Shown: positions 1 through 7,198 of the stretch, one piece after another
Layout of the letters: each line of letters starts with the position of its first letter
Numbering within the stretch: the stretch's first letter is position 1
Program-made: the position numbers and the translations under genes
The notes under the pieces: model-generated
Databases searched by the model: none
What the model was told of the DNA's origin: nothing
Seen by the model: only the letters and a program-made list of their open reading frames with translations
From: a virus
Lineage: Duplodnaviria > Heunggongvirae > Uroviricota > Caudoviricetes
Length of the DNA: 7,198 bases
Virus record (IMG/VR): IMGVR_UViG_2698536458_000011
Reading direction: 5' to 3' (one strand)

Positions 1-58
1 TTGAACCAGCGACCTGGCGATTATGAGTCGCTCGCTCTCACCACTGAGCTAAAGGGCC
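1..58 (-). tRNA. Partial tRNA (5' 58 nt; the 3' end lies beyond the window start), identical to the matching part of the tRNA at 2422..2497; anticodon CAU
   Basis: Bases 1-58 are identical to 2440-2497. The reverse complement gives GGCCCTTTAGCTCAGTGGTGAGAGCGAGCGACTCATAATCGCCAGGTCGCTGGTTCAA, with acceptor, D-arm and CAT anticodon loop in canonical positions. Confidence 0.75.
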
Positions 59-67
59 GGGAGCCGC

Positions 68-96
68 ATAATAACGACGCGTAATTAATTCTTCAA
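68..96 (-). promoter_or_regulatory. Candidate sigma70 promoter for tRNA copy 1 (minus strand -35 TTGAAG, 17-bp spacer, -10 TATTAT)
   Basis: Plus-strand cttcaa at 91-96 and ataata at 68-73; the -10 ends 9 nt upstream of the tRNA 5' end. Same layout as the promoter at 2507..2535. Confidence 0.35.
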
Positions 97-98
97 TA

Positions 99-1157
99 TC
101 ATCCGTTCTGGCTGACTAAATCCTGTACTTCCCGAACCGTCTGCTCAAAACGTTCAGTCTCCAGCTCAACGCCAATTGCACGACGCCCGAGCGCCAGTGC
201 CGCTTTCACTGTCGAACCCAACCCCATGAAAAAATCTGCAATCAGGTCACCCGGACGACTGCTAGCGCTGATTATCTGCTGCAGCATTTCTGCCGGTTTT
301 TCGCACGGATGTTTCCCGGGATAGAACTGCACCGGTTTATGCGTCCACACATCGGTATACGGCACCTGCACCGTCACGCCAAAATACCGCCGCAGATGTT
401 TATATTCACTCAGCAGCTCCGCATACTGCCGGTTCAGTGAGGTATACGTATCCACCAGCTGGTGGTGGAGCTTTTCCAGTTCACCACGCCGATGCTTCTC
501 TTCTGCCACCCGGGCAAACAGCGCCTGTAATTTCAGATAATCGCTTTCATTCGGCAACTGCCACTGACCGGCACTGAACCAGTGCGACACCATGTTTTTC
601 TTTCCTGTGGCATCTGCAATCTGTTTTGCCGTTATCCCCAGGGCAGCTCGCGCATCACGAAAGTAAGAAATCAGCGGGGCCATCACATGCTGTTTCAGTG
701 CACTGCCCTTCGCCGCATACCCGGCATCTTTCGGACGATACGGCCCCTGATAATGTTCCGCGAACAGAATGCGCTCTGTGGCGGGGAAATACGCCCGCAG
801 GCTTTCCTTGTTGCATCCGTTCCAGCGTCCGGACGGCTTCGCCCAGATAATATGGTTCAGCACACTGAAGCGTTCACGCATCATGATTTCGATATCAGAT
901 GCCAGGCGATGACCACAGAACAGGTAAAGACTTCCGGCAGGTTTCAGCACCCGCCAGAACTGCGCCAGACACTGGTCCAGCCACTTCAGGTAATCATCGT
1001 CGCCCTTCCACTGGTTATCCCAGCCCTCAGGCTTCACTTTAAAGTACGGCGGGTCCGTGACTATCAGGTCAACAGAATTTTCGGGTAACGACCGGATAAA
1101 TTCCAGGCAGTCGGCGTTGATTAACTCACAACTGGATATTTTTACAGTATTAAGCAT
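99..1157 (-). CDS. DNA methyltransferase, beta-class amino-MTase (probable N6-adenine), 352 aa
   Basis: N-terminal motif IV VTDPPY (aa 33-38) and C-terminal motif I DFFMGLGST (aa ~300-310), the circularly permuted order typical of beta-class N6A/N4C MTases. ATG at 1157; stop abuts the downstream tRNA promoter. No restriction endonuclease gene is visible beside it. Confidence 0.85.
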   Translation of the reverse strand: MLNTVKISSCELINADCLEFIRSLPENSVDLIVTDPPYFKVKPEGWDNQWKGDDDYLKWLDQCLAQFWRVLKPAGSLYLFCGHRLASDIEIMMRERFSVLNHIIWAKPSGRWNGCNKESLRAYFPATERILFAEHYQGPYRPKDAGYAAKGSALKQHVMAPLISYFRDARAALGITAKQIADATGKKNMVSHWFSAGQWQLPNESDYLKLQALFARVAEEKHRRGELEKLHHQLVDTYTSLNRQYAELLSEYKHLRRYFGVTVQVPYTDVWTHKPVQFYPGKHPCEKPAEMLQQIISASSRPGDLIADFFMGLGSTVKAALALGRRAIGVELETERFEQTVREVQDLVSQNG

Positions 1158-1454
1158 GGATCATTAAGCCTGTCTCTGATAGGCTCATTCTGCTTTTGCN
1201 TTTTAACAAACTCCCCGCAAACCAGACAACAGTCAACCGCCTGAATTGTGAAGTATTTAAAAATTTCTCCCGCTAACTGATACCCGGCTAACAGTCTGGC
1301 GTTTTCTTTTTCAGCAACGGGAAAGCAACAACCACCACACCCGCCACCAGCACACCGTCAGCCAGCACTGACATTATCCGGCTGCTGCAATGCCATTCAC
1401 AAAAACAGTAAGCAATCACTTTTTACCGTAACAGGTGATAATCCAGATATGTAT

Positions 1455-1808
1455 CTACCCCAGATGAGTAATCCGAAGTTCATCCATACCACAGGTCCTG
1501 GCTATTCTGTTGTACTCCTGAACAAGAGCAAATAATTCTGAATTAGCAACCATGAACTCATCGCAAACCCTCTGTATAGCATCACTATTCAGAATAATAA
1601 CGTCTCTTCCCGAAAGACGATCAGGAGTACAGAACAAAACTGTCAAACGGCTGAAGGCCTTTGCTCGTGCTGCATTGACTATATCAATACGCTGCCTAAG
1701 GATGAAACACCCCGACGCCTCATCAATATTCACTCTACCCACACCATATGAATGATAAATATTTAATGCTGAAAAAACCATTAGACCGTATAACAAACAC
1801 TCAATCAA
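1455..1808 (-). CDS. Hypothetical protein, up to 117 aa (TTG at 1808; first ATG at 1781 gives 108 aa)
   Basis: Longest ORF in an AT-rich (~40% GC) segment on the same strand as all neighbours. No convincing Shine-Dalgarno for either start; an in-frame stop at 1812-1814 rules out extension into the N-run. No recognisable motif. Confidence 0.35.
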   Translation of the reverse strand: MIECLLYGLMVFSALNIYHSYGVGRVNIDEASGCFILRQRIDIVNAARAKAFSRLTVLFCTPDRLSGRDVIILNSDAIQRVCDEFMVANSELFALVQEYNRIARTCGMDELRITHLG

Positions 1809-1860
1809 TACTTAACAGAACTTTTATTTTTGACAAACATAAAATATTTTCAACAATATC

Positions 1861-2337
1861 NNNNNNNNNNNNNNNNNNNNNNNNNNNNNNNNNNNNNNNN
1901 NNNNNNNNNNNNNNNNNNNNNNNNNNNNNNNNNNNNNNNNNNNNNNNNNNNNNNNNNNNNNNNNNNNNNNNNNNNNNNNNNNNNNNNNNNNNNNNNNNNN
2001 NNNNNNNNNNNNNNNNNNNNNNNNNNNNNNNNNNNNNNNNNNNNNNNNNNNNNNNNNNNNNNNNNNNNNNNNNNNNNNNNNNNNNNNNNNNNNNNNNNNN
2101 NNNNNNNNNNNNNNNNNNNNNNNNNNNNNNNNNNNNNNNNNNNNNNNNNNNNNNNNNNNNNNNNNNNNNNNNNNNNNNNNNNNNNNNNNNNNNNNNNNNN
2201 NNNNNNNNNNNNNNNNNNNNNNNNNNNNNNNNNNNNNNNNNNNNNNNNNNNNNNNNNNNNNNNNNNNNNNNNNNNNNNNNNNNNNNNNNNNNNNNNNNNN
2301 NNNNNNNNNNNNNNNNNNNNNNNNNNNNNNNNNNNNN
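1861..2337. other. Run of 477 N (assembly gap or masked sequence)
   Basis: Uninterrupted n characters; nothing can be annotated here. Confidence 0.98.
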
Positions 2338-2421
2338 ACCGCCATCGGGGACCCGCCCCCGCACCAACAACCCTGTTATCGTGTCGTCTGCTCTTCCTGA
2401 TAAGCTAATGGCGGTTTGTGA

Positions 2422-2497
2422 TGGTGGCCCTTGCTGGATTTGAACCAGCGACCTGGCGATTATGAGTCGCTCGCTCTCACCACTGAGCTAAAGGGCC
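2422..2497 (-). tRNA. tRNA with anticodon CAU, 76 nt with encoded CCA; resembles E. coli tRNA-Ile2 (ileX/ileZ-like), tRNA-Met not excluded
   Basis: Reverse complement: GGCCCTTTAGCTCAGTGGTGAGAGCGAGCGACTCATAATCGCCAGGTCGCTGGTTCAAATCCAGCAAGGGCCACCA. 7-bp acceptor stem GGCCCTT/AAGGGCC, GTTCAAATCC T-arm, CAT at positions 34-36, 3' CCA. Differs at only a few positions from the ileX sequence as I recall it. Confidence 0.9.
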
Positions 2498-2506
2498 GGG
2501 AGCAGA

Positions 2507-2535
2507 ATAATAACGGTCCGTAATTAATTCCGCAA
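2507..2535 (-). promoter_or_regulatory. Candidate sigma70 promoter for the tRNA (minus strand -35 TTGCGG, 17-bp spacer, -10 TATTAT)
   Basis: Plus-strand ccgcaa at 2530-2535 and ataata at 2507-2512; the -10 ends 9 nt upstream of the tRNA 5' end. Confidence 0.4.
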
Positions 2536-2558
2536 TAAAAAACCCGCTCGGCGGCGGG
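2534..2558 (-). terminator. Rho-independent terminator downstream of the Q-like gene (tR'-like)
   Basis: Minus strand reads CCCGCCGCCGAGCGGG (GC-rich hairpin, stem CCCGC/GCGGG) followed by TTTTTTATT. It lies 35-40 bp after the Q stop and immediately upstream of the tRNA promoter. Confidence 0.55.
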
Positions 2559-2599
2559 TTGTAGAAACTCTTCTAACGTCAGGCATAAAACGCCCATAG

Positions 2600-3454
2600 T
2601 TATGACGAATTTACCACAGATTCCGGAAAAATCAACCTAGTTACCTTTTTTAACTGCCGCTCAGCCCATGCTTCTTCAATATCAAACCGGGTCACCAGCG
2701 CATCATAGAATTTCTTAACTGTTTTTTCCCATGACGCGCGTGTTATCTGGTTTGTCACCTCGCATATAGCATTAAATGCCTCCGTTGATGGTAGTCTTTC
2801 ATAGCCACGACCACCACAACGCTGGCAGTCTCTGATAACAGGCATACCACGTTTTACCGACTCTTCACGATGAATGGCGACACCACGCCCACGGCAATCC
2901 TTACAGGCGGTGGAAACCTCACCCTTTCCGCCACACTCCGGACAGGCAACTTTTACCACCTCCCTGACTTTTTTCCATTCTTCCCAGTAAGACGGATACA
3001 CACCTTTCGTACACTTTGCCCATACCGGCGGCTTACCATCCGGATACTGGATCTTGTTTGTAAAAACCTCGCTTTCAATAAATTTTTTTCCGTGACAGCA
3101 GGGGCACTGTTTTTTGCTCGCCGCGCTACGGGCATAATCTTCAAACGCATACGAAGCCATAATACGCATCACTGCCGGTTTTATTTCTGCCGGGAGTTTT
3201 CTTAACGCCGCCACGCGATCACACCGACTGAGTGCATATTCTGTCAGCAATTCTGTTGCCCGCTCTCTGTCATTCATACTAATGCCCATTTTCCCAAGGA
3301 ACGCAGAAACCCCCATCTCAGCCCGATTCTGTGTCATGCCCTGCGCGGCCATCACATCAGTGATACTCAGCGCATCTTTCGACGTTGAGGCCGATGCATC
3401 AGTCAGGCCGGGGGATTTTGGGGAGTAGTATTTCGGTAAATCTTCCAGTTTCAT
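2600..3454 (-). CDS. Q-like late antitermination protein (QuuQ/Q82-type family suspected), 284 aa, with four DnaJ-type CxxCxGxG repeats
   Basis: ATG at 3454 overlaps the rusA stop (ATGA). The position, directly after rusA and before a terminator plus tRNA, is the canonical Q slot. The N-terminus MKLEDLPKYYSPKSP resembles Q-like prophage antiterminators from recall. Repeats at aa 117-124, 171-178, 184-191, 210-217. Confidence 0.65.
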   Translation of the reverse strand: MKLEDLPKYYSPKSPGLTDASASTSKDALSITDVMAAQGMTQNRAEMGVSAFLGKMGISMNDRERATELLTEYALSRCDRVAALRKLPAEIKPAVMRIMASYAFEDYARSAASKKQCPCCHGKKFIESEVFTNKIQYPDGKPPVWAKCTKGVYPSYWEEWKKVREVVKVACPECGGKGEVSTACKDCRGRGVAIHREESVKRGMPVIRDCQRCGGRGYERLPSTEAFNAICEVTNQITRASWEKTVKKFYDALVTRFDIEEAWAERQLKKVTRLIFPESVVNSS

Positions 3455-3825
3455 TTTTTGACCTGCTCTTCATGCATTATGGGGTAAATCTTCACCCCCA
3501 GACGTCCACCAGATACTGGCTGACCACGAACGATATTGATTTCATCAAACTGCTCATCGTCCATTAACACTCCCGCATGTGTCAGTGCATCCAGTGGTGC
3601 TTTCAGGATATTGTCCAGGTCACGACGGCGCTTATCCGGTGGCTCTGCAATAATCTTTATCGCCAGTCTTCCGGACAGGCTTAATTTCAGTCGCTGCTGA
3701 CGGACAATAAGCGCCACATCCCGGCGATAACGCTCACCGGCTTTTGATACAAAATATGTGTTGTCACGACGTCGCCAGTAAGTATTCACCGTCGGCGGAT
3801 AAGGTAAAATAAACTCATGGCGCAT
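3451..3825 (-). CDS. rusA: Crossover junction endodeoxyribonuclease RusA (Holliday junction resolvase), 124 aa
   Basis: RusA family hallmarks: LPYPPTVNTYWRRR near the N-terminus, RRRDLDN, DAL..DDEQ, GGRL. AGGAGG Shine-Dalgarno 10 nt upstream of the ATG at 3825. Confidence 0.85.
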   Translation of the reverse strand: MRHEFILPYPPTVNTYWRRRDNTYFVSKAGERYRRDVALIVRQQRLKLSLSGRLAIKIIAEPPDKRRRDLDNILKAPLDALTHAGVLMDDEQFDEINIVRGQPVSGGRLGVKIYPIMHEEQVKK

Positions 3826-4082
3826 CAGCGCAGCACCTCCTGCACCAGTTTTTCAAACTTTCCGACTCTGGTTTCCAGCTCTGCCACACAGTCCACCAGC
3901 TCATCTACTGCTTTCTGTGCGCGATGCTTCGCCTGCATCAGTTCCCGAAGCGCGGGTACCATATCTTTACGGATAGCGTCTTTTGTTATGCCCGTTTTTT
4001 CGAGTTGTTCAGCATGACGCAGCATTTCCTGCGCGTGTTTACGCAATTGTTCAGGGGTAAAAGTCATTGTCTGGTTGTTCAA
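3825..4082 (-). CDS. Hypothetical small protein, 85 aa from TTG at 4082 (80 aa from ATG at 4067); predicted helical/coiled-coil
   Basis: GGAG sits 8 nt upstream of the TTG; the stop TGA overlaps the rusA ATG (TGATG). Charged, helix-forming composition (EQLRKHAQEMLRHAEQLEK...). It sits between the truncated and intact rusA copies. Confidence 0.5.
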   Translation of the reverse strand: MNNQTMTFTPEQLRKHAQEMLRHAEQLEKTGITKDAIRKDMVPALRELMQAKHRAQKAVDELVDCVAELETRVGKFEKLVQEVLR

Positions 4083-4206
4083 AAGAAACGCTCCATCTTA
4101 CTGCTGTCAGTTCGTTTATTACTGTATCTGCGCGGATTGCCGGGCTTCATGGGAGTGGAAAGCACCCGTGCACTTTCCTGGTCCACAGGCAGAAAATGTC
4201 CGTAGN

Positions 4207-4365
4207 GGACAGGCTTAATTTCAGCCGCTGCTGGCGAACAATAAGCGCCACTGCCCGGCGATAACGCTCCCCGGCTTTTGATACAAAATATGTGCTGCCA
4301 CGACGACGCCAGTAAGTGTTCACCGTCGGCGGGTAAGGTAAAACAAATTCTATGCGCTCGGTCAT
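4207..4365 (-). pseudogene. Truncated rusA remnant (N-terminal ~52 codons only)
   Basis: The ORF starts MTERIEFVLPYPPTVNTYWRRRGSTYFVSKAGERYRRAVALIVRQQRLKLSLS, then loses RusA similarity exactly at the ambiguous base n4206. DNA 4207-4353 is ~90% identical to 3673-3819. Its ATG directly follows the DUF968 gene stop (TAA-ATG). Confidence 0.75.
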
Positions 4366-5424
4366 TTATGCTTTCCACTTCAGAACACCCGAATTTCTCG
4401 CGTGCATTAAAAAACGAATCAGCAACAACAGCTGACTGCCGTGTTTCTCTTCAAAATCTTTTACTCCGGCATGTAGTTCGTTACGGCATTTACGGCATAA
4501 CGGAATAACAAACAAATCATCAGCCTTTGTTCCCATCCCTCCCAGTCCATGACCAATGATGTGATGCGGATCATCTGCCTGATTGCCACACGTCATGCAT
4601 TTCTGCGTTTTTACCCAGCGCGTGTATACAGGCATCTCTTCCCGTTGTGATTTCTGGCGCTGGAGATACTGAGCCGGTGACTCCGGATCAACGGCAATGC
4701 TGACCACCGTCTTTTCCTGTGGTGGGTTCTGTTGCTGGTGGACGTGAGGCAGTAACGCAATATTTTTTGTGCGCTGCTTCAGTATGCTGGTGGCTGTCTG
4801 CTCTCCCGGTATGATGTCGCTTTCACTGTACACAGAGCGAATTTTTTCCGCACGCAACCCCAGCGAACGACGTAATACCGCTTCCGGTAGCGCGTCCGCC
4901 ACCTGATTGCGGACCGCCCACCAGGATAATTCAGCCAGAGATAATTCACGCTCCTGCGTACCGCTTATTGCGTGACCGATGACGTCAATCATCCATGCTG
5001 ACAGGTTTTGATGAGCAAGTTGCTCGAGTGATTCGGATGTCTGGTCACGCAGCTGGTTGTCGCAGTGCCAGCACAACACCATTGCGCCGGTACCATAACG
5101 GTGAATGACGGTTTCGCTGTGATGATAATCGCCGTGTGGCCACTGGCAGGATTTAATATGGCGCAACAGCCAGTCAGACAATGCACCAGCACCACCAGCA
5201 GCACGAATCACCCGTGCGTTACTGAAAAACGGCAGCAATGTTTTGTCTTCCACCAGCGGCTGGCGAGCGGCAGGAACGACCCCGGACGGCAGATTACGCA
5301 TGCTTTTTGGTTCCGGCTCCACCAGTATTCTGCCGTTATGGAATGCTGACATTGATTCACGGCCTGGCTTAACGATAACCAGACCGAGTTCCGGTACCAG
5401 AACAGGTCGAAGTAATACCCGCAC
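4366..5424 (-). CDS. DUF968/YdfU-like prophage protein, 352 aa, with a C-terminal Cys/His-rich (HNH-like or zinc-ribbon) motif
   Basis: Long ORF with ATG at 5424 preceded by GGAGG (spacing only 2 nt, so the true start may differ). C-terminus CMTCGNQADDPHHIIGHGLGG...CRKCRNELH. Size and position upstream of rusA match YdfU-type proteins of E. coli prophages as I recall them. Confidence 0.75.
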   Translation of the reverse strand: MRVLLRPVLVPELGLVIVKPGRESMSAFHNGRILVEPEPKSMRNLPSGVVPAARQPLVEDKTLLPFFSNARVIRAAGGAGALSDWLLRHIKSCQWPHGDYHHSETVIHRYGTGAMVLCWHCDNQLRDQTSESLEQLAHQNLSAWMIDVIGHAISGTQERELSLAELSWWAVRNQVADALPEAVLRRSLGLRAEKIRSVYSESDIIPGEQTATSILKQRTKNIALLPHVHQQQNPPQEKTVVSIAVDPESPAQYLQRQKSQREEMPVYTRWVKTQKCMTCGNQADDPHHIIGHGLGGMGTKADDLFVIPLCRKCRNELHAGVKDFEEKHGSQLLLLIRFLMHARNSGVLKWKA

Positions 5425-5499
5425 ATTACCTCCAGATCCGTTGCTGGAATGTGCGGGACGGACGCGTTGGCCGTTCGGAGTAAGGGAGCCTGACGGAGA

Positions 5500-5781
5500 T
5501 TATCCAGTGACGGTAGTCGAGGCTAAGGGCTTTTTTAACCTCGCATCCGCGCCTGCGGTAACACTGAATGAGCCATTCGGCCTGTTCTTCAGTGCATGGG
5601 GGATGCTGGTACCAATCAGATTTAAATGCGTGAGAGCGCCGCCCGTGCCTGCTGGCAAAGACGGCTGAATTATCAGAATTGTGTAGTCTGGAAGGCAGTG
5701 GCTGACAATAGCGCCATTCTCAACGCGCACAGTATAGAGGCCATCTTCACTAAAAATTTCACGTAATTCTTCGATTTTCAT
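5500..5781 (-). CDS. Hypothetical prophage protein, 93 aa
   Basis: ATG at 5781 with a strong Shine-Dalgarno (GGAAGGA, 8-nt spacer); same strand as neighbours. The C-terminal half is Gly/Thr/Ala-rich with no recognisable motif. Confidence 0.5.
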   Translation of the reverse strand: MKIEELREIFSEDGLYTVRVENGAIVSHCLPDYTILIIQPSLPAGTGGALTHLNLIGTSIPHALKNRPNGSFSVTAGADARLKKPLASTTVTG

Positions 5782-5863
5782 CAACAGAATCCTTCCAGAT
5801 AAATAGCACTCCCCTGTTCGGGGTCCATCCCTCTTCTCCCTGCGCGCTACTTAAGTATTTTTG

Positions 5864-5893
5864 ATTCTATTCCGGCACCATCTAAAACTTCAA
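5864..5893 (-). promoter_or_regulatory. Candidate sigma70 promoter (minus strand -35 TTGAAG, 18-bp spacer, -10 TAGAAT) upstream of the 93-aa ORF and YdfU-like gene
   Basis: Plus-strand cttcaa at 5888-5893 and attcta at 5864-5869, immediately downstream of the hok terminator and ~80 nt upstream of the ATG at 5781. Confidence 0.3.
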
Positions 5894-5900
5894 ACGCGTT

Positions 5901-5932
5901 GAAAATAAAAACAAAAACCCGCCGAAGCGGGT
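5901..5932 (-). terminator. Rho-independent terminator of the hok mRNA
   Basis: Minus strand reads ACCCGC-TTCG-GCGGGT (5-6 bp GC stem with a UUCG tetraloop) followed by TTTTTGTTTTTATTTT. Confidence 0.8.
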
Positions 5933-6001
5933 TAAGTGTGGGTGCATTGAGGATGCCTGACCCATCAGAGGTGGCGAGGGATTTCTCCCCCGCCTGGTCT
6001 C

Positions 6002-6157
6002 TTACTCCTCAGGTTCGTAAGCTGTGAAGACAGCGACCTCCGTCTGGCCGGTTCGAATTCGTACCTCGCAGAGGTCTTTCCTCGTTACCAGTGCCGTCAC
6101 TATGACGGTTAAACAGATGACGATCAGGGCGATTAACATCGCCTTTTGCTGCTTCAT
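6002..6157 (-). CDS. hok: Hok-family type I toxin (HokD/RelF-like), 51 aa
   Basis: Translation MKQQKAMLIALIVICLTVIVTALVTRKDLCEVRIRTGQTEVAVFTAYEPEE is a canonical Hok sequence (single transmembrane helix, conserved C-terminal Cys). AAGGAG Shine-Dalgarno 9 nt upstream of the ATG at 6157. Confidence 0.9.
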   Translation of the reverse strand: MKQQKAMLIALIVICLTVIVTALVTRKDLCEVRIRTGQTEVAVFTAYEPEE

Positions 6158-6214
6158 AGCCTGCTTCTCCTTGCCTTTCGGCACGTAAGAGGCTAACCTA
6201 GATTTGCCGTTCAT
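6002..6214 (-). CDS. mok: mok-like reading frame (in-frame N-terminally extended, 70 aa) that mediates hok translation
   Basis: ATG at 6214 opens a 70-codon frame that contains hok in frame, the same geometry as known Mok/Hok pairs (e.g. MokC/HokC). GAGG lies ~10 nt upstream. Confidence 0.55.
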   Translation of the reverse strand: MNGKSRLASYVPKGKEKQAMKQQKAMLIALIVICLTVIVTALVTRKDLCEVRIRTGQTEVAVFTAYEPEE

Positions 6215-6333
6215 AGATTGAGCCTCAGATTAATGTTAAGCGTCTTGCCGGACGCGTAATGTTAACTGGGGCTTTTCTCTATCTGCCTTTTGGTGTTCAT
6301 GCCTGAGACAGATAGCCTCAAGCACCCGCTGCA

Positions 6334-6361
6334 ATTCTACTTAACTCTCCTTTTCCCGCAA
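6334..6361 (-). promoter_or_regulatory. Candidate hok/mok promoter (minus strand -35 TTGCGG, 16-bp spacer, -10 TAGAAT)
   Basis: Plus-strand ccgcaa at 6356-6361 and attcta at 6334-6339. The predicted start (~6325-6327) would begin the transcript with GGGUGCUUGAGG, which is complementary to CCUCAAUGCACCC near the 3' end (plus strand 5940-5952), as in hok fold-back inhibition. Confidence 0.45.
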
Positions 6362-6368
6362 ACCGTTT

Positions 6369-6452
6369 TTATCCCCAGCGGCAAATCGAATACACCACCA
6401 GCGCCACCGCCATCGCAATTCCTACCGTTGTTAATGCTTCAGGCCAGGTCAT
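6369..6452 (-). CDS. Putative 27-aa hydrophobic peptide ([27 protein letters not shown])
   Basis: Not in the supplied ORF track (too short). ATG at 6452 with a GGAGGA Shine-Dalgarno 9 nt upstream, overlapping the stop of the 114-aa ORF (ATGA). One predicted transmembrane helix. Ends just upstream of the hok promoter. Confidence 0.4.
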
Positions 6453-6793
6453 CGTAAAATATCCTCCACGCTTATCAGTCCGTTCCGCTCCAGATAACTC
6501 ATCGCCTTATCCGGTAATTTGCAGTCTGGCTTCGCTTTCCTCAGTTGCCAGGTTAACTGCTTTACCAGCATGGTTAACTCATCGACCAGACGCTGATATC
6601 CCACTGGTTTGTATTCATGCAATTTACCGGCTGGCTCTGCTGCCAGCGATACCAGTGCGATTTCCAGAACAGCAATATCCATCTTATATGTGCGGATGAT
6701 GTCATGGTCGATTGTGCCCGGTATGCACAGTCTCTGTGCTTCAATAGTCTCCTCTGCGTGAGCTATTAACTGCTCTCTGGTAAAAGTCGTCAT
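6449..6793 (-). CDS. Hypothetical protein, 114 aa; paralog of the upstream 55-aa ORF
   Basis: ATG at 6793 overlaps the stop of the 55-aa ORF (ATGA). Shares an MTTxT N-terminus and the motif [10 protein letters not shown] with the 55-aa ORF ([10 protein letters not shown]). Plus strand 6633-6661 matches 6836-6864 at 25/29 nt. Confidence 0.65.
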
Positions 6794-6957
6794 GCCGTAG
6801 CCCCTTCTTGATATTTTTCAAACCAGAACACAACCGGCTCTGCTTCCAGCGATGCCAGCGCAATCCGTGCCAGTTCCATTTGTTCACCACGGGTAAGCCC
6901 GTTTTCAAGCGGGTTTTTAATGAACAATTCAATACGTTCTTTGGTAATAGTGGTCAT
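6790..6957 (-). CDS. Hypothetical small protein, 55 aa ([55 protein letters not shown])
   Basis: Not in the supplied ORF track. ATG at 6957 lies 10 nt after the stop of the upstream partial ORF; its stop overlaps the next start (ATGA). Paralogous to the N-terminal half of the 114-aa ORF. Confidence 0.5.
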
Positions 6958-6967
6958 GTGTTACTCC

Positions 6968-7198
6968 TTAACCCGCAGTGCTTTCAACTGATGAGGGGAA
7001 CAAAATCTTTTCATCAAACCCTGCATTCATATCATGAACAGCAACACACCAATCCATCGACGAACGATTATCAAGAGCCTCCATGATTTCATCCATGCGG
7101 CGTAGGTCATACAGGTAAATGCTTTTATCGCCAATGGTGTAAAAGCCAATTTTTTTCGGTGATGGATGAGGTGTACTGGCAATAGCGGACACTACCAT
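6968..7198 (-). CDS. Hypothetical protein, C-terminal 76 codons (probably 5'-truncated by the window edge)
   Basis: Open frame on the gene strand running to the window edge, stop TAA at 6968-6970. The ATG at the edge may be coincidental. No recognisable motif. Confidence 0.5.
   Translation of the reverse strand: MVVSAIASTPHPSPKKIGFYTIGDKSIYLYDLRRMDEIMEALDNRSSMDWCVAVHDMNAGFDEKILFPSSVESTAG

Follow-up and report, generated by a model that had tools for sequence, protein, structure and literature searches.

The open reading frame (ORF) on the minus strand at positions 99–1157 of the window, i.e. the whole 7,198-nucleotide stretch of viral DNA analysed here (IMG/VR record IMGVR_UViG_2698536458_000011), very probably encodes an orthologue of M.EcoGI and M.EcoGII and thus a non-specific N6-adenine DNA methyltransferase (MTase); that this particular allele is active is what we infer. 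We document the integrity of the gene, its family membership, its near-identity to characterised enzymes, its orphan status, and its true gene order, which is not the order seen in the window. The gene is real and was correctly described by the original prediction, but the enzyme is of an already characterised kind and the finding itself is ordinary. Published work already covers the family, its non-specificity, the fact that it is silent in lysogens, and the anti-restriction role presumed for it, and the finding as stated matters little; M.EcoGII is a commercial chromatin-footprinting reagent.

The methyltransferase gene and its relatives

The ORF is uninterrupted and complete from ATG to stop (352 aa), and the Pfam profile PF01555 (N6_N4_Mtase) matches it end to end (residues 29–340, E = 7.9e-42). 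Two motifs can be read from the sequence, both encoded on the minus strand: the catalytic motif IV, DPPY, at aa 35–38 (nt 1044–1055), which is invariant in all 81 homologues that cover the site, and the AdoMet-binding motif I, F-M-G-L-G, at aa 310–314 (nt 216–230). Beta-class enzymes carry motif IV (D/S-P-P-Y/F) N-terminal to the FxGxG of motif I, with the recognition domain between the two, and the ORF has this order; the original description of a beta-class DPPY...FxGxG amino-MTase therefore holds. The nearest solved structures by sequence are likewise beta-class adenine MTases (8URK/9C3U, M.RsrI, CcrM, DpnA, and M.MboIIA), with which the N- and C-terminal catalytic halves can be aligned, whereas the centre cannot.

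The assignment to the M.EcoGI/M.EcoGII type rests on the ORF, the Pfam match, and identity to these enzymes. The protein is identical at 336 of 348 positions to WP_000935536.1 (locus L001), one of the two prophage MTases of E. coli O104:H4 C227-11, and is ~93% identical to M.EcoGII (Table S1, PMC11551740; GenBank EGT69837.1), the latter sequence having been compared as machine-read Table S1 text with a few obvious reading errors. Because the C227-11 copy differs from M.EcoGII at ~15 positions, which fits the published identity of 333/349 between M.EcoGI and M.EcoGII, we take this copy to be M.EcoGI. Membership of the clade was defined as a full-length, ungapped alignment in which 90% or more of the residues are identical to those of the characterised enzymes, and the window MTase aligns with them in this way. 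It shares with them the beta-class motif order, nearly the same size (349 versus 352 aa, aligned over the whole length without gaps), 96–97% identity to the presumed M.EcoGI and ~93% to M.EcoGII, and a prophage location 3′ of the antiterminator gene Q and 5′ of tRNA-Ile/Arg, without an endonuclease. It differs in its host, which is Shigella, and, relative to the C227-11 copy, in 12 substitutions (including S313L in motif I and S197G) and in a C-terminus that is 3 aa longer.

M.EcoGI and M.EcoGII methylate adenine in any context (Murray et al., PMC5778455), are not expressed in the lysogen, and slow growth upon expression (PMC5778455). A 2025 review groups M.EcoGII with Mu Mom as lysogen-silent and toxic (PMC12707154), and reconstructed or engineered ancestors of the M.EcoGII clade stay non-specific (PMC11551740). 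Orthologues of the M.EcoGI/M.EcoGII type in ST131 and O111 strains have been filed as ‘nonspecific’ and found silent (PMC4659465, PMC6602927). These are M.EcoMV, of the E. coli ST131 EC958 prophage Phi4, and M.Eco95JB1I/II, of O111 STEC; they come from other host lineages, were filed as non-specific purely on the basis of 92–99% similarity to M.EcoGI/GII, such that their presumed non-specificity is sequence-derived too, and are transcriptionally silent without a methylation signature in lysogens (PMC4659465, PMC6602927). The original prediction had pointed out that some prophage-borne beta-class MTases have relaxed or near-nonspecific adenine specificity and had called the specificity worth testing: with 93–97% identity to two non-specific enzymes, the test has in effect already been made (PMC5778455).

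The family is very large and occurs in E. coli prophages and in phage 1720a-02 (PMC5778455). This phage is also among the DNA matches of the window, and the window DNA is 84–95% identical to genes called ‘DNA methylase’ in many lambdoid phages, Stx-converting ones among them. The MTase gene is present in 2,021 of 5,426 complete E. coli genomes (37%), in up to seven places per genome, and public databases already contain the exact 352-aa protein, on ~1000 contigs that bear the names Shigella sonnei or Shigella flexneri.

Assembly of the window

The window contains Ns at 1200 (one), 1861–2337 (477), and 4206 (one), and precisely there homology is interrupted in every relative. The single N at 1200 joins unrelated contigs, and the resulting junction is absent from all 5,426 complete E. 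coli genomes. The single N at 4206 lies inside a RusA repeat; a search of the same 5,426 genomes for this second junction returned only two separated pieces at 85% identity, in ten genomes. By contrast with these junctions, the outer blocks 1–1199 (1199/1199) and 4207–7198 (2992/2992) match eight complete Shigella sonnei chromosomes at 100%, where they are just 1,570 bp apart. The block between them, 1200–4206 (3,007 bp), corresponds to a second lambdoid remnant ~0.65 Mb away on the same chromosome (CP104423.1). Below, L084 denotes the complete S. sonnei-type MTase locus and L095 the second remnant, which is without an MTase and has the order IS21, 85-aa ORF, RusA (124 aa), Q (284 aa), tRNA-Ile, tRNA-Arg, DUF3927, and IraM/PmrD.

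All features named in this paragraph are on the minus strand. The stretch 1201–1860 is 100% identical to L095 8299–7640 and holds, by Pfam and PHROG matches, DUF3927 (1288–1419) and a phrog_2873 ORF (1455–1808); its real position is 3′ of the tRNAs. The stretch 2338–4205, also from the second-remnant contig, is 98.0% identical to L095 and 96.7% to L084, and contains a tRNA-Ile2 (2422–2497), a tR′-like terminator hairpin (2541–2560), pR′-like hexamers TTGATT-16-TAAATT (2608–2635), Q (2600–3454), RusA (3451–3825), and the 85-aa ORF (3825–4082). This Q is a hybrid of two paralogous alleles: in 2535–3823, all 36 mismatches to L095, located at 2690–3410 inside Q, carry the L084 base, and database records of the hybrid 284-aa protein are confined to draft contigs of less than 200 kb. 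One draft scaffold with the hybrid Q (L094) is visibly scrambled. The true upstream flank of the MTase remnant is 4207–7198, which is identical to L084 6388–3397 at all 2,992 positions and continues there into RusA, Q, a 65-aa ORF, and the MTase; it holds an N-terminal RusA fragment (4207–4365), DUF968 (4366–5424, Pfam), hok/sok (6002–6327, Rfam sok), and small ORFs. At the other end of the window, directly 3′ of the MTase, the first 58 nt of a tRNA-Ile2 (anticodon CAU) occupy 1–58, the Rfam tRNA match being cut at its 3′ end by the window edge. This tRNA is called Met by ARAGORN and is annotated as tRNA-Ile in RefSeq.

We considered the possibility that the window order is a genuine tandem recombinant and rejected it. 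The single Ns coincide exactly with the homology breakpoints; not one of the 5,426 E. coli genomes has the 1200 junction, and that at 4206 is seen only as separated 85% pieces; and the flanks are contiguous and canonical in eight Shigella chromosomes, while the hybrid Q is confined to short draft contigs. Because of these homology breaks, absent junctions, and canonical complete chromosomes, the layout ‘Q, terminator, tRNA, then MTase’ is an assembly artefact. The original prediction had placed the MTase downstream of Q, a tR′-like terminator, and a tRNA: these features are present, but their linkage to the MTase runs across two scaffold joins and they belong to the other remnant, and the tRNA placement has to be reversed, as complete genomes put the tRNAs downstream. 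Short-read scaffolds of strains with several lambdoid prophages can thus yield false gene orders and even hybrid genes, and synteny arguments from such draft windows need checking.

Gene order and late expression

In the eight S. sonnei chromosomes, the true order is hok, DUF968, RusA (126 aa), Q (273 aa), the 65-aa ORF, and the MTase, followed by tRNA-Ile2(CAU), tRNA-Arg(UCG), tRNA-Arg(UCU), an esterase, and a holin; in the real (S. sonnei-type) genome, the locus lies in an IS-riddled prophage remnant adjoining ompW. In L084, the stop codon of Q (PF03589) is followed by TTGATT-16 nt-TAAATT with TG just 5′ of the second hexamer. These pR′-like hexamers were read by eye (8/12 matches, under the threshold of a consensus scanner), and we regard them as a putative promoter. 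Some 40 nt after it comes a 7-bp G+C-rich hairpin with a T-run (7509–7528), the 65-aa ORF ends in a second terminator-like hairpin (7837–7854), and the MTase and the three tRNAs are followed by a strong terminator (9364–9381). Compared with the MTase-less remnant, the 65-aa ORF and the MTase form a clean 1.5-kb cassette between the tR′-like hairpin and the tRNA leader. DUF968 and RusA are not partners of the MTase, because they are also present in the MTase-less remnant. L084 thus shows the layout of a lambdoid late operon, with Q, promoter-like hexamers, a terminator, a same-strand cassette, tRNAs, and a holin.

The same arrangement recurs beyond Shigella. In a survey of 80 loci from other Enterobacterales species (drawn from a species-representative genome collection), a Q antiterminator, of any of three unrelated Pfam families, is found 5′ of the cassette in 43 of 63 loci and DUF1133 in another 14, and holins (39) and lysozymes (13) make up most of the ORFs that follow it 3′. 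Orphan status and a place at the head of the late operon are therefore properties of the family.

Expression that is confined to lytic growth and dependent on Q, as originally proposed, is still supported, and more directly than by the order of the window, given that complete genomes put the MTase directly 3′ of Q, a pR′-like promoter, and a tR′-like terminator. It also fits the published silence of M.EcoGI/GII-type genes in lysogens (PMC5778455, PMC4659465, PMC6602927, PMC12707154). The window allele is probably silent in a lysogen as well, as its position behind tR′ and the behaviour of its orthologues suggest. Our literature search found neither direct proof of Q driving the MTase gene nor a paper measuring Q dependence.

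Under the mechanism that we propose, the MTase would stand near the start of the late operon, where Q is followed by a constitutive pR′-like promoter and a short leader to the tR′-like terminator; then by the winged-helix-like 65-aa ORF, the second terminator-like hairpin, a structured leader of ~135 nt, and the MTase; and then by tRNA-Ile2/Arg/Arg, (an IS), and the lysis genes. Without Q, transcription would end at tR′ and the toxic enzyme would not be produced. Once Q is made in lytic growth, RNA polymerase would read through, and the enzyme would hypermethylate the replicating phage DNA and so might protect it from the many restriction systems that are blocked by m6A. No early or immunity genes are visible in the remnant that carries the MTase, and production of Q there may never occur.

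Alternative readings and the Shigella allele

If the gene were the modification half of a restriction–modification (R-M) system, a cognate endonuclease should be adjacent, as in Type II systems. The only support for this reading is the 477 unread bases nearby, a masked region in which, according to the original prediction, an endonuclease might be found. That stretch is a scaffold gap that belongs to the other prophage remnant and corresponds in the complete genome to 151 bp holding a tRNA-Arg(UCU); because of this content and size, it cannot hide an endonuclease. The MTase has the 65-aa ORF and tRNAs as its neighbours in complete genomes, and no endonuclease was found next to it in the window or in its relatives, nor any endonuclease family among those listed in the flanks of the 80 related loci. 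The claim of an orphan gene thus stands, and we consider an R-M system to be practically negligible as an explanation. Only slightly less improbable is a sequence-specific orphan MTase whose role in the host is epigenetic or regulatory. YhdJ and CcrM are likewise beta-class orphans, in NCBIfam the protein weakly resembles, below threshold, the YhdJ-type model PRK11524 as well as CcrM, and its RefSeq name is ‘site-specific DNA-methyltransferase’. The NCBIfam scores are, however, far under the cut-offs (111 versus 292 and 71 versus 830), and the 93–97% identity is to two enzymes shown to be non-specific (PMC5778455), and lysogens show no methylation signature of the orthologues (PMC4659465, PMC6602927). 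The sequence-specific N6A enzymes of the CcrM/YhdJ/M.RsrI/M.BceJIV type (PDB 6PBD, 1EG2, 8URK) share the catalytic fold and motifs with the window MTase (E = 1e-18 to 1e-25) but have a central recognition domain that cannot be aligned with it. A main target other than phage DNA, namely RNA or the host chromosome in a takeover of the host, is also very improbable: M.EcoGII does methylate RNA and DNA:RNA hybrids in vitro (PMC5778455, PMC11551740), but its RNA rate is ~100-fold below its DNA rate (Table S3, PMC11551740), and a Tad2-like anti-defence gene adjoins the MTase in 12 related loci, which points to counter-defence.

A more serious rival to an active non-specific MTase is a weakened or dead enzyme, given two substitutions at otherwise fixed positions in an IS-filled prophage remnant. 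Residue 313, the x between the two Gly of FxGxG, is Ser in 83 of 83 homologues from other species and in all 20 sampled members of the cluster, and is Leu only in the Shigella allele (codon 219–221, minus strand); residue 197, which lies in the recognition domain, is Gly here but Ser in 82 of the 83 homologues from other species. The Shigella copy could thus be decaying by neutral drift, never expressed, with its ORF still intact, in a dead prophage in which IS elements abound and neither immunity nor replication genes, nor most of the structural ones, can be recognised. We think this rather unlikely, though far from negligible. The ORF is full length and identical on ~1000 contigs, and DPPY, F310, G312, G314, and all other clade-invariant residues are kept. 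S313L as a clear knock-out could not be sustained: because the equivalent motif I position is Val in the active CcrM and Thr in TTHA0409, showing that beta-class enzymes tolerate either residue, inactivation is not callable from sequence alone. For the Shigella copy, the question is whether it is active rather than what it recognises. Both substitutions were missed by the earlier reader.

The small ORF and the leader upstream of the gene

Two further elements accompany the MTase. Of the 74 loci with enough sequence, 61 have a homologue of the 65-aa ORF no more than 700 nt 5′ of the MTase. This ORF is assigned to the functionally uncharacterised family phrog_331; Pfam gives only sub-threshold winged-helix matches (TrmB, HTH_24, and MarR_2), a winged-helix domain was matched weakly in a profile search against the PDB (E = 0.002), and PADLOC and NCBIfam returned no defence-system or curated-family match. 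Some homologues are named ‘TrmB family transcriptional regulator’ in RefSeq.

Between the small ORF and the ATG of the MTase lies a strongly conserved leader of ~135 nt, with a mean pairwise identity of 80.4% across 36 loci versus 68.4% for coding DNA and 45.4% for third codon positions. Four divergent leaders adopt the same predicted two-domain fold (−48 to −63 kcal/mol, z = −1.8 to −5.5), in whose second domain an upstream segment pairs with the nucleotides immediately before the AUG, a stretch without an evident Shine–Dalgarno sequence. When this structure is laid over the alignment, 88.6% of cells pair versus 30–39% with the partners slid, compensatory changes occur in 24 cells versus 9.7 expected (none of 500 shuffles reaches 24), and the AUG-proximal helix has six covarying pairs; as the structure was taken from one member of an alignment of related sequences, and is biased accordingly, these counts are supportive rather than proof. 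RNAalifold, run on the same alignment, arrived at a poor consensus to which covariation contributed little (covariation term −0.22), and the single-sequence fold fits the alignment much better than this consensus, being derived from an alignment member. At least 120 viral contigs contain a 24-nt motif of the leader; the MTase ATG follows this motif after 33–34 nt in 116 of 116 testable contigs, and the small ORF precedes it in 98 of 111. The leader was found only before this MTase family. A search of Rfam returned nothing at threshold, the leader having no entry there, and a literature search found nothing specific to it.

The small winged-helix-like ORF, the ~135-nt leader, and the MTase make up a three-part module across the family. 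We tentatively suggest, by analogy and as a possibility about which we remain somewhat doubtful, that the MTase is the output of an undescribed, dedicated control module consisting of the 65-aa phrog_331 protein, a leader that buries the start codon, and the enzyme. The small protein would then open the leader or bind its central palindrome, and production of the toxic enzyme would have to pass a second checkpoint in addition to Q antitermination. The analogy is with com–mom of phage Mu, in which a small ORF precedes mom, mRNA structure covers the translation start, and a small protein unlocks translation of the toxic modification enzyme; Mom itself is not an AdoMet methyltransferase. The two systems have in common a toxic, lysogen-silent phage DNA-modification enzyme (for the ‘silent and toxic’ parallel, see PMC12707154) and, in matching places, a small ORF ahead of the gene and mRNA structure at its translation start, here in the form of a leader helix that engages the nucleotides immediately 5′ of the AUG. 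They have no sequence relationship, however, and the 65-aa protein is winged-helix-like rather than a zinc finger, and we offer the parallel as an analogy only and not as a finding. If the small ORF and leader truly gate translation, this would explain how so toxic an enzyme is carried safely and could give a compact off-switch for M.EcoGII-based tools.

In the window, the leader is represented by its last 42 nt (1158–1199, minus strand), as identified from the leader alignment, folds, and pair counts, the remainder being cut off by the scaffold join. The join at 1200 falls at the centre of the near-palindrome of the leader.

A cassette around the methyltransferase

The methyltransferase ORF (99-1157, minus strand) is preceded by a non-coding leader of about 135 nt, of which the window retains the last part (1158-1199) and which is present in full at 7862-8000 of L084, a complete Shigella sonnei locus carrying the methyltransferase prophage remnant. 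Nucleotide identity across the leader is 80%, compared with 68% for the coding sequence and 45% for its third codon positions. The leader has a near-palindrome at its centre and a reproducible fold, in which the region immediately 5' of the AUG is predicted to be paired. It is found solely in front of methyltransferases of the M.EcoGI/M.EcoGII type and is not among the families of Rfam.

On the other side of the leader lies a conserved 65-aa ORF (L084 7653-7850) that is not in the window, where its expected position is just past 1199. This ORF belongs to phrog_331, with weak winged-helix similarity, and is located directly 5' of the methyltransferase gene in 61 of 74 loci, representing many genera, and on 98 of 111 viral contigs. 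The two genes are gained or lost jointly, as a single 1.5-kb cassette.

Downstream of the methyltransferase gene, a survey of loci L049-L083 (from Xenorhabdus, Photorhabdus, and others) identified ORFs with Tad2-like domains (PF11195, Thoeris anti-defence) immediately 3' of the gene in twelve cases and DUF7823 ORFs in nine. Their presence suggests that a small counter-defence islet lies where the late operon begins.

The Shigella methyltransferase allele differs from its relatives at two positions that are invariant or nearly so across 83 homologues: Leu replaces Ser in the FxGxG motif at codon 313 (219-221), and Gly replaces Ser in the recognition domain at codon 197 (567-569).

Scaffold structure and Q alleles

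As scaffolded, the window interleaves contigs from two lambdoid prophage remnants, which complete genomes of S. sonnei place approximately 0.65 Mb from each other. Ns mark the scaffold joins and gap (1200, 1861-2337, and 4206), and homology breakpoints coincide exactly with both single-N joins (1200 and 4206). The Q ORF (2600-3454) is itself a mix of two paralogous alleles: within 2535-3823, positions 2690-3410 match the Q allele of the methyltransferase prophage, and the remainder matches the other remnant. As the exact protein is recorded in databases on short draft contigs only, this hybrid is probably a collapsed-repeat product of assembly. Compared with the 273-aa allele, the Q gene of the second remnant lacks 8 nt (taacaagg; window 2600-2640, L084 7415-7440), a loss that lengthens the ORF to 284 aa and carries it across the pR'-like promoter. 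Complete genomes, too, have a Q of 284 aa (L095, a locus of the second remnant).

The last 32 nt of the window (7167-7198) have two further copies in L084, adjoining insertion sequence genes (rve-type transposase), and the right end of the window therefore reaches an insertion sequence boundary.

tRNAs and other elements

ARAGORN designates the tRNAs at 2422-2497 and 1-58 as Met(CAT); the identical genes are named tRNA-Ile by RefSeq, the lysidine-dependent ileZ type familiar from Stx phages. An alignment of both copies with their flanks covers 98 bases, 7 of which are different.

The prophage early-right region contains a hok/gef-family toxin ORF (PF01848; 6002-6214) with a sok antisense RNA (Rfam RF01794, 112 bits; 6152-6327). 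A 117-aa ORF (1455-1808; phrog_2873, E = 4e-70), unannotated in RefSeq relatives, adjoins a 43-aa DUF3927/TciB-like ORF (1288-1419; phrog_1470).

What the first reader, a model, noticed from the sequence alone, without database searches (positions are those of the whole stretch)
2534..2640. Candidate late promoter overlapping the Q stop codon, with a very short leader before the tR'-like terminator
On the minus strand, TTGATT (plus 2630-2635), a 16-bp spacer and TAAATT (plus 2608-2613) sit inside the last codons of Q. The predicted start is near 2600 and the hairpin plus T-tract terminator ends near 2534, giving a ~65-nt terminated leader. That is much shorter than the ~190-nt lambda 6S RNA. 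If real, Q-modified polymerase would read through into the tRNA and methyltransferase cargo.
Basis: inference. Interest (0 to 1): 0.4.

Follow-up and report, generated by a model that had tools for sequence, protein, structure and literature searches.

The report
Lambda-type late promoter and terminator

Summary
On the minus strand TTGATT (2635-2630), a 16-nt spacer and TAAATT (2613-2608) are followed by a hairpin plus T-tract terminator (2560-2532).

The two hexamers alone are no better than chance. The wider context is decisive. TAAATT-N6-AACTATGGG copies the lambda PR' layout (TAAATT-N6-AACGATGGG), which places +1 at 2601 and a sigma-70-dependent pause element at +1..+6.

The upstream gene is a full-length lambda-Q homologue. 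The promoter-to-terminator block is better conserved than the adjoining Q coding sequence. The -35/-10 spacer changes in step with the Q clade, as expected of a Q-binding element.

- Short leaders of 55-75 nt are the norm in the Q-lambda family, including P22 and phi80. Lambda's 194 nt is the outlier.
- The overlap with the Q stop codon comes from a rare 8-bp deletion, found in 4 of 1235 complete E. coli genomes. It removes the ancestral stop and adds 11 residues to Q.

The tRNA downstream also has its own promoter, pT.

Verdict: a real, uncharacterised member of a well-known kind, of low interest. One side lead is a conserved 5' stem-loop in these leaders.

The parts
2600..3454 (-). Q antiterminator gene, 284 aa. 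It is a lambda-Q family protein with a roughly 60-aa insertion in the zinc 'arm' (residues 123-181).
   Evidence: ORF. Pfam PF03589 E=1.8e-53. phmmer to lambda Q structure 7ubm E=4e-41, covering both ends of the protein. Alignment A2.
2603..2635 (-). Eleven extra codons (LIFPESVVNSS) added to Q by an 8-bp deletion that removed the ancestral stop. They are read across the -35 hexamer, the spacer and the -10 hexamer. The new TAA stop at 2602-2600 overlaps the inferred +1.
   Evidence: All other homologues, including lambda Q and K-12 YdfT/QuuQ, end in ...VTR. The 8-bp gap is visible in alignment A1. The deleted allele is in 4 of 1235 complete E. coli genomes.
2630..2635 (-). -35 hexamer TTGATT of the late promoter (PR'-like).
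   Evidence: Read directly. Invariant in 87 E. coli-clade loci.
2614..2629 (-). 16-nt spacer TTTCCGGAATCTGTGG, the candidate Q-binding element (QBE).
   Evidence: Nearly invariant, with one C/G site. It is kept in Enterobacter and HK225 relatives whose Q is only 51-60% identical. It is replaced by other motifs in the lambda/P22 clade and in the K-12 Qin/phi80 clade. The phi80 record annotates the Q site at the same place. Binding is inferred.
2608..2613 (-). -10 hexamer TAAATT, identical to lambda PR'.
   Evidence: Nearly invariant.
2593..2601 (-). Inferred transcription start (+1 = 2601) and sigma-70-dependent pause element AACTAT (+1..+6) followed by GGG (+7..+9).
   Evidence: Same 6-nt distance from the -10 hexamer as AACGATGGG in lambda. 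The motif is unique in the window, with 0.01 expected. AACGATGGG is present in nearly all of 276 Q-lambda-family loci. The start site itself is inferred.
2575..2601 (-). 5' stem-loop region of the leader. The inner hairpin spans +7..+21. In the family consensus an outer stem pairs AACG (+1..+4) with CGUU (+24..+27). The G-to-T change at +4 weakens that outer stem in this allele.
   Evidence: Fold. Pairing probability of +1..+4 is 0.82 for the consensus against 0.20 for this allele. The mean is 0.72 against 0.23 in controls over 30 representative leaders.
2532..2560 (-). Intrinsic terminator (tR'-like): 7-bp GC-rich stem, 6-nt loop and a U-tract. It ends a leader of about 67 nt.
   Evidence: Terminator scan. 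Fold. A terminator is present at a similar distance but with different sequences across clades.
2507..2535 (-). Separate tRNA promoter, pT-like: TTGCGG-17-TATTAT. Its -35 hexamer overlaps the end of the terminator T-tract.
   Evidence: It aligns with the feature annotated 'pT; putative tRNA promoter' upstream of ileZ in phage 06-3462, and with the second tRNA copy in the window. A promoter between tR' and the tRNAs was mapped in Stx2a phage (PMC7547250).
2422..2497 (-). tRNA with CAU anticodon, of the ileZ type. RefSeq annotates it as tRNA-Ile. It is the first gene downstream of the terminator.
   Evidence: ARAGORN. Rfam tRNA 72.5 bits. RefSeq annotation in relatives.

Best explanation
The stretch 2532-2635 (minus strand) is the late-gene regulatory cassette of a Qin/HK225-like lambdoid prophage, built on the lambda plan.

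Proposed mechanism:
1. A sigma-70 promoter (TTGATT-16-TAAATT) starts transcription at about 2601.
2. Sigma-70 re-binds the -10-like AACTAT at +1..+6 on the non-template strand. With the following GGG, this pauses the polymerase at about +16 to +18.
3. Without Q, the polymerase resumes and stops at the hairpin plus U-tract at +42..+70, releasing an RNA of about 67 nt.
4. When the upstream Q protein is made, it binds the spacer element TTTCCGGAATCTGTGG and loads onto the paused polymerase.
5. The modified polymerase ignores this terminator and later ones. It transcribes the tRNA, the cargo genes (including the methyltransferase) and the lysis and late genes beyond the window.

Shown here: the elements, their spacing, their conservation and the identity of Q.
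Inferred: the start site, the pause, Q binding and read-through.
For: - Q is a full-length lambda-Q homologue.
- Lambda PR', read from NC_001416, is TTGACT-17-TAAATT-TGACTC-AACGATGGG. The window has TTGATT-16-TAAATT-CGTCAT-AACTATGGG. This composite motif is unique in the window, with 0.01 expected.
- In divergent E. coli relatives the -35-to-T-tract block is 82-89% identical. The adjoining Q coding sequence is 72-80% identical and the downstream DNA about 34%.
- In 87 loci the -35 hexamer, the spacer, the -10 hexamer, positions +1, +2, +5, +6 and the GGG are essentially invariant.
- The spacer motif tracks the Q clade across Escherichia, Enterobacter, Erwinia, Salmonella and Klebsiella phages.
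- The phi80 genome record annotates the pR' -35 hexamer, a Q site, the -10 hexamer and a terminator in the same arrangement, with a leader of about 75 nt.
- A terminator follows in 229 of 276 loci, with clade-specific sequences.
- Lysis genes lie downstream on the same strand in relatives.
- The mechanism of Q-lambda loading at QBE plus SDPE is established (PMC9388147).
Against: - No transcript data exist for this element.
- The hexamers score only 8/12 and are at chance level on their own.
- This allele differs from the family consensus in ways that could impair function. The pause element is AACTAT rather than AACGAT.
- Q also carries an 11-aa C-terminal extension. It starts right after the VTR motif, whose lambda equivalents (L202, T206) contact the RNA polymerase flap-tip helix.
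- The prophage shows signs of decay or mosaicism, such as a rusA fragment at 4147-4365.
Confidence: 0.85

Rival explanations
1. There is no promoter. The hexamers are chance matches and the hairpin is simply the terminator that ends the early (Q-containing) transcript.
For: The hexamers score 8/12 and were not called by the scan. Sites of that quality are as frequent in shuffled sequence.
Against: The lambda-identical -10, gap and pause-element layout has 0.01 expected by chance. The non-coding block is more conserved than the Q coding sequence. The spacer co-varies with the Q clade. The same arrangement is annotated in phi80. A plain terminator would not require conservation of the 60 nt before it.
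Confidence: 0.04
2. The cassette is real in the family, but this copy is a decaying version. The promoter still makes the short RNA. Q-dependent read-through is weak or lost because of the 11-aa extension on Q and the G-to-T change in the pause element.
For: The extension allele is in only 4 of 1235 genomes. All homologues end at VTR. In lambda, C-terminal residues 195-207 refold and contact the polymerase flap tip and the Q torus, and T206 substitutions are defective. The G4T change removes the predicted outer stem of the 5' stem-loop. A rusA fragment and a mosaic gene order lie nearby.
Against: Positions +3 and +4 vary freely in close relatives. These are the least important positions of a -10-like element, by established knowledge of sigma-70 region 2 recognition. 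The Q ORF is otherwise intact. The allele is found in several independent genomes and in viral contigs.
Confidence: 0.25
3. The terminated RNA of about 67 nt is itself a functional product. It would be a stable, possibly Hfq-binding small RNA made constitutively in lysogens, like StxS of Stx phages, rather than only a by-product.
For: In Stx phages the PR'-tR' transcript is processed into the StxS Hfq-binding regulator. The authors propose that such leaders are a general source of small RNAs (PMC7547250). This leader has the typical shape: a 5' stem-loop, an A/U-rich linker and a terminator with a U-tail. Positions +10 to +33 are nearly invariant, beyond what the known Q mechanism requires. 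The block is present in 2394 of 5426 complete E. coli genomes.
Against: There is no sequence similarity to StxS apart from the terminator hairpin. There is no Rfam match. No expression or Hfq-binding data were found. Leader sequences differ completely between Q clades, which argues against one conserved target.
Confidence: 0.15

Closest known systems
Bacteriophage lambda PR'-qut-tR' cassette (6S RNA leader) with Q-lambda
   Same: Q is from the same protein family (PF03589). The -10 hexamer TAAATT is identical, with the same 6-nt gap to a -10-like pause element followed by GGG. A QBE position lies between the -35 and -10 hexamers. An intrinsic terminator precedes the late genes.
   Different: The leader is about 67 nt against 194 nt. 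The spacer is 16 nt against 17. The spacer (QBE) sequence is unrelated. Q has a roughly 60-aa insertion in the zinc arm. There is no TTGACT-like element between the -10 hexamer and +1. In this allele the promoter lies inside the Q reading frame.
Phage phi80 late promoter and Q (gp17); Guo and Roberts 2004, cited in PMC9388147
   Same: It has a long-arm Q of about 270 aa, 41% identical over the full length. The record annotates the pR' -35 hexamer, a Q site in the spacer, the -10 hexamer and a terminator, giving a leader of about 75 nt that starts AACGCTGGG.
   Different: The QBE class differs (TTCGCGGAAAAACTGG). The gap between the -10 hexamer and the pause element is 7 nt. The Q stop lies about 40 nt upstream of the -35 hexamer.
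Phage P22 late promoter with gene 23 (Q-lambda type), and HK225 / K-12 Qin (ydfT/quuQ) prophage cassettes
   Same: All have short leaders: P22 58 nt, K-12 Qin about 66 nt, HK225 about 57 nt. All start with AACGATGG. HK225 shares the window's spacer motif TTTCCCGAATCTGTG, with a Q 60% identical.
   Different: The -35 hexamers and the terminators have different sequences. None carries the Q extension through the promoter.
933W/Sp5-type Stx phage PR'-StxS-tR' cassette
   Same: The logic is the same: a constitutive late promoter, early termination, and read-through by Q into the same ileZ-type tRNA block preceded by pT. In the 933W-style annotation pR' also overlaps the 3' end of Q.
   Different: Q belongs to a different family (144 aa). 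The leader is 258 nt and is processed into the 74-nt StxS. There is no sequence similarity apart from a terminator hairpin.

Membership tests
Q-lambda-type late-gene regulatory cassette (Q gene, PR', QBE, SDPE, tR', late genes) | A Q protein of Pfam PF03589 is encoded immediately upstream on the same strand. | tested here: met
   PF03589 E=1.8e-53. phmmer to lambda Q 7ubm E=4e-41 over the N- and C-terminal parts.
Q-lambda-type late-gene regulatory cassette | A sigma-70 promoter lies directly after Q. | tested here: inconclusive
   The hexamers TTGATT-16-TAAATT are present and invariant in relatives. They score only 8/12, which is chance level on their own. Promoter activity cannot be tested with these tools.
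Q-lambda-type late-gene regulatory cassette | A sigma-dependent pause element, -10-like, lies at +1..+6 with the key A at +2 and T at +6, followed by G-rich sequence. | tested here: met
   AACTATGGG lies at 2601-2593, at the same distance from the -10 hexamer as in lambda. Positions +1, +2, +5, +6 and the GGG are invariant in 87 loci. Pausing itself was not tested.
Q-lambda-type late-gene regulatory cassette | A Q-binding element lies between the -35 and -10 hexamers and is specific to the cognate Q. | tested here: met
   This is comparative evidence only. The spacer motif is conserved within each Q clade and differs between clades. Physical binding is not testable here.
Q-lambda-type late-gene regulatory cassette | An intrinsic terminator lies between the pause site and the first late gene. 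| tested here: met
   Hairpin at 2560-2541 plus T-tract.
Q-lambda-type late-gene regulatory cassette | Lysis and late genes lie downstream on the same strand. | tested here: inconclusive
   The window ends before any lysis gene. In relatives with the same Q and leader, holin, lysozyme and spanin genes follow on the same strand.
Q-lambda-type late-gene regulatory cassette | Termination is relieved by Q, with NusA. | not testable with these tools
   This needs in vitro transcription or reporter assays.
StxS-type small RNA (PR'-tR' product of Stx phages) | Sequence homology to StxS and association with the 144-aa Q. | tested here: not met
   blastn-short finds only a 24-nt terminator-hairpin match. 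Q here is of the lambda type. PMC7547250 reports that StxS is absent from the 207-aa Q clade.
Rfam families (any described RNA) | A score above the gathering threshold. | tested here: not met
   The only hit is a sub-threshold Trp_leader match at 2534-2640, 25.7 bits against a threshold of 41, E=0.069. It is attributed to the terminator shape.

The most novel reading that the evidence does not exclude
The PR'-tR' leaders of the whole Q-lambda family, including lambda, P22 and this element, share a selected RNA architecture. The RNA copy of the pause element (AACGA, +1..+5) forms the closing stem of a 5'-terminal stem-loop with a (U)CGUU located 13-20 nt downstream. This is followed directly by the terminator. 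The result would be a compact two-hairpin RNA with a fully paired 5' end, made constitutively from a block present in about 44% of complete E. coli genomes. That 5' stem-loop would stabilise the leader and the late mRNA, or make the leader a trans-acting small RNA in lysogens. It would mean the early transcribed region is constrained at the RNA level as well as the DNA level.
Probability: 0.2. Interest if true: 0.5.

Novelty: new member of a known kind. Interest (0 to 1): 0.22.

Why it matters
The finding locates the unannotated late-gene switch of one of the commonest E. coli prophage families. The 103-nt block occurs in 2394 of 5426 complete genomes and no feature is annotated under it. This tells annotators where late and cargo transcription (tRNAs, methyltransferase, lysis genes) begins and how it is gated.

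The comparison also corrects a textbook bias. Lambda's 194-nt leader is atypical, and about 55-75 nt is the family norm.

Two testable side questions follow. Does a C-terminal extension on Q, at the interface with the polymerase flap tip, disable antitermination? Is the conserved 5' stem-loop of these leaders functional?

None of this changes the known mechanism.

Tried and rejected
- **Promoter scan:** it did not call the site. The hexamer-only statistics are at chance level, so the case rests on context and conservation.
- **Rfam with permissive thresholds:** the only hit is a sub-threshold Trp_leader match covering 2534-2640. I reject it as a terminator-shaped chance hit.
- **StxS homology:** none beyond a terminator hairpin.
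- **Small ORF starting at the ATG inside the pause element (+5):** in the window it gives the 45-aa ORF 2460-2597, which runs through the terminator and the tRNA. In relatives its length ranges from 2 codons upward and there is no ribosome-binding site (sequences). Rejected.
- **RNAalifold on +1..+32 of 35 leaders:** it gave no structure because MAFFT left the equal-length sequences ungapped, so the variable loops put the 3' arms out of register.
- **Own arm-anchoring rule:** it was confounded by G-U alternatives and I abandoned it. I used ensemble pairing probabilities with shuffled controls instead.
- **Guo and Roberts 2004 (PMC415771):** not held in the library, so details for phi80 come from the GenBank annotation only.
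- **pR' comparison paper for Stx phages (PMC6266700):** it does not cover this Q type.

Full report
**1. The observation**

Genes in the window run on the minus strand. In order they are:
- a DUF968 gene (4366-5424);
- a rusA fragment (4147-4365);
- an 85-aa ORF;
- rusA (3451-3825);
- a 284-aa ORF (2600-3454);
- a tRNA with a CAU anticodon (2497-2422);
- a masked run of N (1861-2337);
- two small ORFs;
- a DNA methyltransferase (99-1157);
- a second, truncated copy of the same tRNA (58-1).

On the minus strand I read TTGATT at 2635-2630, a 16-nt spacer, and TAAATT at 2613-2608. The TAA stop of the 284-aa ORF is at 2602-2600. The terminator scan finds AACCCGC-CGCCGA-GCGGGTT at 2560-2541 followed by TTTTATTGCG.

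**2. Is it more than chance?**

The hexamers alone are not.
- They score 8/12 and fall below the scan's threshold.
- Sites of that quality occur 27 times in the window, against 25.5 +/- 5.4 in shuffles.

The wider layout settles the question.
- Lambda PR', read from NC_001416, is TTGACT-17-TAAATT-TGACTC-AACGATGGG. Its T-tract ends 194 nt after the first A of AACGAT.
- The window has TTGATT-16-TAAATT-CGTCAT-AACTATGGG.
- The two share the same -10 hexamer, the same 6-nt gap, and the same -10-like element followed by GGG.
- The composite motif TAAATT-N6-AACNATGGG occurs once in the window, with 0.01 expected.

By analogy with lambda, +1 is at 2601, the sigma-dependent pause element (SDPE) is at 2601-2596, and the leader to the end of the U-tract is about 67 nt.

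**3. The upstream gene is Q**

- It matches Pfam PF03589, the Q-lambda family, at E=1.8e-53.
- It matches the lambda Q chain of PDB 7ubm at E=4e-41, through both its N-terminal 122 residues and its C-terminal 92 residues.
- Relative to lambda Q it carries about 60 extra residues in the zinc-ribbon arm (alignment A2).
- Phi80 Q is 41% identical over the full length, and HK225 Q is 60% identical.

**4. Conservation**

Across E. coli relatives, comparing the window with its more divergent relatives:

| Segment | Identity to the window |
|---|---|
| Last ~80 nt of Q coding sequence | 72-80% |
| -35 hexamer to T-tract | 82-89% |
| Downstream of the T-tract | ~34% |

Homology ends exactly at the T-tract. 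Downstream of it, relatives carry either the tRNA block or a 65-aa ORF plus methyltransferase.

In 87 E. coli-clade loci the following are essentially invariant: the -35 hexamer, the spacer (except one C/G site), the -10 hexamer, positions +1, +2, +5, +6, and the GGG. Variation is concentrated at -6..-2, +3, +4, +11, +34 and +38.

I then collected 276 Q-lambda-family loci from viral contigs, GTDB genomes and phage records. They include Escherichia, Enterobacter, Erwinia, Pectobacterium, Edwardsiella, Kosakonia and Mangrovibacter. AACGATGGG at a fixed distance from a -10-like hexamer is almost universal among them.

The -35/-10 spacer falls into classes that follow the Q clade:

| Q clade | Spacer motif |
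|---|---|
| Lambda / P22 | TTGAATAAAGTTGGG |
| This Q, HK225 and Enterobacter relatives | TTTCC(C/G)GAA(T/A)(C/T)TGTG(G/T) |
| K-12 Qin, SfV, phi80 types | TTC(A/G)(A/G)AAAA..TGG |

The second class holds even where Q is only 51-60% identical and the -35 hexamer has changed to TTTACT. This is the behaviour expected of a Q-binding element. The phi80 GenBank record annotates its Q site at that position, between an annotated pR' -35 and -10, with a terminator giving a leader of about 75 nt.

**5. The two "unusual" features**

*Leader length.* Of the 276 loci, 219 have the first terminator within 75 nt of +1. About 47 are lambda-like with the long leader, and a handful fall between 98 and 167 nt.
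- Phages whose Q is 99.5% identical to lambda Q carry a 58-nt leader.
- P22 carries the same 58-nt leader, as do HK97-like contigs.
- K-12 Qin (ydfT) has about 66 nt.

A short leader is therefore the family norm. Published work already notes short antitermination-regulated RNAs from phi80 and P22 late promoters (PMC7547250).

*Overlap with the Q stop codon.* All homologues, including lambda Q and K-12 YdfT, end in VTR. Most relatives read ...GGTAACTAGGTAACAAGGTTGATT, with the stop a few bases before the -35 hexamer. The window lacks 8 bp, one unit of an imperfect tandem repeat. Q therefore reads on for 11 codons (LIFPESVVNSS) through the -35 hexamer, the spacer and the -10 hexamer, to a TAA that overlaps +1.

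This allele is present in 4 of 1235 complete E. coli genomes that carry the junction, and in a few viral contigs. In lambda Q, residues 195-207 refold on loading, and L202 and T206 contact the RNA polymerase flap-tip helix and the Q torus (PMC9388147). The extension therefore sits at a functional interface. Whether it matters is unknown.

**6. What lies downstream**

The T-tract runs straight into TTGCGG-17-TATTAT (2535-2507). About 10 nt later comes the tRNA.

The same promoter-like unit precedes the second tRNA copy in the window. It also precedes ileZ in a 933W-type Stx phage record, where it is annotated "pT; putative tRNA promoter". A promoter between tR' and the tRNAs was mapped by dRNA-seq in the Sakai Stx2a phage (PMC7547250).

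The tRNA is therefore likely to be made independently of Q. Q-modified polymerase would add to its expression and would carry on into the cargo and lysis genes. In relatives these lie on the same strand.

**7. Mechanism and comparison**

The best explanation is the canonical Q-lambda mechanism. The steps are initiation, a sigma-70-dependent pause at the SDPE, Q binding at the QBE and loading with NusA, then read-through of tR' (established in PMC9388147).

Shown here: all the sequence elements, their spacing, their conservation and the identity of Q. Inferred: the start site, the pause, Q binding and read-through.

It is not an StxS homologue. StxS belongs to the 144-aa Q clade with a 258-nt leader, and blastn-short finds only a terminator hairpin in common. 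Rfam gives nothing above threshold.

**8. Side observation**

In most leaders the 5' end AACG(A) is complementary to (T)CGTT, which lies 13-20 nt downstream.
- Ensemble folding of 30 representative leaders gives a mean probability of 0.72 that +1..+4 are paired within the first 40 nt. Controls in which +7..+34 were shuffled give 0.23.
- Where the 5' arm differs in distant lineages, the partner differs too. Examples are AATGATGG/CTGTCATT in a Yokenella prophage, AAGAATG/CATTCTT in a viral contig with a lambda-like Q, and AACAA/TTGTT in Pectobacterium.
- In the close E. coli clade, changes at +3 and +4 are not compensated.
- The window's own AACTAT allele loses the outer stem, with a probability of 0.20 against 0.82 for the consensus.

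This is suggestive evidence of a conserved 5'-terminal stem-loop. The lineages are few and related, and I could not run a phylogeny-aware test.

**9. Verdict**

It is a new, unannotated member of a very well-known kind. The 103-nt block is present in 2394 of 5426 complete E. coli genomes with no annotated feature under it. Its apparent oddities are the family norm (the short leader) or a rare deletion allele (the stop-codon overlap). Interest is low. The 5' stem-loop and the Q extension are small, testable leads.

Noticed in passing
window 2575-2601 (minus); also lambda L008:788-810, P22 L335, and many loci L091-L320: The 5' end of Q-lambda-family late leaders (AACGA) is complementary to (T)CGTT 13-20 nt downstream. 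This predicts a 5'-terminal stem-loop. A few lineages show compensatory changes (L135, L162, L155). The pairing is lost in the window's AACTAT allele.
   Followed up: partly
window 2597-2599 (positions +3 and +4) and 2591 (+11); 87 E. coli-clade loci: The two middle bases of the pause element are multi-allelic (C/T/A and G/A/T) in an otherwise almost invariant 100-nt block. Yet CG is conserved at these positions in distant clades. This could reflect relaxed constraint, prophage decay or a mutational hotspot.
   Followed up: partly
window 2603-2638 (minus): An 8-bp deletion of one unit of an imperfect GGTAAC(T/A)AG tandem repeat removes the Q stop codon and adds 11 residues after the invariant VTR C-terminus. 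The allele is rare: 4 of 1235 complete E. coli genomes.
   Followed up: yes
window 2507-2535 and 68-96 (minus): Both tRNA copies are preceded by a conserved promoter-like unit TTG(C/A)(G/A)G-17-TATTAT. It equals the 'pT' tRNA promoter annotated in 933W-type Stx phages. At the first copy its -35 hexamer overlaps the end of the tR' T-tract, which is also the exact boundary between mosaic modules.
   Followed up: yes
window 1-58 and 1288-1860: There is a second, truncated copy of the ileZ-type tRNA after the methyltransferase. Before the methyltransferase lie a DUF3927-like ORF (1288-1419) and a 117-aa ORF with no Pfam match. In relatives the order is Q, 65-aa ORF, methyltransferase, tRNA-Ile, tRNA-Arg, DUF3927. 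The window therefore looks like a recombinant with a duplicated tRNA block.
   Followed up: partly
window 1861-2337: This is a 477-base run of N (masked). In the closest relative (TK3889) a tRNA-Arg lies about 100 nt downstream of the tRNA-Ile, so the masked stretch probably includes it. Single N bases also occur at 1200 and 4206.
   Followed up: partly
window 2909-3088 (Q residues 123-181): Q carries a roughly 60-aa insertion with extra CxxC/CxxCxGxG motifs in the zinc-ribbon arm, compared with lambda Q. The arm contacts the QBE and sigma region 4 in lambda. The long arm is shared with phi80, HK225 and K-12 QuuQ.
   Followed up: partly
window 6152-6327 (minus) and 6002-6214 (minus): A hok/sok-type toxin-antitoxin locus: the sok RNA scores 112 bits in Rfam, next to a HokD-like ORF.
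   Followed up: no
window 5912-5993 (minus): A sub-threshold Rfam match to isrK (25.7 bits against a threshold of 50) ends in a strong terminator at 5933-5916. IsrK is the Gifsy-1 prophage RNA linked to an antiterminator gene in Salmonella.
   Followed up: no
window 4147-4365 (minus): A truncated second copy of the rusA N-terminal region lies upstream of an 85-aa coiled-coil-like ORF and the intact rusA. This suggests a local duplication or recombination scar.
   Followed up: no
E. coli genome collection (query window 2534-2636): The 103-nt promoter-leader-terminator block is present in 2394 of 5426 complete E. coli genomes, at 1-4 copies each. No feature is annotated under it in RefSeq.
   Followed up: yes

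Follow-up and report, generated by a model that had tools for sequence, protein, structure and literature searches.

Gene content of the window

The window, i.e. the whole stretch of DNA analysed here (7,198 nt), is a short-read draft scaffold of Shigella sonnei that carries every one of its genes on the minus strand (Table 1). Pfam assigned the ORF at 2600-3454 to antiterminator Q, and Rfam returned a sok RNA together with two tRNA matches. For the 85-aa ORF, the Pfam search gave sub-threshold matches only, and its exact protein is named hypothetical or bacteriophage protein in Shigella. In general, exact matches to the window's proteins are named Shigella sonnei or Shigella in the source databases, the DUF968 protein carrying the label [Shigella sonnei] and the 124-aa protein being listed as RusA [Shigella sonnei]. 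The window starts inside a tRNA, with positions 1-98 repeated at 2440-2537 (93% identical), and its 3' end (7167-7198) consists of 32 nt of a sequence found again next to IS600-type transposase genes. Being bounded by repeats (an IS600-type end and a tRNA) suggests a whole scaffold, and the window is probably the entire 7.2-kb scaffold.

Two module types were found among complete E. coli genomes. Type A (FDAARGOS_944, L001) is made up of a replicative helicase, an 85-aa ORF, rusA, Q and a tRNA, and type B (L003) of hokD, DUF968, rusA, Q, a small ORF and a methylase. In BLAST comparisons with these loci, positions 1-1199 and 4207-7198 corresponded to type B, and most of 1201-4205 to type A. Judging from this block assignment, the window is almost certainly an interleaving of two paralogous S. 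sonnei lambdoid prophage remnants, and an earlier note on this DNA correctly recognised that it brings together two different lambdoid modules. The B locus has the elements of the Qin-type remnant (hokD/sok-rem-ydfU(DUF968)-Q) in the same order, but differs from it by an intact rusA between DUF968 and Q; Qin of K-12 is not known to carry rusA at that place.

Table 1. Features of the 7,198-nt window, with their assignment to the A and B loci
Feature	Position	Strand	Basis
B block: partial tRNA (1-58) and N6/N4 DNA methyltransferase (99-1157)	1-1199	-	PF01555, Rfam; 100% identical to L011-L018
Single n, B locus on the left and A locus on the right	1200		Flank matches in complete chromosomes
A block downstream of Q(A), with 117-aa ORF (1455-1808)	1201-1860	-	100% identical to 5 complete A loci
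Scaffold gap, 477 N	1861-2337		Flanks 151 nt apart in finished chromosomes
A block: tRNA with CAT anticodon (2422-2497) and Q 3' end	2338-2708	-	99.5% identical to A locus; ARAGORN, Rfam
B sequence inside the 'A' block: 5' two-thirds of Q	2709-3466	-	100% identical to B locus, 95.4% to A locus
rusA of A locus, intact, 124 aa; holds repeat copy 3673-3823	3451-3825	-	PF05866; 3467-3825 100% identical to complete A locus
85-aa coiled-coil-like ORF of A locus	3825-4082	-	Lies between helicase and rusA in L001, L002; annotated there as hypothetical
Replicative DnaB-type helicase gene, 3' end, truncated by IS2	4079-4202	-	Annotation of E. coli FDAARGOS_944 (L001)
TAG, first bases of IS2 end	4203-4205		Sister contigs and L019
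Single n, A locus on the left and B locus on the right	4206		Flank matches in complete chromosomes
rusA of B locus, first 53 codons; holds repeat copy 4207-4357	4207-4365	-	8 complete chromosomes
DUF968/HNH-like gene (ydfU-like), B locus	4366-5424	-	PF06147, 210 bits
Rest of B locus: rem-region ORF, hokD, sok RNA, small ORFs, IS600 end	5425-7198	-	Pfam, Rfam
hokD	6002-6214	-	Pfam Hok
sok RNA	6152-6327	-	Rfam

The two rusA copies

A repeat search followed by pairwise alignment recovered a direct repeat of 151 nt (3673-3823 vs. 4207-4357, 89% identical) that comprises the first ~53 codons of two rusA genes. This confirms the earlier note's observation that the 5' segment of rusA occurs twice, as well as its placement of the homology break at n4206: in the alignment, position 3672 is a C and 4206 the n, and 3671 is a C where 4205 is a G. 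The ORF at 3451-3825 contains the full RusA domain (PF05866 matched from position 1 to 123 of the 124-position profile; 61.3 bits, cut-off 22.8), and the ORF at 4147-4365 covers profile positions 1-42 alone, with 19.9 bits, which is below that cut-off. The catalytic acidic residues of E. coli RusA lie at approximately positions 70-91, and a fragment of 53 codons would presumably be devoid of them. Both copies are homologous to the RusA resolvases of lambdoid prophages (rusA/ybcP of DLP12 in E. coli K-12, PF05866) and, like these, lie just upstream of a Q antiterminator gene. Compared with this family nothing about them is unusual, the upstream copy being short through assembly only.

The sequence on the B side, to the right of n4206, is GGACAGGCTTAATTTC. 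The sister contigs L005 and L007 carry a complete type-B rusA, which reads past 4207 into the remainder of the gene (minus-strand 3' sequence of rusA(B) in L007: …GGAAGGTTGGCAATAAAAATT…), and the DNA of 4207-4365 is part of an intact gene for a 126-aa RusA in eight complete chromosomes. The earlier note's description of the upstream copy as truncated holds for the sequence as given, but the gene is intact in the complete chromosomes. The apparent truncation of the B rusA is, on the sequences compared, a contig end that is confined to this assembly.

Arrangement in complete chromosomes

The exact DUF968 protein of the window was found in 88 blocks with contigs >1 Mb. Eight distinct complete chromosomes were returned (L011-L018, 4.8-4.9 Mb), all of them with the order hokD-DUF968-RusA (126 aa)-Q (273 aa)-methylase. 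An IS600-type element comes before this series, and a rem-region ORF and a 65-aa ORF, the latter between Q and the methylase, are there wherever they were called. Positions 1-1199 and 4207-7198 of the window are 99.97-100% identical to these eight chromosomes, in which the two B flanks have the same orientation, are separated by 1570 nt, and enclose intact RusA and Q genes and no helicase/85-aa block. The matches included HE616528.1, which we take to be S. sonnei 53G. The exact type-A RusA was found in 95 blocks with contigs >1 Mb, and in two of the eight chromosomes (CP104423.1 and CBDDMI010000001.1) the A block is located ~650 kb from the B locus. The complete A locus has the order IS2, helicase tail, 85-aa ORF, RusA (124 aa), Q (284 aa), tRNA, and positions 1201-1860 (aligned to the complete A loci L019, L020, L022, L023, and L025) and 3467-4205 of the window are 100% identical to it. 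The real biology behind the duplicated segment is, as predicted from these loci, a pair of intact genes for RusA Holliday-junction resolvases, one in each of two separate prophage remnants.

Joins at the ambiguous positions

The sole single n's of the window, n1200 and n4206, both fall exactly on switches between B and A. In complete chromosomes, the 30 nt to the left of n1200 occur only in B loci and the sequence to its right only in A loci; conversely, the left flank of n4206 occurs only in A loci and its right flank only in B loci. At all four contig ends adjoining the n's, sister contigs continue with the parental sequence and not with the far side given in the window; past position 1199, for instance, sister contigs and complete genomes continue GCAAAGCAGTGGG... 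Both positions have what characterises a false scaffold join, namely an N at a switch of locus with sides that continue differently in finished genomes. On the B side of n1200, the contig breaks off where the two arms of an imperfect inverted repeat meet, with CTGCTTTTGC before this centre and GCAAAGCAG after it. The run of 477 N is also a mis-sized gap, its place being taken by 151 nt in complete chromosomes as well as in L004, L005, and L009.

As one piece, the junction of the window was present in none of 5,426 complete E. coli genomes; with 0-12 unknown bases allowed it had no match in IMG/VR or among metagenome contigs, and a search by its left flank did not find it in the contigs of GTDB genomes. 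A protein search with the 72-aa chimeric ORF returned no homologue over its tail, with a maximum query coverage of 75%. What would mark a genuine junction is missing here: an n stands at the join, the arrangement does not recur elsewhere, and both parental loci are intact in complete chromosomes.

The helicase tail and IS2

The match between the window and L001 (2365-4203, 97.5%) ends within the annotated helicase CDS of the latter, and the frame ...GHFLPVDQESARVLSTPM...MERFF* is the C-terminus of the protein P0110, which bears the DnaB_C domain PF03796. The segment that the earlier note took for an unrelated 124-bp spacer is in fact the 3' end of this helicase gene, followed by the TAG of IS2. 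Searching IMG/VR with the left flank returned six sister contigs (L004-L009), all of which continue TAGACTGGCCCCCTGAATCTCC..., and the same sequence continues the breakpoint in L019, the one complete A locus that was read there. Its RefSeq annotation reads IS3-like element IS2 family transposase. Because the sister contigs continue in this way, the TAG marks the start of IS2, the right end of which we take to be …GGGGCAAATCCA; the T at 4203 may be common to helicase and IS2.

IS2 (IS3 family) abuts the helicase breakpoint in L004-L009 and L019, where it interrupts the gene 124 nt before its stop codon; compared with this known insertion, the window retains just 3 nt of the element. The helicase-IS2 junction is absent from complete E. 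coli genomes and was seen only in Shigella-type sequences. Going by this recurrence in sequenced relatives, the insertion of IS2 that truncates the A-locus helicase is real biology. In the complete A loci (L019-L026), the helicase-truncating IS2, located upstream of the 85-aa ORF, is itself broken at ~nt 160 by another sequence, and genes of the IS21 family (IstA/IstB) adjoin the interrupted IS2 in complete A loci, nested insertions being typical of S. sonnei.

A hybrid Q in the middle block

The Q gene of the window (284 aa) is a hybrid of A and B, in which 758 nt of B are flanked by A sequence. When 2338-4205 was compared with the complete A locus, all 37 differences carried the B allele, and over 3052-3410 B alleles were found at 35 consecutive informative sites. 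A and B are identical at 2709-3051 and 3411-3466, and the allele switches fall into these two stretches. The exact hybrid protein was retrieved from 385 blocks, all on contigs <200 kb, in contrast to the DUF968 protein and the type-A RusA, whose 88 and 95 blocks have contigs >1 Mb. Since it was found solely on such short contigs, the hybrid Q is a recurrent short-read chimera, and it has entered protein databases.

Single-N joins in related drafts

For a survey of single-N joins, the window and 15 related draft contigs were placed on complete chromosomes. N's were present in none of the 16 loci from complete chromosomes and in 13 of the 15 related draft loci. A single join out of 23 was collinear with complete chromosomes, while 10 linked non-adjacent points of one locus (thereby giving artificial tandem repeats), nine linked A to B, and three had no placement. 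In the collinear case (L006), the N lies between the two copies of a duplicated 4-nt overlap (acct N acct) at a place where the window is continuous, and is therefore a placeholder set by the scaffolder. The protein P0110 itself, deposited in GenBank as 'helicase [Shigella sonnei]', fuses 42 rusA codons to the helicase C-terminus across a single N (L010, GCA_001249045.1, CXCT01000198.1, 1783-2151, with the N at L010 position 1905), and is an artefact of the same kind as the join in the window, with another breakpoint.

A pipeline of Velvet, SSPACE, and GapFiller was run on 299 S. sonnei samples, giving a mean of 405 contigs (Page et al. 2016, PMC5320598); the same authors state that false joins can result from its greedy scaffolding and gap filling and that short contigs are discarded. 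This pipeline serves here as a comparison, as that behind the window may differ. Edge trimming and extension are described in the GapFiller paper, which does not explicitly document single-N leftovers. With the false joins and chimeric contigs known from repeated prophage or IS sequences in short-read scaffolds, for example those of this pipeline, the window shares N placeholders at the joins, a mis-sized gap (477 N for 151 nt), the switching of alleles within a stretch identical between paralogues, missing short stretches of unique sequence, and ends that fall at IS600 and a tRNA repeat. It departs from known false joins in the start of the B contig exactly at 4207, which these do not explain.

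Explanations for the duplicated segment

Taken together, the sequence evidence indicates that the duplicated, truncated rusA is very probably an artefact of assembly and scaffolding. The identity of each block, where the n's lie, how complete genomes are arranged, and the chimeric nature of Q come directly from the tool results; the read-pair mechanism by which the scaffold would have been built, and the software involved, we infer. The stretches 2709-3051 and 3411-3466 are the same in A and B, and for this reason the assembler would have run the 5' part of B's Q into a contig that is A-type elsewhere. With 758 nt of true B sequence in this contig, read pairs probably tied it to both B flanks, and the scaffolder would then have set the A-type contig between them, leaving a single n at each join that it could not close (1200, 4206) and 477 N for one gap. 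The pieces lost in the process would be 206 nt from the B-specific 3' part of rusA and 606 nt from the Q 3' end and 65-aa region of B. Because of the loss of these B-specific sequences, the B rusA would seem to be cut at codon 53, followed by the helicase tail, the 85-aa ORF, and the rusA of A.

Some details fit this explanation less well. A de Bruijn contig is expected to run ~k-1 bases into IS2, yet only three are present; no third rusA copy and no change in A/B similarity was found that would account for the start of the B contig at 4207; and the blocks also follow one another as B-A-B in L005 and L007, so that one might count these contigs as separate evidence for the adjacency. Each of these two contigs, however, has its own single N at a different breakpoint, with rusA(B) intact in both. 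Trimming and extension of contig edges by a gap filler is a possibility for both the start at 4207 and the 3-nt stub of IS2. A collapsed near-identical repeat was considered for the break at 4207 and rejected: A/B identity declines gradually (100% at 3223-3422, 88-92% at 3523-3772) and shows no step at 3672/3673, the A rusA of the window has no B alleles, and no third copy equal to the 3' part of the B rusA exists among the loci compared. The assembly problem that the earlier note named as its alternative is upheld as an artefact at an n-marked repeat, though it takes the form of a false join plus contig chimerism and not of a simple collapsed repeat.

If, instead, the isolate had undergone a real IS2-associated rearrangement, a copy of the multi-copy IS2 would separate the helicase tail from the mid-part of rusA(B), and the assembler would have collapsed it to the n. 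Such a state could arise, for example, when IS2 deletes DNA adjacent to itself or when two of its copies recombine; the truncation of rusA would then be real, with an insertion sequence and not phage-phage recombination as its cause. The TAG of the IS2 end kept beside n4206, the IS600, IS1, IS2, and IS21-family genes around both loci, and the matching order of A and B blocks in L005 and L007 speak for such an event. We nevertheless regard it as very unlikely: the complete chromosomes that match the B flanks at 99.97-100% have an intact B locus; n1200 shows no IS signature, and a second, independent event would be required at this other end; and the breakpoints are not fixed, L005 and L007 having their N's elsewhere and an intact B rusA. 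Furthermore, the inserted block holds 758 nt of B's own Q, which fits mis-assembly and not transposition, and single-N joins among related drafts are nearly always non-collinear. That the entire A module (helicase tail, 85-aa ORF, rusA, Q, tRNA) was moved by an IS2-linked process into the B remnant of one isolate is highly improbable; if true, the B rusA would be cut short by the move and late-regulatory modules would stand in tandem.

The earlier note itself favoured a real mosaic junction, at which illegitimate or short-homology recombination joined two lambdoid modules and a 5' piece of rusA was left behind. Two such modules do abut in the window, and both module types, as well as a natural helicase-85aa-DUF968-rusA variant, exist in E. 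coli. This origin is extremely unlikely all the same: homology at the join amounts to 0-1 nt at most, with three IS2-derived bases and the n placed there; the arrangement is absent from the 5,426 complete E. coli genomes and the contig collections scanned; no homologous protein covers the chimeric tail (query coverage of 75% at the most); and the loci are kept apart in complete S. sonnei genomes. The recombination event proposed in that note is contradicted by the n at the join, by the absence of the junction elsewhere, and by the ~650 kb between its two sides in complete chromosomes. Single ambiguous bases can also arise in consensus sequences, in which case the n would be a plain low-quality base call in an otherwise correct contig and the duplication real. 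We consider this exceedingly improbable, given that both n's sit on A/B switch points (by a rough estimate, the chance of this is ~1e-7 if they were random) and that in no complete genome does either side of an n continue as it does in the window.

With false scaffolding as the preferred reading, the finding is a caution and not new biology. Where paralogous rusA-Q modules occur in the IS-rich genomes of Shigella, chimeric contigs and false single-N joins are routine in short-read scaffolds, and such artefacts enter public databases as fake gene fragments or fusion proteins, of which P0110 and the hybrid Q are examples. In scans for mosaic junctions or gene fragments, a breakpoint that coincides with an N should be treated as unverified.

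Other features of the window

Compared with E. coli FDAARGOS_944, the region 1334-2364 (~705 nt in finished genomes) is an insertion, its flanks overlapping by 8 nt in that genome. Gene calls include the 117-aa ORF within it in some genomes only, and it had no match in Pfam. A toxin-like gene in this ORF and the N-run was considered and dropped, as Pfam gave nothing and just 151 nt replace the N-run in complete genomes. The tRNA at 2422-2497 was predicted by ARAGORN as Met (CAT anticodon), and its RefSeq homologue in FDAARGOS_944 is annotated as tRNA-Ile; presumably, it is of the lysidine-modified ileX type that lambdoid phages carry downstream of Q.

In the rem-region ORF (5500-5784), 250 nt are missing at 5693/5694 of the window in comparison with L005, L007, and the complete chromosome CP064376.1 (L017), and the same 250 nt are absent from seven other complete chromosomes. 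From this distribution, the difference appears to be a real indel polymorphism. Finally, hokD and sok form a type I toxin-antitoxin pair at 6002-6327 on the minus strand, with the sok RNA scoring 112 bits; the Hok ORF is 70 aa long when read from an upstream ATG, and most gene calls give 51 aa.

Follow-up and report, generated by a model that had tools for sequence, protein, structure and literature searches.

A conserved single-helix phage protein encoded at the end of a replication block: a candidate oligomeric accessory of replication

The window analyzed here, a stretch of 7,198 nucleotides from a member of the Caudoviricetes (IMG/VR record IMGVR_UViG_2698536458_000011), contains a genuine, conserved coding gene under strong purifying selection, whose 85-residue product is predicted to be one long helix. 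We read this gene as the one that closes a phage replication block, and its product as a non-enzymatic, oligomeric accessory of replication. To this statement as a whole we give a probability of about 0.5, a figure that is a compromise over its parts. The anatomy and context of the gene as described below are very probably right, and it is rather probable, judging from the structure predictions, that the product is a non-enzymatic oligomeric binder. That it serves the phage replication module specifically is a tentative proposal, to which we give clearly worse than even odds. The sequence and its family are already known (phiP27 L20, WP_001064800.1, PHROG 2565), though uncharacterized. The gene and its surroundings are as follows.

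2600..3454, minus strand: antiterminator Q gene, 284 aa, PF03589, overlapping the rusA stop
3451..3825, minus strand: intact rusA, 124 aa, PF05866 (E=1.8e-16), its ATG overlapping the stop of the next gene listed
3825..4082, minus strand: the gene under study, TTG start; helical product of 85 aa, the same as WP_001064800.1, orthologous to phiP27 L20 and belonging to PHROG 2565
4079..4203, minus strand: DnaB-like replicative helicase gene, 3' end only (about 41 codons and the stop), by homology
4091..4094, minus strand: GGAG Shine-Dalgarno-like motif, 8 nt upstream of the TTG and within the helicase coding remnant, read directly
4203..4205, no strand given: TAG, first bases of an IS3-family (IS2-like) terminal repeat, by comparison with IMG/VR contig L009
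4206, no strand: single N, read as a scaffold gap; contig L009 has 770 nt between the flanks
4207..4365, minus strand: first 53 codons of a second rusA (rusA_B; the intact copy is rusA_A), full length at 126 aa in L009
4366..5424, minus strand: DUF968/HNH gene, part of a block DUF968-rusA_B-Q' and not of the block of the gene under study

An earlier reading made from the letters of the DNA alone (the sequence-only reading) had placed here a strongly charged, alpha-helical protein of 80-85 aa whose stop overlaps the start of rusA, and this description held. The reading frame lies at exactly 3825..4082, on the minus strand (the strand was absent from that description), and gives 85 aa from the TTG or 80 aa from an internal ATG. 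Its TGA shares one base with the ATG of rusA (TGATG). The protein, MNNQTMTFTPEQLRKHAQEMLRHAEQLEKTGITKDAIRKDMVPALRELMQAKHRAQKAVDELVDCVAELETRVGKFEKLVQEVLR, has 14 acidic and 15 basic residues and a computed pI of about 7.9. Going by the sequence, the TTG is the real start. The GGAG-N8-TTG layout is also found in phage ASU11, whose allele has no internal ATG, and relatives in Hafnia and Salmonella have GTG or ATG at the equivalent codon. Coding status was assessed in 81 related loci, which comprise 35 distinct DNA variants of the gene; in all 35 the gene begins with TTG, ends with TGA and is free of internal stops. Variable sites in these loci are distributed 16/10/53 over the three codon positions, and dN/dS is 0.034 against the phiP27 L20 allele and 0.19 against the more distant one of ASU11. 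The loss of the reading frame in related sequences, which the sequence-only reading had named as evidence against itself, was thus not found. Two overlapping plus-strand ORFs (3817-4017 and 3924-4205) were rejected, since the 16/10/53 pattern fits the minus-strand frame, and a scan of the region against Rfam found no RNA family.

At the protein level, the strongest matches were to two PHROGs of unknown function, 2565 (E=1.2e-32, protein residues 2-84 on profile columns 121-203 of 204) and 2539 (E=1.4e-17), the former also matched by relatives from Salmonella, Klebsiella and Hafnia. The family is small and confined to enterobacteria: a search of 1.84 billion representative proteins yielded only 33 clusters at E <= 1e-3, including a few spurious repeat proteins; source names are all "hypothetical" or "bacteriophage protein". 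The best Pfam match was BLOC1_2, at 20 bits against a cut-off of 33.4, nothing in NCBIfam came near its cut-off, and PADLOC returned only noise of the coiled-coil type (E=0.003-0.005) and no defense component. When the same three scans were applied to the protein together with its longer relatives, nothing rose above threshold and the matches were coiled-coil noise. Against PDB sequences, a profile search matched designed helical bundles only, at E >= 0.02, and Foldseek matched the single-helix model to nothing in the PDB, as expected for a lone helix. The profiles of the nin-region proteins NinB, NinE, NinF, NinG and NinH and of Ren were all below threshold, so that a clear match to a known nin-region protein, the other outcome named as counting against the sequence-only reading, was not found either. 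The protein, which that reading had not recognized, matches no characterized family.

Members of the family come in two architectures. The first is a stand-alone protein of 80-93 aa, found in several genera; the second is the C-terminal domain of proteins of 170-265 aa, such as gp10 of Shigella phage 75/02 Stx. A long form (P0147) modelled with AlphaFold2 (mean pLDDT 76) has first a winged-helix domain (residues 8-80, with pLDDT values of about 80-90 for the most part) and a small zinc ribbon, from which a disordered linker leads to one long helix at residues 169-236. The winged helix weakly resembles the PadR, BlaI and RTP regulators (best E=0.04), and the zinc ribbon matches Lar-like, endonuclease VII and HNH ribbons in PHROGs. 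Genes for the long forms belong to the leftward operon, where they come after that of the N antiterminator and are remote from the replication genes, and none of the 33 phage records in which the family was located, each with it in one place, carries both a short and a long form.

The immediate neighborhood has to be read with care, since the window is a scaffold: contig L009 holds different amounts of sequence at its Ns. The contig matches both flanks of the N at 4206 (100% over 1218 nt and 99.6% over 804 nt) and has between them an extra 770 nt, with the rest of the full-length rusA_B, a 5' fragment of Q (the first ~69 codons of the gene), another "n" and pieces of insertion sequences that match the IS21-family (istB) and IS3-family transposase regions of E. 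coli genomes. Judged against the contig, the N at 4206 corresponds to at least 770 nt including IS sequence, the N at 1200 to 886 nt and the run of 477 Ns at 1861-2337 to 151 nt, and all three are, by this comparison, scaffold gaps. The junction as written at 4206 is spanned in none of 5426 complete E. coli genomes, where all matches end at the N. This is the more practical outcome for the window: its single Ns hide several hundred bases or more, apparent truncations that adjoin them are not to be read as biology, and contiguity should not be assumed for features beside them.

The 123 nt between the gene and the N at 4206 are not spacer but the 3' end of the helicase gene, which matches at 99.5% the helicase 3' end in E. 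coli FDAARGOS_944 and whose TGA overlaps the TTG of the following gene as TTGA. The helicase homology stops at 4203 and is followed by AG and the N, after which homology to rusA picks up mid-gene. In L009, an IS3-family end (...GGGGCCAGTCTA), which we take to be the IS2 terminus, adjoins the helicase remnant, and the TAG of the window is its first three bases. Positions 2026-2580 of the contig hold, in order, the Q 5' fragment, the 3' end of an IS21-family istB and the IS3-family (IS2-like) end at the helicase remnant, a content that points to an IS-mediated joining of two prophage blocks. The true order is then likely to be DUF968 - rusA_B (full length) - Q' :: IS elements :: 'helicase - gene under study - rusA_A - Q, with two prophage-type blocks joined via insertion sequences within the window, an IS element having cut the helicase down to a remnant of ~41 codons at its end. 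Nothing is left in the window of the early promoter region of the prophage block to which the gene belongs. The gene itself is intact, with its Shine-Dalgarno motif, in a decayed, IS-rearranged prophage, where normal expression may have been lost.

Other features of the window are recorded here in their own right. A hok/sok type I toxin-antitoxin locus lies at 6002-6327 (minus strand), with a Hok/Gef ORF at 6002-6214 (PF01848, E=3e-23) and the sok antitoxin RNA at 6152-6327 (Rfam RF01794, 112 bits). Downstream of Q there are a complete tRNA gene (2425-2497, minus strand) and another cut by the window edge (1-58, minus strand), which is the usual tRNA cluster of Stx-type prophages. Q itself has a sub-threshold match to PF00684, the DnaJ CXXCXGXG zinc finger (E=3.8e-7, 30.7 bits against a cut-off of 32.7). 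Between hok and the DUF968 gene, a 94-aa ORF (5500-5784, minus strand) matches PHROG 340 over its first 30 residues only; the same stretch of L009 (310-588) also has an ORF, of 92 aa and in a different frame, and the 94-aa one may be a frameshift or a wrong gene call. Two overlapping small ORFs at 6449-6793 and 6790-6957 (both minus strand; PHROGs 660, 60 and 3323, uncharacterized) have similar N-termini (MTTFTREQL.. and MTTITKERI..). The start of the first is also similar to that of the gene at 3825..4082 (MTFTPEQL...), with 16 of 33 residues identical in BLASTP (E=6e-4 over 33 residues), although hhalign gave this pair a probability of only 2.6%.

The arrangement from which the window derives can be seen in intact loci. 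The protein is identical to RefSeq WP_001064800.1, labelled hypothetical in E. coli FDAARGOS_944 and CFSAN029787, and 94% identical to L20 of phiP27 (NP_543072). Intact loci have the order Rha/Ash-type regulators, DnaC-like ATPase, DnaB-like helicase and then the gene under study; the full-length helicase homologue has 463 aa (PF03796 and PF00772), and its stop overlaps the start of the next gene by 4 nt. Of 87 loci surveyed, 72 have a helicase frame that runs for at least 400 codons without a break up to the TTGA overlap; in most of the other 15 the helicase is interrupted by contig ends, IS elements or frameshifts. Downstream, the gene whose start overlaps the stop is far less constant: of the 87 loci, 42 have an 82-type Q (PF06530) there, 26 a full RusA and 18 a RusA remnant, with one further locus having something else, and in phage ASU11 a DUF968/HNH gene follows. 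Among 5426 complete E. coli genomes, the gene was found in 349 (386 places, all chromosomal) and the helicase 3' region in 354 (389 places), so that within E. coli the two are essentially 1:1. Considering this co-occurrence and the variable downstream gene, the stable unit is helicase plus small gene, with recombination joints just after the latter. In E. coli the gene is, on the evidence of these loci, the last member of a phage replication block formed by a DnaC-like loader, a DnaB-like helicase and itself.

Some of these joints can be read in detail. In 18 of the 87 loci (L015, L017, L019-L022 and others) the stop is followed by a short rusA remnant (MRHEFVLPW...) fused to unrelated sequence, then by a NinH-like ORF (assigned by reading the sequence) and an 82-type Q. 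RusA and Q both begin ATGCG at the TGATG overlap. These junctions suggest a recurrent recombination joint at the stop of the gene.

The block is carried by lambdoid prophages of the phiP27-like and Rha/Eru7 types, Stx1a- and Stx2a-converting phages among them. Papers on the typing of Stx phages put the carriers among Rha/Eru7-type phages (PMC8951638, PMC8044961), and the Eru7 reference phage Stx2_14040 (LC567818.1) has the gene at 68% identity. One of these papers states that nothing is known of replication proteins in Eru-type phages (PMC8951638). A literature search by accession and phage name found nothing on the gene, and both papers are silent on it.

Outside E. coli the picture is different. 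In Citrobacter, Kosakonia, Phytobacter and an Enterobacteriaceae MAG, no homologue of the gene lies within 2.5 kb of helicases that are 64-69% identical; what follows them is Q (directly so in Phytobacter, L098) or another gene, and such a helicase does not, therefore, need the gene. In a Salmonella subgroup (93 aa), the gene comes directly after a P2 gpA-type replication initiator (PF05840) and precedes a DUF968 gene. In Hafnia phage yong2, it does not follow a helicase but sits between PerC plus a hypothetical gene on one side and a Dam methylase plus RusA on the other. What these positions have in common is that they come directly behind the replication genes, where the nin-like region begins. 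Gene and helicase also differ in their rate of change: between the two E. coli alleles, protein identity is 67% for the small gene and 94% for the accompanying helicase (dS of 1.24 versus 0.51), and since the small gene diverges much faster they do not share one common history.

The product is predicted to be structurally simple. AlphaFold2, run with an alignment of 50 sequences, returned a continuous helix over residues 10-84 (mean pLDDT 88, pTM 0.49); the model is of a single chain and carries no information on oligomeric state. In the same alignment, hydrophobic occupancy recurs most strongly every 3.5 residues, with a sharp spectral peak of power 2.05; the power is 0.71 at 3.6 residues and no more than 0.28 at any other period tried. 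The core positions from 37 to 84 keep an unbroken 3-4 spacing. This amounts to a predicted heptad repeat along the helix, which we read as a coiled-coil signature; an isolated helix of 75 residues would be unstable on its own. Conservation down to about 27% identity extends to the polar residues E11, R22, D35, K39, P43, Q56, D60 and D64. By the heptad register that we infer, Q56, D60 and D64 lie outside the core, which would suggest a specific binding surface besides that for self-association.

Since there is neither a catalytic nor a DNA-binding fold, the protein most likely works, as far as the model goes, through protein-protein contacts as a homo-oligomeric coiled coil, and as predicted it cannot by itself bind DNA through a known fold. 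A DksA/Gre-like coiled coil with an acidic tip formed by D60 and D64 was considered and rejected, as no hairpin was predicted and there was no zinc finger and no profile match; the heptad repeat also runs straight through residues 55-84.

What we propose for this oligomer is a role in replication. The protein would be made together with the DnaB-like helicase, and the oligomer would modulate, tether or stabilize the helicase/loader complex or, alternatively, act on the contact of this complex with host replication proteins. Three things favor this role: where the gene stands in its operon, the overlap that would couple its translation to that of the helicase, and the fact that gene and helicase go 1:1 in E. 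coli. The Salmonella subgroup argues for it as well, with a replication initiator of another type upstream. Against it stand the related helicases that lack the gene, the faster divergence of the latter, the yong2 locus, where it does not follow a helicase, and the long forms, in which the same domain is encoded after N and far from replication genes. The replication role is a low-confidence proposal from sequence and context.

Much of the same evidence bears on a possible though doubtful alternative, a dispensable host-takeover or anti-defense accessory at the end of the replication block that would bind a host target via the conserved polar face of the helix. The helicases of other genera that do without the gene, and its fast evolution relative to the helicase, are what such an accessory would show; moreover, the domain recurs at the C-terminus of winged-helix proteins whose genes follow N and neighbor kil, gam and recT, and whose zinc ribbon is like those of the Lar-like restriction-alleviation and endonuclease VII proteins in PHROGs. 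However, that similarity is generic and belongs to a different domain, no PADLOC match had any weight, and in E. coli the gene goes essentially 1:1 with the helicase, with no promoter or terminator of its own and a G+C content like that of its neighbors.

It is distinctly improbable that the short protein is a stand-alone dimerization helix that pairs with, and poisons, the long winged-helix forms of other phages or prophages as a kind of inter-phage interference. PadR, BlaI and RTP proteins dimerize through C-terminal helices, and it is these that the winged helix of the long forms resembles. In the model of the long form, winged helix and zinc ribbon are joined by the disordered linker to the very helix with which the short form aligns, K39, P43 and D64 being invariant, and no single record among the 33 has both forms. 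Short and long forms are, however, only 30-38% identical, which is low for a specific hetero-pairing, and the fold matches of the long forms are weak (best E = 0.04).

The sequence-only reading had gone in another direction, to a moron that had entered between two rusA copies, one truncated and one intact, and was functionally coupled to a rusA-Q unit. We regard this as highly improbable, although in the window the stop of the gene does overlap the start of rusA and relatives do differ in whether the gene is present between helicase and Q. The truncation is an artefact of the scaffold: from the comparison with L009, rusA_B seems truncated only owing to the gap at 4206. Nor does the gene make up the segment that separates the two copies, where the helicase end, 3 nt of the IS end and the N are also found. 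The supposed coupling fails on the 87 loci, in which the constant partner is the upstream helicase (72/87) and the downstream one may be Q, RusA or a RusA remnant. As to the moron itself, the pattern of presence and absence stands, as the gene is kept after the helicase in E. coli and absent from related helicase loci in other genera, but separate signals and a distinct base composition do not. Promoter-like sites were absent from 3300-4500, and the terminator-like hits near the gene lay inside rusA or DUF968 or straddled the artefactual N, with none credible in a flanking position; G+C is 0.48-0.51 across the gene and 0.48-0.53 in its neighbors. The gene is not a classical moron. It is part of the rightward early operon and has no separate signals there: its TTG overlaps the helicase stop, and its TGA the ATG of whichever gene comes next.

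Finally, a functionless relic, either the C-terminal fragment of a longer gene or a chance ORF, might be suspected from the PHROG profiles, which have ~200 columns of which the protein covers only the last ~80, but it is hardly credible for a gene under strong purifying selection, with conserved start codon, Shine-Dalgarno motif and stop, that is present in 349 complete E. coli genomes and stands alone as an 80-93-aa gene in several genera.

The replication accessory that we prefer would matter for its location, the cI-to-stx interval of common Stx-converting prophages: if it tunes replication there, toxin dose could be affected, and beyond this it is one more conserved hypothetical phage gene. 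A broader version, which we think unlikely, would make the ~75-residue helix an uncharacterized phage effector module. Its stand-alone form, translated together with the DnaB-like helicase, would control replication or a host factor in the widespread Rha/Eru7-type Stx prophages, influencing induction and Shiga-toxin output, and the long winged-helix forms would deliver the module to DNA.

Among known systems, the closest is phiP27 L20 (WP_001064800.1 in RefSeq), which has the same length and the same place directly after a DnaB-like helicase gene. The phiP27 locus differs from the window in that the helicase of the latter is a 3' stub and RusA, rather than the Q-like gene of phiP27, comes downstream. 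The proteins of the nin region of lambda and P22 (NinA-NinH, Ren) are comparable in lying between the replication genes and Q, in their similar size and in looking dispensable, but there is no sequence relationship to them, the only strong PHROG matches being 2565 and 2539.

The long forms of PHROG 2539, such as gp10 of Shigella phage 75/02 Stx (YP_009226842.1, 237 aa), are homologous over their C-terminal ~80 residues, with 35-38% identity; K39, P43 and D64 are shared by all and A24, L41 and D60 by nearly all, and in both cases the region is predicted to be one long helix. Unlike the protein of the window, they have an N-terminal winged helix and usually a 4-Cys zinc ribbon, and are encoded in the leftward operon, after N instead of after a helicase. 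Their predicted winged helix followed by a long C-terminal helix recalls regulators of the PadR/BlaI/RTP type, from which the short protein differs in having no winged helix, and to which the fold matches of the long forms are weak (E 0.04-0.5) and confined to the winged helix. By analogy with these regulators, the helix shared by the short and long forms suggests an oligomerization element.

What the first reader, a model, noticed from the sequence alone, without database searches (positions are those of the whole stretch)
5901..6361. Complete mok/hok type I toxin locus with promoter, fold-back complementarity and tetraloop terminator
The 51-aa product matches canonical Hok (HokD/RelF-like) and sits inside a 70-codon in-frame mok frame. 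A -35/-10 pair (TTGCGG/TAGAAT) predicts an mRNA starting GGGUGCUUGAGG. A 13-nt stretch near the 3' end (CCUCAAUGCACCC, plus strand 5940-5952) is complementary to it with one bulge, which matches the fold-back inhibition architecture of hok mRNAs. A UUCG-tetraloop terminator follows. The locus therefore looks intact and expressible rather than decayed, and could stabilise the prophage or act in abortive infection.
Basis: partly seen in the sequence, partly recalled or inferred. Interest (0 to 1): 0.5.

Follow-up and report, generated by a model that had tools for sequence, protein, structure and literature searches.

The report
Intact prophage hok/sok toxin-antitoxin locus
This is a complete copy of the well-known hok/mok/sok RNA-controlled toxin-antitoxin cassette (HokD/HokW type) in a lambda-like prophage; it is real and looks intact, but it is ordinary, since near-identical copies are annotated in most E. 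coli genomes.

Summary
On the minus strand there is a 51-aa Hok ORF inside an in-frame 70-codon mok frame. Its product is 100% identical to E. coli K-12 HokD/RelF. A weak promoter (TTGCGG, 16 nt, TAGAAT) places the mRNA start at G6327. The 5' GGGUGCUUGAGG pairs with CCUCAAUGCACCC (5952-5940) in the minimum-energy fold, and a UUCG-loop terminator follows. The 5'/3' pairing exceeds chance (3 of 5000 shuffled 3' UTRs) and shows compensatory changes across 41 related loci.

A Sok antisense RNA gene lies on the plus strand (about 6206-6280). Its promoter hexamers match those of the experimentally validated sokW.

The locus is about 89% identical over the transcript to hokW-sokW of Sakai prophage Sp5, and 94-98% identical to loci annotated hokD in thousands of E. 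coli genomes. K-12's own hokD is a truncated version of this arrangement, because relBE replaces everything upstream of the hok Shine-Dalgarno.

Verdict: a real, apparently intact member of an already known system. Its biological role is not resolved here. Candidates are lysis assistance on induction, prophage retention or phage exclusion. Interest is low.

The parts
6334..6361 (-). hok/mok mRNA promoter: -35 TTGCGG (6361..6356), 16-nt spacer, -10 TAGAAT (6339..6334)
   Evidence: Read from the sequence. A -10-like hexamer lies at the same distance from the conserved GGG in 41 loci. The stretch is nearly identical to the one upstream of hokW in Sp5. It falls below the threshold of the consensus scan.
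5908..6327 (-). Predicted full-length hok mRNA, about 420 nt. The 5' end at G6327 is inferred; the 3' end in the T-run is approximate.
   Evidence: The Rfam RF01794 match begins at 6327. The fold has z=-6.8. The terminator was found.
6316..6327 (-). tac element (5' GGGUGCUUGAGG). It pairs with fbi in the full-length mRNA and with ucb in the 3'-truncated mRNA.
   Evidence: Folds; covariation.
6299..6325 (-). Predicted 5' hairpin of the nascent transcript (nt 3-29, -16.9 kcal/mol), comparable to the metastable hairpin of R1 hok mRNA
   Evidence: Folds of the first 30-50 nt. The comparison with R1 is from my own knowledge of the literature.
6266..6273 (-). ucb (AGCCCCAG, mRNA nt 55-62). It pairs with dcb in the full-length mRNA and with tac after 3' truncation.
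   Evidence: Compensatory AU<->GC changes occur at pairs 62/102, 63/101 and 66/97 of alignment A1.
6221..6228 (-). dcb (CUGAGGCU, nt 100-107). It contains the mok Shine-Dalgarno GAGG (6226..6223).
6189..6226 (-). Sok-target (sokT) hairpin, which forms in the truncated mRNA and contains the mok start codon (6214..6212)
   Evidence: Fold of 6327->5953. This is also the most variable segment among close relatives.
6002..6214 (-). mok reading frame, 70 codons, in frame with hok and sharing its stop codon
   Evidence: Sp5 annotates the same kind of frame as 'regulatory protein MokC for HokC'.
6002..6157 (-). hok toxin gene, 51 aa; the hok Shine-Dalgarno AAGGAG lies at 6172..6167
   Evidence: Pfam HOK_GEF E=1e-23. 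The product is 51/51 identical to K-12 HokD and 47/51 identical to HokW.
5940..5952 (-). fbi element (CCUCAAUGCACCC), complementary to tac with one bulged U
5901..5933 (-). Intrinsic terminator: stem AACCCGC/GCGGGUU with a UUCG loop (5933..5916), then a T-run
   Evidence: It is conserved in K-12 Qin.
6171..6199 (+). Sok promoter: -35 TTGCCT (6171-6176), 17-nt spacer, -10 TAACCT (6194-6199). It lies inside mok and overlaps the hok Shine-Dalgarno region on the other strand.
   Evidence: Window 6169-6198 is identical (30/30) to probe YO-597 of the hokW-sokW study. That study's promoter-less mutant primer YO-421 changes this -10 hexamer (PMC8621323).
6206..6280 (+). Predicted Sok antisense RNA, about 75 nt with approximate ends. 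It has a single-stranded 5' tail complementary to the mok start region, a long hairpin (6220-6274) and a U-rich tail.
   Evidence: Fold -32.9 kcal/mol, z=-5.5. The architecture matches R1 Sok (my own knowledge). No transcript data are available.

Best explanation
This is an intact hok/mok/sok type I toxin-antitoxin cassette of the HokD/HokW subtype. It sits in the early-right (replication-to-Q) region of a lambda-like prophage.

Proposed mechanism, by analogy with R1 hok/sok:
1. A weak constitutive promoter makes a stable mRNA of about 420 nt.
2. The mRNA's 5' end (tac) pairs with a 3' element (fbi), and ucb pairs with dcb over the mok Shine-Dalgarno. The full-length mRNA is therefore neither translated nor bound by Sok.
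3. Slow 3' trimming removes fbi. The 5' end then re-pairs with ucb, which exposes the mok start in a target hairpin.
4. While the DNA is present, the short-lived antisense Sok RNA, made from a convergent promoter inside mok, binds that hairpin. This blocks mok translation and so blocks the translationally coupled hok, and the duplex is destroyed.
5. If Sok synthesis stops, through loss of the element, shut-off of host transcription or prophage induction, Hok is made. It inserts in the inner membrane and depolarises or lyses the cell.

Shown here: all the sequence elements, the predicted alternative folds, and covariation supporting them. Inferred: transcription, processing, coupling, toxicity in this host, and the biological role.
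For: - Family membership: Hok matches Pfam HOK_GEF and is 100% identical to K-12 HokD. HokD was used as a toxic control in bioRxiv 10.1101/2025.08.07.668861. Rfam RF01794 scores 112 bits over the whole leader, starting at 6327.
- Folds: the full-length fold contains tac-fbi and ucb-dcb. The fold without the last 45 nt switches to tac-ucb and forms the target hairpin around the mok start.
- Covariation, whole structure: on 41 loci from Escherichia, Shigella, Kluyvera, Photorhabdus, Pantoea, Erwinia and others, 85% of cells are paired, against 38-45% when partners are slid. There are 41 pairs with double changes, against 25 in shuffles (0 of 500 reach the observed value) and 13-20 in the slid versions.
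- Covariation, tac-fbi: position 4 of tac pairs as U-A in 25 loci, C-G in 12, U-G in 4, and C-A never. A 12-bp tac/fbi duplex is kept in 22 of 25 distinct combinations.
- Sok: its promoter and hairpin are present and its promoter region is identical to that of sokW. For sokW, antitoxin activity, loss on mitomycin C treatment and HokW membrane localisation were shown experimentally (PMC8621323).
- Similarity to known loci: the locus is 372/416 identical to Sp5 hokW over the transcript. It matches hokD-annotated loci at up to 98.4% identity, and 4933 of 5426 complete E. coli genomes hold a match to the query. It also matches 78 phage records.
Against: - No expression data exist for this copy.
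- Both promoters are weak by consensus. The hok -35 matches 3 of 6 positions and the Sok -10 (TAACCT) matches 3 of 6, and neither passed the consensus scan.
[quoted passage not shown] An intact-looking locus may therefore still be phenotypically silent.
- The distal half of tac-fbi shows 11 'unpaired' cells in the fixed alignment. These come from a one-base register shift in Photorhabdus, which lacks the bulge, and they disappear in per-sequence duplexes.
- The covariation alignment was anchored on a structure derived from this sequence, which favours it somewhat.
Confidence: 0.9

Rival explanations
1. Lysis-assist module. The cassette is a phage accessory gene whose main job is to help the prophage's own lytic cycle. 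On induction Sok disappears and Hok is made. Membrane damage then advances or enhances lysis and phage release. The cassette would not act mainly as an addiction or defence system.
For: - For the close relative hokW-sokW, mitomycin C removes sokW RNA and induces HokW in a RecA-dependent way, and deleting the locus halves phage release (PMC8621323). This relative shares 47/51 Hok residues, the same promoter regions and 372/416 transcript identity.
- In the window, and in four other prophage or phage contexts plus K-12 Qin, the locus lies between the replication genes and Q and is co-oriented with them.
- No intrinsic terminator was found between the upstream ORFs and the hok promoter. Early transcription on induction could therefore run across the convergent Sok promoter. 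This last step is inference.
Against: - The effect in Sp5 was only two-fold and was measured in one phage.
- In Sp5 the locus is not in the nin region. It lies near the right prophage end, so the position argument does not transfer directly.
- This role is compatible with the best explanation rather than exclusive of it. It concerns biological role, not molecular mechanism.
Confidence: 0.4
2. Prophage-retention (addiction) or anti-phage abortive-infection module. Under this reading, loss of the prophage, or shut-off of host transcription by an infecting lytic phage, depletes unstable Sok. The stable hok mRMA pool is then translated and kills the cell.
For: - The full set of elements needed for the R1-type delayed-activation mechanism is present.
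- R1 hok/sok reduces T4 plating efficiency and plaque size, as cited in PMC8621323.
- hok genes are about four-fold enriched in prophages (bioRxiv 10.1101/2025.08.07.668861).
Against: - Chromosomal hok loci tested so far did not give post-segregational killing.
- There is no direct test for any hokD-type prophage locus.
Confidence: 0.3
3. Silent relic. The cassette looks intact but is functionally inert in its host, for example because the hok promoter is too weak or Sok is in permanent excess. It would persist only by hitch-hiking on a mosaic prophage.
For: - Both promoters are weak by consensus.
- Several relatives are visibly decayed. K-12 hokD has lost everything upstream of the hok Shine-Dalgarno. 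L022, L046 and L050 have lost fbi.
- The prophage segment in the window contains scaffold joins and a rusA fragment.
Against: - Every regulatory element is preserved, and compensatory changes across genera indicate purifying selection on the RNA structure.
- The near-identical hokW-sokW is active (PMC8621323).
- The Hok ORF is identical to a toxic protein.
Confidence: 0.1

Closest known systems
hokW-sokW of Sakai prophage Sp5 (E. coli O157:H7), a type I TA system characterised by Takada et al. 2021 (PMC8621323)
   Same: - The 60 nt upstream of the mRNA start match at 56 of 60 positions, the hexamers of the proposed hok promoter are the same, and the tac element is identical.
- The Sok promoter region is identical: window 6169-6198 equals probe YO-597.
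- The mok frame is likewise in frame with hok.
- 47/51 Hok residues and 372/416 transcript positions are identical.
   Different: - The mok N-terminus and Sok 5'-tail target differ (AUGAACGGCAAAUCU here, AUGCUGAACACAUGU in Sp5).
- The Hok C-terminus is TAYEPEE (HokD type) here and VDYESEK in HokW.
- The sequence after fbi, including the terminator, is unrelated.
- In Sp5 the locus lies near the right end of the prophage, not between the replication genes and Q.
hokD (relF) of the cryptic prophage Qin, E. coli K-12
   Same: - The Hok protein is 100% identical.
- The DNA is near-identical from the hok Shine-Dalgarno through fbi and the terminator into the rem-like gene.
- The neighbours are the same: rem, ydfU/DUF968 and Q.
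   Different: K-12 lacks the hok promoter, tac, ucb/dcb, the mok start, the Sok target and the Sok promoter. relB-relE occupies that position, and hokD is the third gene of that operon. The window carries the complete arrangement.
hok/sok (parB) of plasmid R1, the paradigm of the family
   Same: - The architecture and regulatory logic are the same: tac/fbi, ucb/dcb, mok-hok overlap and a convergent Sok promoter inside mok.
- Sok has a single-stranded 5' tail followed by a hairpin.
- Both have a terminator hairpin after fbi (the R1 features are from my own knowledge of the Gerdes laboratory's work).
   Different: - Hok identity to R1 Hok is only about 44%, the figure given for HokW in PMC8621323.
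- In R1, mok is in a different frame from hok (my own reading of the R1 sequence from memory); here mok is in frame.
- The Sok hairpin here carries an extra tip of about 20 nt.
- R1 hok/sok is on a plasmid and has proven post-segregational killing; this locus is on a prophage.
hokC (gef)/mokC/sokC and other chromosomal hok loci of Escherichia
   Same: They have the same tac sequence GGGUGCUUGAGG, an in-frame mok, and an fbi of the type YUUCAACGCACCC (L021-L031).
   Different: Hok/Mok identity is about 68-81%. They have a shorter ucb-dcb hairpin, and they lie in chromosomal intergenic positions rather than in a prophage.

Membership tests
[quoted passage not shown] | Small (about 50 aa) hydrophobic Hok/Gef toxin ORF | tested here: met
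   Pfam PF01848 HOK_GEF at E=1.2e-23 over profile positions 1-42 of 42. PHROG 251 at E=2.8e-33. 51/51 identical to K-12 HokD.
[quoted passage not shown] | Overlapping mok reading frame that starts upstream of hok and has its own Shine-Dalgarno | tested here: met
   The 70-codon ORF at 6214..6002 is in frame with hok, with GAGG 8 nt upstream of its ATG. Translational coupling itself cannot be tested here.
[quoted passage not shown] | Antisense Sok RNA gene convergent with hok, complementary to the mok translation initiation region, with its own promoter and terminator hairpin | tested here: met
   Plus strand: TTGCCT, 17 nt, TAACCT (6171-6199); hairpin 6220-6274 at -32.9 kcal/mol and z=-5.5; U-rich tail. 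The promoter region is identical to that of the experimentally validated sokW. This is sequence-level evidence only.
[quoted passage not shown] | Long-range 5'-3' pairing (tac-fbi) in the full-length mRNA | tested here: met
   It is present in the minimum-energy fold. 3 of 5000 shuffled 3' UTRs reach its energy. Compensatory U-A/C-G and G-C/A-U changes occur, and 22 of 25 distinct combinations keep 12 bp.
[quoted passage not shown] | Alternative pairings ucb-dcb (inactive form) and tac-ucb (active, 3'-truncated form) that expose the Sok target hairpin | tested here: met
   The predicted folds of the full-length and truncated RNA switch as expected. The ucb-dcb helix has 7 pairs with changes on both sides.
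[quoted passage not shown] | Match to the curated covariance model of the hok leader/Sok region (Rfam RF01794) | tested here: met
   112.4 bits against a gathering score of 59, E=1e-25, model positions 1-157 of 157. The model matches in the hok-mRNA sense orientation.
[quoted passage not shown] | Slow 3' exonucleolytic processing of the mRNA, and RNase III cleavage of the Sok-mRNA duplex | not testable with these tools
   This needs Northern blots or RNA-seq after rifampicin treatment. For hokW, truncated RNAs and partial RNase III/Hfq dependence were reported (PMC8621323).
[quoted passage not shown] | Membrane-depolarising toxicity of Hok that is neutralised by Sok | not testable with these tools
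   The identical protein HokD served as a toxic control in bioRxiv 10.1101/2025.08.07.668861. Toxicity and neutralisation by Sok were shown for HokW/sokW. Neither was tested for this copy.

The most novel reading that the evidence does not exclude
Two ideas are not excluded by the evidence.

1. Induction sensor. Because the cassette is co-oriented with the upstream phage operon and no terminator separates them, read-through transcription on induction could occlude the convergent Sok promoter. This would be the unexplained trigger for the RecA-dependent loss of sokW and production of HokW reported for Sp5. The cassette would then be hard-wired as an induction sensor rather than an addiction module.

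2. Private antitoxin specificity. The only hypervariable stretch of the leader among close relatives is the mok start/Sok 5'-tail target (window 6197-6223), at 59-62% identity against 96-100% in the flanks. This could give each of the several hok copies in a genome its own antitoxin specificity.
Probability: 0.25. Interest if true: 0.45.

Novelty: already known. Interest (0 to 1): 0.15.

Why it matters
It matters little beyond correct annotation. The locus should be labelled hok/mok/sok (HokD/HokW type) with its Sok RNA, which routine annotation omits; only 'hokD' is annotated in the matching RefSeq genomes.

It is a clean example of the complete arrangement from which K-12's relBE-hokD operon was derived by replacement of the 5' regulatory half. 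It would therefore be a reasonable template for testing what prophage-borne hok/sok cassettes do, whether lysis assistance, retention or phage exclusion.

Tried and rejected
- **Consensus promoter scan.** It flagged neither the hok nor the Sok promoter, and reported only a TTGAAG-18-TAGAAT site downstream of the terminator. I therefore based the promoter calls on positional conservation across loci and on the sokW experiments.
- **Source of the window.** No exact match turned up. The best hits were 98.4% identity over the 501-nt locus in E. coli complete genomes, 94.6% identity over 87% of the whole window, and 96% for Mok in the species-representative genomes. I did not pursue this further.
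- **hokW position in Sp5.** I expected it in the nin region. It is not there; it lies near the right prophage end. This weakens my generalisation about position.
- **Fixed-column pair counts for the distal tac-fbi half.** They looked poor for Photorhabdus, with 11 unpaired cells. This was a one-base register artefact caused by the missing bulge, and per-sequence duplexes resolved it.
- **tRNA-like hairpin around the UACG editing motif.** None was predicted.
- **Searches not run.** I did not run the protein structure prediction or the large homology searches, because a 51-aa peptide identical to HokD needs neither.

Full report
**What is at 5901-6361**

On the minus strand the window encodes a 51-aa ORF (6157..6002). 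It lies inside an in-frame 70-codon ORF (6214..6002). The short product matches Pfam HOK_GEF over the whole profile (E=1e-23) and PHROG 251 'MokW-like host killing' (E=3e-33). It is 51/51 identical to HokD (RelF) of E. coli K-12.

Upstream lie TTGCGG (6361..6356), a 16-nt spacer and TAGAAT (6339..6334), and G6327 is 7 nt further on. Downstream of the stop codon are CCUCAAUGCACCC (5952..5940) and a terminator, AACCCGC-UUCG-GCGGGUU plus a T-run (5933..5916).

**Is the start site credible?**

Two independent lines support it.

- The Rfam covariance model RF01794 matches at 112 bits (gathering score 59) over its full length, and its first position falls on 6327. This model is called 'sok', but it matches in the hok-mRNA sense. 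It runs from GGGUGCUUGA to the hok AUG, so it identifies the hok leader, not the antisense RNA itself.
- In 41 related loci from several genera the conserved sequence begins abruptly at GGG. A TAnnnT-type hexamer (TAGAAT, TATAAT, TACAAT, TATATT and others) always lies 6 nt upstream, while the DNA further upstream is unrelated between sub-families.

The generic promoter scan did not report this promoter, because its -35 matches only 3 of 6 positions. A weak hok promoter is what the R1 paradigm leads one to expect (my own knowledge).

**Is the 5'/3' complementarity more than chance?**

Yes, on four counts.

- The minimum-energy fold of the 420-nt transcript pairs nt 1-12 with 5952..5940, as 12 bp with one bulged U. 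The whole fold is far more stable than shuffles (-169.2 kcal/mol, z=-6.8).
- The tac-fbi duplex is -21.1 kcal/mol, against -12.5 +/- 2.05 for shuffled 3' UTRs, and 3 of 5000 shuffles reach it. It is the best partner for the 5' end anywhere in the mRNA.
- Across 41 loci the pairing shows compensatory change. Tac position 4 pairs as U-A in 25 loci, C-G in 12 and U-G in 4, and never as C-A. GAGG/CCUC becomes GAGA/UCUC in Photorhabdus and GAAG/CUUC in Citrobacter youngae.
- Of 25 distinct tac/fbi combinations, 22 keep a 12-bp duplex. The three exceptions have visibly lost the 3' element.

For the whole mapped structure, 85% of cells are paired, against 38-45% when partners are slid by 1-3 columns. 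There are 41 pairs with changes on both sides, against 25 in shuffles (0 of 500 reach it) and 13-20 in the slid versions. One caveat is that the structure was derived from this sequence, which favours it somewhat.

The antitoxin is present. On the plus strand, inside mok, lie TTGCCT (6171-6176), a 17-nt spacer and TAACCT (6194-6199). These are followed by a stretch that folds as a single-stranded 5' tail, a long hairpin (6220-6274) and a U-rich tail (-32.9 kcal/mol, z=-5.5). The 5' tail is complementary to the mok start codon and its surroundings.

Window 6169-6198 is identical (30/30) to probe YO-597 of the hokW-sokW study. The primer that study used to make its 'promoter-less' sokW changes exactly this -10 hexamer. 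Sok antitoxin activity from this promoter was shown there.

The other family-specific RNA elements are also present.

- In the full-length fold, ucb (6273..6266) pairs with dcb (6228..6221), covering the mok Shine-Dalgarno.
- When the last 45 nt are removed, the fold switches. The 5' end pairs with ucb, and a hairpin containing the mok start (6226..6189) forms.
- The ucb-dcb helix has seven pairs with compensatory changes.
- The first 30 nt alone form a stable hairpin (-16.9 kcal/mol), like the metastable hairpin described for R1 hok mRNA (my own knowledge).
- The hok Shine-Dalgarno is sequestered by the nearly invariant CUCUU upstream of it. This fits translational coupling to mok.

**Context**

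The window is part of a lambda-like prophage. All genes lie on the minus strand, in this order:

- unknown phage ORFs
- hok/sok
- a rem-like ORF
- a DUF968/YdfU gene
- rusA
- antiterminator Q
- a tRNA
- a DNA methylase

.

The same position between replication genes and Q, co-oriented, is seen in an E. coli prophage, phage mEp460, phage Tritos, PPompW and K-12 Qin.

The locus matches places annotated hokD at up to 98.4% identity, and 4933 of 5426 complete E. coli genomes hold a match to the query (median two places per genome). It also matches 78 phage records, including Stx2 phages.

**Relation to known loci**

- *K-12 hokD.* DNA similarity to the window starts at the hok Shine-Dalgarno and runs through fbi and the terminator into rem. 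Everything upstream (hok promoter, tac, ucb/dcb, mok start, Sok target, Sok promoter) is replaced by relB-relE. The window therefore carries the complete form of the locus of which K-12 retains only the 3' half.
- *hokW-sokW of Sp5.* The window is 372/416 identical over the transcript. Promoter regions are the same and 47/51 Hok residues are identical. The differences are concentrated in the mok start/Sok-tail target, the Hok C-terminus and the region after fbi. In Sp5 the locus lies near the right prophage end, not in the nin region.

**How it most likely works**

I commit to the R1-type mechanism (confidence 0.9 for the molecular mechanism).

1. A stable, translationally closed full-length mRNA is made.
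2. Slow 3' trimming triggers refolding.
3. Sok binds the exposed mok initiation hairpin and blocks mok translation, and so blocks hok translation.
4. Hok is produced when the unstable Sok is no longer replenished.

The elements, the alternative folds and the covariation are shown here. Transcription, processing, coupling and toxicity are inferred from the family and from hokW-sokW.

The biological role is less certain.

- The only direct experiment on a close prophage relative points to assistance of lysis and a two-fold gain in phage release on induction (PMC8621323).
- Prophage retention or exclusion of lytic phages remains possible. However, chromosomal hok loci tested earlier did not show post-segregational killing.

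One speculative mechanistic link follows from the anatomy. No terminator separates the co-oriented upstream ORFs from the cassette. Read-through on induction could therefore occlude the convergent Sok promoter, which would explain the unexplained RecA-dependent loss of sokW.

**Novelty and verdict**

It belongs to a system known since the 1980s. Its sub-type has been characterised experimentally and is annotated in thousands of genomes. It is already known, and interest is low (0.15).

Noticed in passing
window 1200, 1861-2337, 4206: There are single N bases at 1200 and 4206 and a run of 477 N. A 151-nt copy of the rusA 5' part (4207-4357, 89% identical to 3673-3823) begins immediately after the N at 4206. 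The window therefore looks like a scaffold of joined or masked pieces. The hok locus lies in an uninterrupted piece (4207-7198).
   Followed up: partly
window 1-98 and 2440-2537: Two copies (93% identical) of a tRNA with anticodon CAU, plus its flank, bracket the DNA methylase gene and the N-run. The first copy is cut by the window edge. In related prophages a tRNA cluster follows Q.
   Followed up: no
window 6369-6452 (- strand): There is an unannotated 27-codon hydrophobic ORF ([27 protein letters not shown]). Its ATG overlaps the stop codon of the upstream 114-aa ORF (ATGA), and it ends 8 nt before the hok -35. It has no PHROG match. The same sequence precedes hokW in Sp5 (primer YO-432), so it seems to travel with the cassette.
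   Followed up: partly
window 6016-6019 (- strand; Hok Tyr47 codon UAC plus G): The Tyr47 codon is followed by G, giving UACG. This is the TadA A-to-I editing motif reported to recode Tyr to Cys in hokB and, at this position, in hokC/D/E (bioRxiv 10.1101/2025.08.07.668861). TACG is kept in 38 of 41 related loci, and the other three have TGC (Cys) hard-coded. No local tRNA-like hairpin was predicted.
   Followed up: partly
window 6197-6223 (mRNA nt 105-131): Among 11 closely related hokD-type loci, the mok start/Sok 5'-tail target is the most divergent part of the leader, at 59-62% pairwise identity against 96-100% in the flanks. This is as expected if each copy keeps a private Sok-mRNA recognition sequence.
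   Followed up: partly
window 5500-5784 (- strand): The 94-aa ORF downstream of hok resembles K-12 Rem over about its first 30 residues and then diverges (PHROG 340 matches only residues 1-30). It may be a recombination junction or a frameshifted rem.
   Followed up: no
window 5864-5893 (- strand): A promoter-like site, TTGAAG-18-TAGAAT, lies just after the hok terminator and upstream of the rem-like ORF. About one such site is expected by chance in the region scanned, but the stretch is conserved in K-12 Qin.
   Followed up: no
window 6152-6327; Rfam RF01794: The Rfam family named 'sok antitoxin' matches on the hok-mRNA strand, from the mRNA 5' end to the hok AUG. A hit therefore marks the hok leader, and the true Sok RNA lies on the opposite strand. 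Automated annotation based on this hit would give the antitoxin the wrong strand and extent.
   Followed up: yes
loci L004, L010, L037, L048, L056, L063; phage hit H28: Near-identical hok loci appear on short contigs of assemblies labelled Veillonella parvula, Xanthomonas pisi, Acinetobacter idrijaensis, Collinsella, Haemophilus and 'Candidatus Scatousia', and in an 'Actinobacillus phage' record. These are most likely E. coli prophage contamination or mis-binning rather than real host range.
   Followed up: no

What the first reader, a model, noticed from the sequence alone, without database searches (positions are those of the whole stretch)
6369..6957. Chain of translationally coupled small ORFs: two paralogs plus a 27-aa hydrophobic peptide, next to hok
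Three consecutive minus-strand ORFs of 55, 114 and 27 aa are linked by ATGA start/stop overlaps at 6790-6793 and 6449-6452. The 55- and 114-aa proteins are paralogs: both start MTTxT and share [10 protein letters not shown] / [10 protein letters not shown], with a 25/29-nt DNA match (6836-6864 vs 6633-6661). The third ORF has a strong GGAGGA Shine-Dalgarno and encodes a single-helix membrane peptide, and was missed by the ORF track. I do not recognise any of the three. A soluble protein (or a long and short isoform pair) coupled to a tiny membrane peptide is the layout of many toxin-antitoxin, abortive-infection and superinfection-exclusion modules. Its position just upstream of a hok locus in the nin region makes it a plausible uncharacterised accessory module.
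Basis: seen in the sequence. Interest (0 to 1): 0.7.

Follow-up and report, generated by a model that had tools for sequence, protein, structure and literature searches.

The report
Unannotated 27-residue phage membrane peptide gene
The three overlapping small genes are real, but they are not one fixed module. The 27-codon gene belongs to a widespread, unnamed family of tiny phage membrane peptides that annotation pipelines skip, and the other two are shuffled pieces of the modular "EaA-like" accessory proteins of lambda-like phages.

Summary
ORFs of 55, 114 and 27 aa lie on the minus strand, joined by ATGA overlaps. They share a 25/29-nt direct repeat, GGAGGA sits 9 nt before the third ATG, and hokD/sok lies just downstream.

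The window is a Qin-like lambdoid prophage of E. coli, and the ORFs sit between the replication genes and Q.

The 55- and 114-aa proteins are not a dedicated pair. They share the helical-hairpin N-module (…[10 protein letters not shown]) that heads many EaA, DUF551 and DUF550 proteins. The 29-nt repeat is a recombination joint: sister prophages differ by exactly the 203 nt between the repeats and encode one 101-aa hybrid.

The 27-codon ORF is a real gene and an independent mosaic unit. BLAST matches end exactly at its start and stop. It follows at least three unrelated upstream gene families and precedes hok, DUF4222 or other genes. 124 of 132 copies are exactly 27 codons. pN/pS is about 0.4–0.5 in its frame and 0.9–2.1 in the other two sense frames.

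A motif scan found about 40 further ORFs of 21–31 codons (MxWPEAFxxVG plus a hydrophobic helix and a basic C-end) in contigs of 33–71% GC.

No Pfam, PHROG, NCBIfam or PADLOC family matches. The function is unknown. Most likely it is an N-out/C-in inner-membrane peptide made by translational coupling. The reading as a toxin-antitoxin, abortive-infection or exclusion module is not supported.

The parts
6369..6452 (-). 27-codon gene, [27 protein letters not shown]. It encodes a single-helix membrane peptide of the 'MxWPEAFxxVG' family.
   Evidence: ORF. BLAST matches are bounded exactly at 6369-6452 in many E. coli genomes. 124 of 132 copies have 27 codons, and pN/pS is 0.37-0.47 against 0.9-2.1 in the other two sense frames. 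Mean Kyte-Doolittle hydropathy of residues 6-24 is 2.15.
6462..6467 (-). GGAGGA Shine-Dalgarno for the 27-codon gene. It lies inside the last codons of the 114-aa gene, 9 nt before the ATG.
   Evidence: Sequence. Every copy examined has an SD-like purine run at this distance, whatever the upstream gene.
6449..6793 (-). 114-aa EaA-like protein: an N-module (helical hairpin ending [10 protein letters not shown]), a linker, and a conserved C-module (ELTMLVKQL…[23 protein letters not shown]).
   Evidence: alignment; AlphaFold2, mean pLDDT 77.6; helices 6-26, 30-51, 64-87, 95-103, 109-113.
6790..6957 (-). 55-aa ORF: N-module only ([41 protein letters not shown]) plus a 14-residue tail. It is most likely the head of an EaA/DUF551-type gene cut short by module exchange.
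   Evidence: the same 41 residues head proteins with many different C-terminal parts. It is absent from the 101-aa recombinant arrangement.
6836..6864 (.). Copy 1 of the 29-nt direct repeat, encoding IALASLEAE(P). It is a recombination joint.
   Evidence: Alignments to L245-L247 break exactly here.
6633..6661 (.). Copy 2 of the 29-nt direct repeat, encoding IALVSLAAE(P). It is a recombination joint.
6002..6327 (-). Neighbouring hokD/sok type I toxin-antitoxin locus: hok CDS 6002-6157, in-frame longer ORF to 6214, leader up to about 6327. It is a separate unit, not part of the peptide gene.
   Evidence: Pfam HOK_GEF E = 3e-23. Rfam sok 6152-6327 at 112 bits. hokD is annotated in the near-identical prophage L001.
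6334..6362 (-). Probable hok promoter of its own: -35 TTTGCG at 6357-6362, 17-nt spacer, -10 TAGAAT at 6334-6339, start near 6327. It begins 6 nt after the peptide gene's stop codon. This is inferred, not shown.
   Evidence: Read from the sequence. The 5' end is placed by the Rfam match. The consensus scan did not score it.
6968..7198 (-). Upstream gene (phrog_1714, unknown function), cut by the window end. The full form is 87 aa in L001.

Best explanation
This stretch is a piece of the delayed-early accessory ('nin-like') region of a Qin-like lambdoid prophage. It holds three tightly packed but separable genes.

(1) The 55- and 114-aa ORFs belong to the modular EaA-like set of lambdoid-phage proteins. 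An exchangeable N-terminal helical hairpin ending in …[10 protein letters not shown] is joined to various C-terminal parts. The DNA encoding that conserved end is a homologous-recombination joint. Here it has left an N-module-only 55-aa ORF in front of a complete 114-aa gene. Recombination between the two 29-nt repeats gives the single 101-aa hybrid seen in sister prophages. This much is shown.

(2) The 27-codon ORF is a genuine, independently mobile gene. Its ribosome-binding site lies in the last codons of whatever gene precedes it, and its ATG overlaps that gene's stop. It is therefore most likely translated by termination-reinitiation coupling when the early operon is switched on after induction or infection. 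This step is inferred.

(3) The product is a single-pass inner-membrane peptide. Glu5 and the WPEAF motif are placed on the periplasmic side, and Arg25 on the cytoplasmic side. This topology is inferred from the charge distribution.

(4) The helix has small residues at G11/A15 and A13/A17, which form two small-xxx-small faces. These are suited to packing against other transmembrane helices. I therefore think the peptide most likely acts by self-association or by binding a host or phage inner-membrane protein. This step is inferred and is the weakest part of the account.

(5) The peptide is not a dedicated partner of the 55/114 proteins or of hok.
For: Gene status of the 27-codon ORF:
- BLAST matches are bounded exactly by the ORF (query 10-93 = window 6369-6452) after different genes, on chromosomes and on plasmids of about 97 kb. 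1,634 of 5,426 complete E. coli genomes carry it.
- It exactly fills unannotated gaps in 933W, TH18, a plasmid, and the DUF551/DUF4222 context.
- Of 132 copies, 124 have 27 codons; 100 have an ATGA overlap and 21 a TAATG/TGATG overlap.
- pN/pS is 0.37 overall and 0.47 for codons 12-27, which the search pattern did not constrain. The other two sense frames give 0.9-2.1; the antisense frame that shares third positions gives 0.42.
- In codons 12-27 there are 49 tolerated and 6 disruptive variants, against 105 and 39 possible (Fisher p = 5e-4).

Breadth of the family:
- A pattern that excludes the E. coli codon choice gave 46 unique hits in viral and metagenome contigs of 33-71% GC. About 40 are ORFs of 21-31 codons with hydrophobic residues 12-22 and a start that mostly overlaps the upstream stop.
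- Position counts on 42 divergent peptides of 20-31 aa, which include a few from the earlier scans: small residues at 13/15/17, none of them fixed by the pattern; a basic residue after position 20 in 37 of 42; no basic residue in the first 12 in 40 of 42.
- Klebsiella phage P18-100 has MDWPTAFCIVGCAFAIAWLFRS in an unannotated gap.
- Neighbours in environmental contigs include RusA, an HNH endonuclease and DUF3987, which points to phage early regions.

Modularity of the 55/114 pair.

Exact 203-nt difference at the repeats.
Against: - There is no direct evidence of translation. The small-ORF supplement of a ribosome-profiling study of E. coli O157:H7 Sakai does not list the peptide; I assume its cultures were not induced, in which case the prophage early genes would have been silent.
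- Variable sites are only mildly enriched at third codon positions (18/18/25).
- The antisense frame that shares third positions also gives a low pN/pS, 0.42.
- The collected copies are related, so the counts are not independent.
- The motif scans fix residues 1, 3-7 and 10-11, so conservation of the motif itself cannot be judged from them.
- A few copies are frameshifted or truncated: 5 of 76 after C-module genes, and phage POCJ13. The gene is therefore dispensable.
- Nothing tested here says what the peptide binds, or whether it is harmless or toxic.
Confidence: 0.7

Rival explanations
1. The three ORFs form one functional module, a toxin-antitoxin, abortive-infection or superinfection-exclusion system. 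The soluble 55/114 proteins control or partner the membrane peptide.
For: - Tight ATGA coupling.
- In an independent scan, 60 of 76 genes with the 114-aa-type C-module are followed by an intact 27-codon ORF.
- The location is among accessory genes, next to hok.
Against: - The peptide gene also follows DUF551, L0139-like, methyltransferase and other genes, with homology breaking exactly at its start.
- The 55-aa ORF is absent from otherwise identical prophages.
- Phage N15 has an unrelated, non-hydrophobic 18-aa ORF at the same ATGA after its EaA-like gp45.
- PADLOC, Pfam and NCBIfam give no significant match, and PADLOC none at all.
Confidence: 0.1
2. The peptide is a membrane-damaging toxin or a pore or lysis-timing factor, like a type I toxin or a holin. 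It acts by self-assembly in the inner membrane rather than by regulating a partner protein.
For: - Its size and hydrophobicity resemble those of type I toxins of 19-35 residues (my own knowledge).
- It has two small-xxx-small faces.
- A weak hit to a glycine-zipper model, DUF883_C, E = 0.029, far below the cut-off.
- It is expressed only from a repressed early operon, so toxicity would be tolerated.
Against: - It has no promoter of its own, no long leader and no antisense RNA partner. Rfam finds only sok, downstream.
- It has a single basic residue and no amphipathic character.
- It is not near the lysis genes.
- No match to any toxin family.
Confidence: 0.2
3. Only the act of translating the 27 codons matters, for example to keep ribosomes on the mRNA and prevent Rho-dependent polarity, or to couple the next gene. 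The peptide itself has no function.
For: - The ORF always sits in a tight junction between two genes, and the next start is often 2-7 nt after its stop.
- N15 has a different short ORF at the same place.
Against: - Amino-acid-level constraint: pN/pS of 0.4-0.5, conservative substitutions, and fixed G11, A15, A17, R25 and W26 in the E. coli set.
- The same motif, helix and basic C-end recur across contigs of 33-71% GC.
- Before hok the next gene has its own leader about 40 nt away, so there is nothing to couple.
Confidence: 0.08
4. The 27-codon frame is a chance ORF in an intergenic spacer or in the hok upstream control region.
For: It is not called by RefSeq or by most phage annotations.
Against: - The same ORF occurs without hok.
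- 51 of 52 alleles have stops in each of the other two sense frames, while this one stays open at a constant length.
- The exact peptide is deposited as a CDS in some GenBank records, for example as 'putative prophage protein' of E. coli 042.
Confidence: 0.02

Closest known systems
EaA-type proteins and N-module sharers: Salmonella 'Eaa protein' entries, phage records that label a gene here or a relative of it 'EaA protein', N15 gp45, ST64B Sb32, and DUF551/DUF550 proteins that share only the N-module
   Same: The 55- and 114-aa proteins share with these the N-terminal MTTITKE…[10 protein letters not shown] hairpin. The 114-aa protein also shares the C-terminal ELTMLVKQL…KLPDxAMxYLxRNGLxxxEDxLR module.
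   Different: The 114-aa protein is a minimal form, N-module plus C-module with no central part. The 55-aa protein is the N-module alone. Neither reaches any Pfam or NCBIfam model, including Ead_Ea22 and DUF551. The function of the whole set is unknown.
Phage N15 gene 45.1, an annotated 18-aa ORF that overlaps the stop of gp45
   Same: A tiny ORF starts at the same ATGA at the end of the same C-module, with the same GAGGAT…ATGA context.
   Different: The N15 product (MITTRKCMPAAAVSQETK) is polar and unrelated in sequence. It is not a family member.
Bacterial small single-pass membrane proteins that bind larger membrane proteins (KdpF, AcrZ, MgtS, CydX). This comparison rests on my own knowledge.
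   Same: Length of 20-50 residues, one helix, no signal peptide, often missed by annotation. There is a weak, non-significant resemblance to KdpF (TIGR02115, E = 0.12).
   Different: No sequence relationship. This peptide is phage-borne and sits in an early operon, and its partner, if any, is unknown.
Hok/Gef and other type I toxins (TisB, ShoB, DinQ, Ibs)
   Same: A small hydrophobic peptide, here lying right beside a hok locus.
   Different: No HOK_GEF match for the peptide. No leader, antisense RNA or promoter of its own. It is translationally coupled inside an operon and is often found without hok.

Membership tests
Toxin-antitoxin or defence module (type I or II TA, Abi, Sie) | At least one component matches a known toxin, antitoxin or defence protein model | tested here: not met
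   PADLOC gives no hit for the 55-, 114-, 27- or 76-aa products. Pfam and NCBIfam give nothing above their cut-offs.
Toxin-antitoxin or defence module (type I or II TA, Abi, Sie) | The components are inherited together as a unit | tested here: not met
   The peptide gene is found after at least three unrelated upstream gene families, and the 55-aa ORF is absent from sister prophages. The link to the 114-aa C-module is frequent (60 of 76) but not exclusive.
Toxin-antitoxin or defence module (type I or II TA, Abi, Sie) | The toxin arrests growth and the partner neutralises it, or the module excludes phage | not testable with these tools
   This needs expression and plaque assays.
Type I toxin (Hok-like) | Own promoter, structured leader and antisense RNA | tested here: not met
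   Rfam finds only sok/hok at 6152-6327, outside the ORF. No promoter-like site was found for the peptide gene, and its start overlaps the upstream stop.
EaA-like modular proteins of lambdoid phages | Significant sequence similarity to proteins deposited as EaA/Eaa | tested here: met
   P0090 'Eaa protein' from Salmonella matches the 114-aa query at E = 3e-15 and shares both modules with the window: its N-module is that of the 55-aa ORF and its C-module that of the 114-aa ORF. One search returns further 'Eaa protein' entries. Phage ON470583 carries an 'EaA protein' label among the features under the match.
Pfam Ead_Ea22 (PF13935) / DUF551 (PF04448) | A match to the family model at its gathering score | tested here: not met
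   No Pfam hit for either protein at E up to 1. Only the N-module is shared with DUF551 proteins.
Small single-pass membrane protein | One hydrophobic stretch long enough to span the bilayer, with charges distributed according to the positive-inside rule | tested here: met
   Mean hydropathy of residues 6-24 is 2.15. In the E. coli set Glu5 is the only acidic residue in nearly all peptides and Arg25 the only basic residue in most. In the divergent set, 40 of 42 have no basic residue in the first 12 positions and 37 of 42 have one after position 20. Membrane location itself was not tested.
Translationally coupled gene | The start codon overlaps or abuts the upstream stop, and the SD lies inside the upstream gene | tested here: met
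   ATGA in 100 of 132 copies and TAATG/TGATG in 21 of 132. An SD-like run lies 6-9 nt upstream in all copies read. Actual dependence on upstream translation cannot be tested here.

The most novel reading that the evidence does not exclude
The 'MxWP(E/T)AFxxVG + helix + basic end' peptides are one ancient family of 21-31-residue phage membrane effectors, found in phages of many Proteobacteria. They use a periplasm-facing WPEAF cap and two small-xxx-small helix faces to assemble with a conserved inner-membrane machine or with each other. This gives the phage a general function during early development, for example blocking entry of competing phage DNA, tuning membrane potential, or modulating a transporter or a division protein. 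If so, this would be one of the smallest widely conserved phage proteins, and it has been invisible because gene callers discard ORFs under 30 codons.
Probability: 0.25. Interest if true: 0.7.

Novelty: new member of a known kind. Interest (0 to 1): 0.5.

Why it matters
- About 30% of complete E. coli genomes (1,634 of 5,426) carry this 27-codon gene, as do the Shiga-toxin phages 933W, VT2-Sakai, VT1-Sakai, BP-4795 and Min27. RefSeq and most phage records nevertheless leave it as an empty gap.
- It has recognisable relatives in environmental phage-like contigs of very different base composition. That makes it a good test case for conserved micro-proteins in phage early regions.
- It gives a defined target for experiments on prophage induction in pathogenic E. 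coli.
- The 29-nt joint is a clean, base-exact example of how the EaA/DUF551 accessory genes swap heads and tails. This explains the confusing 'paralog' patterns in these regions.

Tried and rejected
- The search for related loci and the search for homologous proteins refuse queries as short as the peptide. I used degenerate DNA patterns instead.
- A full-text search for MTWPEA found nothing, and WPEAF returned five unrelated papers.
- The Sakai small-ORF supplements hold no match.
- A review of phage small proteins gave no relevant example.
- Pfam, NCBIfam, PHROGs and PADLOC gave no family for the peptide. The best hit was phrog_4612 at E = 0.011, probably in-frame-extended forms.
- A sequence search of the PDB and a Foldseek search with the 114-aa model gave nothing significant. 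Only generic helical hairpins appeared, best E = 0.3.
- Phage lambda has no copy; its orf28 is acidic and unrelated.
- The K-12 Rac and Qin prophages have no copy; in Qin, relBE occupies the place upstream of hokD.
- All-against-all BLASTP of neighbours of the environmental copies showed no conserved synteny.
- I considered that conservation of the ORF's 3' half might reflect the hok promoter. I rejected this because the same sequence occurs without hok, and the likely promoter starts after the stop codon.

Full report
**What is in the window**

All genes discussed here are on the minus strand. Reading down the coordinates, the window holds:
- a partial phrog_1714 gene (6968-7198);
- the 55-aa ORF (6790-6957);
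- the 114-aa ORF (6449-6793);
- the 27-aa ORF (6369-6452);
- hokD with its leader (6002-6327);
- a rem-like ORF, then DUF968, RusA, the Q antiterminator, a tRNA and a DNA methyltransferase.

A 99.5%-identical E. coli prophage (L001) shows the wider context. Upstream, in this order, lie a LexA-family repressor (the cI position), Cro, YdaT, replication genes and a run of ead/Ea22-like and hypothetical small genes. The three ORFs and hokD follow, and after hokD that prophage has an inserted HTH + ImmA/IrrE pair, a hypothetical ORF, then DUF968, RusA and Q. The element is therefore a Qin-like lambdoid prophage. The ORFs lie in its delayed-early accessory region between the replication genes and Q.

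**Check of the observation**

- the coordinates and the two ATGA overlaps;
- the shared MTTxT start and the [10 protein letters not shown] / [10 protein letters not shown] motif (33% identity, E = 1e-5);
- the 25/29-nt direct repeat at 6836-6864 and 6633-6661, which 0 of 200 shuffles reached;
- GGAGGA at 6462-6467, 9 nt before the third ATG;
- hok next door.

RefSeq annotates the 55- and 114-aa ORFs as hypothetical proteins and leaves the 27-codon ORF out.

**The 55/114 pair**

Neither protein matches Pfam, NCBIfam or PADLOC. Both match the same stretch (positions 116-165/170) of the large family phrog_60, and several other PHROGs of unknown function.

Database searches and alignments show a modular build:
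- an N-module of about 40-55 residues, existing in several alleles, all ending in …[10 protein letters not shown];
- an optional central part;
- different C-terminal parts.

The exact 41-residue N-module of the 55-aa ORF heads Salmonella 'Eaa' proteins, proteins labelled DUF551 or DUF550, a 97-aa Salmonella family and others. A closely related N-module allele heads the DUF551 protein in locus L007. The 114-aa protein's own N-module also heads a DUF551 protein, P0066.

The C-module of the 114-aa protein (ELTMLVKQL…[23 protein letters not shown]) is nearly invariant across about 30 aligned relatives. It also occurs in N15 gp45 and ST64B Sb32.

AlphaFold2 predicts a confident helical hairpin for the N-module (residues 6-51, pLDDT about 90). 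A disordered linker, a long helix and two short helices follow. Foldseek found nothing specific.

So the two are 'paralogs' only in the sense that they share a widely exchanged head. The 55-aa ORF is that head plus 14 residues.

**The repeat is a recombination joint**

Protein P0031 (101 aa) is the head of the 55-aa ORF fused to the body of the 114-aa ORF. The crossover lies inside IALASL|AAEP.

Three contigs that encode it align to the window as two blocks, 7166-6836 and 6661-5990 (or 6661-6369). The two blocks overlap in the contigs by exactly the 29-nt repeat. The two arrangements therefore differ by precisely the 203 nt between the repeats. Because 203 leaves remainder 2 on division by 3, the deletion also restores the reading frame between the two ORFs.

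The data do not show which arrangement came first. Either way the 55-aa ORF is dispensable.

**The 27-codon ORF is a gene, and a separate one**

Module boundaries:
- A 101-nt query around the ORF matches 1,634 of 5,426 complete E. coli genomes, with up to 7 places per genome, and also plasmids of about 97 kb. In many records the match covers exactly query positions 10-93, which are window 6369-6452.
- In 933W it lies between L0139 and sokW/hokW.
- In TH18 it fills the gap between two annotated genes, with no hok nearby.
- Elsewhere it lies between DUF551 and DUF4222, after a methyltransferase, or on a plasmid.
- In L247 the homology to the window stops at 6369, the last base of the stop codon.

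Conservation across the 132 copies collected with a degenerate pattern:
- 124 copies have 27 codons;
- 100 start with ATGA and 21 with TAATG or TGATG;
- upstream genes fall into at least three unrelated families; downstream genes are hok (about 40 copies), DUF4222 (about 20), another small gene (about 13) and others;
- every copy read has an SD-like run 6-9 nt before the ATG, and the last roughly 15 nt of otherwise unrelated upstream genes are alike. The ribosome-binding site thus travels with the small gene.

Selection:
- Over 52 alleles, pN/pS is 0.37 in this frame, and 0.47 for codons 12-27, which the pattern did not constrain.
- The other two sense frames give 0.9-2.1, and 51 of 52 alleles have stops in each of them.
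- The antisense frame that shares third positions gives 0.42, as expected for that frame.
- Distinct variants in codons 12-27 are 49 synonymous or helix-compatible against 6 disruptive. All possible changes would split 105 to 39 (p = 5e-4).

Annotation status:
- The exact peptide is deposited as a CDS in a minority of GenBank records ('putative prophage protein' of E. coli 042, 'bacteriophage protein', 'hypothetical protein').
- RefSeq holds a 45-aa in-frame-extended form.
- It has therefore been seen but never named or studied. Text searches found nothing relevant.

**A wider family**

The first genome scan already gave short hydrophobic ORFs in Izhakiella and Sphingobium among about 18 otherwise random hits.

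A second pattern excluded the CCT proline codon used by all the E. coli-type alleles collected. It returned 13 viral and 50 metagenome contigs, which gave 46 unique peptides:
- about 40 are 21-31 residues long;
- residues 12-22 are strongly hydrophobic;
- they mostly start on the stop codon of the upstream ORF;
- the contigs range from 33 to 71% GC;
- only two hits look like chance.

Position counts were made on 42 divergent peptides of 20-31 residues, which include a few from the earlier scans. Positions the pattern did not fix are shared with the E. coli set:
- small residues at positions 13, 15 and 17;
- an aromatic residue within positions 20-22 in 26 of 42, and at position 21 itself in 16 of 42 (Tyr21 in the E. 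coli set);
- a basic residue after position 20 in 37 of 42, usually close to the C-terminus;
- no basic residue in the first 12 positions in 40 of 42.

Klebsiella phage P18-100 has a 22-residue relative with WPTAF in an unannotated 72-nt gap.

Identifiable neighbours in the environmental contigs include RusA, an HNH endonuclease and DUF3987. By eye, some neighbours also resemble phage late-transcription regulators, but they matched no model. These are phage early regions, as here. No neighbour is conserved across the set.

**How it most likely works**

Shown: the gene structure, its independence from its neighbours, amino-acid-level constraint, its hydrophobic character and its charge distribution.

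Inferred:
- It is translated by coupling to the upstream gene, within the early operon that the repressor keeps silent in the lysogen.
- It inserts with the N-terminus out and the C-terminus in.
- It packs helix to helix through the G11/A15 and A13/A17 faces, either with itself or with a membrane protein.

I cannot say which target it has or what the phage gains.

hok appears to have its own promoter, starting 6 nt after the peptide's stop codon, and a 5' end near 6327. The two are therefore neighbours rather than one unit.

The C-module and the peptide gene do travel together often: 60 of 76 C-module genes found independently are followed by an intact copy, and 5 more by a frameshifted one.

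Against a dedicated module:
- the peptide gene is equally at home behind DUF551 and other genes;
- N15 carries an unrelated polar 18-aa ORF at the same junction;
- no defence or toxin model matches.

I read the frequent pairing as linkage within one group of closely related prophages, not as a functional pair. This remains testable.

**Verdict**

The feature is real. The novel part is the peptide family. It belongs to a known kind, small phage membrane proteins of unknown function, but it is unnamed, widespread and systematically unannotated.

The rest is ordinary lambdoid mosaicism, here resolved to the base.

Noticed in passing
window 1861-2337, 1200, 4206: A masked run of 477 N and two single N bases. 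ORFs crossing them are artefacts, and whatever gene lies at 1861-2337 cannot be read.
   Followed up: partly
window 4147-4365 versus 3451-3825: A second, truncated rusA-like ORF (MTERIEFVLPYPPTVNTYWRRRGSTYFVSKAGERYRR…) lies upstream of the complete rusA, with an 85-aa ORF (3825-4082) between them. It contains the N at 4206. This could be a partial duplication or a recombination scar.
   Followed up: no
window 2422-2497 and 1-58: A tRNA-Met (CAT) gene, and the 3'-cut end of another tRNA at the window edge. In L001, tRNA-Arg and tRNA-Ile genes sit downstream of the DNA-methyltransferase gene, where the cut tRNA at 1-58 lies.
   Followed up: partly
L243 (phage N15) 1635-1691: N15 gene 45.1, an annotated 18-aa polar ORF, starts at the same ATGA at the end of the EaA-like gp45 C-module. 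The junction is a reusable coupling site for different tiny ORFs.
   Followed up: yes
proteins P0011, P0278, P0283: Natural fusions exist. One is a 143-aa frameshift fusion of the 114-aa protein to the peptide. Another is a 45-aa form in which the start of an L0139-like gene is fused in frame to the peptide (RefSeq WP_423274943.1; 97 contigs for P0278). The second probably explains the weak hit to phrog_4612.
   Followed up: partly
L311 (Shigella phage POCJ13) 601-734: The peptide gene is disrupted here (MT, then a stop). The record instead annotates an opposite-strand ORF across the same DNA, which is probably spurious.
   Followed up: no
L015, L024; hits H22/H60; protein P0182: Short contigs assigned to Xanthomonas pisi, Acinetobacter idrijaensis and Leptospira interrogans, and an 'Actinobacillus phage' record, carry E. 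coli-type copies of these prophage genes at 93-96% identity or more. They are probably contamination or mislabelling.
   Followed up: no
L250, the ORF 84 nt downstream of its peptide copy: In an environmental viral contig of 58% GC, the gene after the peptide begins with a segment …IRAIAASLEADEPVAEIV… that resembles the EaA N-module end. The head module may also reach beyond enterobacterial phages.
   Followed up: no
L002 (933W) 2468-2494, also L003 and L005: The opposite strand near sokW would encode LGLFSICRW, echoing the peptide's YSICRW. This is a short inverted repeat of about 15-18 nt between the end of the peptide gene and the sok region in the 933W-type loci. It is not seen in the window.
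   Followed up: no
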